64,000 bases of DNA. Source: Bacteroidaceae bacterium. GTDB taxonomy: Bacteria > Bacteroidota > Bacteroidia > Bacteroidales > Bacteroidaceae. The stretch covers positions 8,827 to 72,826 of the forward strand of contig JBJEHD010000077.1 in assembly GCA_051875715.1 (NCBI GenBank), given 5' to 3'. Every line of letters begins with the position of its first letter. Position 1 is the first letter of the stretch. Shown here in pieces: positions 1 to 64,000 of this stretch. The notes beneath the pieces were generated by a model that searched no databases, was not told where the DNA came from, and saw only the letters and a program-made list of their open reading frames with translations. A program made the translations under genes and the position numbers.

Positions 1-2
1 CG

Positions 3-170
3 CAGGCCGTGCCGCAGGAAGCACCGAAACCGGAGGTGGAAACCACGGTGGAGGAGACTCGCTCAAAAGCGGTGAAGGTGGCGCTGATCGTCGGCTCCGG
101 GCTGACGGGCGTGGGTGCCTTGTGCGTCCTCATTTGGTTGATAGACTACGTCCAAGGATTGTTTATGTAA
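3..170 (+). CDS. 3' end of an upstream ORF truncated by the window edge; C-terminal fragment with one hydrophobic helix
   Basis: The frame is open from the window edge to TAA at 168-170. The tail KAVKVALIVGSGLTGVGALCVLIWLIDYVQGLFM is TM-like. It sits directly upstream of batA, where Bat operons usually carry a small membrane protein. Confidence 0.4.
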   Translation, partial: QAVPQEAPKPEVETTVEETRSKAVKVALIVGSGLTGVGALCVLIWLIDYVQGLFM

Positions 171-201
171 ATAGGTGTAAGAACAGAATAAGAAAAGAAC
201 T

Positions 202-1200
202 ATGATTTTTGCAAATCCCGCTTGTTTAGGCTTGTTGGCAGTGCCCCTCCTCATGCTGGCGGGCTACATCTGGAAGCGGCGCAGAAACGAGGCCTCGCTG
301 CAGGTCTCGGATATGCGGGCTTATGCCGACGCACCCAAGAGCCTCCGAAACTACCTGGTGCACGTACCCTTTGCCTTGCGCATCGTGGCCCTGGTGCTGC
401 TGGTTGTGGTGCTGGCCCGTCCGCAGAACACCAACAAGTGGCAGAACACCGAGATGGAAGGCATCGACATCATGCTGGCGATGGACGTATCCGGCAGTAT
501 GATGGCCGAGGACCTGAAACCCAATCGGTTGGAGGCGGCCAAGGAGGTGGCTTCGCAGTTCATCAGCGGACGGCCGAACGACAACATCGGTCTCACCCTC
601 TTTGCCGGAGAGAGTTTCACCCAATGCCCTCTGACGGTGGACCATGCCGTGTTGCTCCGCCTGTTTCAGAACATCAGTGGAGAAATCACCCAGCACGGAC
701 TGATGGAAGACGGAACGGCCATCGGCATGGGCCTGGCCAATGCCATCACCCGCCTGAAGGAAAGCAAGGCCAAGTCGAAAGTCATCATCCTGCTGACCGA
801 CGGCTCGAACAACCGCGGCGAAATCTCCCCGCTGACGGCGGCCGAGATTGCACGCAATTTCGGCATCCGTGTCTACACCATCGGTGTGGGCACGAACGGT
901 ACGGCGCCTTATCCGGCCCAGACGCCGTTTGGCGTGCAGTACATCAACGTGCCGGTCGAAATCGACGAAACCACCTTGACCCGGATAGCCGGCATCACCG
1001 ACGGCAACTACTTCCGGGCGACCAGCAACAACCAGTTGCAGGAAGTGTACGCCGAGATTGATAAATTGGAAAAGACCAAACTGAACGTCAAGGAGTTCAG
1101 CCGACGCGAAGAGACGTATCAGGGACTTGCGCTGCTGGCATTCCTGTTGTTGTTGGCAGAATTGGTCCTGCGTCAGACGTGGCTGAAGCGAATCCCTTGA
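202..1200 (+). CDS. batA: VWA-domain membrane protein, BatA type (aerotolerance operon)
   Basis: 332 aa. It has an N-terminal TM helix, the MIDAS motif DIMLAMDVSGSM and a C-terminal TM helix. It is first in a batA-E-like gene order. Confidence 0.9.
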   Translation: MIFANPACLGLLAVPLLMLAGYIWKRRRNEASLQVSDMRAYADAPKSLRNYLVHVPFALRIVALVLLVVVLARPQNTNKWQNTEMEGIDIMLAMDVSGSMMAEDLKPNRLEAAKEVASQFISGRPNDNIGLTLFAGESFTQCPLTVDHAVLLRLFQNISGEITQHGLMEDGTAIGMGLANAITRLKESKAKSKVIILLTDGSNNRGEISPLTAAEIARNFGIRVYTIGVGTNGTAPYPAQTPFGVQYINVPVEIDETTLTRIAGITDGNYFRATSNNQLQEVYAEIDKLEKTKLNVKEFSRREETYQGLALLAFLLLLAELVLRQTWLKRIP

Positions 1201-1241
1201 CGCCAGCGTAAGAATAAACAGATTATAAAAGGAAAAGAGGT

Positions 1242-2294
1242 TTGCCTATGTTTCGTTTTGCTAATCCGGAATACTTGTATTTGTTGTTTGTCCTCCCTCT
1301 GCTGGGGGCGCTCTATTTCTATTCGAATCATCGGAGGATGGCCCGGCTGCGCGCGTATGGCGACCCGGAACTGTTGGCCCGTCTGATGCCCGATGCGTCG
1401 AAGTATCGGCCGGCTGTGAAGTTTTGGCTGGCATGGACGGCCCTGGCCTTGTGTGTGATTGTGCTGGCCCGGCCGCAATTCGGCTCCAAACTGGAAACGG
1501 TGAAGCGGAAAGGGGTGGAAGTGGTCATCGCACTCGACATCTCCAACTCCATGCTTGCGCCCGATGTGGTGCCCAACCGCCTGGAAAAAGCCAAGAAGAT
1601 GATTTCCCGCTTGGTCGACGAAATGGACAACGACCGCGTGGGCCTGGTGGTCTTTGCCGGCGATGCCTTTACGCAATTGCCCATCACCAGCGACTACATC
1701 TCCGCCAAGATGTTTTTGGACAACATACAACCTTCGCTCATTACCAGCCAAGGTACGGCCATCGGACGTGCGCTCGATGTGTCGATGCGCAGTTTTACGC
1801 CCCGCGAAGGGGTGGGGCGGGCCATCGTTGTGATTACCGACGGTGAAAACCACGAGGACGGTGCGCTCGAGGCAGCTAAACGGGCAGCCGAAAAAGGCAT
1901 CCGTATCTTCGTGTTGGGCATCGGCTCGCCCGAAGGTTCGCCCATCCCGATGGAAGCGGGCAGCAACCAGTATCGGAAAGACCGCGAAGGACGCGTGGTG
2001 GTGACCCGCTTGAACGAAGCCATGTGCCGCGACATCGCCCGGGCCGGCGACGGCATGTTTATCCGGGTGGACAACAGCAACTCAGCCCAGCGCACCTTGA
2101 TTGCCGAGGTGGACAAAATGGCCAAGGCAGACGTGGAAAGCCAAGTCTATACGGAATACGACGAGCAGTTCCGCCCGTTCGCATGGCTGGTGCTGGCTTT
2201 ACTCGTAGCAGAGATGTGTGTGATGGGACGGAAGAATCCGTTGTGGAAGAATGTTAAACTGTTTTCGCGAGATGAAGATGAAAAGAATGCATAG
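1242..2294 (+). CDS. batB: VWA-domain membrane protein, BatB type
   Basis: 350 aa. It has the MIDAS motif VVIALDISNSM and TM helices at both ends. It is a paralog of the preceding gene. Confidence 0.9.
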   Translation: MPMFRFANPEYLYLLFVLPLLGALYFYSNHRRMARLRAYGDPELLARLMPDASKYRPAVKFWLAWTALALCVIVLARPQFGSKLETVKRKGVEVVIALDISNSMLAPDVVPNRLEKAKKMISRLVDEMDNDRVGLVVFAGDAFTQLPITSDYISAKMFLDNIQPSLITSQGTAIGRALDVSMRSFTPREGVGRAIVVITDGENHEDGALEAAKRAAEKGIRIFVLGIGSPEGSPIPMEAGSNQYRKDREGRVVVTRLNEAMCRDIARAGDGMFIRVDNSNSAQRTLIAEVDKMAKADVESQVYTEYDEQFRPFAWLVLALLVAEMCVMGRKNPLWKNVKLFSRDEDEKNA

Positions 2295-2982
2295 CAACCT
2301 CTTGTTGGCGGGGCTGCTCGCCGTATTGCCCGCTTGCCTGATGGCACAGCGGACGGATCGGTTTTACCTGCGTAGTGGCAACCGGCACTACACTGACAGT
2401 GCATACGTGGAGGCCGAGGTGGACTACCGAAAGGCGTTGGAGATGAATCCGCGCTCGACAGAAGCCCGCTTCAACTTGGGAAATGCCCTCCTGCAGCAGG
2501 GAAAAGCCAACGAGGCGATGGAACAGTACGAAGCGGTCACGCAGACCGAGAAAGACCCGCAGAAACTGGCCAAGGCCTATCATAACATGGGTGTCGTATT
2601 GCAGGGAAGCAAGCAATATGCACCCTGCATCGAAGCGTACAAACGCTCGTTGCGCTACAATCCTTCGAACGACGAAACCCGCTACAACCTGGCTCTGGCC
2701 CAACACCTTCTGGAGCAACAGCAGAACGACCAGCAGGACAAACAAGACCAGCAGCAACAGCAGCAACAGCAGCAACAACAGCAACAACAGCAGAATCAGC
2801 AGGACCAACAAGACAAACAAGACCAGCCACAAAAGCAGCAACCTCAGAACCAGGAGGGGCAGCTCTCGAAAGAGAATGCACAACAATTGCTCAATGCGGC
2901 CATGCAGGACGAACAGCAGACGCAGGAAAAGATGCAACAGATGCAGCAGGTGCAGGGACGCAAACTGGATAAAGATTGGTAA
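2278..2982 (+). CDS. batC: TPR-repeat protein, BatC type, with a long Gln-rich tract
   Basis: Signal-like N-terminus MKRMHSNLLLAGLLAVLPACLMAQ and TPR-like repeats (YRKALEMNP, AYKRSLRYNP). The start is uncertain (in-frame ATGs at 2251, 2272, 2278 and 2287). It overlaps the batB stop at 2292-2294. Confidence 0.8.
   Translation: MKRMHSNLLLAGLLAVLPACLMAQRTDRFYLRSGNRHYTDSAYVEAEVDYRKALEMNPRSTEARFNLGNALLQQGKANEAMEQYEAVTQTEKDPQKLAKAYHNMGVVLQGSKQYAPCIEAYKRSLRYNPSNDETRYNLALAQHLLEQQQNDQQDKQDQQQQQQQQQQQQQQQNQQDQQDKQDQPQKQQPQNQEGQLSKENAQQLLNAAMQDEQQTQEKMQQMQQVQGRKLDKDW
2713..2852 (+). repeat. CAG/CAA (poly-Gln) low-complexity tract inside batC
   Basis: There are 15 uninterrupted Gln codons at 2749-2793, flanked by QQNDQQDKQD and QNQQDQQDKQDQPQKQQPQNQ. 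Confidence 0.9.
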
Positions 2983-3013
2983 ACTCTATAAAAGCCTATA
3001 AAGAATCGACATC

Positions 3014-4849
3014 ATGCGAAAGTTATTCTTTTTACTCACCCTCATGCTGATGGGGACGGCCATCGGACGGGCCGACGACATATCCTTCGAGGCGGCAGGA
3101 CCCGATGCCGTGGTGGCCGGAGAACAGTTTCGAGTGGCCTATACCATCAACACGCAGAGTGTACGCGATTTTCGTGCACCTTCCTTTGATGGTTTTCACG
3201 TGCTGATGGGGCCCAGCAGTTCGCGCCAGAGCAGCGTCAGCATCGTCAACGGCAAACGTACGTCGACCAGTTCTATCACCTATACCTTCATCCTCGAAGC
3301 CATCGAGCCGGGCACGCACCGCATCCCCGGCGCCAGCATCGTGGCCGGCGGCAAGTCGGCACTTTCGAATGCGCTGACCATCAAGGTGCTTCCGCCGGAC
3401 GAAGAACCGCAAGGCAGGACCGGCAAGCAGGCATCGGCAGCAAACGCCCAGGGCGGTACGGCTCCCGCTGTCACGGCAAGCCAGTTGTTCGTCGTACCCA
3501 CGGTCAGCAAGACCACGGTCTACGAACAGGAGGCTTTCCTGGTCACCTTCAAGGTCTATACCACGCTCGATTTGCGCAACTTCGGTTTTGTGAAGGCTCC
3601 TGACTTCAACGGGTTCCATGCGCAAGAGGTGGAGCAGCCCCAGACAAAGTCGTTCTCGATGGATCATTACAAGGGACGCAACTACCGCACGCTGGTGTGG
3701 AGTCAATATGTGCTTTTCCCGCAGCGTTCGGGCCAACTGGAGATTCCGGCTTGCGAGTTCGAGGCGGTTGTGGCCCAGGCCGTAGCGACAAACGACCCTT
3801 TCGAAGCCTTCTTCAACGGCGGCGGGTACGTGCAAAGCAAGAAACGCATCTCCTCTCCGAAGGTGCCCATTCAGGTACATCCGCTTCCGGCAGGCAAGCC
3901 GGCCTCGTTCGGTGGGGCGGTCGGCAGTTTCACCCTGGCTTCGACGGCGTCTCCGCTCGAACTGAAATCCAACGAGGCGTTGACGCTCAAACTGACCCTG
4001 TCCGGGACGGGTAACTTGAAACTCATCACCCCTCCCGATGTGAAGTTCCCCAGCGATTTTGAAGTCTACGATCCCAAGGTCGACACCCAGTCGAAACTGA
4101 CGCAAAACGGACTTTCCGGGCAGAAAGTGTTCGAGTATCTGGCCATCCCGCGTCATGCAGGCGAGTACACCATTCCGGCCGTGGAATTTACGTTCTTCGA
4201 CCCCAAGTCGCAGAAATATCAAACGTTGACCTCCGAATCCTACCGGGTGCAGGTGGCCAAGGGCGACGGGCAGGGAACGGCCGGACAGGTCGTGTCCGAC
4301 TATTCGAACAAGGAAGAAGTGAAGGTGCTGGGCAATGATATCCGCTTCATCAAGACGGGCGAGACGCGTTATCGCCAGCGCGATAACTTCTGGGTAGGCA
4401 CTTGGTCGTATCGCCTGGCCTATCTGGTTCCGATTCTGCTCTTCCTGCTGGCGGCGTGGATGTATCGCAAACGCCTGGCCGACGCCAAGGGTGGCGTGCA
4501 GGTGCGGATGCGCAAAGCCAACAAGGTGGCCACCCGGCGCTTGAAGGGTGCAGGACGCCTGTTGGCGGCCGGAAAGAAGGATGCCTTCTACGACGAGGTG
4601 CTGAAGGCTTTGTGGGGCTATGTTGCCGACAAACTGAGCATCCCCGTGGCGCAACTGTCGAAGGACACGGTCGAAGCCGAACTGGCCCGACGCGGTGCCG
4701 ACGAGGCTCTTATCCGGGCTTTCCTCGATGCGCTGGGTCAGTGCGAGTATGCACGGTATGCTCCTGGCGACGAAAGCAAAGCCATGGATCAGGTCTACGA
4801 AGCGGCATCGAGCGTCATCGGCCAAATGGAGAATGCAATGAAAAAATAA
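3014..4849 (+). CDS. batD: BatD-type oxygen-tolerance protein
   Basis: 611 aa with a signal peptide (MRKLFFLLTLMLMGTAIGRA), a large extracytoplasmic region, one TM helix (WSYRLAYLVPILLFLLAAWMY) and a cytoplasmic tail. It occupies the position after batC. Confidence 0.85.
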   Translation: MRKLFFLLTLMLMGTAIGRADDISFEAAGPDAVVAGEQFRVAYTINTQSVRDFRAPSFDGFHVLMGPSSSRQSSVSIVNGKRTSTSSITYTFILEAIEPGTHRIPGASIVAGGKSALSNALTIKVLPPDEEPQGRTGKQASAANAQGGTAPAVTASQLFVVPTVSKTTVYEQEAFLVTFKVYTTLDLRNFGFVKAPDFNGFHAQEVEQPQTKSFSMDHYKGRNYRTLVWSQYVLFPQRSGQLEIPACEFEAVVAQAVATNDPFEAFFNGGGYVQSKKRISSPKVPIQVHPLPAGKPASFGGAVGSFTLASTASPLELKSNEALTLKLTLSGTGNLKLITPPDVKFPSDFEVYDPKVDTQSKLTQNGLSGQKVFEYLAIPRHAGEYTIPAVEFTFFDPKSQKYQTLTSESYRVQVAKGDGQGTAGQVVSDYSNKEEVKVLGNDIRFIKTGETRYRQRDNFWVGTWSYRLAYLVPILLFLLAAWMYRKRLADAKGGVQVRMRKANKVATRRLKGAGRLLAAGKKDAFYDEVLKALWGYVADKLSIPVAQLSKDTVEAELARRGADEALIRAFLDALGQCEYARYAPGDESKAMDQVYEAASSVIGQMENAMKK

Positions 4850-4873
4850 CGGTTAAAATCGCGTAAGGATATA

Positions 4874-5674
4874 ATGAAACTCTATCGTTACATGGCCGCC
4901 TGGGTGGTGGCCCTCGTGGGACAGGCCGTGGTAGCCCAGACTCCCGCCGATTCGCTTGCGGTGGTTCCTGCACCGGCATCAACGGTCTCCAAGGCGTATG
5001 CCGACAGCCTTTATACGGCAGGGCATTATGCCGCCGCCGCCGATTGCTACGAAGGATTGCTGGCACAACGGGGCCAGTCGGCCGATGTGTACTACAACTT
5101 GGCCAACAGTTATTATAAGGAAGGGAACCTGGCCCGGGCCATCCTCAACTATGAACGGGCGTTGTTGCTCCGTCCCTCCGATGCCGACATCCGGTTCAAC
5201 CTGGAGTTGGCACGCAGCCGTACGGTGGACAAGGTCACTCCGTTGGACGAACCGTTTTGGACGGCCTGGCTTCGGTCGCTCACCCATTTGGCCGAAGCCG
5301 ATGGATGGGGACGCATGGCGGTCGGCTTCTTTGTCGGCTTCCTGGTGGCCTTGGCCCTGTATCTGTGGGGCGGCAATATCTTGATTCGCAAGATTGGCTT
5401 TGGTGTGGGCATCCTTTGCCTGCTTCTGGCCGGTTCGGCCCACGGACTGGCATGTCGCCAAAAATACGAACAGACCAGCCGGACCGAAGCCGTGGTGATG
5501 GCCCCCAGCGTGACGGCCAAGAGCACGCCGGCCGATAGCGGCACGGACCTCTTCCAATTGCACGAGGGACACAAGGTGCACATCAAGGACAACACACTGG
5601 CGGGTTGGAAAGAAATCGTCCTGGCCGATGGTCACACGGGATGGGTGCCCACTGATGCACTGGAGGTGATATGA
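4874..5674 (+). CDS. batE: BatE-type protein (TPR repeats, TM helices, C-terminal SH3-like domain)
   Basis: 266 aa. TPR-like YYNLANSYYKEGNLARAILNYERALLLRP and an SH3b-like tail GWKEIVLADGHTGWVPTDALEVI. Confidence 0.8.
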   Translation: MKLYRYMAAWVVALVGQAVVAQTPADSLAVVPAPASTVSKAYADSLYTAGHYAAAADCYEGLLAQRGQSADVYYNLANSYYKEGNLARAILNYERALLLRPSDADIRFNLELARSRTVDKVTPLDEPFWTAWLRSLTHLAEADGWGRMAVGFFVGFLVALALYLWGGNILIRKIGFGVGILCLLLAGSAHGLACRQKYEQTSRTEAVVMAPSVTAKSTPADSGTDLFQLHEGHKVHIKDNTLAGWKEIVLADGHTGWVPTDALEVI

Positions 5675-6345
5675 TTGAACTGGACAAACAACTGCTGCTC
5701 GCCCTGAACGGAAGCGATTCGCTGTTTTGGGACGAATTCATGCTCACACATACCGGAATGTGGGTGTGGATGCCTTTCTTTGCCGTGTGCATCTACGTGG
5801 TGTTCCGCTTGGGCAAATGGCGTGAAGCATTGCTGGCTCTCGGCATGATTGCGCTGGTGGTACTGCTGGCCGACCGCATCTCGTCAGGCCTTTTCAAGCC
5901 ATTGTTCCATCGCTTTCGTCCCACGCACGATCCGGAGATAGCCATGCTGGTCGACGTGGTCCGCGGCTATCGGGGCGGCAAGTACGGCTTCGTGTCGAGT
6001 CATGCGGCCAATGCCTTCGGCGTGGTGACTTTTCTCACACTGCTCTTCCGGCGTCGGAGTCTGACGGTCGCCTTGCTCTTTTGGGCCTTCCTGCATAGTT
6101 ATACACGGATTTATCTGGGCGTGCATTTCCCCGGCGACATCTTGTGCGGCGGGGTGCTTGGTGCCTTGGTAGGGTGGGCGGTCTACCGGCTTTACGGCTA
6201 TGTGGCCGACCGGGTTCAATGGGCCGGACGCTGCAGGACTTGTTCCTCGTCGGAGGCCGTATGGGTGTTGGGCACGTTGGGAGCCACGTACCTTTTTATA
6301 GTCGTTTGGGCGTTGATTGCAAGCCAAATTGGCCTCATTTGGTAA
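5671..6345 (+). CDS. PAP2-family phosphatase (membrane lipid phosphatase type)
   Basis: 224 aa. The three PAP2 motifs are visible: KPLFHRFRP, SSHAANAF and YTRIYLGVHFPGD. The ATGA start/stop overlap with batE (5671-5674) suggests translational coupling. Confidence 0.85.
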   Translation: MIELDKQLLLALNGSDSLFWDEFMLTHTGMWVWMPFFAVCIYVVFRLGKWREALLALGMIALVVLLADRISSGLFKPLFHRFRPTHDPEIAMLVDVVRGYRGGKYGFVSSHAANAFGVVTFLTLLFRRRSLTVALLFWAFLHSYTRIYLGVHFPGDILCGGVLGALVGWAVYRLYGYVADRVQWAGRCRTCSSSEAVWVLGTLGATYLFIVVWALIASQIGLIW

Positions 6346-6440
6346 AAAAGTCACGAAAAAGTTGCTCCGCAACCGAATTTTACATAAGTTTATCCCGTGA
6401 TAGAAATCAATGAGAGTATTAACCCTTAAATTTAGGCCTT

Positions 6441-6716
6441 ATGAACAGAACAATAACATTCAATGAACTTCGCAAGATTAAAGATTCATTGCCCTCAGGC
6501 AGCATGCATCGGATAGCCGACGAATTGGGCTTGTCCGTCGATACAGTTCGCAACTTCTTTGGAGGATACAACTTTAAGGAAGGCAAGAGCGTAGGTCTCC
6601 ACTTGGAACCGGGTCCCGATGGTGGTCTGGTTATGCTGGACGACACAACTGTACTCGATCGTGCGTTGGCTATCCTGGATGAGATGAACATCGATCATCG
6701 CAAAGCCGAAGAGTAA
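6441..6716 (+). CDS. Small conserved-looking protein with a putative HTH (IADELGLSVDTVRNFF)
   Basis: 91 aa clean ORF in an AT-richer patch, followed by a strong hairpin. I recall similar small proteins across Bacteroidetes, but this is unverified. Confidence 0.55.
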   Translation: MNRTITFNELRKIKDSLPSGSMHRIADELGLSVDTVRNFFGGYNFKEGKSVGLHLEPGPDGGLVMLDDTTVLDRALAILDEMNIDHRKAEE

Positions 6717-6736
6717 AAACTGTATTTTACAAGGAA

Positions 6737-6782
6737 AGACGAACAAAGCGTGGCATCCCCGGATGCTGCGCTTTGTTCGTCT
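6737..6782 (+). terminator. Long hairpin downstream of the 6441 ORF
   Basis: The 14-nt arms agacgaacaaagcg (6737-6750) and cgctttgttcgtct (6769-6782) enclose a second small hairpin, gcatcc/ggatgc. There is no clear T-tract. Confidence 0.45.
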
Positions 6783-7156
6783 TATGCCAGCCCATTTACG
6801 AAAGAGAACGATTTGCTATGTGGAATAGAGCATTGGACGATGTAACAGGCAAAAACGGAGGAAACAGTCCGAAAAACGAGTGGAAAATGCGCCCATCTTG
6901 TTGTACGACATGTAGTAACATCGTTCTCGCAGGAGAAAAGGGAAAGAGCATGAAAAGACGAAATAATGGCTGTTTGGAGGCAAAATTTAAGGAAAAGGCG
7001 AAAAGTCCGTAGGAATAGACCTTGTAAGGTCCTAAAATAAGCCGTTACTTTGCACCGTGAAAAAGAAGTGGAAGTGTGTCGCTAATCCGGCGGGAGTATA
7101 GCTCGCGTGAGAAACGGATGCTTCCAGGTAACTAATCCTAAGTAAAAAAGAAAAGA

Positions 7157-7963
7157 ATGAAGAATTTTGGACGACTTTTCGCTTTGCTGGCTCTGGTGGC
7201 TGCTTGCAGCAGCAACGACGATCCTTCGCAGCAGGGAACAAGCAAAGTGGTGTTGGATTTCAGCACTGATTTGACGTATGGCAAACAGTCGAAAGCAGGT
7301 GAAACGCGCAGCGTGGACTTGACTCCCTATCAGAATGTAAACAACTACACCGTACAATTGATAAAGGACGGCAGCGTCATCAAAGAAAACACCTATGGCA
7401 GCATGGCCTTGGAAGAGGAAATCGATCCGGGCACGTACACGTTCAAAGCCTTTTATGGCGACAACGCGGTGGCGGCTGCCTGGGATGCACTCTATGTGGA
7501 AGGCTCGCAGACGTTTGCGGCTCAGTCCGGACGGACGGCTACGGTACAGTTCACCTGTGTTCCCGCCAACGCCAAGATGAAGGTAGTCTACAGCGACGAC
7601 TTCTCGTTGTATTATTCCGATTGCACCATTGGCGTGACTACGACCTACCAGACCACACCGTTTGTCATCACCAAAGCCGATGCCGAAGCTGGCAAGGAGG
7701 CTTATTTCAAGGTGGATGCCGGTGAAAACACGTTCTCGCTTACGTTCGACCTGAAAGACAAGCAGGGCCTCTCGGTGACGCCGGCGGACTTCGGCGTGCA
7801 GACCGTGAAGGTAAGTCCGCGCGATTTCCTCACGCTGACTGTGAAACCGAACATCATCAGCATCGAAGGCGGTAAGATTAACGGCATCCAGGTGAGCGTG
7901 GACAACGGCCTGACCGAAGAACCGGTATCGGTCGTAATCCCCGATGAATACGTACAAGAATAA
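7157..7963 (+). CDS. Surface-type lipoprotein, DUF4493-like
   Basis: 268 aa. Lipobox LVAAC followed by the acidic stretch SSNDD. It is all-beta-looking. It is the first gene of a co-oriented, tightly spaced cluster. Confidence 0.7.
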   Translation: MKNFGRLFALLALVAACSSNDDPSQQGTSKVVLDFSTDLTYGKQSKAGETRSVDLTPYQNVNNYTVQLIKDGSVIKENTYGSMALEEEIDPGTYTFKAFYGDNAVAAAWDALYVEGSQTFAAQSGRTATVQFTCVPANAKMKVVYSDDFSLYYSDCTIGVTTTYQTTPFVITKADAEAGKEAYFKVDAGENTFSLTFDLKDKQGLSVTPADFGVQTVKVSPRDFLTLTVKPNIISIEGGKINGIQVSVDNGLTEEPVSVVIPDEYVQE

Positions 7964-7981
7964 TTTTAGCATCCGAACAAT

Positions 7982-9283
7982 ATGAAGACATATACGATTT
8001 ATACGACGTGTGCAGCGGCCTTCCTGACGTGGGGGCTGGCCTCATGTGAATTGCGTGACGAATTGCGCGGGCATGGCTTGGCAGAAAACGAAGGCTATGT
8101 GGAACTGACGTTCGACACGAAAACCAATGGAGAAGTGGTGACCGCTACGACCAAGACTGCGATGGACGGCACGTTTGACGAGGCCGACATCAACCCGGCC
8201 AACTATACCGTGCGCGTGGTCAATACGGAATCCGACGCACAGGTGAAAGAACTGACGTATCAGGCACTGACCGCCTTGAACGGCAAGATTGCGCTTGACG
8301 AAGGAAAGTATCGGGTAGAGGCTTTCAACTACGACGGCTCGTTGGTAAATGCTTCTACGCGTCCGTTCTTTAAAGGTACATCCAATTTCCAAATCCTGCC
8401 GGGCAGCACGACGCGTGTGTCTACCTCTTGCTCGCTGCAGAACATCGAGGTGGCCATCAAGTTGTCTGCCGACTTCCTGAACAGTTTCAAGGACGACTAT
8501 ACGGTGACCGTGAGCAACGGTGAGGCCGGCAGCTGGATTTTCGACAAGACCAACATCGACAAGAAAGTCTACCTGAAACTGCCTGCTACGGCCATCAATT
8601 CGTTGGATGCCGTCATCAAGGCAACGACGCAGGTGGGCGACCGCATCGTGACGCAAATCAGCATCACCAAGCCGGCTGATGCCGAAGGCGGAACGCAACT
8701 GAAGGGCGGCGACTCGTTCCTCATCACCCTGAACCCGGGCAGCGAACCCATCACCCGCTACAACCTCAATGTCAGCGTGGACCTCACCATGAACGAGACC
8801 GGTGCTACCATCTCCATCCCGACTGAGAACATCGTCTTCAACGAAGGTACGGGTGGGGGAGAAGCCGGCGACGAATCCATCGTCATCACGGGTCTGCCGG
8901 CCAACTATACGCTGGCCGAAGCGCTGGCCAATGCCGTGGTGGGCTTCACGGTGCCGCGTGGCATCCAGAACCTGCTGGTGACTATCTCTTCCGACAACGA
9001 CGTCTTCAACAGTACGGTAGCCGGCCTGGGACTGGGCGGCCAGTTCGACCTGGCCAATCCGGGCGAACAAGAGTATGTGCTGACCCACTCGCTGGAATCG
9101 GGCGAAGGCATCGGCCTGCTCGATCCGAACGACCCCGTCAAGGGCAAGACCACCTATCAGTTCGACGTACGTGAATTCATGTCGCTGCTGGGTCTGTACG
9201 GCACCGGCGTGTACACCTTCGACATCACGGTGAAGGACGGTGTAGAAACGAAGTCGGGCAGTTTGATAGTGACGCAAGAGTAA
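7982..9283 (+). CDS. Surface-type lipoprotein, DUF4493-like N-terminal domain plus extra Ig-like region
   Basis: 433 aa. Lipobox GLASC followed by ELRDE. The N-terminal pattern GYVELTFDTKT...TKTA is shared with neighbours. Confidence 0.7.
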   Translation: MKTYTIYTTCAAAFLTWGLASCELRDELRGHGLAENEGYVELTFDTKTNGEVVTATTKTAMDGTFDEADINPANYTVRVVNTESDAQVKELTYQALTALNGKIALDEGKYRVEAFNYDGSLVNASTRPFFKGTSNFQILPGSTTRVSTSCSLQNIEVAIKLSADFLNSFKDDYTVTVSNGEAGSWIFDKTNIDKKVYLKLPATAINSLDAVIKATTQVGDRIVTQISITKPADAEGGTQLKGGDSFLITLNPGSEPITRYNLNVSVDLTMNETGATISIPTENIVFNEGTGGGEAGDESIVITGLPANYTLAEALANAVVGFTVPRGIQNLLVTISSDNDVFNSTVAGLGLGGQFDLANPGEQEYVLTHSLESGEGIGLLDPNDPVKGKTTYQFDVREFMSLLGLYGTGVYTFDITVKDGVETKSGSLIVTQE

Positions 9284-9312
9284 GCAGAACCAGGTAAAAC
9301 AAGGAAAGTAAA

Positions 9313-10995
9313 ATGAAAAAATACACAATATTCGGAATTGGTTTGCTGGCTGCCTTCTTGAGTGGATGCCAGCAGGACAACGACCTGAAGGACGGCTACG
9401 GCTATTTGCAACTGTCTTCGGTCGAAGTGGACAAGAACATTCAGACCAAGGCGGGTGAGCAACTGGCCTTGGACATCTACGACAGCAGCAACATCCTGCT
9501 GAAACATGCCGACGACTGGACCTCCATGCAGAGCGAAAGCCTGCTTCTGCTGGTCGGCGACTATACGTTGAAGGCCTATTCGGCCACCGGCTCGGCCGAA
9601 GCACAGGGCTTTGATGCCATCCCGTACTACATGGGTGAACAGGTGGTGACGGTGGAGGCCAATGTGGCCAAAACGGCCGAAGTGACCTGCACGTTGGCCC
9701 AGGCCAAGGTGGAGATTTCGTATAGCGACCGTTTCAAGTCGGTGTTCCCCACGTACGCAACGACGGTTTCGAACACGAAGGGCAACATCGAGTTTGCCGC
9801 CGACGAGACGCGTTCGGCCTTTGTCTGCGCAGGCGAAGCCTTGAATGCCACGGTGACGTTTGCCAAGGACGGCGGGGCAACGAAGACGTATTCGCACGTC
9901 ATCGCAGCCACGGCACAGCCCAAGTACCTCTACAAGGTGGCTTATGATATCAACAACGTGCCCGGAACGGGTGAGTTCACGGTGACGGTCAATATCACGG
10001 TCGACCGCTACGAACTCAACGCTACTGTGCCGTTGGAATCGAACATCGACGACAATCTGCAGGCCACGAGCGCCAATGCGTGGGGACAGTTTGCTTACCT
10101 CTACGGCTCGTCGTTGCTGGTGTCGACGTCGGACCCCTACGTGTTCGAGTTCAAGAAGAACGGGGCTGCCGAGTGGACCTCCGTCCCGGCCACGCTTGTC
10201 GATGGCCAGTACACGGCCAAGACCGGCCAGTTGGAGTTTAATACGGCCTACAACTACCGTTTGGTCAATGGCACGAAAGTGAGTGCGACTCAGTCGTTCA
10301 CCACCGAGACGTACGAGGAAATCCCCAACCTGAATTTCGACACGTGGACGAAGAGCGGCAGCAACTGGTATGCCAATCCGGTGGCCAACAACTACGACGA
10401 TGCCCAGGCCTATTGGGCCACGGGTAACGAAGGCGTGACATCGTTCTTGGCCGGTAGCAATGCTCCCATCACCGTGCCGGTGGAGGGTGCGGATGCCTAT
10501 TCGGGCAAGGCCGCAAAAATGTACACTTTGACAGGTGTGACACTGGTCGGTGCGGCAGCCGGCAACCTCTTTGTGGGTCGTTACAAGACCAACATGAGCA
10601 GTCCGGCCAACAGTGTTTCGTTTGGCCGTCCGTACACGGGTGCCCGTCCGGTCAGTCTGTCGGGTTACTACAAGTACACGTCGCAACCCATCAGCCGCGG
10701 ATCATATCCGGGCATGCTGACCAACGACGAGGGACACATCTATATGCAGGTGTGGGACGCCAGCGACAATGTGATTGCCTACGGTGAGAAGGTGATTACG
10801 GAATCGGCCGACACCTATACGCCGTTCACGTTCGATCTCGTCTATTCCGATGAAACGGCCAAACCGGCCAAGATTATGATTCTCTGTACCTCCAGTCATT
10901 ATGGTGGCGAGTTCAGTGGCTCGTCTGTGGTGGGTCAGGTTGGCTCGAACAGTACCCTGTGGGTGGATGAGTTTAGTGTTTCCTACTACAAATAA
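9313..10995 (+). CDS. Lipoprotein with DUF4493-like N-terminal region and a C-terminal PCMD (putative carbohydrate metabolism) domain
   Basis: 560 aa. Lipobox LSGC followed by QQDND. The C-terminal block IPNLNFDTWTK...AYWATGNEGV...GYYKY...TSSHYGG...WVDEFSVSYYK matches my recollection of the PCMD family. Confidence 0.8.
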   Translation: MKKYTIFGIGLLAAFLSGCQQDNDLKDGYGYLQLSSVEVDKNIQTKAGEQLALDIYDSSNILLKHADDWTSMQSESLLLLVGDYTLKAYSATGSAEAQGFDAIPYYMGEQVVTVEANVAKTAEVTCTLAQAKVEISYSDRFKSVFPTYATTVSNTKGNIEFAADETRSAFVCAGEALNATVTFAKDGGATKTYSHVIAATAQPKYLYKVAYDINNVPGTGEFTVTVNITVDRYELNATVPLESNIDDNLQATSANAWGQFAYLYGSSLLVSTSDPYVFEFKKNGAAEWTSVPATLVDGQYTAKTGQLEFNTAYNYRLVNGTKVSATQSFTTETYEEIPNLNFDTWTKSGSNWYANPVANNYDDAQAYWATGNEGVTSFLAGSNAPITVPVEGADAYSGKAAKMYTLTGVTLVGAAAGNLFVGRYKTNMSSPANSVSFGRPYTGARPVSLSGYYKYTSQPISRGSYPGMLTNDEGHIYMQVWDASDNVIAYGEKVITESADTYTPFTFDLVYSDETAKPAKIMILCTSSHYGGEFSGSSVVGQVGSNSTLWVDEFSVSYYK

Positions 10996-10998
10996 GGA

Positions 10999-11730
10999 AT
11001 GAGAAAATACGTTTGTTTGCTTATTATATTGAGTTTGTGCCCGAACTTGCTTCGGGCGCAACTCTACGTCGATCGAGGCATCAAGAGCGGATTATTCGTG
11101 CCCAAGGGGGCTTGGATGGGAGGTGCTACCATTTCTTATTCCGAGCATGACGACAACAACTTCAAGTTCTTGGTGTTGGACGACATCGAGGCCAACGGCT
11201 ACACCGTCAAGTTGAGCCCTTATGTGGGCTATTTCTTCAAGGACAACATCGCCGCAGGCGTGCGTGCCACCTACAGCCGTACGTATGCCAACTTGGGAAA
11301 CATCGACATCGACCTGGGCGACGACATGTCGTTCTTGGTGAAGGACTACACCTATCTGAGCCACAAGGTGCAGGTGTCCGGTTTCCTGCGTACGTACATG
11401 GGGCTGGGAGAGAGCAAGGTGTTTGGCTTCTTCAACGAGTTGCGCCTTTCCTACGGGTACGGACAGGGACGAACCACCTCGGGAACGGGGCACGACATGA
11501 CCGGTACGTTCCAGAAGTCGAACAGTTTCCAGATTGGTTGTGCACCGGGGCTGGCGGCCTTCGTGACCAACTTTGCTTCGGTCGAGGTGTCGGTCGGCGT
11601 GATGGGACTTGACTTCGGCTGGATTGACCAGATCACCAACCAGGTGGAGAAGAGCAGCCGGCGCAAGAGTTCGGCCGACTTCAAGATTGACCTCTTTTCG
11701 ATAAACATTGGTATGACCATTTATTTGTAA
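10999..11730 (+). CDS. Small outer-membrane beta-barrel protein
   Basis: 243 aa. SPI-type signal (LCPNLLRAQ), alternating hydrophobic beta-strand pattern, and a C-terminal aromatic/hydrophobic end (INIGMTIYL). It starts 4 nt after the previous stop. Confidence 0.7.
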   Translation: MRKYVCLLIILSLCPNLLRAQLYVDRGIKSGLFVPKGAWMGGATISYSEHDDNNFKFLVLDDIEANGYTVKLSPYVGYFFKDNIAAGVRATYSRTYANLGNIDIDLGDDMSFLVKDYTYLSHKVQVSGFLRTYMGLGESKVFGFFNELRLSYGYGQGRTTSGTGHDMTGTFQKSNSFQIGCAPGLAAFVTNFASVEVSVGVMGLDFGWIDQITNQVEKSSRRKSSADFKIDLFSINIGMTIYL

Positions 11731-11733
11731 CGG

Positions 11734-13359
11734 ATGAAGAAAATTTCACTACGATATGACCGATGGCTGCTCGTGGCCCTGACCTGCCTCCTGAGCGCGT
11801 GCATCAAAAACGATTTGCCCTATCCCTACATCGTGGGCGAGATTGCGGAGATGGAGGTGCGCGGACAAACGGCGGCGGCCAAGATTGACGTGAACAGGCG
11901 TACGGTGGAACTGACGGTGGACGAGGACGAACTCCTGGACAGCATCGTCGTCACCAAGTTCGTTGCTACGGCCGAGGCACGCATCTATCCGGACTCGCTC
12001 AGCTGCCGCAATGCGCTGAAGTACCCGACCGGGAGTTTCACTTCGCTGACAGACCTGCCTGCCAATGCCAACACGGCGATTGACTTTCGGAACCCCGTTT
12101 CGTTCTTGTTGCAGACCTATCAGGACTATTATTGGAAAATCTCGGTGACGCAGGTCATCGACCGCACCATCTCGGTGGAGAACCAGGTGGGCGAGCCGGT
12201 GGTGGACTATCAGAACCACATCATGGTCATCTATGTGGATGCCGAGCAACCGCTGGACAACATCACTATCCACAAACTCAACGTGGAGGGCAGCAAGACG
12301 AAGCTCGTGCCCGACCCGACCACGGTGAAGGACTTCACACGGCCGCAGCGCTTCAAGGCCTACCGGGGCGAGCGTTTCATCAGCGAGTGGCTGGTGGACG
12401 TGCTGCACACGCAACGTCTCTCCACGACGGGCGAGGCCGAAGTGTGGGCTCGCAAGGCCACGCTGACCGGAGGCATGAAGCAGGGAGCGACGCCCGTCAT
12501 CGAATACCGCAAGGAGGCCGATGCCGATTGGACGACGCTGTCGGCCGATGCCGTCACGCTGACCTCGGCCACGACCTTCAAGGCCCAACTGACCGGACTG
12601 ACCGACGGGACCACCTACCGCTGGCGCATCCTCATCGGCGGCACGCCGGGCGACGAGGCTTCGTTTACGACGGAGACCATCGTCGAGATACCCAACCTGA
12701 ACTTCGACACCTGGACCAAGGAGGGAAACAACTGGTTTGCCAACCCCGTGGCCGATGACTACGACAGCCCGCAGGCCTACTGGGCGACGGGCAACGAGGG
12801 TGTCACCTCCAACCTGGCCGGCGGACGCGATCCCATCACCGTACCGGTGGAAGGGGCCGATGCCTACAAGGGCAAGGCCGCCAAGATGGTGACGCTGACG
12901 GGTGTACCTTTGGTAGGCGCAGCGGCCGGAAACATCTTCATCGGCCGGTACAAGACCAACATGACCAAGCCTTCGGCCAGCGCCATGTTCGGACGGCCTT
13001 ATACGGGCGCCCGTCCCACCGGCCTGAAGGGATATTATAAGTATGTGTCCAAGCCCATCAACCACGGCACCTATCCCGGTACGCTGAAGATGGACGAATG
13101 CCACGTCTACGTCCGCTTGTGGGACGAACAGGGCACCCTCTTCGCCACGGGCGAGTTCGTCGGGAAGGAGAGCGTGGACACCTATACGGAATTTAAACTC
13201 GATTTTGTCTATACCGACCTGAAAGCCAAACCGGCCAAACTGGCCATCGTGGCCACGTCGAGCCACTACGGGGGCGACTTCGACGGGGCGAAGGTCATCG
13301 GCCAGGTGGGCGAGGGCAGCACCATGTGGGTGGACGAGTTCGAATTGTTGTACGATTAA
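11734..13359 (+). CDS. Lipoprotein with a C-terminal PCMD domain
   Basis: 541 aa. Lipobox LSAC followed by IKNDL. The C-terminal ~225 aa are closely paralogous to those of the 9313 gene (IPNLNFDTWTKEGNNWFANPVADDYD...GYYKYVSKPI...WVDEFELLYD). Confidence 0.8.
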   Translation: MKKISLRYDRWLLVALTCLLSACIKNDLPYPYIVGEIAEMEVRGQTAAAKIDVNRRTVELTVDEDELLDSIVVTKFVATAEARIYPDSLSCRNALKYPTGSFTSLTDLPANANTAIDFRNPVSFLLQTYQDYYWKISVTQVIDRTISVENQVGEPVVDYQNHIMVIYVDAEQPLDNITIHKLNVEGSKTKLVPDPTTVKDFTRPQRFKAYRGERFISEWLVDVLHTQRLSTTGEAEVWARKATLTGGMKQGATPVIEYRKEADADWTTLSADAVTLTSATTFKAQLTGLTDGTTYRWRILIGGTPGDEASFTTETIVEIPNLNFDTWTKEGNNWFANPVADDYDSPQAYWATGNEGVTSNLAGGRDPITVPVEGADAYKGKAAKMVTLTGVPLVGAAAGNIFIGRYKTNMTKPSASAMFGRPYTGARPTGLKGYYKYVSKPINHGTYPGTLKMDECHVYVRLWDEQGTLFATGEFVGKESVDTYTEFKLDFVYTDLKAKPAKLAIVATSSHYGGDFDGAKVIGQVGEGSTMWVDEFELLYD

Positions 13360-13377
13360 AAACGAAACAGATAGCGC

Positions 13378-15468
13378 ATGAAACAGATATTTTGGACCGG
13401 ACTTCTTTCCGTTTGTCTGTTGGCGGCCTGCCAGCAGGACGAAACGCCGGGGACAGGCTCGCTGCAGGTGGAGCTGACCGACGGGACGGACACGCGCGCT
13501 TTGCCGGCTTTCTCCGACGAGATGACCGGACAGTTCGGCGTGACGGTCTACAACCAAGCGGATGCCAAGACGGTGTTCCAAGGCACGTGTGCCGAGCTGA
13601 ATGCCTCCTCCTTGCTGCTCAAGCCGGGTGACCATACGGTGCAGGCCCGCTTCGGCGAAGACCCGGTGGTGGCGCTCGATGCACCCTACTACGTCTCCGA
13701 CCCGACCACGGTCACCATCGTCTCGGGCAAGACAAAGACGGTGTCGCTCGCTTGCCGGGTGGGCAATGCCCTGGCTTCCTTCGAACTGACCAACCGGGAC
13801 AAACTGGAGAAGGTCATCAAGGACTACGCCATCGTGACCACCGTGGGCGAGACCTCGGTGACATGGTTCCCGGACGACACGACGAACCCGTATTTCCGTG
13901 CAGGCAGTGCGGTGTCCTTCTATCTGACCGGCACGTGGCTGGAGAACAACCAACCCTACCGCCGCAAATTGGCCGAGGTCGCTTCGGCCGAGGCGGCACA
14001 CCTCTACAAGTATCGCTTCGCCGTCGACACGTCGAACATGACGGGCCTGACGCTCGACATCACCGTCGATGCGTCGGTCGAGGAAGTGGGCGTAAGCGAG
14101 ACCTTGCCGCAGAACTGGCTGCCTGCCCCGAAGATTACTGCGTCGGGATTCGATGCCCTCTGTCTGATGACCTATACGGAAACGGCAGACAACGTGGCCG
14201 CCACCATCGACTATACGGCATCGCGTCCGGTCGAGGAGGTGGAACTGACGCTGAACTATGCCGACCCACGTCTGACGGGACTGAACGGCACCTATCTGCT
14301 GTCGTCTCTCACCGAGGAGCAACGGACGGCTCTGCAGGCAGCGAACATCGAACTGCCTGCGGTGGATGGCGTGCAGAAGGCCGGTAGCCTGGTGTTCAAC
14401 ACGCGCGACTACCTCACGCTCGACGGAGGTGTCAATGCCTCGAATCGCATCTCGGTGCGCGTCAAGGCCAACGACCGCTGGAGTGATACGTCGACCTACG
14501 AGATACAGACCATCCGTCCTTTGTTCGGCCTGACAGTCTTGCCCGGCAATGTTTGGACCAAGGAGTTCTCGGCTTCGCCGCTCTCGCAGTCCGACCTGAC
14601 CTCGGACGGCAACGTGTCGCGATTCACGGATATTACGTATGAATACAGCACCGACGGCGGCAACACGTGGTTGCCTTGCACGGGTGTGCGCTCGGCCGGT
14701 CTGACCCCGAACACCACCTACTATGCCCGCGCCAAGTATCGCGGACAGATTGCCGGCTCGGCCGTAGCGGTGAAGACCTATCCGCTGACGGCCTTGACCA
14801 ACGGTGGCTTGGAGTCGTGGTCGCAGGTGAGCGGAAAGGACGGCAATGCTTTTTCCAACTACGGAGCACGCTTTGAGTTCGACGGTTGGGCCACCATCAA
14901 TCAGCAGACGTGCGACTATTGTCCCTGGACGGCCTACAACTATAACACGCGTTCGGGCACACGCCCCGTGAGCGACACACCCAGCGGCAGCGGCACGGCG
15001 GCCTGGATTGCCACCATAGGCTGGGGATACGGCGGTACGTCGGGTAATCCGAAACACCGCACGCCGAGCGAACTGTTCCTCGGCTCGCTGACCGATGTGG
15101 ACACGGGTAATGATACGGCCACGAAGAACTACGGCATCGACTACGGCTCGCACCCCACGGGTGTGCAGTTCACGTACAAGTACACGCCGTATGACGGCGA
15201 CCACTCCGACATCTTCGTGCAGGTGCTCAACGGTGACCAGGTGATCGGTAGCGGCACCTTGCAGCAAAGCAATGCGGTCGGTTCGTACACCACGCACGTG
15301 ATGCAGGTGGACTATGACGCGAATCTGCTGCATCTGGCGCCCAACCGCCTGATTCTGGTGTTCCGATCGGGTGTGAACGCTTCGACCACGAAGCAGGGCA
15401 TCAACAACGTGGAGCAGGTGGGTAGCCAGTTGTTCGTCGACGACATCTCTTTAGTGTATGACAAATAA
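13378..15468 (+). CDS. Large lipoprotein: DUF4493-like N-terminus, central Ig-like repeats, divergent PCMD-like C-terminus
   Basis: 696 aa. Lipobox LAAC followed by QQDE. The C-terminus is LTNGGLESWSQ...FTYKYTPYDG...LFVDDISLVYDK. Confidence 0.75.
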   Translation: MKQIFWTGLLSVCLLAACQQDETPGTGSLQVELTDGTDTRALPAFSDEMTGQFGVTVYNQADAKTVFQGTCAELNASSLLLKPGDHTVQARFGEDPVVALDAPYYVSDPTTVTIVSGKTKTVSLACRVGNALASFELTNRDKLEKVIKDYAIVTTVGETSVTWFPDDTTNPYFRAGSAVSFYLTGTWLENNQPYRRKLAEVASAEAAHLYKYRFAVDTSNMTGLTLDITVDASVEEVGVSETLPQNWLPAPKITASGFDALCLMTYTETADNVAATIDYTASRPVEEVELTLNYADPRLTGLNGTYLLSSLTEEQRTALQAANIELPAVDGVQKAGSLVFNTRDYLTLDGGVNASNRISVRVKANDRWSDTSTYEIQTIRPLFGLTVLPGNVWTKEFSASPLSQSDLTSDGNVSRFTDITYEYSTDGGNTWLPCTGVRSAGLTPNTTYYARAKYRGQIAGSAVAVKTYPLTALTNGGLESWSQVSGKDGNAFSNYGARFEFDGWATINQQTCDYCPWTAYNYNTRSGTRPVSDTPSGSGTAAWIATIGWGYGGTSGNPKHRTPSELFLGSLTDVDTGNDTATKNYGIDYGSHPTGVQFTYKYTPYDGDHSDIFVQVLNGDQVIGSGTLQQSNAVGSYTTHVMQVDYDANLLHLAPNRLILVFRSGVNASTTKQGINNVEQVGSQLFVDDISLVYDK

Positions 15469-15478
15469 CGCTTGAATC

Positions 15479-16132
15479 ATGAAGAAACAACTCTATATAA
15501 TCGGTATGGCCGCGCTGCTGGCCGCCTGCTCGGGTGAGGAGGCGGCGGATGCGGTGGGCTACTTGAGCCTGACGGACCTGACCGTGACGTGCGAGGGCGA
15601 GGTGGTGCCGCTCACCAAGGCGGTGGATGCCGGCCTGCAGGTGCAGGTGTGCCAAGGCGAAACGGTGGTGCGCGACTACGCCCCCGGCACGGACCTCAGC
15701 CGCCGCGTGGCCCTTCCGGTCGGCTCCTACACGGTGAAGGCCTTCACGCCCGACCAGGCAGAGGCGGCCGACAATGAGGTGGGCCATCCTGTCTACAGCA
15801 TCGTGTCCGCACCGTTTGCCATCACCGACGGCGACCTGACAACCCTTTCGCTGGTGGCCCCGCAAATCAACGTGGGCGTGAAGGCGGTGTTCGACGCCAA
15901 CACGCTGGCGGACTTCCCCTCGGCCAGCCTGACGCTGACGGCGGCCACGGGGCGGACGGTGACCATCAGTTCGGGCAACGCCGATACGTACTACTACTTT
16001 AGCCGGCCGGCCGACGGCCGGATTGACTATACCATCCGGGTGACGAACGCCGACGGCGAGGCCTTCTCGCGCGACGGTGCCCTCACGTCGGTGGAGGCGA
16101 AGAACTACGCCGTAGCCGTTCGCCTGGACTGA
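15479..16132 (+). CDS. Surface-type lipoprotein, DUF4493-like
   Basis: 217 aa. Lipobox LAAC followed by SGEEAAD. The N-terminal pattern GYLSLTDLTVTCEGEVVPLTKA resembles neighbouring genes. Confidence 0.7.
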   Translation: MKKQLYIIGMAALLAACSGEEAADAVGYLSLTDLTVTCEGEVVPLTKAVDAGLQVQVCQGETVVRDYAPGTDLSRRVALPVGSYTVKAFTPDQAEAADNEVGHPVYSIVSAPFAITDGDLTTLSLVAPQINVGVKAVFDANTLADFPSASLTLTAATGRTVTISSGNADTYYYFSRPADGRIDYTIRVTNADGEAFSRDGALTSVEAKNYAVAVRLD

Positions 16133-16184
16133 CGGCAACGGCGGCGCCGGACAAGGGATATGAATAGAACTGAAACCTTTATAT

Positions 16185-17468
16185 ATGGAAAAACAAGAGA
16201 GAGAACAAATCATCGCGTTGGTGAAGCGCGAAGTGGTCCCGGCCATCGGATGCACGGAACCCATCGCCGTGGCCCTGGCCGTGGCGAAGGCGACGGAGAC
16301 GCTGGGCGCACGTCCTCAGGCCATCACGGTGAGCCTGAGCGCCAATGTGCTGAAAAACGCCATGGGCGTGGGCATCCCCGGCACGGGAGGCATGATAGGC
16401 CTGCCCATCGCGGTGGCCCTGGGGGCGCTGATAGGCCGCTCGGACTACCAGTTGGAGGTGCTGAAGGACTGCACCCCCGAGGCGGTGGAGGAGGGCAAAC
16501 GCCTGATTGACGCACGCTGCATCGACATCCGCCTGAAGGAGGGCATCGACGAAAAACTCTATATCGAGGCCCGCTGCGAGGCCGACGGACACGCGGCCAC
16601 GGCCATCATCGCCGGCGGACACACGCGCTTCGTCTATGTGGAAAAGGACGGTGAGACCTTGTTTGAGAAAGGATGCGGCCCTGCGGCCGAGGACATCGAC
16701 GAGACGGTGCCGCTGAACTTGCGCAAGGTGTACGACTTCGCCATGACGGCCCCCCTGGACGAGATTCGCTTCATCCTCGAGGCGGCCACCCTCAACCGCC
16801 AAGCGGCCGAGCAGAGTTTCCGGGGCAACTACGGCCACGGGCTGGGCAAGACCATGCGGGGCAAGTACGAACACCAACTGATGGCCGACTGCGGCCTGTC
16901 GCGCATCCTCTCTTATACCTCGGCGGCCTGCGACGCACGCATGGCGGGAGCGATGATTCCCGTGATGAGCAACTCGGGCAGTGGAAACCAGGGCATCGCC
17001 TGCACGCTGCCGGTGGTGATTTATGCCGAGGACAACGACAAGACGGAGGAGGAACTCATCCGCGCCCTGATGCTGAGCCATCTGACGGTCATCTACATCA
17101 AGCAGAGCCTCGGTCGGCTCTCGGCCCTGTGCGGATGCGTGGTGGCCGCCACGGGCAGCAGCTGCGGCATCACCTACCTGATGGGCGGCGGATACGAACA
17201 GGTGGCCTACGCGGTGAAGAACATGATTGCCAACCTCACCGGCATGATTTGCGATGGGGCAAAGCCCAGCTGCGCCATGAAACTGACCAGCGGCGTGAGC
17301 ACCGCCGTGCTCTCGGCCATGATGGCCATGGAGGGCAAGTTCGTCACCTCGGTGGAGGGCATCGTGGACGACGACGTAGACCGAAGCATCCGAAACCTTA
17401 CGCTCATCGGCTCGCAAGGCATGAACGAAACAGACAAACTGGTGCTGAAGATAATGACCTCAAAATAA
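16185..17468 (+). CDS. UPF0597 / L-cysteine desulfidase family protein (serine dehydratase alpha-like)
   Basis: 427 aa. The N-terminus VVPAIGCTEPIAVALAVA and Cys-containing motifs are typical of the YhaM/CdsB family as I recall it. Confidence 0.8.
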   Translation: MEKQEREQIIALVKREVVPAIGCTEPIAVALAVAKATETLGARPQAITVSLSANVLKNAMGVGIPGTGGMIGLPIAVALGALIGRSDYQLEVLKDCTPEAVEEGKRLIDARCIDIRLKEGIDEKLYIEARCEADGHAATAIIAGGHTRFVYVEKDGETLFEKGCGPAAEDIDETVPLNLRKVYDFAMTAPLDEIRFILEAATLNRQAAEQSFRGNYGHGLGKTMRGKYEHQLMADCGLSRILSYTSAACDARMAGAMIPVMSNSGSGNQGIACTLPVVIYAEDNDKTEEELIRALMLSHLTVIYIKQSLGRLSALCGCVVAATGSSCGITYLMGGGYEQVAYAVKNMIANLTGMICDGAKPSCAMKLTSGVSTAVLSAMMAMEGKFVTSVEGIVDDDVDRSIRNLTLIGSQGMNETDKLVLKIMTSK

Positions 17469-17500
17469 GCGAATAAGCAAGAAACAGATTGCTCAAAGGC

Positions 17501-17534
17501 AGACCGGAGCGCAAACGCAGCCTCGCTCCGGTCT
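17501..17534 (+). terminator. Hairpin after the 16185 gene
   Basis: Arms agaccggagcg (17501-17511) and cgctccggtct (17524-17534). There is no T-tract. Confidence 0.4.
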
Positions 17535-17611
17535 CCCCTTGTGCAACCCAAACCAACAAAAAAGATGATGAAATCAACGAATTGGAATGGCTGCCACAAT
17601 AGGTTTAAGGT

Positions 17612-19519
17612 ATGAAAAAACTAACTTTTGTCTTAATGAGTACGGTCCTCAGCCTTGCGGCTGCGGCACAGACTTCCACGTATGTGGTGGATGGGTCTAA
17701 TACGCCAATTAACTTTGGAAATAATGCATCGGAAAAATCGGGTGATGTGAGTTATAATGGTACTAAGTTGGAATTGCCTTATGGAACTTGGGCTTGGACG
17801 GAAAAGGAAGGATATGCAGTTGTTCCTTTTACAGGAAAACCCGGCATACTAAATTATAAGGCAGCTGTCAACTCGAATCTTCAAACACGTAAGTACTATA
17901 TATATGGAGCCACACAAAGTGGTGAATGGACGCTTCTAAAAGAATCAGGAGAGGGAACCTTTCAAGTGCTAATGTCGAAGAACTATTCTCGTATAAAGAT
18001 ACATATGTATAAAAAAGGTAATGCGTTGAATTGCAGAGTTGAGAATGTGTTTATTACCAAGCCTCTCATCCTCACTCCCTCCAGCACCGTTCTCCCCATG
18101 CCCGTCATCGACGGAGACTATGCCGACCTCTGCACACTGGCCTATTCCGGCTTGAGTGCCGATCTGCAGGTGACGACGCCGGATGGAAATCTGAGTCTGG
18201 ATGGTACTGACGGAACTATTGCAGGCTCCAGTGTTTCCAGTTCGCTGGGCTTTGGCAATGGATTCGCTTTGGTGGGCTCTGCTTCTTCCCAGTCCTCTAT
18301 TTTGGAAAGAACCGCCACCGTCCGCGTCAAACTGCCCGGCATCCCCGCCACGTACATCACCGACGGCGACGAGTTCGACGACAGCCTGATGCCGACGCTG
18401 ACCTATACGGGAAACATCTATTTTGCCGACCCGTCCGTCAGCGACTGCTACGAGACGCTGACCACCTTCCAGTACCAGCCCCGGATGCCGAAGGAGGCCG
18501 CCAACTGGGCCGGCCTGCTGGCCCATAAGACCCGCGTGGTGCTGAACTATCCCGATGCCACCTACGCCACCAACGGTGCACTGAAACTGGCCTTGGCCGG
18601 CAACAAGCGCATCCATACCCTCCGCGTGCCCAACATGCAGAACGTCAACTTCGACACGCTCGACCTCGACATCAACCCCAACTGCATCATCTACGCCGGT
18701 GCGGGCTGCTCGGGAAAGAACGTGGTGGTGGACGGCACGGCGACCGCGTTCTTGCTGACCGACTATAACATGGGCACGAACGTAGAAGAAGCCAGAAACT
18801 ATCCCTTCGTGGTGGAAGAAGCCTTTACGGCCACGCTGGCTCGCTATTCCCGTAAGTGCTATGTGGACGGCGGCTACGAGACCATCATCCTTCCGTTTGC
18901 TCCCACGCGCGTCTACTACCTGACGGAAAGCGAAAACTATAAGGGCTACAAGTTGCAGCAGTTCGCACAAAGCGCGACCGACGAGGTCGTCTTCAACGAT
19001 GCTACGTGGCAGGCCAATACGCCCTACATGATTCGTCCGACCGCTTCGGGCACGCCGAATCAGCAGCACGAATTCCGATTCATTGGCGAGAACGTGCGCG
19101 TGGAGGCGGTGGGTGCCTCCGCGTTGTTCGGCACGGACTTCGTGGGCGGATACAACCTGAGCGAGGCCACCGGCCAGTATTTCCTGAACTCTACGGGTGA
19201 GTATTTCGTGCAATCGAACAAGACAAAGGCCTGGAACACGCCTTTCCGTTGCTACCTGACGTCGGACAGCGGACTCAGCCAGATGCGTGTCCGGGTGGAA
19301 CAGCCCACGGACATCCGTCCGGGCGAGGTGGCCGCGTCCGTGATTCGGGGCGGCAAGGGCAGCATCGAATGCGAGGCCACGGAGGCCGTCGTGCTGCGCG
19401 TGACCGACCTCTCGGGTCGCTTGGTGCGCGAGGCGCGGACCGAAGCCGGACGCACCAGCCTGACGGGCTTCCTCCCCGGCTTCTACCTCGTGAATGGACA
19501 GAAAGTAATCGTACGATGA
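17612..19519 (+). CDS. Secreted protein with a T9SS C-terminal sorting domain; function unknown
   Basis: 635 aa. Signal peptide MKKLTFVLMSTVLSLAAAAQ. The C-terminal ~70 aa (VLRVTDLSGRLVREARTEAGRTSLTGFLPGFYLVNGQKVIVR) fit the type A T9SS CTD pattern. Confidence 0.75.
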   Translation: MKKLTFVLMSTVLSLAAAAQTSTYVVDGSNTPINFGNNASEKSGDVSYNGTKLELPYGTWAWTEKEGYAVVPFTGKPGILNYKAAVNSNLQTRKYYIYGATQSGEWTLLKESGEGTFQVLMSKNYSRIKIHMYKKGNALNCRVENVFITKPLILTPSSTVLPMPVIDGDYADLCTLAYSGLSADLQVTTPDGNLSLDGTDGTIAGSSVSSSLGFGNGFALVGSASSQSSILERTATVRVKLPGIPATYITDGDEFDDSLMPTLTYTGNIYFADPSVSDCYETLTTFQYQPRMPKEAANWAGLLAHKTRVVLNYPDATYATNGALKLALAGNKRIHTLRVPNMQNVNFDTLDLDINPNCIIYAGAGCSGKNVVVDGTATAFLLTDYNMGTNVEEARNYPFVVEEAFTATLARYSRKCYVDGGYETIILPFAPTRVYYLTESENYKGYKLQQFAQSATDEVVFNDATWQANTPYMIRPTASGTPNQQHEFRFIGENVRVEAVGASALFGTDFVGGYNLSEATGQYFLNSTGEYFVQSNKTKAWNTPFRCYLTSDSGLSQMRVRVEQPTDIRPGEVAASVIRGGKGSIECEATEAVVLRVTDLSGRLVREARTEAGRTSLTGFLPGFYLVNGQKVIVR

Positions 19520-19728
19520 TGAATCAACTTAATAACCAGCAAACAATGGAAAAGAAAACATACGAAAAGCCTCGCATCGAGGTACTGGAGTTCATCTCCG
19601 AAGGTGTCATGGCCGGAACCATCGTCCCGATTCCGCCCATCACGGAGATTCCCGGGGAGGAGCAGGAACCGGAGTTCAATCCCCGTGCGCCGCGCCGCAA
19701 TCCGCGCGACTTCTGGACCGGACGCTGA
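19516..19728 (+). CDS. Small ORF (70 aa; 60 aa if started at the ATG at 19546), translationally coupled to the T9SS cargo gene
   Basis: ATGA overlap with the upstream stop (19516-19519). The product is MMNQLNNQQTMEKKTYEKPRIEVLEFISEGVMAGTIVPIPPITEIPGEEQEPEFNPRAPRRNPRDFWTGR. No family was recognised with certainty. Confidence 0.4.
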   Translation: MMNQLNNQQTMEKKTYEKPRIEVLEFISEGVMAGTIVPIPPITEIPGEEQEPEFNPRAPRRNPRDFWTGR

Positions 19729-19760
19729 CGCGCCGTCCCTCACTTTTTCCAACCCGGCCT

Positions 19761-19815
19761 CCGTGCCCCATGCTTCTCCTTCCCGGGCGAAGCATCGGTC
19801 ACGGGGGCTTTCTTA
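19761..19815 (+). terminator. Compound hairpin after the 19516 ORF
   Basis: The outer arms ccgtg/cacgg (19761-65 / 19800-04) enclose atgcttc/gaagcat (19770-76 / 19789-95). It is followed by gggctttcttatg. Confidence 0.45.
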
Positions 19816-19820
19816 TGTCT

Positions 19821-19908
19821 GTTTAAACGCCGTTTAAACGTCGTTGCAACGTCGTTGCAATGCTGTTGCAATGCTGTTGCAATGCTGTTGCAATGGCGTT
19901 GCAACACT
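19821..19908. repeat. Tandem array of 8 x 11 bp, each unit carrying an 8-bp palindrome (GTTTAAAC x2, GTTGCAAC/GTTGCAAT x6)
   Basis: The units start at 19821, 19832, 19843, 19854, 19865, 19876, 19887 and 19898. Three consecutive units are identical (gttgcaatgct). Confidence 0.95.
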
Positions 19909-20232
19909 GCATGGCACTCGATTCTTTTTTCGACCACCCCAATACCCCGCCTGCCAGGCGGGGCTTGCCTCCCCAAACCCCTCCGTGGAGGGGCTTAAAT
20001 GAGGCCGATGGCCTCATAGTCTAAGGTAAGGCCAACCGAGCCTGTGCCCCTTCGGGGTTGGTCTTGGTTTCTTACGGGAGGGAACGGCCTCCCGGTTGTT
20101 TGTCCGCATCTGGCGATGCGGGGTGTCCTCGAGGTTTCTGAAACCTTAGGTGCAAAAACGAAGCAGCCCCGACGGCTCATGGCGCAACAACGCTCATGCC
20201 CCGTCGAGGCTGCTTGTAGAGGCCGGTTCAAA
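19909..20232. other. Hairpin-dense GC-rich non-coding segment (candidate structured RNA or stacked terminators)
   Basis: At least seven distinct short GC stems are present: ccccgcc/ggcgggg, cccctcc/ggagggg, gaggcc/ggcctc, ccaacc..cccc/gggg..ggttgg, gggagg/cctccc, ccgcatc/gatgcgg and gcagcc.cgacgg/ccgtcg.ggctgc. There is no credible ORF. Confidence 0.3.
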
Positions 20233-20315
20233 CGCGTGTACACGTGAAGGCAAACGCGTGTACACGCGAAGTCACATGCGTGTACACGCGAAGGCCGATG
20301 CGTGTACAGACGTAT
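20233..20315. repeat. Tandem array of 4 x 22 bp with core palindrome GTGTACAC (extended CGCGTGTACACGCG)
   Basis: The cores lie at 20236-43, 20258-65, 20280-87 and 20302-09 (the last is degenerate, GTGTACAG). Spacing is exactly 22 bp. The array abuts the stop codon of the FKBP gene at 20317. Confidence 0.95.
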
Positions 20316-20316
20316 T

Positions 20317-20892
20317 TTATTCGCAGTCGCCGCATCCGCCGCCGCAACTGCCACCGCAGTCGCCGCCGCAGCTGCCGCATCCACCGCCGCATCCGCCGCT
20401 CATGGCCTTCACCATGTCTTCAATCTCTTTGTTCGTGGCCGGACGTACGTCCACCACTGTGCCGGAGAAGTGGAGGTCCTTGCCGGCGTAGGGATGGTTG
20501 AGGTCGATGGTCACCGTGTCCGGCGTCAGTTTGCTGATGAGGCCGTTGTGGCGGTGTCCCTCGCTGTCGAACAAGGGGATGACGGCGCCTTCGTAGACGT
20601 AGCGTTCGTCGTTGGCGTCGTCGCCGAAGAACTCTTTGCGGTTCAGTTCGTGTACACCCTCGGGGAAATAGTCGCCGTAGGCGTCGTCGCAGGGGATGAC
20701 GAACTCGAAGCGGTCGCCCTTGTTGCGCGACACCAGTTCCTGCTCGAAGCGGGGCAAGGTGAATTCCAGTCCCGAGATGAAGGCGAAAGGATGTTCTTCG
20801 GTGGTTTCTTCTCGTAAAATCAGTTCACCGTTTTCTGCTTTCGTGTGCAGTTGGTAAGCCACGGTGATGTACAGGTTAGTGCTGTTTTCCAT
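20317..20892 (-). CDS. slyD: SlyD-like FKBP-type peptidyl-prolyl isomerase with a Cys/Gly-rich C-terminal tail
   Basis: 191 aa. FKBP fold with an insert-in-flap region (DLNHPYAGKDLHFSGTVVDVR) and the tail SGGCGGGCGSCGGDCGGSCGGGCGDCE. Confidence 0.85.
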   Translation of the reverse strand: MENSTNLYITVAYQLHTKAENGELILREETTEEHPFAFISGLEFTLPRFEQELVSRNKGDRFEFVIPCDDAYGDYFPEGVHELNRKEFFGDDANDERYVYEGAVIPLFDSEGHRHNGLISKLTPDTVTIDLNHPYAGKDLHFSGTVVDVRPATNKEIEDMVKAMSGGCGGGCGSCGGDCGGSCGGGCGDCE

Positions 20893-20907
20893 TTCTTAAA
20901 GTGGTTT

Positions 20908-23226
20908 TTATGAATTCTTTGTTTGATTTTCTTGCAGTTTGCGGTGCATCTCGGCCGCTGCGCGTCGTCCGTCGCCCATGGCCAGGATGACGGTGGCCCC
21001 TCCGCGCACGATGTCGCCTCCGGCAAAGAGCATCGGGATGGACGACTCCATGCGTTCGTCGACGGCGATGGTGCCTTTCCGGCCCAGTTCCAGGCCGGGG
21101 ATGGAGTGGGGGACAATCGGGTTGGGCGACACGCCTACGCTGACGATGGCCATATCGATGTCGAGCGTCTCGGTGGCTCCGGGGATGGGCACGGGGCTGC
21201 GTCGGCCCGAAGCGTCAGGCTCGCCCAGTTCCATCTTCTGCAACACCACCTGCTTGACGCGGCCCTGTTCGTCGGCCCGGTACTCGATGGGGTTGTGCAG
21301 CGTGAGGAACTCCACGCCCTCCTCCTTGGCATGTTTCACCTCCTCGAGTCGGGCCGGCATTTCTTCTTCCGAACGGCGGTAGATGATCATGGCCCGTTCG
21401 GCGCCGAGGCGGCGTGCCGTGCGGACGGAGTCCATGGCCGTGTTTCCGCCACCGATGACGGCCACGCGTTTGCCCAGGGTGACGGGCGTGTCGGAGTCTT
21501 CGCTGGCCGCATCCATCAGGTTGACGCGGGTGAGGTATTCGTTGGACGAGAGGATGTTGATGGAGTTCTCGCCCGGGATGCCCATGAAGTTGGGCAGTCC
21601 GGCTCCCGAGGCCACGAAGATGCCTTGGTAGCCCTCTTCGCGCAGTTGGTCCACGCTGATGGTCTTGCCCACGATGCAGTCTTTTTGGAAGTCGACGCCC
21701 ATGCGGGCCAGGTTCTCAATCTCCACGTCGACGATGCGGTTGGGGAGGCGGAACTCGGGGATGCCGTACTTCAGCACGCCGCCGATTTCGTGCAACGCTT
21801 CGAACACCGTCACCTCGTAGCCCCGCTTGGCCATGTCGCCGGCAAAGGAGAGTCCGGCCGGTCCGGAACCGATGACGGCCACGTGGATGCCGTTCTTCGG
21901 AGCCGTCTCGGGCAGCGAGATCTGTCCGCTTTCGCGTTCGTAGTCGGCTGCGAAGCGTTCGAGGTAGCCGATGGCCACGGCGGGCTTGCCCATCTTCAGG
22001 TGGATGCACTTCGACTCGCATTGCTTCTCTTGCGGGCAGACACGTCCGCACACGGCCGGCAGGGCGCTGGTTTGCTTCAGCACCTGGGCGGCACGCAGGA
22101 ATTCGCCGCGCTCGATGTTCTTCACGAAGGCCGGGATGTTGATGCCCACGGGGCAGCCGGTCATGCAGCCCGGATTGGCGCAGTCGAGGCATCGCTGGGC
22201 CTCGGTGAGGGCCTGCTCCTCGTTCAGGCCGAGGTTGACCTCCTCCTTGCGGCTGTGCGAACGGTACTCGGGGTCGAGTTCGTTCATCTTCACACGGGGA
22301 ATGTCGGCCCGTTCCTTGGCCTTCAGACGCTTGCGCAGTTCTTCGCGCCAGGGGGCGTTGCGGTCGTCCTCATCGGCCGGCTGCGCCTTTTCGGCTTCGC
22401 AGGCCTGGGGATGGTCCAGTTTGTGCATCTCTTCGCGTTCGATGTTCTTGAAGGCGCCCATGCGCTTCAGCATCTCGTCGAAGTCCACCTGATGGGCGTC
22501 GAACTCCGGCCCGTCCACGCAGACGAACTTGGTCTTTCCGCCCACGGTGATGCGGCAGGCACCGCACATGCCCGTGCCGTCCACCATGATGGTGTTGAGC
22601 GACACGTCGGTGGAGATGCCGTATTTCTTGGTCAGCAACGACACGAACTTCATCATGATGGCCGGACCGATGCAGAAGCATTTGTCCACCTTCTCGCGCT
22701 GGATGACCGCTTCCACGCCTTCCGTCACGAGGCCCTTTCGGCCGTACGAACCATCGTCGGTCATGATGATGACCTCGTCCGAACTTTCGCGCATCTCCTT
22801 CTCGAGGATGATGAGTTCCTTGGTCCGTCCGGCCAGGACGGTGATGACGCGGTTCCCGGCCGCCTTGAGGGCCTGCACGATGGGAAGCATCGGGGCTACG
22901 CCCACGCCTCCTCCGGCGCACACCACGGTGCCGAACCGTTCGATGTGGGTGGCTTGGCCCAGCGGGCCGACCACGTCGGTGATGTAGTCGCCCACCTCCA
23001 GTTGGCACAGTTTGGTGGACGAAAGGCCCACTTCCTGCACCACCAAGGTGATGGTGCCCTTCGTCGTGTCGGCCTTGGCGATGGTCAGCGGCATGCGTTC
23101 GCCCTTTTCGCCCACGCGGACGATGACGAAGTGTCCGGCCTTGCGGGCCTTGGCGATGAGAGGCGCTTCTATTTCCAGTTTGAACACCTTCTCGGAGAAG
23201 TGTTCCTTCGCTACGATTCTGTTCAT
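20908..23226 (-). CDS. Fused NfnA/PyrK-like ferredoxin-NADP reductase and GltD/NfnB-like NADPH-dependent oxidoreductase
   Basis: 772 aa. The N-terminal ~280 aa have an FAD/NAD-binding fold plus the 2Fe-2S Cys cluster (GMCGACRITVGGKTKFVCVDGPEF). The C-terminal ~470 aa have 4Fe-4S Cys motifs (CLDCANPGCMTGCP, CGRVCPQEKQCESKC) and two Rossmann motifs (VAVIGSGPAG, VAVIGGGNTAMD). Confidence 0.85.
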   Translation of the reverse strand: MNRIVAKEHFSEKVFKLEIEAPLIAKARKAGHFVIVRVGEKGERMPLTIAKADTTKGTITLVVQEVGLSSTKLCQLEVGDYITDVVGPLGQATHIERFGTVVCAGGGVGVAPMLPIVQALKAAGNRVITVLAGRTKELIILEKEMRESSDEVIIMTDDGSYGRKGLVTEGVEAVIQREKVDKCFCIGPAIMMKFVSLLTKKYGISTDVSLNTIMVDGTGMCGACRITVGGKTKFVCVDGPEFDAHQVDFDEMLKRMGAFKNIEREEMHKLDHPQACEAEKAQPADEDDRNAPWREELRKRLKAKERADIPRVKMNELDPEYRSHSRKEEVNLGLNEEQALTEAQRCLDCANPGCMTGCPVGINIPAFVKNIERGEFLRAAQVLKQTSALPAVCGRVCPQEKQCESKCIHLKMGKPAVAIGYLERFAADYERESGQISLPETAPKNGIHVAVIGSGPAGLSFAGDMAKRGYEVTVFEALHEIGGVLKYGIPEFRLPNRIVDVEIENLARMGVDFQKDCIVGKTISVDQLREEGYQGIFVASGAGLPNFMGIPGENSINILSSNEYLTRVNLMDAASEDSDTPVTLGKRVAVIGGGNTAMDSVRTARRLGAERAMIIYRRSEEEMPARLEEVKHAKEEGVEFLTLHNPIEYRADEQGRVKQVVLQKMELGEPDASGRRSPVPIPGATETLDIDMAIVSVGVSPNPIVPHSIPGLELGRKGTIAVDERMESSIPMLFAGGDIVRGGATVILAMGDGRRAAAEMHRKLQENQTKNS

Positions 23227-23265
23227 GTCAGGTTGTCGATAAGGGTTGATAAATAGGCCGTAGGC

Positions 23266-24540
23266 TTAGTCGATGAGGTCGAATCCGCAATAGGGTACCA
23301 AGGCCTTGGGGATGCGGATGCCTTCGGGCGTCTGGTTGTTCTCCAAGAGGGCGGCTACGATGCGCGGCAGGGCCAGAGCGGAACCGTTGAGCGTATGGCA
23401 CAACTCGATTTTCTTGTCGGCGTTGCGGTAGCGGCATTTCAAGCGGTTGGCCTGATAGGTGTCGAAGTTGGACACCGAGCTGACCTCGAGCCAGCGTTTC
23501 TGTGCTTCGGAGTAGACTTCGAAGTCGAAGCAGAGGGCGGCCGTGAAACTCATGTCGCCGCCGCAGAGGCGCAGGATGCGATAGGGCAGTTCCAGTTTCT
23601 GGAGCAGGCCCTCGACGTGGTCGAGCATCTCCTGGTGCGACTGCTTGGAGTGTTCCGGCTTGTCGATGCGCACCAGCTCGACTTTCGAGAACTCGTGCAG
23701 GCGGTTGAGTCCGCGCACGTCCTTGCCATACGAACCTGCTTCGCGGCGGAAGCATTGCGTGTAGGCGCAGTTCATGATGGGGAGTTGTTTCTCGTCGAGG
23801 ATGACGTCGCGGTAGATGTTCGTCACGGGCACCTCGGCCGTGGGGATGAGGTAGAGGTCGTCCACCTCGCAGTGGTACATCTGGCCTTCCTTGTCGGGCA
23901 ACTGTCCGGTGCCGTAGCCCGAAGCGGCGTTGACCACCGTCGGCGGCATGATCTCGGTGTAGCCGGCCTTGCGGGCCTCGTCGAGGAAGAAGTTGATGAG
24001 GGCGCGTTGCAGTTGCGCGCCTTTGCCTTTATAAACGGGGAATCCCGCGCCGGTGATTTTCACGCCCAGGTCGAAGTCGATGAGGTCGTATTTCTTGGCC
24101 AGTTCCCAGTGGGGTAGGGCGTTCTCGGGCAACGGCTTTTCCATGCCGCCCATCTTCTCCACCACGTTGTCTTCGGCACCTGTACCTTCGGGCACGCTGT
24201 CGTAGGGGATGTTGGGGATGGTGTAGAGCAGTTCCTGCAGGTCGGCGGCCGCCTGGTCCATCTGGGCCTGCAGCGCCTTGTTGCTCTCTTTCATTTCGCT
24301 CACTTTGGCGCGAGCGGCCTCGGCCTCTTCTTTCTTGCCTTCCTTCATCAGTTGTCCGATGGACTTGGAGGTGGCGTTCACTTCGGCCAGATTCTTATCC
24401 AGTTGGTTTTGGGCGTTTCTTCTTTTCTTGTCCAGCTCCAGCGCCCTTTCAATGGCTTCGTGAGCATTTTTGAAGTGCTTCTTTTCTAAACCGCGGATGA
24501 CTTCGTCCGTGTGGTCTGCGATAAACTTGATAGTAAGCAT
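23266..24540 (-). CDS. serS: Seryl-tRNA synthetase
   Basis: 424 aa. It has an N-terminal coiled-coil arm and a class II core (FRREAGSYGKDVRGLNRLHEF, GSALALPRIVAALLENNQ). Confidence 0.95.
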   Translation of the reverse strand: MLTIKFIADHTDEVIRGLEKKHFKNAHEAIERALELDKKRRNAQNQLDKNLAEVNATSKSIGQLMKEGKKEEAEAARAKVSEMKESNKALQAQMDQAAADLQELLYTIPNIPYDSVPEGTGAEDNVVEKMGGMEKPLPENALPHWELAKKYDLIDFDLGVKITGAGFPVYKGKGAQLQRALINFFLDEARKAGYTEIMPPTVVNAASGYGTGQLPDKEGQMYHCEVDDLYLIPTAEVPVTNIYRDVILDEKQLPIMNCAYTQCFRREAGSYGKDVRGLNRLHEFSKVELVRIDKPEHSKQSHQEMLDHVEGLLQKLELPYRILRLCGGDMSFTAALCFDFEVYSEAQKRWLEVSSVSNFDTYQANRLKCRYRNADKKIELCHTLNGSALALPRIVAALLENNQTPEGIRIPKALVPYCGFDLID

Positions 24541-24577
24541 GGTTCACCAAATATTTATAAGTTCTTGTTTTGGAGTG

Positions 24578-24585
24578 CAAATCTA
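24578..24585 (-). promoter_or_regulatory. Bacteroidetes -7 box (TAGATTTG on the minus strand) upstream of serS
   Basis: The plus strand reads CAAATCTA, which matches TAnnTTTG on the coding strand ~38 nt upstream of the serS ATG. Confidence 0.4.
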
Positions 24586-24635
24586 TATAAAATCCTTGAC
24601 TTTTCGCCTCCCTCGGACAAGAACGTTCGTTTTTA

Positions 24636-24688
24636 GGCTAAAAACAAAGCCACCGGGAACCCTTTTCCGCTGGGCTTTCCCGGTGGCT
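24636..24688 (-). terminator. Rho-independent terminator of the kdgK-eda operon
   Basis: 12-bp arms agccaccgggaa (24648-59) and ttcccggtggct (24677-88). On the minus strand it is followed by TTGTTTTTA. Confidence 0.7.
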
Positions 24689-24811
24689 CATCACCTTTAA
24701 AACACCTTTAAACAAAATGATAGAGACGTCTTCGTCCGGTTGCAAAGGCTTCCGGGAGGAAGACGTAGGCGGCCTGCACGAGGCAGGCCGCTTTGGGTTT
24801 GGGGAGGCGGC

Positions 24812-25480
24812 TTACTTGCGTGCTTCGGCTACGTAGGCCAGCGCTTCCTTGCATTTCTCAGTGACGTATGCCCAGTCTTCGGCAGCCACTTTGTCTTTCG
24901 GGAACAGTTTGGAGCCCATGCCCACGCAGAACACACCGGCTTTGATCCACGAAGCGATGTTCTCTTGCGTCGGTTCCACACCACCTGTCACCATCAGTTT
25001 CGACCACGGCATCGGAGCCAGCAGGCCCTTCACCAACTTCGGTCCGAGCACGTCGCCCGGGAAGATTTTGCAGAGGTCGCAACCCATTTCCTGTGCGAAG
25101 CCTACTTCAGACACGCTGCCGCATCCCGGCGTGTAGGCCACCAGACGGCGGTTGCACACCTTGGCGATTTCGGGGTTGAAGAGCGGACCTACCACGAAGT
25201 TGGCACCCAGTTGGATGTAGAGCGAAGCCGTAGCGGGGTCGACGATGGAACCCACGCCCATGGCCATTTCGGGGCATTCCTTGGCTGCATACTTCACTAC
25301 TTCGGCAAACACTTCGTGAGCGAAGTCGCCGCGGTTGGTGAATTCGAAGGCGCGAACACCGCCTTCATAGCAGGCTTTTACTACTTTCTTTGCTACTTCT
25401 GCGTCTTTGTGGTAGAACACAGGCACCATGCCGGTCGAACCGATTTTGTTCAGGACGGCTATTTTATCAAACTTTGCCAT
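24812..25480 (-). CDS. eda: KDPG / 4-hydroxy-2-oxoglutarate aldolase
   Basis: 222 aa. Eda-family pattern ([30 protein letters not shown]), adjacent to kdgK. Confidence 0.9.
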
Positions 25481-25525
25481 TGTCTGTCTTTTAATTCAAT
25501 AAGGATGTTAAACAGGATGTTTGCA

Positions 25526-26551
25526 TTAGCGCTGTACGCGACCGGATGCGTCGCCACCGGCCAATGCTTCTACTTCTTCTACCGAAACGAGGTTGAAGTC
25601 GCCGTTGATGGTGTGCTTCAGAGCCGATGCGGCTACGGCGAATTCGAGGGCTTCGCCCTGGTTGGGCTTCGTCATGAGGCCGTGGATGATACCGCCGGAG
25701 AAGGAGTCGCCACCACCGACGCGGTCGATGATCGGGTTGATGTCGTAGCGCTTCGATTCGTAGAATTCCGTACCGTTGTAGATCATGGCCTTCCATCCGT
25801 TGTGCGTAGCCGAGAAGGATTCGCGCAGCGTGGAGATGACATACTTGAAGCCGAATTCCTTGGCCATGGCCTGGAAAATGCCTTTGTAGCCGGCAGCGTC
25901 GGTCTTGCCGCCTTCTACGTCAGCGTCGGGCTTGAAGCCGAGGCAGAGTTCAGCGTCTTCTTCGTTGCCGATGCAGACGTCAACATACTGCATCAAGGGG
26001 CGCATGATGGATTGTGCTTTTTCCTTCGTCCACAGTTTCTTGCGGAAGTTCAGGTCGACCGAAACCGTTACGCCGTGACGCTTGGCGGCTTCGCAAGCCA
26101 GACGGGTCAGTTCGGCAGCCTTGTCGGAGATGGCCGGCGTGATGCCCGACCAGTGGAACCAGTCGGCTCCTTCCATGATGGCATCGAAATCGAAATCGGA
26201 AGCATCAGCTTCGGCAATGGCAGAGTGGGCGCGGTCGTAGATGACCTTGCTCGGACGCATGGAAGCACCGGTTTCCAGATAGTAGATACCTACGCGGTCG
26301 CCGCCACGGGCGATGAAATCCGTTTTCACGCCGAATTTTCTCAATGCGTTGACAGCAGACTGGCCGATTTCATGTTTCGGAAGTTTCGTCACAAAGTATG
26401 CCTCGTGACCGTAGTTGGCACAGCTGACAGCCACGTTGGCCTCGCCACCGCCGTATACCACGTCGAAGGAGTCGGATTGAACGAAACGCGTATTGCCCGG
26501 AGTAGACAGACGCAACATGATTTCACCTAAGGTAACAACTTTCTTTCCCAT
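25526..26551 (-). CDS. kdgK: 2-dehydro-3-deoxygluconokinase (PfkB family)
   Basis: 341 aa. PfkB motifs are visible (VVYGGGEANVAV near the N-terminus, DRVGGGDSFSGG near the C-terminus). Confidence 0.9.
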   Translation of the reverse strand: MGKKVVTLGEIMLRLSTPGNTRFVQSDSFDVVYGGGEANVAVSCANYGHEAYFVTKLPKHEIGQSAVNALRKFGVKTDFIARGGDRVGIYYLETGASMRPSKVIYDRAHSAIAEADASDFDFDAIMEGADWFHWSGITPAISDKAAELTRLACEAAKRHGVTVSVDLNFRKKLWTKEKAQSIMRPLMQYVDVCIGNEEDAELCLGFKPDADVEGGKTDAAGYKGIFQAMAKEFGFKYVISTLRESFSATHNGWKAMIYNGTEFYESKRYDINPIIDRVGGGDSFSGGIIHGLMTKPNQGEALEFAVAASALKHTINGDFNLVSVEEVEALAGGDASGRVQR

Positions 26552-26690
26552 AATAGTGCGTTTTTTAATAAATAAGTTATGTATATCAATGTATTATATC
26601 TCTTTCAATTTATTATCGCCTGCTTGCAGGCATACACAAACCTTTGATACAAAGGAAATACATACATAGCATTAGACTTTGAAACCTTGT

Positions 26691-26712
26691 TTCGTGTACG
26701 CGCACAAAGATA
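26691..26712 (-). promoter_or_regulatory. Candidate kdgK promoter -7 box (TATCTTTG, 26705-26712) overlapped by a degenerate LacI-type operator (26691-26708)
   Basis: TTCGTGTACGCGCACAAA matches the perfect palindrome at 26773-26790 in 13 of 18 positions. CAAAGATA on the plus strand corresponds to TAnnTTTG on the minus strand. Confidence 0.45.
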
Positions 26713-26742
26713 CAACAATTTTCGTAATTACAAAAATTGTTA

Positions 26743-26750
26743 TATATTTG
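26743..26750 (+). promoter_or_regulatory. Bacteroidetes -7 box TATATTTG upstream of the LacI-family regulator gene
   Basis: Exact TAnnTTTG match 78 nt upstream of the ATG at 26828. Confidence 0.45.
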
Positions 26751-26772
26751 TATCGGAAAAATAAAATCTGTC

Positions 26773-26790
26773 ATTGTGTGCGCACACAAT
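26773..26790. promoter_or_regulatory. Perfect 18-bp palindrome ATTGTGTGCGCACACAAT, candidate LacI-family operator
   Basis: The sequence is perfectly self-complementary with the central CG typical of LacI-family operators. It lies between the -7 box and the regulator ATG, in the divergent kdgK / lacI-uxaA region. Confidence 0.6.
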
Positions 26791-26827
26791 TACGCCTGCG
26801 GACGCCGATAGATAAAAAAGGTATAAA

Positions 26828-27898
26828 ATGAGCAAGTTGCCCGAACGGATCCGCATCAAGGATATAGCCCGGCTGGCCGATGTGTCGGTCGGGACGGTGG
26901 ATAGGGTCATCCACGGAAGGGCGGGAGTTTCGGAAGCCAGCCGGAAAAGGGTGGAGGAGATTCTCGCTCAATTGGATTATCAGCCGAACAAGTATGCCAG
27001 CGCATTGGCGTCGAACAAGAAGTACACCATCGCTTGTCTGCTCCCTATGCACGAGGAGGGCGAATACTGGACGGCGGTAGAAAAAGGCATCCACGAGGCC
27101 GCCGCTGCTTTTTCCGATTTCCAAGTTTCCATCCGGTTGAGGTATTACGACCCATACGACTACCGCTCGTTCCTTTCCGAAGGCGACGAAGCCTTGAAGG
27201 ATGCACCGGACGGTGTCATCTTTGCCCCGACGGCCGAGCATTGCACACGTCTGTTCACCGACCGGCTGAATGCCGCCGCTATACCTTATATATATATAGA
27301 CTCCAACCTGCGCGAGGTTCCGGCGCTGGCTTTCTTCGGACAACATTCGCATCAAAGCGGCTACTTTGCCGCACGGATGCTGATGATGATGGCGGGAAAA
27401 CCCGACGAACTGGTCATCTTCCGGAAGATAAACGAAGGCATCGTCGGTTCGAACCAGCAGGAAAACCGGGAAAAAGGGTTCCGGCAGTACATGCAGGAGC
27501 ATCACCCCGACTGCCGCATCCTGGAACTCGACCTCTACGTGAAGAAACCCGAAGAAGATTTCTCGCGCATCGAAACCTTCCTGGCCGAACATCCTGCGGT
27601 CCGCTGCGGCATCACGTTCAATTCCAAAGTCTACATCGTGGGCGAATACCTGCAGTCGCGCGGCATCGGGGATTTCAACCTCTTGGGTTACGACCTGCTG
27701 GAGCGCAACGTGCAGAGTCTGAAAGCGGGCTACGTCACCTTCCTCATCGCCCAGCAGCCGGAACTGCAGGGCTATCACAGCGTGGAGGCCTTCTGCAACC
27801 ACCTCATCTTCAAAAAGGAGGTGGCGCCGGTCAACTACATGCCTATCGACTTGATAGCCAAGGAAACCATCGACTATTATATGAAATTTCAACAATAA
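26828..27898 (+). CDS. LacI-family transcriptional regulator (hexuronate module)
   Basis: 356 aa. N-terminal HTH IRIKDIARLADVSVGTVDRVIHGR plus a periplasmic-binding-protein-like sugar domain. Confidence 0.9.
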   Translation: MSKLPERIRIKDIARLADVSVGTVDRVIHGRAGVSEASRKRVEEILAQLDYQPNKYASALASNKKYTIACLLPMHEEGEYWTAVEKGIHEAAAAFSDFQVSIRLRYYDPYDYRSFLSEGDEALKDAPDGVIFAPTAEHCTRLFTDRLNAAAIPYIYIDSNLREVPALAFFGQHSHQSGYFAARMLMMMAGKPDELVIFRKINEGIVGSNQQENREKGFRQYMQEHHPDCRILELDLYVKKPEEDFSRIETFLAEHPAVRCGITFNSKVYIVGEYLQSRGIGDFNLLGYDLLERNVQSLKAGYVTFLIAQQPELQGYHSVEAFCNHLIFKKEVAPVNYMPIDLIAKETIDYYMKFQQ

Positions 27899-27916
27899 AT
27901 CAATTCAAACGAAAAC

Positions 27917-29410
27917 ATGGAAACTAAGTACCTTAAAATCAACCCGGCCGACAACGTGGTCGTTGCCATCTCTGCCTTGAAGGCCGGAGAAGAAATCTGC
28001 GTGGATAATACAACCATCCGCCTGACCGAGGATGTTCCCGCCGGGCATAAAATCGCCTTGAAAGACTTTGCCGAGGGTGAAAATGTCATCAAATACGGTT
28101 ATCCCATCGGTCATGCCCGCCAGGCTCTGAAGCAAGGATGCTGGGTGAACGAAAACAACATTCGGACCAACCTGGCCGGTTTGCTTTCCTATACCTATGA
28201 TCCGAAAACGGTTGAACTGGATATCCCCCAGCGCGGGCTGACCTTCAAGGGCTATCGGCGCAAAAACGGCGACGTAGGTGTCCGCAACGAGATATGGATT
28301 GTTCCTACGGTCGGATGCGTGAACGGCATCGTCAACCAATTGGCCGAAAACCTCCGTCGCGAGACCAACGGCGAGGGCGTGGATGCCATCGTGGCCTTCC
28401 CGCACAACTACGGTTGCTCGCAGTTGGGCGACGACCATGAGAATACCAAAAAAATCCTGCGCGACATGGTGCTCCATCCCAATGCAGGGGCCGTGTTGGT
28501 GGTCGGCCTTGGCTGCGAGAACAACCAGCCCGACGTGTTCCGCGAATTTGTGGGCGAATACGACCCCGAACGTGTGGCCTTCCTCGTGTCGCAGAAGGTG
28601 CAGGGCGACGAGGTGGAAGAAGGCATGAAGGTGCTTCGCCAACTCTACGCCAAGGCTCGCGAGGACAAACGTGTGGACGTGCCCCTTTCGGAACTGCGTG
28701 TAGGCTTGAAGTGTGGAGGCTCCGACGGCTTCTCCGGCATCACGGCCAATCCGTTGCTGGGTATGTTCTCTGACTTCCTCATCGCCCAGGGCGGAACGTC
28801 GGTGCTGACCGAAGTGCCGGAAATGTTTGGCGCGGAAACCATCCTGATGAACCGCTGCCGTAATCGTGAGCTGTTCGACCAGACAGTGAAACTCATCAAC
28901 GACTTTAAGGAATACTTCCTCTCCCACGGCGAGCCGGTGGGCGAGAATCCCTCGCCGGGCAACAAGGCGGGCGGCATCTCCACGCTGGAGGACAAGGCAC
29001 TCGGTTGCACGCAGAAGTGTGGCAAGAGTTATGTGGAAGGCGTCATGCCTTATGGCGAACGCTTGCAGGTGAAGGGCTTGAACCTGTTGTCTGCTCCGGG
29101 CAACGACCTGGTGGCCGCTACCGCCTTGGCTTCGTGCGGATGCCATCTCGTATTGTTCACCACCGGACGTGGAACGCCTTTCGGCACGTATGTTCCGACG
29201 ATGAAGATTTCTACCAACTCGGCCTTGGCGGCCAACAAGCCCGGATGGATTGACTTCAACGCCGGTGTCATCGTTGAGAACGAACCGATGGAACAGACCC
29301 TTGAGCGCTTTGTGGACTACGTCATCCGGGTGGCCAGTGGTGAACAGACCAACAACGAGCGGAAAGGCTACCGCGAGATTGCTATTTTTAAGACCGGTGT
29401 GACACTGTAA
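27917..29410 (+). CDS. uxaA: Altronate dehydratase (UxaA family)
   Basis: 497 aa. N-terminal SAF domain (INPADNVVVA), conserved Cys-rich core (GLGCENNQ, LKCGGSDGFSG) and C-terminal GRGTPFG. Confidence 0.9.
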   Translation: METKYLKINPADNVVVAISALKAGEEICVDNTTIRLTEDVPAGHKIALKDFAEGENVIKYGYPIGHARQALKQGCWVNENNIRTNLAGLLSYTYDPKTVELDIPQRGLTFKGYRRKNGDVGVRNEIWIVPTVGCVNGIVNQLAENLRRETNGEGVDAIVAFPHNYGCSQLGDDHENTKKILRDMVLHPNAGAVLVVGLGCENNQPDVFREFVGEYDPERVAFLVSQKVQGDEVEEGMKVLRQLYAKAREDKRVDVPLSELRVGLKCGGSDGFSGITANPLLGMFSDFLIAQGGTSVLTEVPEMFGAETILMNRCRNRELFDQTVKLINDFKEYFLSHGEPVGENPSPGNKAGGISTLEDKALGCTQKCGKSYVEGVMPYGERLQVKGLNLLSAPGNDLVAATALASCGCHLVLFTTGRGTPFGTYVPTMKISTNSALAANKPGWIDFNAGVIVENEPMEQTLERFVDYVIRVASGEQTNNERKGYREIAIFKTGVTL

Positions 29411-29453
29411 GCCTATTGCCGAGAACCTAATTGACACAAGAATACTTTAACCT

Positions 29454-31556
29454 ATGAACAGAATCTATGTTTCTTTCGCCTTTATCAGTCTGCTGGCCGT
29501 GCAGGCGTTTGCCGGCCCTGTGGATGTCAGCACGGCTGAAGGCGTGGCCCGGACCTTTTTACGGAAGACACATTGTGCACCTGCGCGTGGACTGGCTTCG
29601 GAGGCATTGACCTTGGCCTATACCGATGCGAATGTGCAGACAGATGTCAACCGTTTCTATGTATTCAATCGTGAAGCCGGTAGTGGCTTTGTCATCGTGT
29701 CGGCCGACGACCGCACACGCAACGTGCTGGGCTATGCCGATACGGGCCGGTTTGACCTCGAGAATCTGCCTGAGAACATGGCCGCATGGCTCGACACCTA
29801 TCGCGATGCGTTGGACAACCTACCCGGACAGGTGCGTACCAAGGCTACGGCCGAGAGTACGTTGCCGGCCTCGGTAGAACCCTTGTTGGGGCAGATTGCC
29901 TATGGACAGACCGCTCCGTTCAACAGCCTTTGCCCCAAGTACAACCTTTTCAGCCGTTGTGTGACCGGATGCGCGGCCACCTCGATGGCGCAGGTCATGC
30001 GTTACTACCGCTATCCGAAACAGGGCATCGGTTCGTGCAGTTATACGACCAGTACTTTGAAGCTGGCGGTAGAGGCTGATTTCGGTGCTACCACCTACGA
30101 CTGGGAACACATGCTCGAGCGGTACGAGACGGGTGCCTATACCGCCGAGGAGTCTGCGGCGGTGGCTACGCTGATGTTCCACTGCGGCGCAGCCATGCGG
30201 ATGGACTATAATCGTGTGAGTGGAGCGACGGATTTCAATATGCTTAGTGCTTTCGTCAATACATTCAATTACGACGGAACCACCATCCGCCTGTGTTATC
30301 GTGACTATTACGACACACCTGCCTGGGAGGAACTCTTGCGCACCGAACTGAGCCAGGGACGCCCCGTGGTTTACAACGGCCAGTCGAGCGGGGGAGGGCA
30401 CTCCTTTGTGTGCGACGGCTACGATGCCGACGGCTTCTTCCACATCAACTGGGGATGGAACGGGCAGAGCGATGGCTATTTTGCGTTGAGCGTGCTCCAG
30501 CCGGAGACAGAAGGCGTTGGCGGGGGAGCAGGTGGTTATAACTACGGACAGTCTGCCTTGGTGGGTATCCAACCGCTGGCCGAGGGCGCGGAGAACACGC
30601 AGAAGGCCGACCTGCGGCTGTTGTTCATGGATTGCAATCAGGCCTCCATCTCGGGTATCGTCCAGGCCAACATCTCGTTTGCTCTGCTTAATTTCGGTGT
30701 GGCCGATTTCAAGGACAACTTGTATTGCCTCCTGGAAAATGAATCCGACTCGTACACGTTTGATATGGGAACCGTGACCGTGAAAAGCAGTCGCGCCATC
30801 GGTCTGACCCAGACTGTGAAGAGCGAACATTTCAAGCAGGGGACCTATCGCATGCGTTTGGTGACCAAGTCCGACGACCAAAACGGATGGATTCCCGTGC
30901 CCGTTCCCTCGTATCAGCCTGCCTACCTGACTGTGACGAAGAAAGACGACACGACGACATTCTCGCAGACCGATGCACCGCAGGCCCTGCCGCAGGTGAC
31001 GGATTTCGAGGTCGAGGGCAAACTGGTGAAGGGCAAGGAAGGAGTCTTCCGTCTGACAGTGAGCAACACAGGTGCCGAGTTGAACCAGGCCGTATGCCTG
31101 CTGATGGAGGTGGGCGAGCAGCAAGTGATGCTTGGCGTGGAAGGCGTTTATCTGCGCGACGGCGAGAGCAAGACGTTGACATTTAAGTCGATTCTCAATG
31201 TTGCCCCGGGCACGTACAACGTCTATCCGGCGCTTGAACGTTCGATGCTGAGTCCGTGGTTCTTGTCCGACGAGCCCTACCGGGTTCAGGTGTTGGCCGA
31301 AGGTTCATCGTTGGATAGGGCAACTGCCGAGGCGGCCGGCGTTCAGGTCCGCGCTGACGGACGGACGTGGCGTGTTGAGTCTGCCGAACGGTTGTTGGGC
31401 GTTCGCGTCATCGATCTCTCGGGACGTGTCGTGGCCGAATATGGCGCATCGGCCGAGGGAGTTGTCATTGTCGACCCTGCTTCGCTGCCCTCCGGTACGT
31501 ATCTTGTGCAAGTGTCCACATCCGTTGGCACGGTTGTTTGCAAACAGGTGAAATAA
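29454..31556 (+). CDS. C10-family (streptopain-like) cysteine peptidase with an N-terminal Spi-type prodomain and a T9SS C-terminal sorting domain
   Basis: 700 aa. Catalytic Cys context VTGCAATSMAQVMRYY and His context GGGHSFVCDGYD. The C-terminus is VRVIDLSGRVVAEY...LPSGTYLVQVSTSVGTVVCKQVK. Confidence 0.85.
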   Translation: MNRIYVSFAFISLLAVQAFAGPVDVSTAEGVARTFLRKTHCAPARGLASEALTLAYTDANVQTDVNRFYVFNREAGSGFVIVSADDRTRNVLGYADTGRFDLENLPENMAAWLDTYRDALDNLPGQVRTKATAESTLPASVEPLLGQIAYGQTAPFNSLCPKYNLFSRCVTGCAATSMAQVMRYYRYPKQGIGSCSYTTSTLKLAVEADFGATTYDWEHMLERYETGAYTAEESAAVATLMFHCGAAMRMDYNRVSGATDFNMLSAFVNTFNYDGTTIRLCYRDYYDTPAWEELLRTELSQGRPVVYNGQSSGGGHSFVCDGYDADGFFHINWGWNGQSDGYFALSVLQPETEGVGGGAGGYNYGQSALVGIQPLAEGAENTQKADLRLLFMDCNQASISGIVQANISFALLNFGVADFKDNLYCLLENESDSYTFDMGTVTVKSSRAIGLTQTVKSEHFKQGTYRMRLVTKSDDQNGWIPVPVPSYQPAYLTVTKKDDTTTFSQTDAPQALPQVTDFEVEGKLVKGKEGVFRLTVSNTGAELNQAVCLLMEVGEQQVMLGVEGVYLRDGESKTLTFKSILNVAPGTYNVYPALERSMLSPWFLSDEPYRVQVLAEGSSLDRATAEAAGVQVRADGRTWRVESAERLLGVRVIDLSGRVVAEYGASAEGVVIVDPASLPSGTYLVQVSTSVGTVVCKQVK

Positions 31557-31568
31557 CCTTATTGGCGT

Positions 31569-32126
31569 ATGAAACCATTCGTATTTATCATCGCATGTGT
31601 CGCCCTGCTGCCGTCTTGTCGAACCGGGAAGGCAGTGGGCGACCTGCCTTTTTCTACACAGATGACCGCTCCCTCTTTTGTGCCCGGCCCGAAGGCCATT
31701 GTCTACAAGACCAGGCACGACTATCGCGACCGCGTGCCGGTGTTGATGAACGAAGCCCGCACGGAGATTCTTTCCTATCCGGCTCCGGCTGATGTCTATT
31801 ACCGAGGCCGGCTGGCCTATCCCACACCCCTTGTCGATGACTACTTGCTCGACAACCGGGGTATCGGTGCCAGCGTGGCCTTTCTGGACTATACCTACGA
31901 GGCATACAGCCGGTTGGAGAAAACCCCTTCGCGAGCCGAACTGATGCAGCATCTTTTGGATACGCATCCTTTGCTGGAGGCCTGGAATTGCGGCCTGCGT
32001 ACCGACTATCAAGACGAGGTAGCCGAACTGAATGCCCGCATCGCCGAAGGTTTCCGTGGTTGCCGCTCGCTGCTGGGCGATTCGTTGGTGAAATTGCGGA
32101 CGGCACCGAAGCAGACAGGAGATTAA
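31569..32126 (+). CDS. Hypothetical lipoprotein
   Basis: 185 aa. Lipobox LLPSC. It starts 12 nt after the peptidase stop. No family was recognised. Confidence 0.6.
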   Translation: MKPFVFIIACVALLPSCRTGKAVGDLPFSTQMTAPSFVPGPKAIVYKTRHDYRDRVPVLMNEARTEILSYPAPADVYYRGRLAYPTPLVDDYLLDNRGIGASVAFLDYTYEAYSRLEKTPSRAELMQHLLDTHPLLEAWNCGLRTDYQDEVAELNARIAEGFRGCRSLLGDSLVKLRTAPKQTGD

Positions 32127-32402
32127 CCGCAGAAGGTCTGGAATACGATTGAAGGCGGTGTGTCATCATGGCCCGTCTGCGGCGTTGCTATCGGCATTCG
32201 GTCTTGGTCGTGTACGCCAACACTTCCTTCGACCTCAGCCTCAGCGCCTTGCATCTCGACTATTCTGACGCACCTTTGAGGCTGTGCCAAAATTGGAAGT
32301 TTTGACACAGCCTCTTCTGCATCCGGTGGCTTGCGTTTCACGCAGAGGTACGGACACCTGGTTCTTTGACCCCACGATGAATGCCGTATTCACATCACTC
32401 AA

Positions 32403-32446
32403 CGCGTGTACACACAAACCGCTTCGCGTGTACACACGTAAACAAG
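32403..32446. repeat. 2 x 22-bp array with core GTGTACAC
   Basis: The cores at 32406-13 and 32428-35 are exactly 22 bp apart. The reverse complement of copy 2 (gtgtgtacacgcgaagc) matches the unit of the 20233 array, so it is the same family in inverted orientation. Confidence 0.85.
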
Positions 32447-32533
32447 ATGGTGTGCAGGGAGGCAAAGTGCGATTTGGAAGGCCTTTTCCGGTCCAGCCGG
32501 AGTAGGGCCGGTCTCTTCAGAAACGATTGAGGC

Positions 32534-33829
32534 TTAGTCCCTCCTCCTCATGGCATAGCCGTAGCCGACGATGACAACGAAGCAGATGAGCGGAAGTACG
32601 AACGACACGTTTACGGCTGGCATCCCGAACAATTCCTTGCAGTCGATGATGGAGGCCTGTAGCGGGGGAAGCACGGAACCTCCGAGGATGGCCATGATGA
32701 GGCCCGCTGCACCAAATTTGGCATCGTCGCCCAGTCCGTGCAGGGCAATGCCGTAGATGGTGGGAAACATGAGCGACATACAGGCCGACACGCCTACCAG
32801 GCAATAGAGGCCATACGTGTTTTGGCAGAGAATCACTCCGCAGGTGAGCACCACTGCCGCGCAGGCCAGAGCCATCAGCAACCTGCCGGGGCGGACATAG
32901 CGCAGCATGAAGGTGCAGACGAAGCGGCTGGCGCAGAAGATAATCATTGCAACGATGTTGTATTGCTGCGAGAGCACCTCGGCCGCCTGCTCCTCCATGC
33001 CCTGACTCATGAAGAGGCGCGTGCCATACTGGATGATGAAGGTCCAGCACATGATTTGCGCACCCACGTAAAAGAACTGGGCCACCACTCCGTATCGGTA
33101 TCGCCTCAGGCTGAAGATGCGCTTCAGCGTAGGCAGGAAATCAATGGAATGGCTCTTGTCGGCATTACGCGGCATGGGCGTCAGCCGGATTACGGCCAGC
33201 ATCAGCAGAATCACCACCCCGATCACCAGATAGGGGGCAATCAGCACGGAGAGGTCGGCTTCCTTGACGGCTTCAAACTCGGCGGATGCGAGTTGGGCGC
33301 GCTGCACGGTGTCCAACGGGTTCAGCCGGTTTTGGATGAAGTTCATGGCTACATACATGCCCAGCAGCGATCCGATGGGGTTGAAGGCCTGGGCCAGGTT
33401 GAGCCGTCGCGTGGCGCTCTCCTCGTCGCCCATGGAGAGGATGTAGGGGTTGCAGCTGGTCTCCAGGAAAGAGAGTCCGCAAGTCATGACGAAGTAGGCC
33501 AGCAGGAACGGGTAGTACTCTCCCGTTTGCTTGGCCGGGAGGAACGCGAGGGCCCCCAAGGCATAGAGGCCTAAGCCCATGAGTACGCCAGCCTTGTAGC
33601 TGAAGCGTCGGATGAACATGGCGGCCGGAAAGGCCATGGCGAAATAGCCTCCATAGAAGGCCACTTGCACCAGTGCGCCATCGGTCACACTCATGCGGAA
33701 GATTTTGGAGAACGCCTTCACCATGGGGTTGGTGATGTCGTTGGCAAACCCCCATAGTGCAAAGCAGGAGGTGATAAGGATAAAAGGTATTACATAGTTG
33801 CCCTTTCGGCTCAGTGTGTTTTTGTTCAT
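32534..33829 (-). CDS. fucP: L-fucose:H+ symporter permease (MFS)
   Basis: 431 aa from the ATG at 33829 (MNKNTLSRKGNYVIPFILITSCFALWGFANDITN). It is colinear with my recollection of E. coli FucP. The longer ORF in the track is an upstream read-through. Confidence 0.9.
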   Translation of the reverse strand: MNKNTLSRKGNYVIPFILITSCFALWGFANDITNPMVKAFSKIFRMSVTDGALVQVAFYGGYFAMAFPAAMFIRRFSYKAGVLMGLGLYALGALAFLPAKQTGEYYPFLLAYFVMTCGLSFLETSCNPYILSMGDEESATRRLNLAQAFNPIGSLLGMYVAMNFIQNRLNPLDTVQRAQLASAEFEAVKEADLSVLIAPYLVIGVVILLMLAVIRLTPMPRNADKSHSIDFLPTLKRIFSLRRYRYGVVAQFFYVGAQIMCWTFIIQYGTRLFMSQGMEEQAAEVLSQQYNIVAMIIFCASRFVCTFMLRYVRPGRLLMALACAAVVLTCGVILCQNTYGLYCLVGVSACMSLMFPTIYGIALHGLGDDAKFGAAGLIMAILGGSVLPPLQASIIDCKELFGMPAVNVSFVLPLICFVVIVGYGYAMRRRD

Positions 33830-33852
33830 GGTATGCAAGTAAGGTGGATGAA

Positions 33853-35223
33853 TCAGAATGATTGTTGGTTCAGGGGGTGTGCCTGCTTTTGGATCAGGAT
33901 GTTGCCGATGGCAGTGGCTTCGACGGGGCCGGCTTCGACGGGGAGTCCGGTTGCCTCGGCGGTGAGCCGGTTGAGGAAATGGTTTTGTGCCCCTCCGCCA
34001 ATGATGCGCAACCGCTCGACTGGTGTCGGCAGGAGTGCGTTGAGCCCTTCGATGGCCCGACGATAACGGTCGGCCAGCGAGCGGAGCACGCACCTTACCA
34101 GTTCGCCCCGTGTGTGCGGCACAGGCTGTCCGCTGGTGCGGCAGCAGTTGGCAATGGCATCCGACATGGAGGCCGGGCTGACCAGGCGAGGGTCGTCCAC
34201 GTCGATCAGTGCGTCGAAGTCCGCCTTCTCGGCCTCGTCGATCAGCCGATCGTATGCCGTGTCCAGTCCCTGTTCTTTCCAGACTGCCATCAGCCGTTGC
34301 AGCATCCACAGCCCGGTGATGTTTTGCAGGAAGCAGATTTTGCCGTCGGCTCCTCCCTCGTTGGTAAATCCGCTCCGACGGGCCTCCTCGCTGAGGATGG
34401 GTCGTTCGGTTCGCACGCCCAGCAACGACCAGGTGCCAGAACTGAGAAAGGCGGTACATCCTCCATCGGCAGCGGGTGGGATGGCACAGACGGCACTGGC
34501 GGTGTCGTGCGAGGCGACGGCTACCACCGGCACCTCGTAGTCGATGCCGAGTTCCGCCATCAGGGCGGGTGTCAGTACGCCGCGATGGCTTCCCGGCAGG
34601 ACAATCTCGCCAAAAATCTGTGTCGGAAGTCCCAACTCTTCTATCAGCGGGTAGTTCCACTGTCCTGTGCGGATATCCATCAGTTCGGAGGTGGAGGCAA
34701 TGGTGTATTCATTGTTGGCCACCCCCGTCAGGAAATAGCTGAACAGGTCGGGCATGAAAAGCAGGCGGTCGGCCGCCTCCAGTTGCGGGTCGTTCTCCAG
34801 TTTTATGGAATACAGCTGAAAGAGTGTGTTGATGGGCATCACCTGTGTGCCGCACGCGGCGTAGTGAGCCTGTGCGTCGTGTGATGCGAAGAAACGCTCG
34901 GGTAGGCCGTCGGTGCGGTGGTCGCGGTAACAGACCGGGTTGCCCAGCAACCGTCCGTTGCGGTCAATCAGCCCGAAGTCCACGCCCCATGTGTCGATGC
35001 CGATGCTTCGGATTCGGTACCCCTTTTCCGCCGCCTGCCGGATGCCCCGTTTCATGTCCTCGAACAAGGAGAGGAAATCCCAGTAGATGCGACCGCCCAG
35101 TTCCACCTGGCGGTTGGGAAACCGGCTGACCGTGTCCAACTGCAGTTCGCCGGCTTCCTCGAAGCCGGCAATGACTCTGCCACTGCCGCCTCCGAGGTCG
35201 ATAGCCAAATATGCTTCTCTCAT
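33853..35223 (-). CDS. fucK: FGGY-family sugar kinase (rhamnulokinase-like), in the fuculokinase position of the operon
   Basis: 456 aa from the ATG at 35223 (MREAYLAIDLGGGSGRVIAG...IGIDTWGVDFGLID). ATGA overlap with the aldolase stop. Confidence 0.85.
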   Translation of the reverse strand: MREAYLAIDLGGGSGRVIAGFEEAGELQLDTVSRFPNRQVELGGRIYWDFLSLFEDMKRGIRQAAEKGYRIRSIGIDTWGVDFGLIDRNGRLLGNPVCYRDHRTDGLPERFFASHDAQAHYAACGTQVMPINTLFQLYSIKLENDPQLEAADRLLFMPDLFSYFLTGVANNEYTIASTSELMDIRTGQWNYPLIEELGLPTQIFGEIVLPGSHRGVLTPALMAELGIDYEVPVVAVASHDTASAVCAIPPAADGGCTAFLSSGTWSLLGVRTERPILSEEARRSGFTNEGGADGKICFLQNITGLWMLQRLMAVWKEQGLDTAYDRLIDEAEKADFDALIDVDDPRLVSPASMSDAIANCCRTSGQPVPHTRGELVRCVLRSLADRYRRAIEGLNALLPTPVERLRIIGGGAQNHFLNRLTAEATGLPVEAGPVEATAIGNILIQKQAHPLNQQSF

Positions 35224-35858
35224 TTCGTCTTCTTGCCTAAGATGTACGTTTCCAGGTCGTCTATCTCTGCTTCGGACAGGGTGTTGAAACGCCCTCCCGT
35301 CAGGATGGCGATGCGGCAGGCCATTTCGAAGAACATGGCTCGTTCGAAAGCCTGGTCGAAGTCCTTCCCGCAGACCACTTGCCCGTGTTTGCGTAGCAGA
35401 GCGGAGTTGTGGTGGGTGAGTGCGTCCACCACGGCGGCTGCCAGTTCCGGCGAGCCGGGGCGGTAGTACGGAATCACCGGGATGTCGGACCCTACATGGC
35501 AGGGCACTTCGGCCGTGACGTTGAGGTCGGCCGGAATCTCTTTCATGCAGGCTAAGGCGGTGGCATAGGGCGATTGGAAGTGAAGCACCACGTTCACATC
35601 CGGTCGGGCACGCAGTATGCCGAGGTGGAATCCATGCTCCATCGAGGGCTTGACCCCGTTGAGTACCTCGCCCGTCTCTATCCGGCAGCGCGACACCTTT
35701 TCGCGTGTCAGGCTGGGTACCCACGACCCGGTGCCGGACAGCAGTGCCTCGTCGCCGATGCGCCAGGAGAGGTTGCCGCTGCTGCATACGGTCAGACCGG
35801 CCTCGCCTACGCGGTGGGCCTCGGCGAGGAATTTCTCTATGTGTTGGTCGGTAATCAT
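35220..35858 (-). CDS. fucA: Class II aldolase (L-fuculose-phosphate aldolase type)
   Basis: 212 aa from the ATG at 35858. Motifs SSGNLSWR and the metal-binding His cluster region (EHGFHLGI...VVLHFQSPY). Confidence 0.85.
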   Translation of the reverse strand: MITDQHIEKFLAEAHRVGEAGLTVCSSGNLSWRIGDEALLSGTGSWVPSLTREKVSRCRIETGEVLNGVKPSMEHGFHLGILRARPDVNVVLHFQSPYATALACMKEIPADLNVTAEVPCHVGSDIPVIPYYRPGSPELAAAVVDALTHHNSALLRKHGQVVCGKDFDQAFERAMFFEMACRIAILTGGRFNTLSEAEIDDLETYILGKKTK

Positions 35859-35892
35859 GTCGTTGGTTTTCTGAGGTTGTACGTAGGATGGT

Positions 35893-37665
35893 TTACTTGT
35901 AGATGGGACCGTAGTTTTGGCAGGCACGATAGTCGGCTCCTTCCTTGTCCATCCCGAACGCATTCCATGCGGCAGGACGGAAGATGCGGTCGTCGTCCAC
36001 ATTGTGCATGCAGACGGGGATGCGTAACATCGAGGCCAGCGTGATGAGGTCCTGGCCGATGTGTCCGTAGCTGATGGCACCGTGGTTGGCTCCCCAGTTG
36101 TTCATGACGGAGTAGACATCCTTGAAGGCCGGTTTGTCGCACAATCGGGGGACGAACCACGTGGTGGGCCATGTGCGGTCGGTGCGTTCGTTCAGCAGGC
36201 GATGCACTTCCGGGTCGATTTCGACGGTCCATCCTTCGGCAATCTGCAGCACGGGGCCCAGGCCTTTCACCAGGTTCAGCCGGCTCATGGTTACTGGCAT
36301 ACCACCCTTCGAGAGGAAGTTGGACGAGAAACCGCCGCCCCGGAAATAGTCTCGGTTGGCCGGATACCAGGTGGTGGCCTCCAAGCATTTCTCGACCTCC
36401 TCTTCGGTGATTTCCCAGAACGGCTTCATGGCTGGCTGGCCTTCGGCATTCGTCTGCTGTCCGGTGCCGTCGAGGGTGGTGGCACCCGAGTTGATCAGGT
36501 GGATGATTCCGTTCTGGGCCAGTCCGGTCAGTTCCTTGCCGGTGACGCGCTTCACGGCTTCGGGGCTCCAGTAGGTACGCACGTCGGAGAAGATTTGTGC
36601 GCGGTTGCTGAGCAGATGGCCGAAGAGCATGGCCACTCCGTTGCAGGCATCGTTCTCGGTGGCCACGACAAAGGCTTCGCGGATGCCGTTCCAGTCGAAC
36701 GAGGTGTTGAGCAATGCCTCCGAGTAGTCTCCGTTGGGATAAAAGTCAGTCCACTGCCGTTGCCCCTGGAATCCGGCTGCGATGGCATTGTGTCCCAGTG
36801 CCTCCTCCTTGAAGCCCATCTCGCGCAGTTTCGGATTGCCCTTCATCAGGTCGCGCATGATGAGGGTCATTTTCACAATGAACTCCCAGTCGGCCTCCTT
36901 CTGCTCGCGGGTCTTGATTTTCGCGGGTTGGTTGAAGTCTTGCCCTTCGTGCGGCTTGCAGTATTTCTCTGTCCAGGCCATCGCCTTGGCAAACTCTTCC
37001 TTGTCATAGATGCCCTCGGTCATGCGGCGGATGATTTCGGTCAAGTCGACCGATTCGCAGCGCATCCCCAGGTATTCCTGAAAGAAGTCCGGATTGACAA
37101 TCGATCCGGCGATACCCATAGATACGCTACCCATGGAGAGGTACGACTTGCCGCGCATGGTGGCCACGGCCTGGGCGGCACGGGCAAAGCGGAGAATCTT
37201 CTCGGCCACGTCGGCCGGGATGCTGTTGTCGTCGAGGTCCTGCACGTCGCGGCCGTAGATGCCGAACGCAGGCAGCCCCTTTTGCGCATGGCCGGCCAAT
37301 ACGGCAGCCAGGTAGACCGCACCCGGACGCTCGGTGCCATTGAATCCCCATACGGCTTTCGGATAGTAGGGATTCATGTCCATGGTCTCGGCACCGTAGC
37401 ACCAGCAAGAGGTGACGGTGATGGTGGCCCCTACGCCTTCGCGCTCAAACTTCTCGGCGCAAGCGGCACTTTCGGCCACCCGTCCGATGGTCGAGTCGGC
37501 AATGACGCATTCCACGGGACTGCCATCGCCGTTCTTCACGTTGGTGGTGATTAACTCGGCCACTGCTTTGGCCAGATTCATGGTCTTCTCTTCCAGGCTT
37601 TCGCGCACACCGCCCTGCCGACCATCGATGGTGGGGCGGATTCCGATTTTAGGATAACGGTTCAT
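35893..37665 (-). CDS. fucI: L-fucose isomerase
   Basis: 590 aa from the ATG at 37665. The N-terminus [35 protein letters not shown] closely parallels E. coli FucI as I recall it. Confidence 0.95.
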
Positions 37666-37749
37666 TGCTTTTTGTAGATGAATTGAATGAAGATAATTGG
37701 TTAACATTGTTTTCTTTCTCTCTTTCTCTCTTGCCTGTCTCGGTGTCGC

Positions 37750-38745
37750 TCACAACGAACCGCGCAGGCGGACGATGGTGGGGAGGTAGTCCCTCGGAAC
37801 CTCATCGTGGGTAATGAAGCGGGCGGCCCTACGGCCCATCTCGGCCCAGTCGATTGTCATGGCCGTGATGCCTTGGCCAATCACCTCGTAGGCAGGGGTG
37901 TCGTTGTAGGCAATCAGGCCATAGTCTGCGCCACAGTGCAAGCCGCTCCGTCTACCTGCCTTGATGAGGCTGACCACGTCGATTTGGCGAATCACCACGT
38001 AGAGCGTTTTCTCCCTCGCCTGCTCAATGGTTTCTTCCGTGCTCACTTCGGCGGACAATCCGTGTGCGGAAGCGTAACGCAGCAGCGCCTCGGCCGACAC
38101 GCGAGGATGGTGCGAGTGTGCTGGCAGCTGAAAGATGATCCGACGGTAGGAAAGTATCCGCTCGGTCAGTGTCTCCAATGCTTCGTAGAATGATTCGTCG
38201 AAGTTCTGGCAGAGGTAAGCATACGGCTGTTTGTCGAAACGGCCGAAGTCCAGCAACAGCAGACGCGAGGCTGGCAAGCGGCTCACCAAAGGCGAAAGCC
38301 GCTCGTTGTCGAAGTTCATGACGACGTAATAGTCGTAGCGTCCGATGGCTGCGCTCAGCACCTGGCTGAAGATTTCCTCATTATACTGATGAAACCAAAG
38401 GTCCACCTTGTAGTGGGCCGATGGCAAGTGTTGTACAAAACTGTTGTACAGCGTGTCCTTGAAGGGGGAGTATTCGTCCAGCAACAGGAAGATGGTCCGC
38501 TGTGTGGCGTTGACGTAATATCCCTTGCCCGGTGCGGAGGCAATCAACTTCCGGCTGCGCAGTTCGGCAAACGCCTTGAAAACGGTGTCGCGCGACACGC
38601 CGTACCTTCGGCTGAGGCAGTTGATGGAGGGTAAGGGAGTGCCAACGGCATACTTCTTTTTCCGTATTTCCTCTGCCAGGGTATCTGCCAGCGAGCGCAC
38701 CTTGCTTACACTGCTTCCTAACTCGGTCTGTTCTGTTCTTTTCAT
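37750..38745 (-). CDS. fucR: GntR-family regulator with a sugar-binding domain (FucR type)
   Basis: 331 aa. Winged-helix N-terminus (LPSINCLSRRYGVSRDTVFKAFAELRSRKLI). It is the first gene of a fucR-I-A-K-P order like that known from Bacteroides thetaiotaomicron. Confidence 0.8.
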   Translation of the reverse strand: MKRTEQTELGSSVSKVRSLADTLAEEIRKKKYAVGTPLPSINCLSRRYGVSRDTVFKAFAELRSRKLIASAPGKGYYVNATQRTIFLLLDEYSPFKDTLYNSFVQHLPSAHYKVDLWFHQYNEEIFSQVLSAAIGRYDYYVVMNFDNERLSPLVSRLPASRLLLLDFGRFDKQPYAYLCQNFDESFYEALETLTERILSYRRIIFQLPAHSHHPRVSAEALLRYASAHGLSAEVSTEETIEQAREKTLYVVIRQIDVVSLIKAGRRSGLHCGADYGLIAYNDTPAYEVIGQGITAMTIDWAEMGRRAARFITHDEVPRDYLPTIVRLRGSL

Positions 38746-38985
38746 TATAAATAAGGAGTTTATCTATGCTGAACTGTTCTGAACGCAAAGGACGGTATTC
38801 TTGTGCTTATAGGCAAGCGGTCGGTATATGTTTCATAGCAGGTTTTGCGGGATGACCTCCCGTTTGCTGCTTCGATGGGCAGGATTTCTCCTGCAAGGCG
38901 ATTCCTCGCGAGGACTGTCGCGCGTTCATGGGAATGGGCCGTGCGGAAGTGTCCTGCTGCGTCACTGACAATACTCCACTTCGTA

Positions 38986-39073
38986 TGTGAGTACTCGCGT
39001 GGCGGTCGGCGAGTACTCTCGTGGCTACTTGTGAGTACTCACGCGACGGCTTGAGGGTACTCGTCCTGTTTTC
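38986..39073. repeat. Tandem array of 4 x 22 bp with core palindrome GAGTACTC
   Basis: The cores lie at 38989-96, 39011-18, 39033-40 and 39055-62 (the last is GGGTACTC). Spacing is exactly 22 bp. Copy 3 forms the perfect 12-bp palindrome GTGAGTACTCAC. Confidence 0.95.
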
Positions 39074-39077
39074 GCAT

Positions 39078-39129
39078 GTAGGTATAAAACAACAAGGCGA
39101 TGTCCCGTTTGGTGGTGGGACATCGCCTT
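39078..39129 (-). terminator. Rho-independent terminator after the EEP nuclease gene
   Basis: 13-bp arms aaggcgatgtccc (39094-39106) and gggacatcgcctt (39117-39129). On the minus strand it is followed by GTTGTTTTAT. Confidence 0.7.
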
Positions 39130-39158
39130 GTGGATTAAATGGAATGGAGGAGTAGGGC

Positions 39159-40165
39159 CTACTTCTGCAGATAGAGCACCACGGGGAAGTGGTCGCTGTA
39201 GCCGTTTTGGAAGCGGTTGCCCGAGAACGTGCGGAGCGGATATCCTTTGTATTTGCCTTCCTTTTGGATGAGGAAGTCGCGGTTGAATATTTCCATGCTC
39301 TCGTATCGCAACTGGCCGGATTGTCGGCTCAGCAAGCCTTGCGAGATGATGACTTGGTCGAACAGGTTCCATTGGTTCTGGTAGCAGATGGTGCCGATGC
39401 CTTTGGTCCAGAAGTTCCACGTCACGTTGTAGAGCCCGCTCTCTTCGGCCTGCTCCATTTTTTCGGAGGCACGCAGCACGTAGCGTGTGCTTTCGTCGTC
39501 GGGGTTGTCGTTGAAGTCGCCCAGGATGACAATCTTGGCCGTTGGTTCGGCCGCGAACAGCGAGTCGACGATGTGTCGGGTGACGAGGGCTGCCTGGCAA
39601 CGCATATTGCCTCCGCGTCCGCCCCGGCGTGAGGGCCAGTGGTTGATGATGAAGTGCATCCGCTCGCCTTTCAGCTGTCCGCTCACGAGCAACTGGTCGC
39701 GCGTGCGGAAGGCGGTGTCTTTCTTGGACACCATGGGATAGGCCTTATAAGACTCCACGCTGAATAAGTCGGGGTTGTAGAGCAGGGCCACATCGATGCC
39801 GCGGCGGTCGGGCGAATCGTGATGGACGATGCCGAACCGATGGCTGGCCAGCCGTTTGTTGGCCACTAAGTCTTCCAGGACGCGTCGGTTCTCCACCTCG
39901 CTCACACCCAGCACGGCCATGCCCTCGGGACATTGTTCTTTGCCCAGGCGGGTGATGACCGAAGCCAGCTTGTTCAGCTTCTGGTTATACTTCTTCGGGG
40001 TCCACTGGTAGTTGCCCTTCGGGGTGAAGTCGGCATCGTTGATGCGAGGGTCGTCTTCCGTGTCGAACAGGTTCTCCAGGTTGTAGAACCCGACGGCGTA
40101 TTTTTCCTGGGCGGGCAGGAAAACAGCCACGCCCAGGAAAAGGGTGATGATGAATGCAAATCGTC

Positions 40166-40169
<4 letters not shown>
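39159..40169 (-). CDS. Secreted endonuclease/exonuclease/phosphatase (EEP) family nuclease
   Basis: 336 aa. Signal peptide (FLGVAVFLPAQ) and EEP catalytic motifs GFYNLENLFD, ILGDFND and YSDHFPV. Confidence 0.85.
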
Positions 40170-41653
<1,484 letters not shown>

Positions 41654-41672
41654 AGGATGTTGAAATTAGTGT

Positions 41673-44189
41673 TTAGAATTTGTAACCGATGTTGCAGAAG
41701 CAGTTGATGCCCTGCAGGTAATAGTATTTCGAACCGAAGCGGTCGGGGTATTCCAGGTCCATGCGTCCTTGCTCGTAGCCGCTCACGCAGATGTCGCGGT
41801 CGTTGAGCAGGTTGTTGACAGACACGTTGATGTTGAGTTGGTGTCCGCCTTTCAGGTAGATGACCTTTCCTACCGAGAGGTCGATGGTGAATCCGCCGTC
41901 GAGTCGCTCTTGCGAGGTGAGCTTGTGGTAGGCGTTCATCAGTGTCTCGTTCCCCGGTTTCACGCTGGTGTAGTTGGAGGCGATGCGCCGCAGGGGGGCG
42001 ATGTCGACATAGTTCCGCCCGAACCCGTTGATGCTCGCTCCGAGGAACCAGTACTTGATGAAGTAGCGCACACCCAGCGTCCCGGCCATTTGCGGCGTTC
42101 CGCCTACGTAGTAGTTCTTCATGTAGACCTGCTCGGTGACGTTGTCGATTTTGCCGTTCTCGGAGTTGATGATGCCGGTGGGATTGTTGGCGTAGAAGTA
42201 CTCGGCCACGGTGCCGGCTGCGTCGATGGTCCAATGGCTGTCCGGCTTGTAGGAGACGGCGGCCTCGATGCCGTGGTGCACCTTCTTCATGCCGGTCAGC
42301 ACGTGGTTGATGAACGTGCGGGTGATGCCGTCGTAGTAGCTGGAACGGTCCATCTGATCCCAGAACACGGTCTGGAACAGCGAGAGCCGTCCCTGCACCT
42401 TGGGCAGCGAGAACACGTAGTTGACATCGGTGGCCCATACGCGGCCGCTCTTCATCTCGCTCACCGTCTTGTCGGTGATGCGAGGCGATACGTAGGCATT
42501 GTTGGGCAGAGGGGCTTCCGTGCCGTAACTTATGTTGGCGGTGAGGAAATGGCGTCCGTTAAACTTGTAGTTGAGTCCGCCCTTCAGCATCACGTCGGTG
42601 AAGGTGTGCTTGCGTCCCTTGCCCAGCGAGGAGGTGGGGTAGCGTCCGTTCAGCATCTTTCCGTCGCGTTGAAATTCGGTGTAGGTCAGTTTCATGCCGT
42701 AGAATGCCTCGAAGCGGTTCAGCTTGTGCTTGGTCTGCAGCCATGCGTTGGCCGAATGGATGTTCAGGCGGAAGTTGTAGCCGAACACGTCGCCTTCCCG
42801 GGCATGGAAGTTGGGGTTGCGCAGGTCGTTCTGCAAGGCATCGGCATCGCCGGGGAAATCCTGTTCGGCAAACTTGTCGACGTCGAGCACGTAGTAGGCC
42901 CCCATGAGGTCGTCCACGAGTTTGTATTGACGCGACTGGGTGCTGCGCCATTCCACACCGCCGGTCAGTTCGGTGGTGGCGTTGATGCGCGAGTTGATGG
43001 TGGCATCGAACGTGCCTTCGTAGAGGTCGCTCCGCCGGTCTTCAACCATGTAGATGGCCGAGCCGTTCCCATAGAGGTTGTTCATGTGGTTGGCGCGGTA
43101 GAGTCCGTCCCAATCGATCTGGGTGAACGAGCGGTCGCCGCTGCGCCAGCGTTCGGCATACGTTTCGCCGATGCCCTCGTCGTCGAAGTAGGAGGGCAGG
43201 TAGCGGTAGTAGTCGGGGCGTGGGTCGGCACCGTTGTACCAGTTGAGCGACGTGTTTCCGTAGCGTCCGAAGTGGTAGCCCAGACCGGCCGTGAAGGTGG
43301 TGGCGTCGTTGATCTGGTAGACGTACGAGAGCACTCCTGTGGGGTCGAACGCCTTCACTACGCGTGCGTTCCGGCGTTTCCCGTTCTGATAACCCCAGTT
43401 GGGGTTGTACTGGTAGTTGTCCGTCAGTTCGTACACCTCGCGGTAGGTCGACCCTTGCTGGCCACGCTCTACGGGCGAGATGAATCCCACCAGCGAGAGG
43501 CTGTGCTTGCCGTCGAGCCATTGTTTTTCCACGCTGGCGAAGGCCGAGAAATTGCGGTAGAAGGTGCCTTCTATGGCGCCTTTGTCGGAATATCGTCCGC
43601 CGATGCAGGCCGTGAAGGCCCATCCCCGGTCGTTCAGGCCGGTGGAGTAGCTGGCCATGCCGCGCAGGTAGTAGTTGCGGTTCGTATAGGTGGCGGTCAC
43701 CTTGCCTCCTCGGGCGTAGTTACCGGCACGGAGGTTGATGTTTTCCGTACCTCCCAGCGAGCCGAAGGTGAAGAGGCCCGGTTCGTCGTAGTTGGTCACG
43801 TCGCCGTTGCGGGTCACGTCGTTCAGTGCTCCGATGGAGGCATAGTTGAATACACCGCGCAACTGGTCGTTGAAGCGGACTCCGTTGAGGTACTTCTCTT
43901 GGTAATAGTTGTCATAGCCGCGCACTTTGAACCGAAGCCCCGACAACTGGTAGCTGATGCGGTTCAGGTAGACGTCGTTGCTGAGGATGACCGTCGAACT
44001 GATGGCTTGCGAGGCAGAAGCGTCGTCGTCGACCGACAATTCGTCGTCCATGCCGCGGAAGGCGTCATCCGTTTCGCGGTAGATGTCGGAGATGACCTCC
44101 TCCTGGCCTTCGGGCGTCAGAGCCTGTCCGAAAGCAGGGCCGGCGGTTGCCAGCAACATCCATAGGATTGATGGTTTATTGATTTTCAT
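41673..44189 (-). CDS. TonB-dependent outer-membrane receptor/transporter with no adjacent SusD-like gene
   Basis: 838 aa. Signal peptide, plug-like N-terminal region (YLNGVRFNDQLRG), long beta-barrel-type sequence and a terminal aromatic residue (NIGYKF). Confidence 0.8.
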   Translation of the reverse strand: MKINKPSILWMLLATAGPAFGQALTPEGQEEVISDIYRETDDAFRGMDDELSVDDDASASQAISSTVILSNDVYLNRISYQLSGLRFKVRGYDNYYQEKYLNGVRFNDQLRGVFNYASIGALNDVTRNGDVTNYDEPGLFTFGSLGGTENINLRAGNYARGGKVTATYTNRNYYLRGMASYSTGLNDRGWAFTACIGGRYSDKGAIEGTFYRNFSAFASVEKQWLDGKHSLSLVGFISPVERGQQGSTYREVYELTDNYQYNPNWGYQNGKRRNARVVKAFDPTGVLSYVYQINDATTFTAGLGYHFGRYGNTSLNWYNGADPRPDYYRYLPSYFDDEGIGETYAERWRSGDRSFTQIDWDGLYRANHMNNLYGNGSAIYMVEDRRSDLYEGTFDATINSRINATTELTGGVEWRSTQSRQYKLVDDLMGAYYVLDVDKFAEQDFPGDADALQNDLRNPNFHAREGDVFGYNFRLNIHSANAWLQTKHKLNRFEAFYGMKLTYTEFQRDGKMLNGRYPTSSLGKGRKHTFTDVMLKGGLNYKFNGRHFLTANISYGTEAPLPNNAYVSPRITDKTVSEMKSGRVWATDVNYVFSLPKVQGRLSLFQTVFWDQMDRSSYYDGITRTFINHVLTGMKKVHHGIEAAVSYKPDSHWTIDAAGTVAEYFYANNPTGIINSENGKIDNVTEQVYMKNYYVGGTPQMAGTLGVRYFIKYWFLGASINGFGRNYVDIAPLRRIASNYTSVKPGNETLMNAYHKLTSQERLDGGFTIDLSVGKVIYLKGGHQLNINVSVNNLLNDRDICVSGYEQGRMDLEYPDRFGSKYYYLQGINCFCNIGYKF

Positions 44190-44201
44190 AAGGGATGTGT
44201 T

Positions 44202-45671
44202 TTAGAGTTTGTCACCGGTCAGGCTAACGTCGTCGATGCGGAATCCGGCCGTGTTGACGGTCGATTCGCTCTTGAACGTGATGGTGGTGAATCCGGGAGT
44301 GAGTCCGGTCAGTTCGACCGTTTGGTACGTATTGGTGGTGGCGATGGCTTTGGCCGGAACGGTCAGTTCCGTATCGCCGGCAAACACCTTGATGTGGCTT
44401 TGGTCTCCATTGGCGTTGGCCGTGATTTTATAGGTCAGTTTCAGGTTGGTGCATCCGGTCGTCACCAGGCCGCCTATCTGCAGCTGGCTATCCTTGTTGG
44501 CGGCGAACCATACGTGCGGATTGAGCGTGGAGGTCTGACGCACAGAGGCGTTGCTGTAAGTGCCGGTCATGCCCGGGTCGGAGAAGGTGAGGTTCTGGTT
44601 GTCCCAGCCGGTGTAGGCATTCACGCCCGGCCAATAGCCGTCGGCACCTTTTGCCACCGTTTCGCCGAAGGTCTCGGTGAAGAAGGTCGGTTCGCCGGAC
44701 GGAGTCGGGTCTGGATTCGGATCGGGGTCGGGAGTCGGGTCTACACCACCGCCGCCTTCCTCGTCGAAGTCGACGTCGATGTTGCCGCCGTTCTGCTCCG
44801 TCCACGGCGTGATGCTGCTGTTCAGCACGACGACGCTGTTGTTGCCCTCCGTGTGGTTCAGTTTCACGGTGTAGTTCTGTTGTGCGCCACTGTTCAGGCT
44901 GAGGCTGGCGATTTTATGCTCAAACGTACCTGCGCCGGGGAGGTCGAAGGTGATGACCACGTCTTTCACGTCCTGCTCGGGCAAGAGAATGGCTTCGGCC
45001 ACTGCTCCGCCTCCGGCCATGTGCGACACCTTCGTTTCGATGGACTCTTTCGAGTCGTCGGCCAGGGTGAGCGTACCGTCGGGGAGGAACAGGGAGGCCC
45101 GTGTCTTGAGTCCGCTGATGCTGACGGCCAGGCCGGCCAGTTCTTCATTGCCGTCGATGCTCTGGATGGTGAACATCATTCGGCTCAAACGGTGTTTGTA
45201 CACCAGCGTCGTGTTCGACGAGGCATCCACGCCTTTGGCGTTGTTCGAATAGAGGAGGTCGATTTTCCCTTGCAGGCTCTGGTCGGTCAGGTCCACCGTG
45301 TAGGTGTAGTTGGACAAGCCTTCCTTGTAGGGATAGTAGGACACGAAGTCTACCGTCGTCCCTTCGGGGAAGTAGATGATTTCGTTCGAGTTGAACCCTT
45401 GGAAATTGCCGTCGCCCGCCGAGGTGACGTATTTCTTGTTCTCCGCGCCATTCAAGATGGTTGTTGCGGACAATTGGGCGTCATGTTTGACCATGTATAC
45501 GCCTACCTGGTCGTTCACTTCCCACGTGGAGCCGGCCACTTTCGTGCTTGCTCCGTACACAAAAGAGGAGAAACGCACCTCTTGTGTGTTCAATTTGACT
45601 GTTTCATCATCGTTGCAGGCTGTCAAGGCCAATGCCGACAACAGGGCGATGCTTGCTTTTCTTAGTTTCAT
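44202..45671 (-). CDS. Fimbrillin-like (Mfa-like) lipoprotein, Pro/Thr/Asp linker, shared ~155-aa C-terminal module
   Basis: 489 aa. Lipobox LTAC followed by NDDE. N-terminal pattern VRFSSFVYGASTKVAGSTWEVNDQVGVYMV and linker VDPTPDPDPNPDPTPSGEP. The C-terminus is near-identical to that of the 40166 gene (GYWPGVNAYTGWDNQNLTFSDPGMTGTYSNASVRQTSTL). Confidence 0.75.
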   Translation of the reverse strand: MKLRKASIALLSALALTACNDDETVKLNTQEVRFSSFVYGASTKVAGSTWEVNDQVGVYMVKHDAQLSATTILNGAENKKYVTSAGDGNFQGFNSNEIIYFPEGTTVDFVSYYPYKEGLSNYTYTVDLTDQSLQGKIDLLYSNNAKGVDASSNTTLVYKHRLSRMMFTIQSIDGNEELAGLAVSISGLKTRASLFLPDGTLTLADDSKESIETKVSHMAGGGAVAEAILLPEQDVKDVVITFDLPGAGTFEHKIASLSLNSGAQQNYTVKLNHTEGNNSVVVLNSSITPWTEQNGGNIDVDFDEEGGGGVDPTPDPDPNPDPTPSGEPTFFTETFGETVAKGADGYWPGVNAYTGWDNQNLTFSDPGMTGTYSNASVRQTSTLNPHVWFAANKDSQLQIGGLVTTGCTNLKLTYKITANANGDQSHIKVFAGDTELTVPAKAIATTNTYQTVELTGLTPGFTTITFKSESTVNTAGFRIDDVSLTGDKL

Positions 45672-45754
45672 GTCTGATAGAAGTTGTATATTTTTATACT
45701 ATATTTTTAATAGGTAGAGGCCTTTGTCGGCCTACATTGCTTTTCGCCACAAGA

Positions 45755-47377
45755 CTACCAATAGAGGTCTACGATTTTCCCTTTCACTTCGTCCGACAGA
45801 CTCGGGAAGAACGTGAATCCGGTTTCTTGTTCCAACTGGCTCACTGTCACCCGGTAGTTGTCATAGTCGGTGCCGGAATACTGCTCGTTGTTGAAGCGGA
45901 AGCCAATGGTGTAGTAGTTGTTCCCCCTCTTCTTGCACAAGGCTTTGTAGTAGTATTTCGGCCGGGCCACGAGTGCGCCGGAGTTGTCCTGCACATAGCC
46001 GATGTTTGGGTCGGAGGCGGTGGTAATCATGGCTCCTGTCACCACGTAGAGCGTGTCGCACTGGGAGGTCCAGTCGCGCACTTGCCCTTCGAGACTGGCC
46101 CAGATGGACTGGTTCAGCCCTTGGCCGGTCTGTGCGGTCATGTTGGTGAAGTAGAACGTCGTCCGGTTGACGGCGGCATCGCGTGTGCGGTCGGCACTCG
46201 GAATCTGGTGTCCGCGGTCGGTGTTGTACGTACTGAATCCACGGAACAGTTCGGGTTGCCATTGCTGGTCGATCTCGGGGTCCCATCCCCAGTCGTCGGT
46301 ACGTCCGGACGAGCCGAGGTAGTAATTGTGCATGGGGTAGGCCACCCAGTAGGCCAGTTTGTTCTTCTTGTCGTAGAGCATGGCATAGTTTCGCACCTTG
46401 CTGTCGTTCGGCATGAAGTGGGTGATGTAGACCAGGTCTTCGCCGGTGGTGACAATCGGTGTTTCAAACCACGTGTTGGCCGGCTGCGGGGTTGGTTCCG
46501 GCTCCGGGTCGGGTGTCGGGTCGATGCTGCTTCCTCCTCCCTTCTTCAGGGTGACCTGGAAACTTAGCCGTTTGCCTTTCGCCAGGGCTTGGGCCTGGTC
46601 CATGGCCACGGAGTAGTTTTTCCCGTTCAGGCTGATGGCGAGCGAAACTCCGGTCCACGATTCGGTCGGCAGGAGGATGGCCTGCACCTCGGCCGTGGTG
46701 CCGCTGACTGCCACCGGCAAGGTGATGTCGGCTTTCGAGGTGGCATCGATGTTCAGCGTGCCTTGGGCCAGGTCGTAGTCGGCCCGGACGGGCATTCCTT
46801 TCAAGGTCACCTGCAAGCCGGTCAGGCTTGTGACACCGGTGCCTGCGCTGATGTGCAGGGCGAGGCTGGATAGTTGGCGCTCAAAGCGGAGGGCGTTTGC
46901 GTTGCCTCGTTTGGCGGTTTTCACGTTGTTGGCCACCATGAGGTCGATGGCTGCCGGATGGCTTTGGTCGCTTACGTCGACCGGATAGGTGAGTCCGCTC
47001 AGGTCGGCCCGGTAGGGGTAGTACGTGTAAAAATCCACCGTCGATCCGTCGGTCGGATAGTGGATGTTTTGTCCGCTTGCCGGGCGGAATATTCCGTCGG
47101 CCGATGGTGTGACGTACTGCCGGTTCATGCTTCCTTCGCTTACGGTGCCGGTGGTCAGCCCGGCTCCGGAGGCGGTCATGAACACGCCGATGGCGTCGTT
47201 TGCCTCCCAACTGGTCTCGGTAGCCCGGCTGTGCCAGGTGTCGTCTGCCGCCATGGTGGCACGGAAGGTCACGCACGTTTGGTCGTCGTCGCCTGGTAGC
47301 CGTTGCTCCTGGCAGGCTGTCGTGGCCAGCAAAAGCATCGCAGCCAGCAGGGCGGATGGATAAAGTGTTGTTTTCAT
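45755..47377 (-). CDS. Fimbrillin-like lipoprotein fused to a DNA/RNA non-specific (beta-beta-alpha-Me, Serratia NucA-type) endonuclease domain
   Basis: 540 aa from the ATG at 47377 (MKTTLYPSALLAAMLLLATTACQ). The N-terminus is fimbrillin-like (VTFRATMAADD...WEANDAIGVFMT), the linker is IDPTPDPEPEPTPQP, and the C-terminal domain carries the catalytic NTDRGHQIPSADR motif. Confidence 0.85.
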   Translation of the reverse strand: MKTTLYPSALLAAMLLLATTACQEQRLPGDDDQTCVTFRATMAADDTWHSRATETSWEANDAIGVFMTASGAGLTTGTVSEGSMNRQYVTPSADGIFRPASGQNIHYPTDGSTVDFYTYYPYRADLSGLTYPVDVSDQSHPAAIDLMVANNVKTAKRGNANALRFERQLSSLALHISAGTGVTSLTGLQVTLKGMPVRADYDLAQGTLNIDATSKADITLPVAVSGTTAEVQAILLPTESWTGVSLAISLNGKNYSVAMDQAQALAKGKRLSFQVTLKKGGGSSIDPTPDPEPEPTPQPANTWFETPIVTTGEDLVYITHFMPNDSKVRNYAMLYDKKNKLAYWVAYPMHNYYLGSSGRTDDWGWDPEIDQQWQPELFRGFSTYNTDRGHQIPSADRTRDAAVNRTTFYFTNMTAQTGQGLNQSIWASLEGQVRDWTSQCDTLYVVTGAMITTASDPNIGYVQDNSGALVARPKYYYKALCKKRGNNYYTIGFRFNNEQYSGTDYDNYRVTVSQLEQETGFTFFPSLSDEVKGKIVDLYW

Positions 47378-47414
47378 GAGATGTCCATTTTCTGAGTGAA
47401 TGAAGGCTTGTGGC

Positions 47415-48791
47415 TTACTCCACGTTGATTCCCCATACGAGACAACGTGCGTCACCGCCCGAAGGCTTGGCGGAAGTGAAAGTGAGCGTGGTCTGGTCGG
47501 TCACGCCTTCCAGCGTGTAGGTGAAGTGCTGCGTGGCCAGGTCGACGGCGGCAATTTGATAGGGGTTGGCCGTGTTTGCTCCTGCACTGACCAGTCCGAC
47601 GGTTTGGCTGGCCTCTCCGCCGATGGTGCCGGCGTTATCGATGCTGACGGTGATTTGTCCGGTCTTTGCAGCCCAGCCGATGGCGTAGAACGAGAGTTTC
47701 GTCATGCCGGCTCCGATGGGGGCGCTGGTCCACGATGCACCGGCACTGCTGTTGCCCAGTTTGAGGACGGAGTTGGCTTCGCCGTCGCCTACCTGGATGG
47801 TCCCTCCGCCCGGATTTGCAGTTGTGCCGAGCGATTCAAAGCCGGTCACATTGCTTGTGTGAGGCGGCATTTCGGTCGGTGTCTCCGGGGTTCCCGGGTC
47901 TGGATTTTCCGTGTCTGCGTCTTGATGGACATCCTGGTTGGCATTGATGGTGACCCATCCGGCGATGGAGGACACCAGCGATGCCTCGACGGCGGGTCCG
48001 GCCACCCCTTTCAGCGTGATGTTGTAGACGTGGTTGGTGCCTGCCTCCAACGTGACGTTGGCCAGGTCCCAGGTGTAGGACTTGCCGTCATAGGCAAAGG
48101 TGATGCGTCCATCGAGTTTGCCCGGCAACACGATGGCCTGCAACGTGGCTCCGTTGGCCGTCATGGCCAGGGCCTGACTGGCGGACAGGTTGCTCATCGT
48201 ACCGGTCGAGAGGTCGAAATCGGCTTTCGTGGCGCGGGTGATGTGGCCTGTGATGCCGGTTGCATCGGCATTCTCGCTGGTCTTGACGGTCAGCGTCAGC
48301 ATGGACAACTGGTGCTTGAACTGCAGGGATACGGCACTGGTGTTGGCCTTGTCGTAGGCGGAAGCAGGGGCGGCGTAAAGCAGGTCGTGCTCGCCGGCGG
48401 CCGTAAGGTCTACCTTATATATATGGTTGCTGACGGTGGCATACGGATAGTAAGCGGCAAAGCGGACCTTGCTCCCGTCGGTGGGGTAGAACAGGTGGGT
48501 GGCGTCGGCCGGGGACATTGCCCCTCCCGTCTGCACGGTGTATTCCTTGTTGTCTGCTCCGCCTACGGGGGCGAAATCGTTTTCGCCGACCATGTAGATG
48601 CCGACATGTTCTCCGCCCGTCCAGGCATCGCCCGCGCTGTTCACACGGGTGCCTACTCCGGCCACTGAGCCGGTGAAGCGTACTGCTCCGGCGGGTGCTT
48701 CATCCCATACGTCGCTTTCGTTCGTACAGGCAGCCAATCCAAGAAGCATCAAGCAGATGCTCCCAAACATACTTTTTGTTTTCATGCGCAA
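47415..48791 (-). CDS. Fimbrillin-like lipoprotein with linker and a distinct C-terminal beta-rich module
   Basis: 458 aa. Lipobox GLAAC followed by TNESD. N-terminal pattern VRFTGSVAGVGTRVNSAGDAWTGGEHVGIYMV and linker DADTENPDPGTPETPTE. An alternative start at 48785 is possible. Confidence 0.7.
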   Translation of the reverse strand: MRMKTKSMFGSICLMLLGLAACTNESDVWDEAPAGAVRFTGSVAGVGTRVNSAGDAWTGGEHVGIYMVGENDFAPVGGADNKEYTVQTGGAMSPADATHLFYPTDGSKVRFAAYYPYATVSNHIYKVDLTAAGEHDLLYAAPASAYDKANTSAVSLQFKHQLSMLTLTVKTSENADATGITGHITRATKADFDLSTGTMSNLSASQALAMTANGATLQAIVLPGKLDGRITFAYDGKSYTWDLANVTLEAGTNHVYNITLKGVAGPAVEASLVSSIAGWVTINANQDVHQDADTENPDPGTPETPTEMPPHTSNVTGFESLGTTANPGGGTIQVGDGEANSVLKLGNSSAGASWTSAPIGAGMTKLSFYAIGWAAKTGQITVSIDNAGTIGGEASQTVGLVSAGANTANPYQIAAVDLATQHFTYTLEGVTDQTTLTFTSAKPSGGDARCLVWGINVE

Positions 48792-49014
48792 AATTGAATA
48801 ATTATATTAGTTATAGTTATTTTCTTATTGACGGACATCGCGTCCTGTCATTTGGCAGGTTTAGTTACTTCTGTTTTTTTACTCTCCATGTTCATCTATC
48901 AAAATGTCAATGCGTGGGTGCTGTGTTCCTCCCCGCACGACTGGATAATCGGTGCAAGTTACGCATTTCTTGGCAATCTGAATGCATTTGTTTGTGGAAA
49001 TACATAAAAAAACG

Positions 49015-49022
49015 TACCTTTG
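49015..49022 (+). promoter_or_regulatory. Bacteroidetes -7 box TACCTTTG upstream of ssb
   Basis: Exact TAnnTTTG match 28 nt upstream of the ATG at 49050. Confidence 0.45.
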
Positions 49023-49049
49023 CCCGCAAGTAATAAAGAAGAACGGATT

Positions 49050-49475
49050 ATGTCGTTGAACAGAGTAATGCTGATTGGCAATGTGGGTAAAGAACCCGAA
49101 GTGAGATACCTGGACAGAGACGTGGCGGTGGCTACGTTCTCGTTGGCTACGACGGAGCGTGGCTATACGCTGGAGAACGGTACGCAGGTGCCGGAACGCA
49201 CGGAGTGGCACAACATCGTGGCTTGGAAAGGTTATGCCAAAACGATTGAACGGTATGTGCACAAGGGGGACAAACTCTACGTGGAAGGCAAAATCAGAAC
49301 TCGCTCGTACGACGACCAGAAAGGCCAACGTCGCTATGTGACGGAGATTTTTGTCGACTACATGGAGATGCTTTCTCCCAAACAGGTGGCTCCGCAGCAA
49401 CCTGCCGCACAGCCCGTCCAGCAGCCGAAGGACGAATTGCCTTATGCTGCGCCGTCTGATTCGAATCCGTTCTAA
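49050..49475 (+). CDS. ssb: Single-stranded DNA-binding protein
   Basis: 141 aa from the ATG at 49050. OB-fold N-terminus MSLNRVMLIGNVGKEPEVRYL...TEWHNIVAW, a Pro/Gln-rich linker and an acidic tail ending DSNPF. Confidence 0.9.
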   Translation: MSLNRVMLIGNVGKEPEVRYLDRDVAVATFSLATTERGYTLENGTQVPERTEWHNIVAWKGYAKTIERYVHKGDKLYVEGKIRTRSYDDQKGQRRYVTEIFVDYMEMLSPKQVAPQQPAAQPVQQPKDELPYAAPSDSNPF

Positions 49476-49501
49476 CGATTGTTTCACTAAATCCCATTTC
49501 C

Positions 49502-50848
49502 TTGGACCCTGACTCTTATTTATGCCGCTTGGCGGATGTTTTTGACGGTGTGACCGTGTTGACCCCCGGTGTGGGGGCGTATGTGGCCTTGATGTTGGCC
49601 GTGTTGTTGCTTTTTGCTTCCGGTTTTGTTTCTGCTTCCGAGATAGCATTTTTCTCGTTGTCGCCGGCCGACAAGAACGAGGTGGACAGCGAGAAGCATC
49701 CTTCTGACTCCAAAATCAAACAGTTGCTGGACGACACCGAACAGTTGTTGGCCACCATTCTGATTTCGAACAATTTCGTCAACGTGACCATCGTCATGTT
49801 GCTCAACTATTTCTTTGCCCAATGGATTGACTTCGGTACGTCCGAAGTGCTGGAGTTCGTGGTGGTATCGGTCGTACTGACGTTCGTACTGCTGCTTTTT
49901 GGCGAGATTATGCCGAAAATCTATTCTGCCCAACACACGCTGAAGTTTGTGCGTATGGCCGCCCCCATCATCAGCGTGCTGCGCCGCTTGTGCCGGCCGC
50001 TCTCGTTCGTGCTGATGCGGTCGACGGCGTTGGTAAACAAGCGCATCCAGAAGCGGAATTACAACCTGTCCGTCGATGAACTGTCGCACGCGCTGGAGTT
50101 GACTGACAAGAGCGAACTGAAGGACGAAAACAATATGCTGGAAGGCATCATCCGCTTCGGAGGCGAAACGGCCAAGGAGGTGATGACCTCGCGTCTCGAT
50201 GTGGTGGACCTCGATGTGAAGACTCCCTTCCCCGACGTGTTGCGTTGCATCGTCGACAATGCTTATTCGCGCATTCCGGTCTATTCTGGGTCGAAGGACA
50301 ACATCAAGGGCATCCTCTACATCAAAGACCTGCTTCCCCATCTGAACAAGGGTGAGAACTTCCGTTGGCAGTCGTTGGTGCGTCCGGCCTACTTCGTGCC
50401 CGAGACCAAGATGATTGATGACCTGCTACGCGATTTTCAGGCCAACAAAATCCATATCGCCATCGTGGTGGACGAGTTCGGCGGTACGTCGGGCATCGTG
50501 ACCATGGAGGACATTATCGAGGAAATCGTGGGTGAAATCAACGACGAGTACGACGAGGAAGAACGTACCTATGTGAAGTTGACCGACACTTCCTACGTGT
50601 TTGAAGCAAAGACGCAGTTGACCGATTTCTGCAAAATCACCCATTTGGACGATGATGTGTTCGACGCTGTGGCGGGCGAAGCCGATACGCTGGCCGGTCT
50701 GCTGCTCGAACTCAAGGGAGAATTCCCCGTCTTGCACGAGAGACTGACTTATGAAAACTACGAGTTTGAGGTCCTTGCAATGGACGACCGCCGCATTCTG
50801 AAAGTAAAATTCACCATTCATGAGCCCGTCACAGAAAAAGAAGCATGA
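49502..50848 (+). CDS. gldE: GldE-type CNNM/DUF21-CBS-CorC membrane protein
   Basis: 448 aa with an apparent TTG start (MDPDS...). It has a DUF21 TM region, a CBS pair and a CorC_HlyC-like C-terminus. A GldD-like gene follows. Confidence 0.8.
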   Translation: MDPDSYLCRLADVFDGVTVLTPGVGAYVALMLAVLLLFASGFVSASEIAFFSLSPADKNEVDSEKHPSDSKIKQLLDDTEQLLATILISNNFVNVTIVMLLNYFFAQWIDFGTSEVLEFVVVSVVLTFVLLLFGEIMPKIYSAQHTLKFVRMAAPIISVLRRLCRPLSFVLMRSTALVNKRIQKRNYNLSVDELSHALELTDKSELKDENNMLEGIIRFGGETAKEVMTSRLDVVDLDVKTPFPDVLRCIVDNAYSRIPVYSGSKDNIKGILYIKDLLPHLNKGENFRWQSLVRPAYFVPETKMIDDLLRDFQANKIHIAIVVDEFGGTSGIVTMEDIIEEIVGEINDEYDEEERTYVKLTDTSYVFEAKTQLTDFCKITHLDDDVFDAVAGEADTLAGLLLELKGEFPVLHERLTYENYEFEVLAMDDRRILKVKFTIHEPVTEKEA

Positions 50849-51428
50849 CCTGTTCTTGGTCGGCTACGGCGTGCTGCTGATGCTGGTTTCGGCCTTGGCG
50901 GCCGATTGTTCGCCGTCGCAGGAACGCAATGGTTCGAAACCGACCGGCCTCGAACTTCCTCCCCCTGTCTATGTGAGTACGCCGGACAGCCTGCCTTTCC
51001 GATTCGAGATGTCCGACCGGGCTCGTTTCACTTGTACGCATCCCAAGCCGGACACGTATTTCTTCGACGTGGCTTATCCCGACTTGCACGCCCGGCTTTA
51101 TGCCACGTGGCATCGCGTGGACGGTGCGGCCCATTTCGTGTCGTTGGCCGAGGAAAGCCGCCGCATGGTGTATGCCCATGCCGTGAAGGCGTCGGCCATC
51201 GTAGAACGTCCTTATGCCGATGACGCTCGCCGGGCGTACGGCCTTGTGTATGATTTGCAAGGACCGGTGGCCACACCGCTGCAGGTGTCGCTGACGGACT
51301 CGACACGTTTCTTCCTGCATGCCTCGCTTTATTTCGAGCAGGTGGCCGATTCGGTGGCGACCGGGGTCGTGGAGTATGTGCGGACAGATGTGACCCATTT
51401 GCTGCACACATTCGAAGAGAGACCGTAA
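50820..51428 (+). CDS. gldD: GldD-like lipoprotein
   Basis: 202 aa. Lipobox LAADC. Size and position downstream of gldE fit, and the C-terminal FFLHASLYFE resembles GldD as I recall it. It overlaps the gldE 3' end by 29 nt. Confidence 0.55.
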   Translation: MSPSQKKKHDLFLVGYGVLLMLVSALAADCSPSQERNGSKPTGLELPPPVYVSTPDSLPFRFEMSDRARFTCTHPKPDTYFFDVAYPDLHARLYATWHRVDGAAHFVSLAEESRRMVYAHAVKASAIVERPYADDARRAYGLVYDLQGPVATPLQVSLTDSTRFFLHASLYFEQVADSVATGVVEYVRTDVTHLLHTFEERP

Positions 51429-51442
51429 GGGGGCGGATTGCC

Positions 51443-52012
51443 ATGGCATTGATGTGGAAAAAACAAGAAGGGGCGTTGACGTGGGGCGTATGGCGGATGG
51501 ACGAACATCCGACGGCTCCACAGCGTATGCAGGAGACGGCCGCCGTGCTCGATTTGCTGGAGGCCTTGTGCGGGAGTCGTCAGGTGGTCTGCCACCACGA
51601 AAGCGGACGTCCCTTTCTGGCCCATGGACGTTGGGAAATCAGCATTTCGCATACGAAGGGCTATGTCGCCGTGGCCTTGCATGCAGGCGGACGCAAGGTG
51701 GGCATTGACATCGAGCACTATCGACCGCAGGTGTTCCGCATTCGCGGGAAGTTCCTTTCCGACGAGGAATTGGTTGCTACGGAAGGAGCAGACCTGACAC
51801 AACAACTGCTCTATTGGTGCGCCAAGGAGACGGTCTACAAGGCCATGGACACTCCGTGGACCGAGTTGAGGCAACACATCCGGGTGTGTCCGTTCGAACG
51901 GACGGGGTCGGAAGGCACCTTCCGTGCCTACGAACTAAAAACGGGAACCCGTCAAGAGTTCCCGCTTCGATATTTCATCCACCCGGAGTATTTGGTGGTG
52001 GTTTCCGTTTAG
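51443..52012 (+). CDS. 4'-phosphopantetheinyl transferase superfamily protein
   Basis: 189 aa. Motifs ISISHTKGYVAVAL, GIDIE and WCAKETVYKA. Confidence 0.8.
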   Translation: MALMWKKQEGALTWGVWRMDEHPTAPQRMQETAAVLDLLEALCGSRQVVCHHESGRPFLAHGRWEISISHTKGYVAVALHAGGRKVGIDIEHYRPQVFRIRGKFLSDEELVATEGADLTQQLLYWCAKETVYKAMDTPWTELRQHIRVCPFERTGSEGTFRAYELKTGTRQEFPLRYFIHPEYLVVVSV

Positions 52013-53382
52013 ATTCTTTCCAACTGTACGGTGAAGTGGCGCATCAGCGGTGCTTCCCAGGCGATGCGTACGCCGTGGGTGATCTGCTCGCGGCGGTCAA
52101 ACACATTCTTCAGAGCCACGGCGATGACGTCCATGTGGTTGTTGGTGTAGACGCGGCGCGGAATGGCCAAACGCAGCAGGTCGAGTCCGCCGAAACGGTT
52201 TTCACGTGTGACGGGATCGCGGTCGGCCAGGATATAACCGATTTCGCATCCGCGGATACCGGCCTCCAGGTAGAGTTCGATGGTCAGCGTCTGTGCGGGG
52301 AATTCCTCTTTCGGAACGTGTGTGAGCACCTTCGGTGCGTCGATGAACAAGGCGTGTCCGCCGGCCGGACGCTGGTAGGGGATGCCGAACTCGTCAAGTC
52401 GTTTGGCCAGGTATTCCACTTGCTTGATGCGGGTTTCCAGGTTGTCGAATTCCGTGTTTTCGTCCAATCCGATGGCCAGGGCATTCATGTCGCGCCCGTT
52501 CATGCCGCCGTAGGTCAGGTATCCTTCGAACTGCACGCAGAAACCTTTCGCACCTTCGTACCAATCTTTCTTGTGTGTGGCGATGAATCCGCCCATGTTG
52601 ACGATGGCGTCTTTCTTGGCACTCATGGTCATGCCGTCGGCCAGGGAGAACATCTCTTTCACGATTTCCTTGATGGTCTTGTCGGCGTAGCCTTCTTCGC
52701 GCGTCTTGATGAAGTAGGCATTTTCGGCGAAGCGGGCCGAGTCGAACACAACGGGTTTGCCATATTGGTCGGCCAGGGCGCGCACTTCACGCAGGTTTTG
52801 CATCGATACGGGCTGTCCGCCGGCAGTATTGTTCGTGATGGTGACGATGATGAAGGGGATGCGGTCGGCGTGTTCGCGCAGGGCCTTTTCCAGTTTCTTC
52901 GGGTCGACGTTGCCTTTGAAGGGGATTTCCAGTTGCGTGTCCTTGGCTTCATCGATGGTGCAATCCAGAGCCGTGGCTTTTCGTCCTTCGATGTGTCCCT
53001 TGGTGGTGTCGAAGTGCGAGTTTCCGGGGACGATGTCGCCTTCCTTCACCAGGTAGGAGAAAAGCACGTTTTCGGCGGCGCGTCCTTGGTGGGTCGGGAT
53101 GACGTATTCAAATCCGGTGAGTTTCGTAATCATCTCTTTCATTTGGAGGAACGAGCGTGCGCCGGCATAACTTTCGTCGCCCATCATGATGCCTGCCCAT
53201 TGGCGGTCGCTCATCGCGCCTGTGCCGGAGTCGGTCAGGAGGTCGATGTACACTTGTTCGGCTTTCAGCTGGAATACGTTGTAGTGTGCTTCTTTAATCC
53301 ATTGTTCTCTTTCTTCGCGTGTGCTTTTTCGGATGGGTTCTACCATCTTGATTTTCCATGATTCTGCAAAGGGTAATTCCAT
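52009..53382 (-). CDS. tnaA: Tryptophanase (beta-eliminating lyase; tyrosine phenol-lyase not formally excluded)
   Basis: 457 aa from the ATG at 53382. It is colinear with my recollection of E. coli TnaA (LTDSGTGAMS, IPTHQGRAAE, DSARFAENAYFIK, SAKKDA with the PLP Lys). Confidence 0.85.
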   Translation of the reverse strand: MELPFAESWKIKMVEPIRKSTREEREQWIKEAHYNVFQLKAEQVYIDLLTDSGTGAMSDRQWAGIMMGDESYAGARSFLQMKEMITKLTGFEYVIPTHQGRAAENVLFSYLVKEGDIVPGNSHFDTTKGHIEGRKATALDCTIDEAKDTQLEIPFKGNVDPKKLEKALREHADRIPFIIVTITNNTAGGQPVSMQNLREVRALADQYGKPVVFDSARFAENAYFIKTREEGYADKTIKEIVKEMFSLADGMTMSAKKDAIVNMGGFIATHKKDWYEGAKGFCVQFEGYLTYGGMNGRDMNALAIGLDENTEFDNLETRIKQVEYLAKRLDEFGIPYQRPAGGHALFIDAPKVLTHVPKEEFPAQTLTIELYLEAGIRGCEIGYILADRDPVTRENRFGGLDLLRLAIPRRVYTNNHMDVIAVALKNVFDRREQITHGVRIAWEAPLMRHFTVQLERI

Positions 53383-53494
53383 AATTAGCAATTTAAGGGT
53401 TTGGTCAATGTTGACGAAGCGAAGATAATCATTTATTTCCATTTTCCGACACGTTGGTGTGGGAAAAAAGGGGGGAGGGCTTCGTGTGACTTTG

Positions 53495-53863
53495 TTAGCG
53501 TTTGCAGCGCATCTCCACGGCGGCGGTTCGGATGTCGGCCCCCATGGGTGGATTCCGTTTGGCCAGACGCAACTGCACGCTGCCGATGCGGTCGAACCGT
53601 TGTAGCAGGCTGCGGCCGATGCGTGCGGCCACGTGCTCAAGCAGGGCGGAGGGCTGTTCCATTTCTGTACGGACGGTTTCGTATACCTCGGCATAGTTGA
53701 CCGTTCCGTCCAGATTGTCGGTAAGGGCGGCGTGTTCGTAGTCGACCTTCAGGCGAAGGTCGACTACGAATTCGTTGCCCACACGCCTTTCCTGCGGCAT
53801 GACGCCGTGGTAGGCGTGGAAGGTGAGCCCGTCGAGGGTGATGTACATGTCTTCTATTTTCAT
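53495..53863 (-). CDS. folB: Dihydroneopterin aldolase
   Basis: 122 aa from the ATG at 53863. FolB pattern LTFHAYHGVMPQERRVGNEFVVDL...VNYAEVY. The TTG at 53875 in the ORF track would overlap malQ. Confidence 0.85.
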   Translation of the reverse strand: MKIEDMYITLDGLTFHAYHGVMPQERRVGNEFVVDLRLKVDYEHAALTDNLDGTVNYAEVYETVRTEMEQPSALLEHVAARIGRSLLQRFDRIGSVQLRLAKRNPPMGADIRTAAVEMRCKR

Positions 53864-53868
53864 GGTCT

Positions 53869-56571
53869 TCAGCAAGACAGGTTTCGTCCGTTCTGGTCTA
53901 TCAAGGTCCGTATCTTGTCATTCAGGCTGTCGGCCTTCATCAGTTGCTCGAGGGTGAGGTGCATTCGGTAGCGCCAGTAGTGACGCGGGTTGGCAGGGAT
54001 GTTGATGCGTTCGCCCTCGATGTCGGGATTGCGCCATTGTTCGTCCATCGACAACCAGTCCTGCCAGGAGAGGATGCAGAGCATGGAGTTGCCGCGCAGA
54101 TGCTGTTTGACCACCGTCTCGCATACTTGGGCATCGGCTTCGGCCGGTGCCTGTCCGTAGTACCCCAGCAGGTGGTTGTAGAAGTGCTGCGTGTGCGTGG
54201 CGTCTTCTTTCCACCAGCCGCGCAGGGTCGACATGTCGTGCGTGGAGAAGGTGGACACCGACAGGTAGGGATTTCGGTCGAGCCGGGCGAACTCCTGGAA
54301 GGCTTCTTTGGGCATGCGTTGTATCTCGAGGCTGAGGATTTGCAGTTCGTCCATCACGCGTCCGACGCAGGCCGGAATCATGCCCAGGTCTTCACCGCAC
54401 ACCAGCATGCGGGTGGCACGGGTCAGCACGGGCAGTTTGCGCATGGCCTGTTCGTACCAGAAGTCGTTGTGCCGGTGGTAGAAGTAGTGTTCGTAGAGGC
54501 GGTCGAAGGCCTGTCGTTCGGCTTCGGGCAGGCGTTGATAGGTGGCGTCGGTCTGTGCGCAGATGCGCGGATGCACGCTGCCGGTCTGCTTGTCGTCGCG
54601 TACGAAGAGCACGTTGCTGATGAGCCGGTACAACCCGTCGCGTATCCAGAGGCTGTCGGTGTCGGTCTTTCCGCAGAAGGCTTGTTCTACCTGGCGCTGG
54701 GTGGCGTAGGCGGTGCGCAAGGCATAGCGTCCTTCGCTCCCTTTCAGAGGTTCCAAATAGGTTTCTTTCACCCGGGTGGCGTGCGGCCCGAAGAGTTGCT
54801 CCAGCAGGAGGTCGTCAATCCATGGCTCGAGGCAGCGTTCGTCGTTCCAGGTCATGCCGTAGGATTCCACTTCCTGTGTAGTCATCGGCAGGGCCGGTTC
54901 GAAACGTCCCAACAGGCCGTGGACGGCGTGCGTCGGTATTTCCCAGATGCGGAAGAAGCCCAGGATGTGGTCGATGCGGTAGGCATCGAAATAGGTGGCC
55001 ATGTGTTGGAACCGTTTCATCCACCAGCGGTATCCGTCGGCGGCCATCGTGTCCCAGTCGTAGGTGGGGAATCCCCAGTTCTGTCCGTTGGTCGAGAAAG
55101 CATCGGGTGGTGCGCCGGCTTGTCCGTCCATGTGGAAATAGTGCGGTTCGGTCCATGCTTCTACGCTGCACCGGCTGATGCCGATGGGAATGTCTCCTTT
55201 CAGTACGACTCCCTTCTTCCGGGCGTGTGCGCTTGCGTCCGCCAGTTGGCGGTGCAGGATGTATTGCACGTAGTAGTGGAAGGCCACCTCGGCATGATGT
55301 GGCTGTCCGGGCATGCACAGTTCTTCCACACGGTTGCGGTCGAAGACGGCGTATTCGCCCCACTCGCGGAAGTCGGATGTGTGATGTTGTTCGCGCAGAT
55401 AGCAGTAGGCGGCATAAGGTACGAGCCATTCGCGTCCTTGCTCGAAGAAGCGGCGGTAGTCGTCCGACACCATCGTGCGTGTGCCGTCCTGCTCGAACGA
55501 AAGACGCAGGTATTCCCATTTGGCTTTGTCCACTTCTTCGTAGTTGAGGGCGGGCAGGGCATTGAGGGCGCGTTGCCGTTTGGCCATTGCCGTGCGTGCT
55601 GCCTTGTCTTTCAGGGGCGGCAGTTGGCGCAGGTCGGCGTACATGGGGTGGAGGGCGTAGATGGAGATGCCGTTGTAGGGGTACGAGTCCATCCAGGTGT
55701 GGGTCATCGTGGTGTCGTTGATAGGCAGAATCTGCACCACCTTCTGGTGGGTCATTGCGGCCCAATCCACCATTTGGCGCAGGTCGCCGAAGTCGCCGAT
55801 GCCGAAACTTCCTTCCGAACGCAGCGAGAACACCGGGATGGCCACGCCCGCACCGCGCCAAAGGGGCAGGTCGAAGATGGACTGGCGGTCGGCCACGACG
55901 TGTGTGTCGGCCTCGTCCCAGTCCGGGGCGAGCACGCGGCGGTTGGGGTTCTGTTCCCAGGCCTCCACGCGGCGTGTCCGTCGGTTGTAGAGCACGAATT
56001 TATATTCGAAGGGGAATTCCAGTCGGGCGGCATCAAGTTCGGCCTGCCATTCGGGCCAGGTGGCGTCGGTCATGACGACGGCCCGTTCGGTGTTCCATCC
56101 TCCCAGTGCGGATGCGCTTCCGCAGATGGCCAGCGCGTAGTCTGCCGACAGGCGGGGGCACGAAGCCTTGATGACGAGGCTCCGTCGGGGCCGGAGGTCG
56201 GGCAGGGGTTCGCCAGAGCGGGGCAGCAGGCAGCGGCTGAAGGCCGAGGTGTAGAGGTATTGCTGCTCGGGTACGTTCTTCCAGGCATCGGCCACGGCGT
56301 AGGAGTGTTCTTCGTCCACGGCCAGTGTGCGGGCGAACACGTCCCATTCGCGGCGCACCGGTTGTCCGTCCCGGTAGATGCAGTAGGTGTAGTGCAGGCA
56401 TCCGTCGGCCGGCTGTTCCAGGTCGATGGTGGCCTGCCATGTGATGCCGTCGGTCGTATGAAGGGGGAGGGCCTTGCCGGCTTCCCAACGTCCCAGCCGG
56501 GGAGCATCGCCCGTCAGGCGGACGTCTTCTCCCCAGTTGGTCCGGTATTCAATGCGGAATGTGATTTTCAT
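53869..56571 (-). CDS. malQ: 4-alpha-glucanotransferase (GH77 amylomaltase) with an N-terminal CBM20-like starch-binding domain
   Basis: 900 aa. N-terminus MKITFRIEYRTNWGEDVRLTG...W (CBM20-like) and a GH77 core (YRIDHILGFFRIWEIP, CGEDLGMIP, THD). Confidence 0.9.
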   Translation of the reverse strand: MKITFRIEYRTNWGEDVRLTGDAPRLGRWEAGKALPLHTTDGITWQATIDLEQPADGCLHYTYCIYRDGQPVRREWDVFARTLAVDEEHSYAVADAWKNVPEQQYLYTSAFSRCLLPRSGEPLPDLRPRRSLVIKASCPRLSADYALAICGSASALGGWNTERAVVMTDATWPEWQAELDAARLEFPFEYKFVLYNRRTRRVEAWEQNPNRRVLAPDWDEADTHVVADRQSIFDLPLWRGAGVAIPVFSLRSEGSFGIGDFGDLRQMVDWAAMTHQKVVQILPINDTTMTHTWMDSYPYNGISIYALHPMYADLRQLPPLKDKAARTAMAKRQRALNALPALNYEEVDKAKWEYLRLSFEQDGTRTMVSDDYRRFFEQGREWLVPYAAYCYLREQHHTSDFREWGEYAVFDRNRVEELCMPGQPHHAEVAFHYYVQYILHRQLADASAHARKKGVVLKGDIPIGISRCSVEAWTEPHYFHMDGQAGAPPDAFSTNGQNWGFPTYDWDTMAADGYRWWMKRFQHMATYFDAYRIDHILGFFRIWEIPTHAVHGLLGRFEPALPMTTQEVESYGMTWNDERCLEPWIDDLLLEQLFGPHATRVKETYLEPLKGSEGRYALRTAYATQRQVEQAFCGKTDTDSLWIRDGLYRLISNVLFVRDDKQTGSVHPRICAQTDATYQRLPEAERQAFDRLYEHYFYHRHNDFWYEQAMRKLPVLTRATRMLVCGEDLGMIPACVGRVMDELQILSLEIQRMPKEAFQEFARLDRNPYLSVSTFSTHDMSTLRGWWKEDATHTQHFYNHLLGYYGQAPAEADAQVCETVVKQHLRGNSMLCILSWQDWLSMDEQWRNPDIEGERINIPANPRHYWRYRMHLTLEQLMKADSLNDKIRTLIDQNGRNLSC

Positions 56572-56593
56572 CGGTCGTAAGGTCTGTTCGGCT

Positions 56594-59131
56594 TTATCCG
56601 CAACGCGAGGTGCCGCAGTTGGTGCAGATGAGGCATCCTTCCTGGTACACCAGTGTTTCGTGTCCGCAGTTGGGGCATTTCTGTCCCTTGGCTTCGGTGC
56701 CGTCCTGTACGTATTTCTTCAGTGCGCGTTCGACGCCGTTTTTCCAGGTGTTGATGCTTTCGCTGTCGAGTTGCAGCGAGCTCACCAGTTTGATTACCTG
56801 TTCGATGGGCATCCGGTAGCGCAGCACGCCCGAAATCAGTTTGGCATAGTTCCAATATTCCTTGTTGAATTTCTCCGAGAGGCCTTCAATGGTGGTCTTG
56901 TATCCTCGCTTGTTCTCAAACTGGAAGTCGTAGCGCTTGTTGCCGTTTTCGTCGACGTTCTTGATGATGCGTCCCGATACCACCGATTTAGGTAGCAGGA
57001 TGCCTTCTTCGTCGTCTTGCAGACCGGTGAAGATTTCGTAGGGCCGTCCGTCCAGCAGGCCCACGAAGGCCACCCATTTTTCTTTCTTGTTTTGGAAGCG
57101 TACCACTTCGGCGTCGAGCACGGGCGGCCGCACTTCGACCACCGTAGGCGGTTTGCACGGGGGCAGTTCGGTCTTCTTGTCCGAGTTGGTGGAGAGGAGT
57201 ACGCCCGAACGCGATCCGTCGCGGTAGACGGTGCATCCTTTGCAGCCCGACTTCCAGGCCTCGATGTAGAGGCGGTTCACCAGTTCTTCGTCCACCGTGG
57301 AGGGCAGGTTGATGGTGACGCTTATGGAGTGGTCCACCCATTTCTGGATGCGTCCTTGCATTTTCACCTTCATCAGCCAGTCCACGTCGTTCGAGGTGGC
57401 CTTGTAGTAGGGCGATTTGGCTACGAGTTCGTCCAGTTCTTCCTGTGTGTAGCGGCGGGTGGCGTCATAGCCGTTGACTTCCATCCAGGTGACGAACTTG
57501 TGGTGGAACACGATGTATTCTTCGAATGCGTCGCCTGTTTCGTCCACGTAGTCGATGTGTACTTCCGGGTCGTTGGGGTTCACCTTGCGGCGGCGTTTGT
57601 ATACGGGCAGGAACACCGGTTCGATGCCCGAGGTGGTCTGTGTCATCAGACTGGTGGTGCCGGTGGGGGCGATGGTGAGGCAGGCGATGTTCCGTCGGCC
57701 GTATTGTTTCATCTCCTCATAGAGTTCGGGGTCGGCTTCGCGCAGGCGGTTGACGAAGGGGTTGTTTTCTTCGCGCTTCCAGTCGTAGATGTCGAAGGCA
57801 CCGCGTTCTTTGGCCATCTGTACCGACGAGCGGTAGGCGGCCAGGGCCACCGTCTTGTGCACCTCTTCCGAGAAGTTGGTTGCTTCCTCGGTTCCGTAGC
57901 GCAGGCCCAGTGCGGCCAGCATGTCGCCTTCGGCCGTGATGCCCACGCCGGTGCGTCGTCCTTGTCCGCTCTTGGTGTAGATTTTCTCCCACAGTTCGTG
58001 TTCGGTGCGCTTCACGATGTCCGATTCCGGGTCGGATTCCACCTTTTCCAGGATGCGCTGTATCTTCTCCAGTTCGAGGTCGATGATGTCGTCCATGATG
58101 CGTTGCGCCAGGGCCACGTGCTTCTTGAAGAGGTAGAAGTCGAAATAGGCTTCGGAGGTGAAGGGTTTCACCACATACGAGTAGAGGTTGATGGCCAGCA
58201 GTCGGCACGAGTCGTACGGGCAGAGGGGAATTTCGCCGCAGGGGTTGGTGGACACGGTGCGGTAGCCCAGGTCGGCGTAGCAGTCGGGCACGGATTCGCG
58301 CAGGATGGTGTCCCAGAACAGTACGCCCGGCTCGGCCGATTTCCAGGCGTTGTGTACGATTTTCTTCCAAAGGGCCGATGCGTCGATTTCTTTTCTGTAC
58401 AACGGTTCGGCGGCATCGATGGGGTATTGCTGCACATAGGTGCGTCCTTCGGCGGCTGCAGCCATGAACTCGTCGTCCAGTTTCACCGAGACGTTTGCGC
58501 CGGTCACCTTTCCTTCTGTCATCTTGGCGTCGATGAAGGCTTCCGAGTCGGGGTGCTTGATGGAGACGCTCAGCATCAGTGCGCCGCGCCGTCCGTCCTG
58601 TGCCACCTCGCGGGTGGAGTTGGAGTAGCGTTCCATGAAGGGGACGAGTCCCGTCGATGTCAGGGCCGAGTTCTTCACGGGCGATCCTTTCGGGCGGATG
58701 TGCGAGAGGTCGTGTCCCACGCCTCCGCGGCGTTTCATCAGCTGCACCTGCTCTTCGTCAATCTTGATGATGGCGCCGTATGAGTCGGCTTCTCCGTCCA
58801 CGCCGATGACGAAGCAGTTCGAGAGCGAGGCCACTTGGTAGTCGTTTCCGATGCCCGTCATCGGGCTTCCCTGCGGCACGATGTAGCGGAAATGGTCGAA
58901 CAGGTCGAACAGTTCCTGCCGGCTCACCGGGTTGGGGTATCTGGCCTCGATACGGGCCACTTCGTTGGCCAGACGCCAATGCATGTCTTCGGGCGTTTTT
59001 TCGTAGATGTTCCCGAACGAATCCTTCACGGCGTATTTGTTCACCCAGACACGGGCCGCCAGTTCGTCACCCTGGAAGTATTGTAAAGACGCTTCAAAGG
59101 CTTCTTGGTAGGTAAATGTTTGTTTTTCCAC
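56594..59131 (-). CDS. nrdJ: Adenosylcobalamin-dependent (class II) ribonucleotide reductase
   Basis: 845 aa with an apparent GTG start. RNR core motifs (SNCFV, NPCGEIPL, thiyl-radical loop region) and a C-terminal Zn-ribbon CPNCGHETLVYQEGCLICTNCG. Confidence 0.9.
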   Translation of the reverse strand: MEKQTFTYQEAFEASLQYFQGDELAARVWVNKYAVKDSFGNIYEKTPEDMHWRLANEVARIEARYPNPVSRQELFDLFDHFRYIVPQGSPMTGIGNDYQVASLSNCFVIGVDGEADSYGAIIKIDEEQVQLMKRRGGVGHDLSHIRPKGSPVKNSALTSTGLVPFMERYSNSTREVAQDGRRGALMLSVSIKHPDSEAFIDAKMTEGKVTGANVSVKLDDEFMAAAAEGRTYVQQYPIDAAEPLYRKEIDASALWKKIVHNAWKSAEPGVLFWDTILRESVPDCYADLGYRTVSTNPCGEIPLCPYDSCRLLAINLYSYVVKPFTSEAYFDFYLFKKHVALAQRIMDDIIDLELEKIQRILEKVESDPESDIVKRTEHELWEKIYTKSGQGRRTGVGITAEGDMLAALGLRYGTEEATNFSEEVHKTVALAAYRSSVQMAKERGAFDIYDWKREENNPFVNRLREADPELYEEMKQYGRRNIACLTIAPTGTTSLMTQTTSGIEPVFLPVYKRRRKVNPNDPEVHIDYVDETGDAFEEYIVFHHKFVTWMEVNGYDATRRYTQEELDELVAKSPYYKATSNDVDWLMKVKMQGRIQKWVDHSISVTINLPSTVDEELVNRLYIEAWKSGCKGCTVYRDGSRSGVLLSTNSDKKTELPPCKPPTVVEVRPPVLDAEVVRFQNKKEKWVAFVGLLDGRPYEIFTGLQDDEEGILLPKSVVSGRIIKNVDENGNKRYDFQFENKRGYKTTIEGLSEKFNKEYWNYAKLISGVLRYRMPIEQVIKLVSSLQLDSESINTWKNGVERALKKYVQDGTEAKGQKCPNCGHETLVYQEGCLICTNCGTSRCG

Positions 59132-59207
59132 TTGATAACAGATATTGGCATTAAATTCTATGTGAAGCGGGAGAGAGGAGCCCCGCGCCTCGTTAACAAA
59201 ATCGATG

Positions 59208-59215
59208 CAAAACTA
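59208..59215 (-). promoter_or_regulatory. Candidate -7 box (TAGTTTTG on the minus strand) upstream of nrdJ
   Basis: The plus strand reads CAAAACTA, ~77 nt upstream of the nrdJ start. Confidence 0.35.
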
Positions 59216-59643
59216 AGTTTATTTTCTCATATCGCAAAGCAAAACGGAAGCGAAGTTTCAACCTTTGCGAAAGTTTTCCAATTGTTGTCTGATGCTTGCT
59301 GATTATCAGTATGTTGTGGGCTTGTTGTGGCGGAAAAGTTCTCCCATTTGTTCAACTTTGTTTTCTTTCGCGCGTTTGCCCTTTCCCTTTTTGTGCGGGC
59401 GGTGTGTCATAATGGCCGGATGCGGACTCTCCGCCTGGCGTCCCCTGCAGCCCGTCCGGGATGGCTTTCTCCTGTGTTTCGGGGTGCATCGTCCGCCCTT
59501 GTCCGGGTATGCGGCGTTGCGGAGTGCTTGTCTTGCTTCTTCTTCGTGCGGGCCCCCGAAGCCGTCGGCATCGTACGGCGGGCGTGAAAGGCCGTGCGGA
59601 AGGCTCGTGGATGCGGATGTTGGGCCGGTCGGGAAAAAATCGC

Positions 59644-59651
59644 TATCTTTG
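59644..59651 (+). promoter_or_regulatory. Candidate -7 box TATCTTTG upstream of the nitroreductase gene
   Basis: Exact TAnnTTTG match 37 nt upstream of the ATG at 59688. Confidence 0.45.
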
Positions 59652-59687
59652 CCCCCTGTGAGATAACCTATATAGATTTATTCAGAT

Positions 59688-60425
59688 ATGGAAACAGCCA
59701 AGACCCGGCGTACCATACGCCGATATCGTGCGGACGATGTTCCGCAAGAACTCCTCAACGAACTGCTCGAGACGGCCTGCCGGGCTTCGACGTGCGGAAA
59801 CATGCAACTCTATAGCGTGGTGGCCACGCGCGACGCCGCCGTTCGCGAGGCCCTTTCGCCGGCCCATTTCCACCAGCCCATGGTGAAACAGGCCCCTGTG
59901 GTGCTGACCTTCTGCGCCGACCTCCGCCGGTTCTCGTTGTGGTGCGAGGCCCGTCGGGCCACTCCCGGCTACGGCAACCTGCAGTCGTTCATGAACGCCG
60001 CCATGGATACGCTCATCCTGGCGCAGACCTTCGCGATGCTGGCCGAAGAGGCCGGCCTGGGCATCTGCTACCTGGGCACCACCACCTATTGCCCGCAGGA
60101 CATCATTCGCGTGCTGGGGTTGCCGCGTCTGGTGTTCCCCGTCACGACGCTTACCGTGGGCTATCCCGACGAGCATCCGGCGCAGACCGACCGGCTTCCG
60201 CTCGAGGCCGTGCTGCATGCCGACACCTACCGCGACTATCGCCCCGAGGACATCGATGCTTATTTTTCTTATAAGGAGTCGCTGCCCGAGAACCAACGTT
60301 TCGTGCAGGAAAACCACAAGCAGACGTTGGCGCAGGTCTTCACCGACATCCGCTACACGCGTTCGGACAACGAGGCCCTGTCGGCCAACCTGCTGGACGT
60401 GCTTCGGCAGCAGGGACTGCTCTGA
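59688..60425 (+). CDS. Nitroreductase-family NAD(P)H-dependent oxidoreductase
   Basis: 245 aa. N-terminus KTRRTIRRYRADDVPQELLNELLETACRASTCGNMQ is typical of the family. Confidence 0.85.
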   Translation: METAKTRRTIRRYRADDVPQELLNELLETACRASTCGNMQLYSVVATRDAAVREALSPAHFHQPMVKQAPVVLTFCADLRRFSLWCEARRATPGYGNLQSFMNAAMDTLILAQTFAMLAEEAGLGICYLGTTTYCPQDIIRVLGLPRLVFPVTTLTVGYPDEHPAQTDRLPLEAVLHADTYRDYRPEDIDAYFSYKESLPENQRFVQENHKQTLAQVFTDIRYTRSDNEALSANLLDVLRQQGLL

Positions 60426-60431
60426 ACCGGT

Positions 60432-61661
60432 TTAGGGGATGAGCAGCGACGAGTCGCCATAGCTCAAGAAGCGGAAGTCGTGGTCGAGGGCGTAGCGGTA
60501 GACCGTGTGCCAGTCGTCGCCGATGAAGGCCGACACCAAGAGCAGCAGCGTGCTTTGCGGTTGGTGGAAATTGGTGATGATGCGCCGTACGATGCGGTAG
60601 GTGTAGCCCGGTGCGATGAGGATGCGCGTATGGGCGTGGAGGCGGTCCAGGTCGTGGCGGTCGAGGTATCGGTCCACGGCCTCCAGGGCCTCCAGTGCCG
60701 TCAGGGCCGAGGGTCGCTCGTAGGGTTGCCATTGGTCCACGTGCAGGTCCGCCGGGTCGGACGCCGGCTGGTCGTTCAGCATCACCCCCAGGTGGTAGAG
60801 GCTTTCCAGGGTGCGCACCGAGGTGGTCCCTACGGCTGTGCATTGTCCGCCGTGGGCCATCAGCCGCTGCAGCGTGCTGCGGCTCACCTCCACCCATTCC
60901 GTATGCATGGGGTGGTCGCCCACCTCTTCGCATTTCACGGGGCGGAACGTGCCCGCGCCTACGTGCAGGGTCAGTTCGGCGCGTTCGATGCCCCGTTCGT
61001 CCAGGCTCTGCAGCACGCGGGGGGTGAAGTGCAGCCCCGCGGTGGGCGCCGCCACCGAGCCCTCCACCGTTCCGTACACGGTCTGGTAGGTGCGTCGGTC
61101 GAGGTCGGTTGTCGCGCGTCCCAGATAGGGCGGGATGGGCAGTTCGCCGGCCTGTTGCAGCAAGGCACCGAAGCTCAGCGTCGGGTCGTCCCATTCGAAG
61201 TCGATGCGGTGGCTTGCGCCGACGGCCGGTCCGCGTCGGGCCGTCAGCGTCAGTGTTCGCCCGTCGGCCTCTATCGTCCGGTTCAGCGTGCCCTCCTTCC
61301 ATTTCTTCAGGTTTCCCACCAGGCAGAGCCAGGCGCATCGTCCGGTCTGCGCGAGGGCGCCGGCGTAGTCGGCCGGGTCCAGAGGTTCCAGGCAGAACAC
61401 CTCTACGGCCGCTCCCGTCTCTTTGCGGAAGTGCAGCCGGGCAGGTATCACGCGTGTGTTGTTCATCACCACCAGGTCGCCTTGGGGCAGGTAGTCGGCG
61501 ATGGAGGCGAATACGTTCTCGCTCACGTCTCCGTGTCGGTACACCAGCAGTTTTGCCTGGTCGCGTTCGGGCAGGGGGAATCGGGCTATTCGTTCGTCCG
61601 GCAGGGGGTAGGCATAGTCGCAGATGCGTATGTGCCGCGGGTCGTTCGTTCTGTTTTCCAT
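60432..61661 (-). CDS. queA: S-adenosylmethionine:tRNA ribosyltransferase-isomerase
   Basis: 409 aa from the ATG at 61661. QueA motifs are NNTRVIPARL, IPPYL, YQTVY, APTAGLHFT, LHVGAGTF, AVGTTSVR, TNFHQPQSTLLLLVSAF and FLSYGDS. Confidence 0.9.
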   Translation of the reverse strand: MENRTNDPRHIRICDYAYPLPDERIARFPLPERDQAKLLVYRHGDVSENVFASIADYLPQGDLVVMNNTRVIPARLHFRKETGAAVEVFCLEPLDPADYAGALAQTGRCAWLCLVGNLKKWKEGTLNRTIEADGRTLTLTARRGPAVGASHRIDFEWDDPTLSFGALLQQAGELPIPPYLGRATTDLDRRTYQTVYGTVEGSVAAPTAGLHFTPRVLQSLDERGIERAELTLHVGAGTFRPVKCEEVGDHPMHTEWVEVSRSTLQRLMAHGGQCTAVGTTSVRTLESLYHLGVMLNDQPASDPADLHVDQWQPYERPSALTALEALEAVDRYLDRHDLDRLHAHTRILIAPGYTYRIVRRIITNFHQPQSTLLLLVSAFIGDDWHTVYRYALDHDFRFLSYGDSSLLIP

Positions 61662-61683
61662 TCTTCGTTCTCTTTGCGGAGGG

Positions 61684-61691
61684 CAAAGATA
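61684..61691 (-). promoter_or_regulatory. Candidate -7 box (TATCTTTG on the minus strand) upstream of queA
   Basis: The plus strand reads CAAAGATA, 23 nt upstream of the queA ATG. Confidence 0.4.
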
Positions 61692-61917
61692 GTGCAAACC
61701 GAGTGAAAAGCAATCAAGCCTTGCAATTGTTTTTCCCGAGGCGCAGCCTGGATTATCTGTAGAGATAGTGCGATTTTTCGCTGTCACGCTGTCACGTCAC
61801 GCAAAAATGGGCCACAATAGGCTGTGAGTCTATTTCATCTTGTGCACGGATTGAGGGCTAACATGAAGAACAGACTCATGTCCTTGTGGAACGAAATCAT
61901 GCTCCGCAAGAGGTTCG

Positions 61918-62379
61918 TCATTTCATTATAATCTTTAACCGTCTCGTAGAGTGGGCTATGAGAAAAAGAGAAAAAACGATGCCTAACTTATAGTGCAGAA
62001 GACCTGTTTGAGTGTTTGCACCCATGATGGCAAGCAAAGCCAAGCCGCTAATACAAGTTGCTATAGTCATAAGTGAAAGGATTATCGTTGGACGGCGTTT
62101 CTTTCTTAGTGTTGTTTGTTTAAGACTCTTAAACCATGCTTTGTGTGTCACACAATGGCATATAATTAGGTATAAGAAAGCCATAGCAACTAAAGTATGA
62201 GCCACAGCCCACATTTCCCAAGTATGATGATTACCTCCGTGTCCACTTATATGAAGTCCAAAACCAGAAATAGCGGTAATCAATCCTAAAGGATATAATC
62301 CACAGTCGATTTTAAATACTTTCTTCATGCTTCCAAAATTTGTATTATTTGATTGGGCAGAATAAACATGAAATGACAT
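61918..62379 (-). CDS. Small polytopic membrane protein (DUF4405-like, His-rich helices)
   Basis: 153 aa (136 aa if started at MKKVFK, 62328). It has four hydrophobic helices with conserved-looking His residues (GLHISGHGGNHHTWEMWAVAHT). The surrounding sequence is AT-rich. Confidence 0.6.
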   Translation of the reverse strand: MSFHVYSAQSNNTNFGSMKKVFKIDCGLYPLGLITAISGFGLHISGHGGNHHTWEMWAVAHTLVAMAFLYLIICHCVTHKAWFKSLKQTTLRKKRRPTIILSLMTIATCISGLALLAIMGANTQTGLLHYKLGIVFSLFLIAHSTRRLKIIMK

Positions 62380-62553
62380 TCTACTCTTATCTGTGCTTTT
62401 TGCTTTTATTACTCTGTCTATGTCTCCCTCTTTAAAATAGGCAGCAGGAATGAATACGTGTTCCTACCTATATTCTTTAACTGTCTTCATCAAGTCATAG
62501 TACATCAAGCGGGTGCTCAATGGGGTTTCTGAAGTGATATGACGGTAAACAAC

Positions 62554-62748
62554 TCATCGTCTTCCTAAATGGGCTTTTGACAACATGCCATACAACTCAG
62601 CAAATTTCTTTTCAAGAATTGCCTCGTCAGACTTCTTCTATTCCTCTGAGCGGTTAAGATACCACTCATGGTTTGCCTGTGCCTCAACTTCGAATCGCTG
62701 AGCCACTTCACCGGTCAGTACTGGTATGGATGCTATCGGTAATGCCAT
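62554..62748 (-). pseudogene. Small antitoxin-like or RHH-like ORF interrupted by an in-frame TAG
   Basis: MALPIASIPVLTGEVAQRFEVEAQANHEWYLNRSEE, then TAG (62638-40), then KKSDEAILEKKFAELYGMLSKAHLGRR and TGA. It is preceded by a -7 box (TACCTTTG on the minus strand, 62786-93). Confidence 0.3.
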
Positions 62749-62889
62749 GTCTTATTCTTACTATTCAACATCGTACTTTACCCTACAAAGGTATTCAGAT
62801 TTTTGTGATTAAGTAGTTTTGCGCGATTTTTCTTAGTTGAACGAGGTGAAAATCCTACTTCTCAAGTTGATTTTAGCAAAAATCGACAA

Positions 62890-63012
62890 CTAAAGTCTAG
62901 TTGAATGTAGATGGGCTATTTCCCCGCCACGAACTATCACCACACCGACCGGGCATACCGACGAGCGTTCATTGTTGGCTGTCTCAAAATCTATTGCTGC
63001 GAAGTCTTGCAT
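62890..63012 (-). pseudogene. N-terminal remnant of a DEDD (DnaQ-like) 3'-5' exonuclease gene
   Basis: 40 codons, MQDFAAIDFETANNERSSVCPVGVVIVRGGEIAHLHSTRL. They contain the ExoI motif DFETAN and then stop, and no continuation exists in any frame. Confidence 0.5.
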
Positions 63013-63013
63013 A

Positions 63014-63844
63014 CTATTTGGTTTTATATAATTCCCACGTCACACAATGCAATGCCCCTCCATGCTTAACCAATGGAACTGCATATACTTGGATTATTTC
63101 CTTGTCGCGGAAAATGTCAGAAAATACTTTTATCGCTGACCTGTCATTGTCACAATCAAGGTCTTTTGACAAACCTGGGATGATGACTGTCTTCGGTGTT
63201 TCCACATAGTTGAGATAACACCAAGCGTCTTTCCTTAGTCTGCCACTATACGACACTTCTATAACATCAAAATGGCTGTCAAGTATCTTATGGAGTCTTA
63301 GGTGAAATGGTTTTGCCTCTTTCCCCATCTGACCATAATTATTCATAAGTAGTGTTCCATCGCCAATATAGGCTACCATCCCGTCAGCATGACCATATGG
63401 TTCTTCCATATCCCAAGGAATCAGTATCAGTTCTGTATTCAGCGTATTTTCTATTGTCTCTATCAGCTTCAGCGGACGGATAGTCGGATTTTCTGATATG
63501 ACCTTGTCTGTCATAATGGTTTTGTCTCCACATCTCACCACGTTACCTCCATCCAGATTGATGTTAAGATTGGCGACCAAATTGATATTCATATTTCGTA
63601 TGACATGTTCTTGGCAAGTGATGTATTTACCCTTATTCACGCTAAGGTAGTCTGGAAAGAAATTAAACGCCACGTACTTGCCATCACCCAAATGCAATGG
63701 CATATAGTCTCTTGCCCATACCTCCTTAGTATAATCCAAGAATTGCCATTTGATTCCGCTTTTTTCAAAAGCTGCACATAACGACTCGTAAACCTCGGGA
63801 TAGTTGCGTAACCATTCGGAAATGTATATTTGCATATTGTCCAT
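63014..63844 (-). CDS. Agmatine deiminase / PAD-like guanidino-group-modifying enzyme family protein (short form)
   Basis: 276 aa from the ATG at 63844. Motifs WARDYMP, LDGGNV, GHADGM and the C-terminal catalytic-Cys context GGALHCVTWE. The gene is AT-rich. Confidence 0.7.
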   Translation of the reverse strand: MDNMQIYISEWLRNYPEVYESLCAAFEKSGIKWQFLDYTKEVWARDYMPLHLGDGKYVAFNFFPDYLSVNKGKYITCQEHVIRNMNINLVANLNINLDGGNVVRCGDKTIMTDKVISENPTIRPLKLIETIENTLNTELILIPWDMEEPYGHADGMVAYIGDGTLLMNNYGQMGKEAKPFHLRLHKILDSHFDVIEVSYSGRLRKDAWCYLNYVETPKTVIIPGLSKDLDCDNDRSAIKVFSDIFRDKEIIQVYAVPLVKHGGALHCVTWELYKTK

Positions 63845-63846
63845 AA

Positions 63847-64000
63847 TCAATCATTTTTGATATAATAGTTCCACATACGCTTGCACCTTTTCAGTTTCTT
63901 TCCAGAATACGAGAAGTAATCTACTTTTTCATCCTTTGACAGCTTATTGTATTCATCTTCTGATATAGCGACTTTCTTGAACTTGCCTTCATTGTCTCTT
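63847..64000 (-). CDS. 3' end of an unknown ORF; the 5' part lies outside the window
   Basis: The frame is open from the window edge to TGA at 63847-49: RDNEGKFKKVAISEDEYNKLSKDEKVDYFSYSGKKLKRCKRMWNYYIKND. The stop lies 2 nt before the next ATG. Confidence 0.35.
   Translation of the reverse strand, partial: RDNEGKFKKVAISEDEYNKLSKDEKVDYFSYSGKKLKRCKRMWNYYIKND

Follow-up and report, generated by a model that had tools for sequence, protein, structure and literature searches.

Phased palindrome arrays at strain-variable junctions in a Bacteroidaceae genome: a possible REP/BIME-like repeat family

The 64-kb stretch of Bacteroidaceae DNA analysed here (hereafter the window; 57% G+C, from a MAG) contains four arrays of short palindromes, all of them intergenic, with unit lengths of exactly 22 or 11 bp. 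These arrays are a real, non-random feature of the sequence. They are also young, unstable and portable modules bounded by their outer palindromic cores, because units are gained and lost, cores drift, the genomic contexts differ, junctions fall at the outer cores and the next relatives lack the arrays. We read them as a lineage-specific, REP/BIME-like family of dispersed palindromic-unit minisatellites that slip and recombine through hairpins, a reading to which we give a probability of roughly 45%; they appear to fall within a broad class of palindrome arrays that keep a 22-bp register in Bacteroidota. Their most informative property, absent from a first-pass annotation of this DNA, is that array edges coincide with breakpoints between strains. 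Searches of the open-access literature for the core sequences or for such repeats turned up SlmA and general REP papers only, and no account of Bacteroidota arrays with 22-bp palindromic units, so the annotation's suggestion that the element had not been described stands to that extent, but analogues exist (REP/BIME, the BrickBuilt MITE minisatellite and plasmid iterons).

Palindrome arrays in the window

The four arrays are the following:

Array A, 20229-20316, no strand: four units of 22 bp, made up of a 14-bp palindrome, CGCGTGTACACGCG or close to it, and an 8-bp spacer
Array B, 32399-32442, no strand: two 22-bp units, with GTGTACAC cores at 32406 and 32428
Array C, 38982-39069, no strand: four 22-bp units, with GAGTACTC-type cores
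11-bp array, 19821-19905, no strand: GTTTAAAC twice, then GTTGCAAC/T six times; the unit is an 8-bp palindrome plus 3 nt

Tandem Repeats Finder assigns periods of exactly 22 or 11, with zero indels, to the window arrays (array A: 20229-20308, period 22, 3.6 copies, 87% matches; array C: 38986-39062, period 22, 3.5 copies). The cores of array A are GTGTACAC at 20236, 20258 and 20280 and GTGTACAG at 20302; those of array C are GAGTACTC at 38989, 39011 and 39033 and GGGTACTC at 39055. The exact 22-bp phasing at three loci that the first-pass annotation had reported is confirmed, except that the fourth core of A and of C has one mismatch; of the common unit consensus that it had drawn up, the tail (GCG-W-R-G) is only approximate. 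Within the 64-kb window, identical 8-bp palindromes recur within 66 bp only in these arrays and in one ATAT run. Nine such pairs were observed, compared with a mean of 0.35 in 300 Markov shuffles; the same shuffles gave a mean of 0.013 pairs spaced exactly 11 or 22 bp (six observed) and no equally spaced palindrome triples (two observed).

Array B has the same unit as array A, including the asymmetric flanks AACGCGTGTACAC and GTGTACACGCGAAG (the asymmetric flank is inverted in one of the two B units), which argues for common descent. Outside the units, a comparison of loci A, B and C revealed no sequence in common, no MITE-like flanks and no terminal inverted repeats (TIRs), so transposition is unproven. 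With head-to-tail tandem units (periods 22 and 11, within the ~10-100 bp usual for such repeats) and a unit number that varies between strains, the arrays are minisatellites of the VNTR kind.

The neighbours of the window arrays are slyD, a gltD-like gene, a gene for a T9SS-tailed protein and fucose genes. Array A starts 7 nt past the stop codon of the slyD-like gene, in a convergent intergenic gap shared with the 11-bp array and with several GC-rich hairpins in a row, and array B sits in the convergent gap after fucP. Array C separates the fucR operon from the terminator of an exo/endonuclease-phosphatase (EEP) gene; the GntR-type fucR, head of the fucose operon, is ~240 bp downstream. Two hairpins adjoin these arrays as context, and are not part of them:

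20163-20213, + strand: long hairpin directly before array A, conserved in all relatives (context only)
39096-39133, - strand: hairpin of terminator type belonging to the EEP gene, directly upstream of array C (read on the - strand), conserved in the related contig L117

All three 22-bp loci follow gene ends, as the first-pass annotation had said in placing them at operon 3' ends, but array C is upstream of the fucR operon as well as after a terminator, so calling its position a 3' end is too simple. No rep, par, terminase, integrase or transposase genes are found near the window arrays, and tblastn with Rep3 and Y1_Tnp proteins gave no match in the window or in the chromosomal loci. The annotation had also argued for a dedicated factor; its premise that the arrays are non-random is sound, but the window and the immediate surroundings of the arrays yielded no binding protein, transposase or recombinase.

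Unit number and core drift among strains

Contigs of relatives (strains 88-97% identical) were recovered via cluster members of the SlyD, EEP and FucR proteins. Array A has four units in the window, L306, L309 and L314, five in L308 and six in L313; the 11-bp array has eight units in the window, six in L306 and five in L309. These differences are seen among strains that are 89-95% identical, and the lengths change in exact 22-bp steps for array A and in 11-bp steps for the 11-bp array. The first-pass annotation had set slippage aside and had proposed a comparison of copy number between strains: the comparison did reveal whole-unit differences in both arrays (4/5/6 and 8/6/5 units), in which slippage is observed directly.

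The cores also drift. Across strains, array A cores change from GTGTACAC to GTATACAC, and an edge unit has decayed to CCATACGT (a contig from the same strain as the window, L001, ends inside array A). Substitutions that separate the window from L117 amount to ~9% for cores and ~9% for spacers, giving no sign of purifying selection on cores in the window's species. The nearest sampled neighbours outside this species have 70-77% protein identity, and in these next relatives the arrays are absent at both loci compared, where terminators only are found. Absence from close relatives had been named in the annotation as counting against a dedicated mechanism; close strains carry arrays at these loci, and the absence is seen at the next step of relatedness. 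A search of JGI metagenomes, in which the window lineage is poorly sampled, gave 0 matches to the exact A/B unit pair.

Arrays at the junctions of strain-specific DNA

Two stretches of strain-specific DNA are found at the arrays:

32080-38987, - strand: strain-specific 6.9-kb segment with the fucR-fucI-kinase-fucP operon and array B
19883-20139, no strand: 257-bp block of serial GC-rich hairpins, present in the window and absent in L306 and L309

The 6.9-kb segment is replaced by 131 bp, followed by the next gene, in L315-L319. On the left, the last core of array C forms the junction; the right-hand junction is inside a gene rather than at an array, and array B lies within the segment, ~330 bp from its end. 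Four configurations are observed around array C: EEP terminator, array C and fucose operon in the window; EEP terminator, array C, the 131 bp and the next gene in L315-L319, where the fucose operon and array B are missing; EEP terminator, array C and an unrelated gene in L320 and L117; and MerR-EamA-small ORF, array C and fucose operon in L322. L117 and L315-L320 keep the array itself with all four units, and L322 keeps it on the fucR side. Four sequences with array C in common diverge directly after its last core GAGTACTC, and the homology of L322 to the window begins at array C, with divergence directly before the first core.

Other arrays are also found in changed surroundings. For example, in L321, which comes from the L322 sample, another kind of 22-bp array stands after the EEP terminator, with the array-A spacers GCATCGGCCTTCAC and the core GAGCGCAC, and L322 contains a homologous 11-bp GTTGCAACGCC array in a different genomic context. 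One breakpoint of the 257-bp block is the edge of the 11-bp array (the block is partly covered by L313 and L314, and both contigs end inside it). The junction evidence consists of three or four junctions, all from one species.

A wider class of phased arrays

In a scan of one genome from each of 185,579 species, we looked for three GWGTACWC cores spaced 22 bp apart. At least 112 loci were found, compared with about 0.1-0.14 expected by chance (our own arithmetic), and 21 of the 32 genomes among the matches listed are Bacteroidota (Bacteroidaceae, Porphyromonas, Prevotella, Parabacteroides, Mediterranea, Sphingobacterium and Saprospiraceae). The annotation's claim of a family that is not due to chance is borne out, and the family extends beyond the window: its motif, G[AT]GTAC[AT]C at 22 bp, is strongly over-represented, with a concentration in Bacteroidota. 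The matches listed are heterogeneous, including a MITE, composite arrays, iteron-like units and a prophage gene site.

Among the matches listed, 63 arrays are from Porphyromonas, where in two uncultured MAGs they form the centre of one ~350-bp dispersed element, bounded by the terminal inverted repeats GGGCYGACGCATGA and accompanied by imperfect target duplications of ~9 bp. This element is a MITE with an internal 22-bp array, of BrickBuilt-type architecture. Other Bacteroidota contribute ~40 arrays in ~20 genomes among the matches listed, with genome-specific extended palindromes (e.g. AAAGGTGTACACCTTT, AATTGAGTACTCAATT and TGCGGTGTACACCGCA) that recur at several loci per genome. Carriers available in culture include Sphingobacterium sp. 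SGG-5, Bacteroides luti DSM 26991 and Mediterranea massiliensis. 30 out of 33 arrays examined among the matches listed are intergenic, and their gene contexts (8 convergent, 8 divergent and 14 tandem) show no gene-end preference, so the 3'-end rule does not extend to the wider family. No family is enriched among the neighbour genes, and no transposase or regulator signal was seen (123 Pfam families, 67 neighbours).

Colivivens caballi and two Sphingobacterium species have symmetric composite arrays of ~200 bp in a single 22-bp register: three flank units of GAGCGCTC or GCCTAAGC type, then 3-4 GTAC units, then three inverted flank units. In orthologous Sphingobacterium arrays the central units are 91-94% identical, compared with 77-82% for the whole loci, and one orthologous pair differs by exactly one 22-bp unit. 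The three half-site variants AAAATGAG, AAATTGAG and AAAACGAG combine freely in these arrays, and RNAalifold found no covariation in them, which fits DNA half-site recognition better than a selected RNA hairpin. Some arrays are found upstream of orthologous genes: thrS in L008 and L066, and gltD in L096 and L107 (the last two are ~96% identical to each other).

A few matches are associated with mobile elements. On an extrachromosomal or phage-like contig of Prevotella type, 20 + 7 units containing GTGTACAC and an AT-rich stretch are found beside a Rep3 initiator and an IS200-like gene; judging from this gene context, the units are probably Rep3 iterons. In prophages of the Bacillus cereus group, 3-4 GGAGTACTCC cores at 22 bp are inside the small-terminase gene (terS), and the array is likely to be a pac site, again judging from the gene context (a scan of viral contigs is dominated by one Bacillus prophage locus). 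One Colivivens array is upstream of a ParA-like gene.

The 22-bp preference is weaker than it first appears. In a variable-gap metagenome scan that allowed periods of 16-28 bp, 34 out of 120 loci have the (22,22) spacing and any other single period accounts for at most 10, but the Porphyromonas MITE family alone contributes 27 of these 34. The loci with other periods are mostly ordinary minisatellites in which whole units, containing GTGTACAC, are identical. Moreover, unselected minisatellites in the fetched Bacteroidota loci, non-palindromic ones included, peak at 21-23 bp.

Comparison with known repeat systems

The arrays resemble repetitive extragenic palindromes and their regularly spaced clusters (REP/BIME; PMC2817692, PMC3733652): both have short extragenic palindromic units of species-specific sequence, present in several copies (here four arrays in 64 kb) and in clusters with fixed spacing, and both show copy-number variation and association with rearrangement and insertion sites. 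But the units of the arrays are shorter (8-16-bp perfect palindromes in 22 bp) and run head-to-tail instead of alternating in orientation, the phylum is Bacteroidota, and no RAYT (Y1 tyrosine transposase) is found in the window. REP palindromes bear a GTAG or CGTC tag at one end (PMC3733652), whereas the 22-bp units have neither (CGTC is found in two units of the 11-bp array only).

The BrickBuilt MITE of Porphyromonas gingivalis has a 23-nt unit AGAYCATARTATCCTCTCRTRTG, leader and tail segments and IS5-like TIRs, and the text of the paper that describes it nowhere calls the unit palindromic (PMC4596501). Like our arrays, it is a strictly intergenic, tandem ~22-23-nt minisatellite of Bacteroidales, with a strain-variable copy number, and it breaks assemblies. 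The window arrays are nevertheless not BrickBuilt elements: their units are unrelated to the 23-nt consensus, and they have no TIRs or leader/tail segments. BrickBuilt-like TIRs around a central 22-bp array are a property of the two uncultured Porphyromonas MAGs, not of the window arrays.

R6K and pPS10 have 22-bp iterons. Rep3 iterons share with the arrays a tandem ~22-bp register of 3-7 or more units, which in iterons bind protein, but they are directional and lie beside a rep gene and an AT-rich region, whereas those of the window are perfect palindromes and sit amid housekeeping genes; neither an adjacent initiator gene nor an AT-rich unwinding region was found at the window arrays (no Rep3 by tblastn). 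The iterons of the lambda ori, inside gene O, have dyad symmetry. Phage pac or origin sites can likewise have 3-4 palindromes phased at about two helical turns (e.g. in the Bacillus terS, an inferred pac site), but they lie in the coding sequence of a mobile element, once per element. The SlmA-binding site of E. coli is the 12-bp palindrome GTGAGTACTCAC (PMC3020112), and exactly this 12-mer is contained in the third unit of array C; SlmA sites, in contrast to the arrays, are single dispersed sites in gamma-proteobacteria, and the match is probably a short-palindrome coincidence.

Several other identities were rejected. Array C is not a FucR operator: the upstream regions of Bacteroides fucR have no GAGTACTC arrays, and array C is kept in strains without the operon. 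CRISPR arrays alternate 24-48-bp repeats with unique spacers of comparable length and are usually accompanied by cas genes; here the repeats are 8-14 bp and the spacers 8 bp in a 22-bp unit, with no match to a CRISPR family at the Rfam gathering score. Nor did the window and 17 related loci match any known structured RNA in Rfam at gathering score. For integron attC sites, reading of the sequences showed that the GCCTAAC/GTTAGGC-like words of the Sphingobacterium flank units are in reverse order relative to attC and that such words are missing from the window units. There is no GC-skew switch that would mark a replication origin or terminus. Z-DNA was rejected as well, since the 14-mer of array A is alternating pyrimidine-purine but array C and the 11-bp units are not.

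Folding and proposed mechanism

Because every unit is a palindrome, neighbouring units could pair on single-stranded DNA and form long hairpins or cruciforms. As a single strand, array A is predicted to fold at -49.8 kcal/mol on one strand and at -46 kcal/mol on the other (z = -6.3 and -5.7, respectively), array B to form a 17-bp hairpin of -25.8 kcal/mol, and the 11-bp array to fold at -46 kcal/mol; z values for the inter-unit hairpins of the arrays range from -4.8 to -6.3. Such hairpins on the lagging-strand template would promote replication slippage and so change the unit number, and junctions at the outer cores may arise when the DNA breaks, recombines or switches template at the stem base. 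Copies of an array at separate loci would then serve as portable homology for rearrangement.

A candidate component of this mechanism is a dimeric DNA-binding protein with sequence specificity, positioned once per two helical turns. The strict 11/22-bp register across unit types points to such a dimeric protein, as does the conservation of palindromes over spacers in Sphingobacterium and Colivivens; the two-turn register, together with the symmetric composite architecture and the above-flank conservation, points to a DNA-binding factor. By analogy with iterons and pac sites, the binder may be a transposase, a recombinase or a nucleoid protein. More speculatively, and in our estimate rather improbably, Bacteroidota may have a phylum-wide repeat system of 3-10 palindromic sites in a strict 22-bp register, recognised by a dimeric protein dedicated to them, which might be a recombinase or a transposase; in such a system the arrays act as joints where cassettes such as the fucose operon insert, leave and exchange.

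Alternative explanations

Two alternatives concern the DNA of the arrays. Under one of them, the arrays are host operators or architectural elements: a dimeric transcription factor or nucleoid-associated protein binds the palindromes cooperatively on one DNA face, once per two helical turns, and acts in regulation, as a roadblock to transcription or as a topological insulator, while copy-number variation and breakpoints are side effects. This is the best placed of the alternatives, and still an unlikely one. The other, which we rate as slightly less likely still, dispenses with a dedicated factor: a palindromic unit arose once and was copied by slippage and recombination as a neutral minisatellite, and the common 22-bp period reflects shared ancestry plus a general tendency of Bacteroidota to 21-23-bp minisatellites. 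Within the window's species, neutrality is favoured by VNTR behaviour with degenerate edge units and by cores that are conserved between strains no better than spacers; weighing against operators are the mutation of cores, the variable unit number and the lack of the arrays in the nearest other lineage. Between species it is the neutral account that falls short, leaving unexplained the conservation of central palindromes above flank level; for operators, orthologous arrays are more conserved than their flanks, palindromes are conserved with variable spacers across loci of one genome, and half-sites assort independently, as half-site recognition would have it. Non-palindromic 21-23-bp minisatellites are common in the same Bacteroidota loci and in the BrickBuilt elements of P. 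gingivalis (PMC4596501), and ordinary GTGTACAC-containing minisatellites are found at many periods, both in keeping with neutral copying; but neutral copying does not account for unrelated cores (of GTGTACAC, GAGTACTC, GAGCGCTC and GCCTAAGC type) in one register, in composite arrays and in distant classes of the phylum, nor for junctions exactly at core boundaries. The variety of cores is also a difficulty for operators, since the core types GTAC, GCGC, TGCA and TTAA would require several proteins. Arrays upstream of orthologous genes in different genera (thrS, gltD) and the SlmA site in an array C unit (PMC3020112) do suit a regulatory role, but the neighbours show no functional theme and no enrichment of regulator genes, and array C is not conserved upstream of Bacteroides fucR.

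The arrays may also act as RNA, with transcribed hairpins that terminate bidirectionally or shield mRNA from 3' exonucleases, as proposed for REP; we regard this as improbable. The position of all three window loci after gene ends, the strong folding on both strands, the T-run in which some AT-rich arrays finish and two weak terminator-like consensus matches within array A agree with it, but canonical terminator hairpins distinct from the arrays stand ahead of A and C, 3' ends are not preferred in the wider family, and there is no covariation, no bias of mismatches to wobble pairs on one strand and no Rfam match, with half-sites assorting independently. The restriction-decoy idea of the first-pass annotation received no positive support, nor did its terminator idea beyond the two weak consensus matches. 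Very improbable, in our view, is an origin of the window arrays as relics or functional copies, now chromosomal, of mobile-element arrays such as Rep3 iterons, partition centromeres or phage pac sites: many copies per genome are in ordinary intergenic regions and the window neighbours are housekeeping genes, with no gene of mobile-element type nearby, even though 22-bp phased arrays do occur beside the Prevotella Rep3 initiator, inside terS of the Bacillus prophages and, in one Colivivens copy, upstream of the ParA-like gene.

Implications

The reading of the arrays as REP/BIME-like minisatellites has practical as well as biological consequences. Short-read assemblies are interrupted by the arrays (L001, L321 and other contigs stop within them), which are also usable as VNTR markers in strain typing. 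The arrays also mark the exact points at which accessory operons, here for fucose utilisation, are gained or lost between strains. If the broad class holds, Bacteroidota, including major gut genera, would have a REP/BIME-like repeat family of their own; and the phylum-wide system with its dedicated protein, if true, would be a functional counterpart of REP/RAYT or of integron attC sites.

Core types and genomic contexts of the palindrome arrays

An array at 10503-10551 of L321, a close strain of the window's species, has the same spacer (GCATCGGCCTTCAC) as array A of the window (four 22-bp palindromic units at 20229-20316), with core GAGCGCAC in place of GTGTACAC. The same two types of core (GAGCGCTC and GTGTACAC) coexist in the Colivivens composite arrays, which are symmetric and mix unit types in one 22-bp register. 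These core types suggest a wider core pattern, GWGYRCWC.

Upstream of thrS, at a distance of 150-250 bp, arrays with the GTGTACAC core are found in two Bacteroidales genera (6790-6885 of L008 and 3509-3582 of L066), with palindrome arms that differ between the two. In two Bacteroidaceae records that are ∼96% identical to each other (L096, 6745-6796; L107, 2672-2723), a gltD-like gene also has a GTGTACAC array upstream, and array A is likewise near a gltD-like gene. The proximity to thrS and gltD-like genes could be a coincidence or a positional preference.

Other genes and repeats in the window

The window has the following further features.

19524-19728, + strand: small ORF (∼60-65 aa; …MEKKTYEKPRIEVLEFISEGV…), after the gene of a T9SS-tailed protein (17612-19519)
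19883-20139: 257-bp block in which at least six GC-rich stem-loops follow one another, beside the 11-bp array
20317-20892, - strand: slyD-like gene (SlyD-like FKBP isomerase)
40166-41653, - strand: lipoprotein-like gene, with a long Gly-Ser-Asp linker encoded at 40648-40838

The 257-bp block is missing from two close strains (L306 and L309) and is partly covered in two others (L313 and L314), whose contigs both stop inside it; the block could be a separate, small hairpin cluster of a mobile or REP-like kind.

Relatives, too, have the small ORF as a called gene, of 61 aa (10906-11091 of L306), and it has no Pfam match on record; it may encode a small peptide that is secreted or serves as a precursor. 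The SlyD-like isomerase has a Cys/Gly-rich C-terminal tail (GGCGGGCGSCGGDCGGSCGGGCGDCE), encoded at the 3' end of the gene (20322-20399, - strand) by an imperfect 12/21/33-bp repeat, and the length of this tail may vary, as one cluster member has 187 aa, not 191 aa. The linker DNA of the lipoprotein-like gene consists of 12/18/30/48-bp tandem repeats, and a paralogous segment (∼78% identical) is found at ∼44218-44687.

The entire fucose-utilisation operon (32080-38987; GntR-type fucR, fucI, kinase and fucP) is strain-specific: it is replaced by 131 bp in L315-L319, strains ∼90% identical to the window, and in one strain (L322) it sits behind MerR/EamA genes instead. A box, TTTG…TCAGAACAGTTCAGCA, stands directly in front of the start codon in every fucR orthologue examined and is probably the true promoter or operator. 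In one Bacteroides species, a tandem repeat precedes fucR.

L325 2640-2900, and L326: tandem 85-bp unit, two to three copies

Arrays in mobile elements

Two uncultured Porphyromonas MAGs (NZ_CAJPPN…, NZ_CAJZFJ…; L010-L112) and many metagenome loci (L187-L305) contain a ∼350-bp MITE, with at least 42 and at least 21 copies in the two MAGs. It has TIRs (GGGCYGACGCATGA) and ∼9-bp target duplications, and its centre is an array in which GTGTACAC and GTATAC alternate every 11 bp.

A Prevotella-type 'viral' contig of 136-177 kb carries further arrays.

L131 4649-5087 and 5395-5555 (also L177 and L113): 22-bp unit (TGGATTCCGTGTACACCTGAAA), 20 and 7 copies

These units are accompanied by an AT-rich repeat, both adjoining a Rep3 initiator, with the gene of an IS200-like Y1 transposase inserted between them; the site is probably an iteron origin, belonging to a plasmid or phage-plasmid. 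In Bacillus cereus-group prophages (L118-L185 from IMG/VR; L006, L025, L053 and L104), three to four GGAGTACTCC palindromes at an exact 22-bp spacing lie within the small-terminase gene, where they are a candidate pac site.
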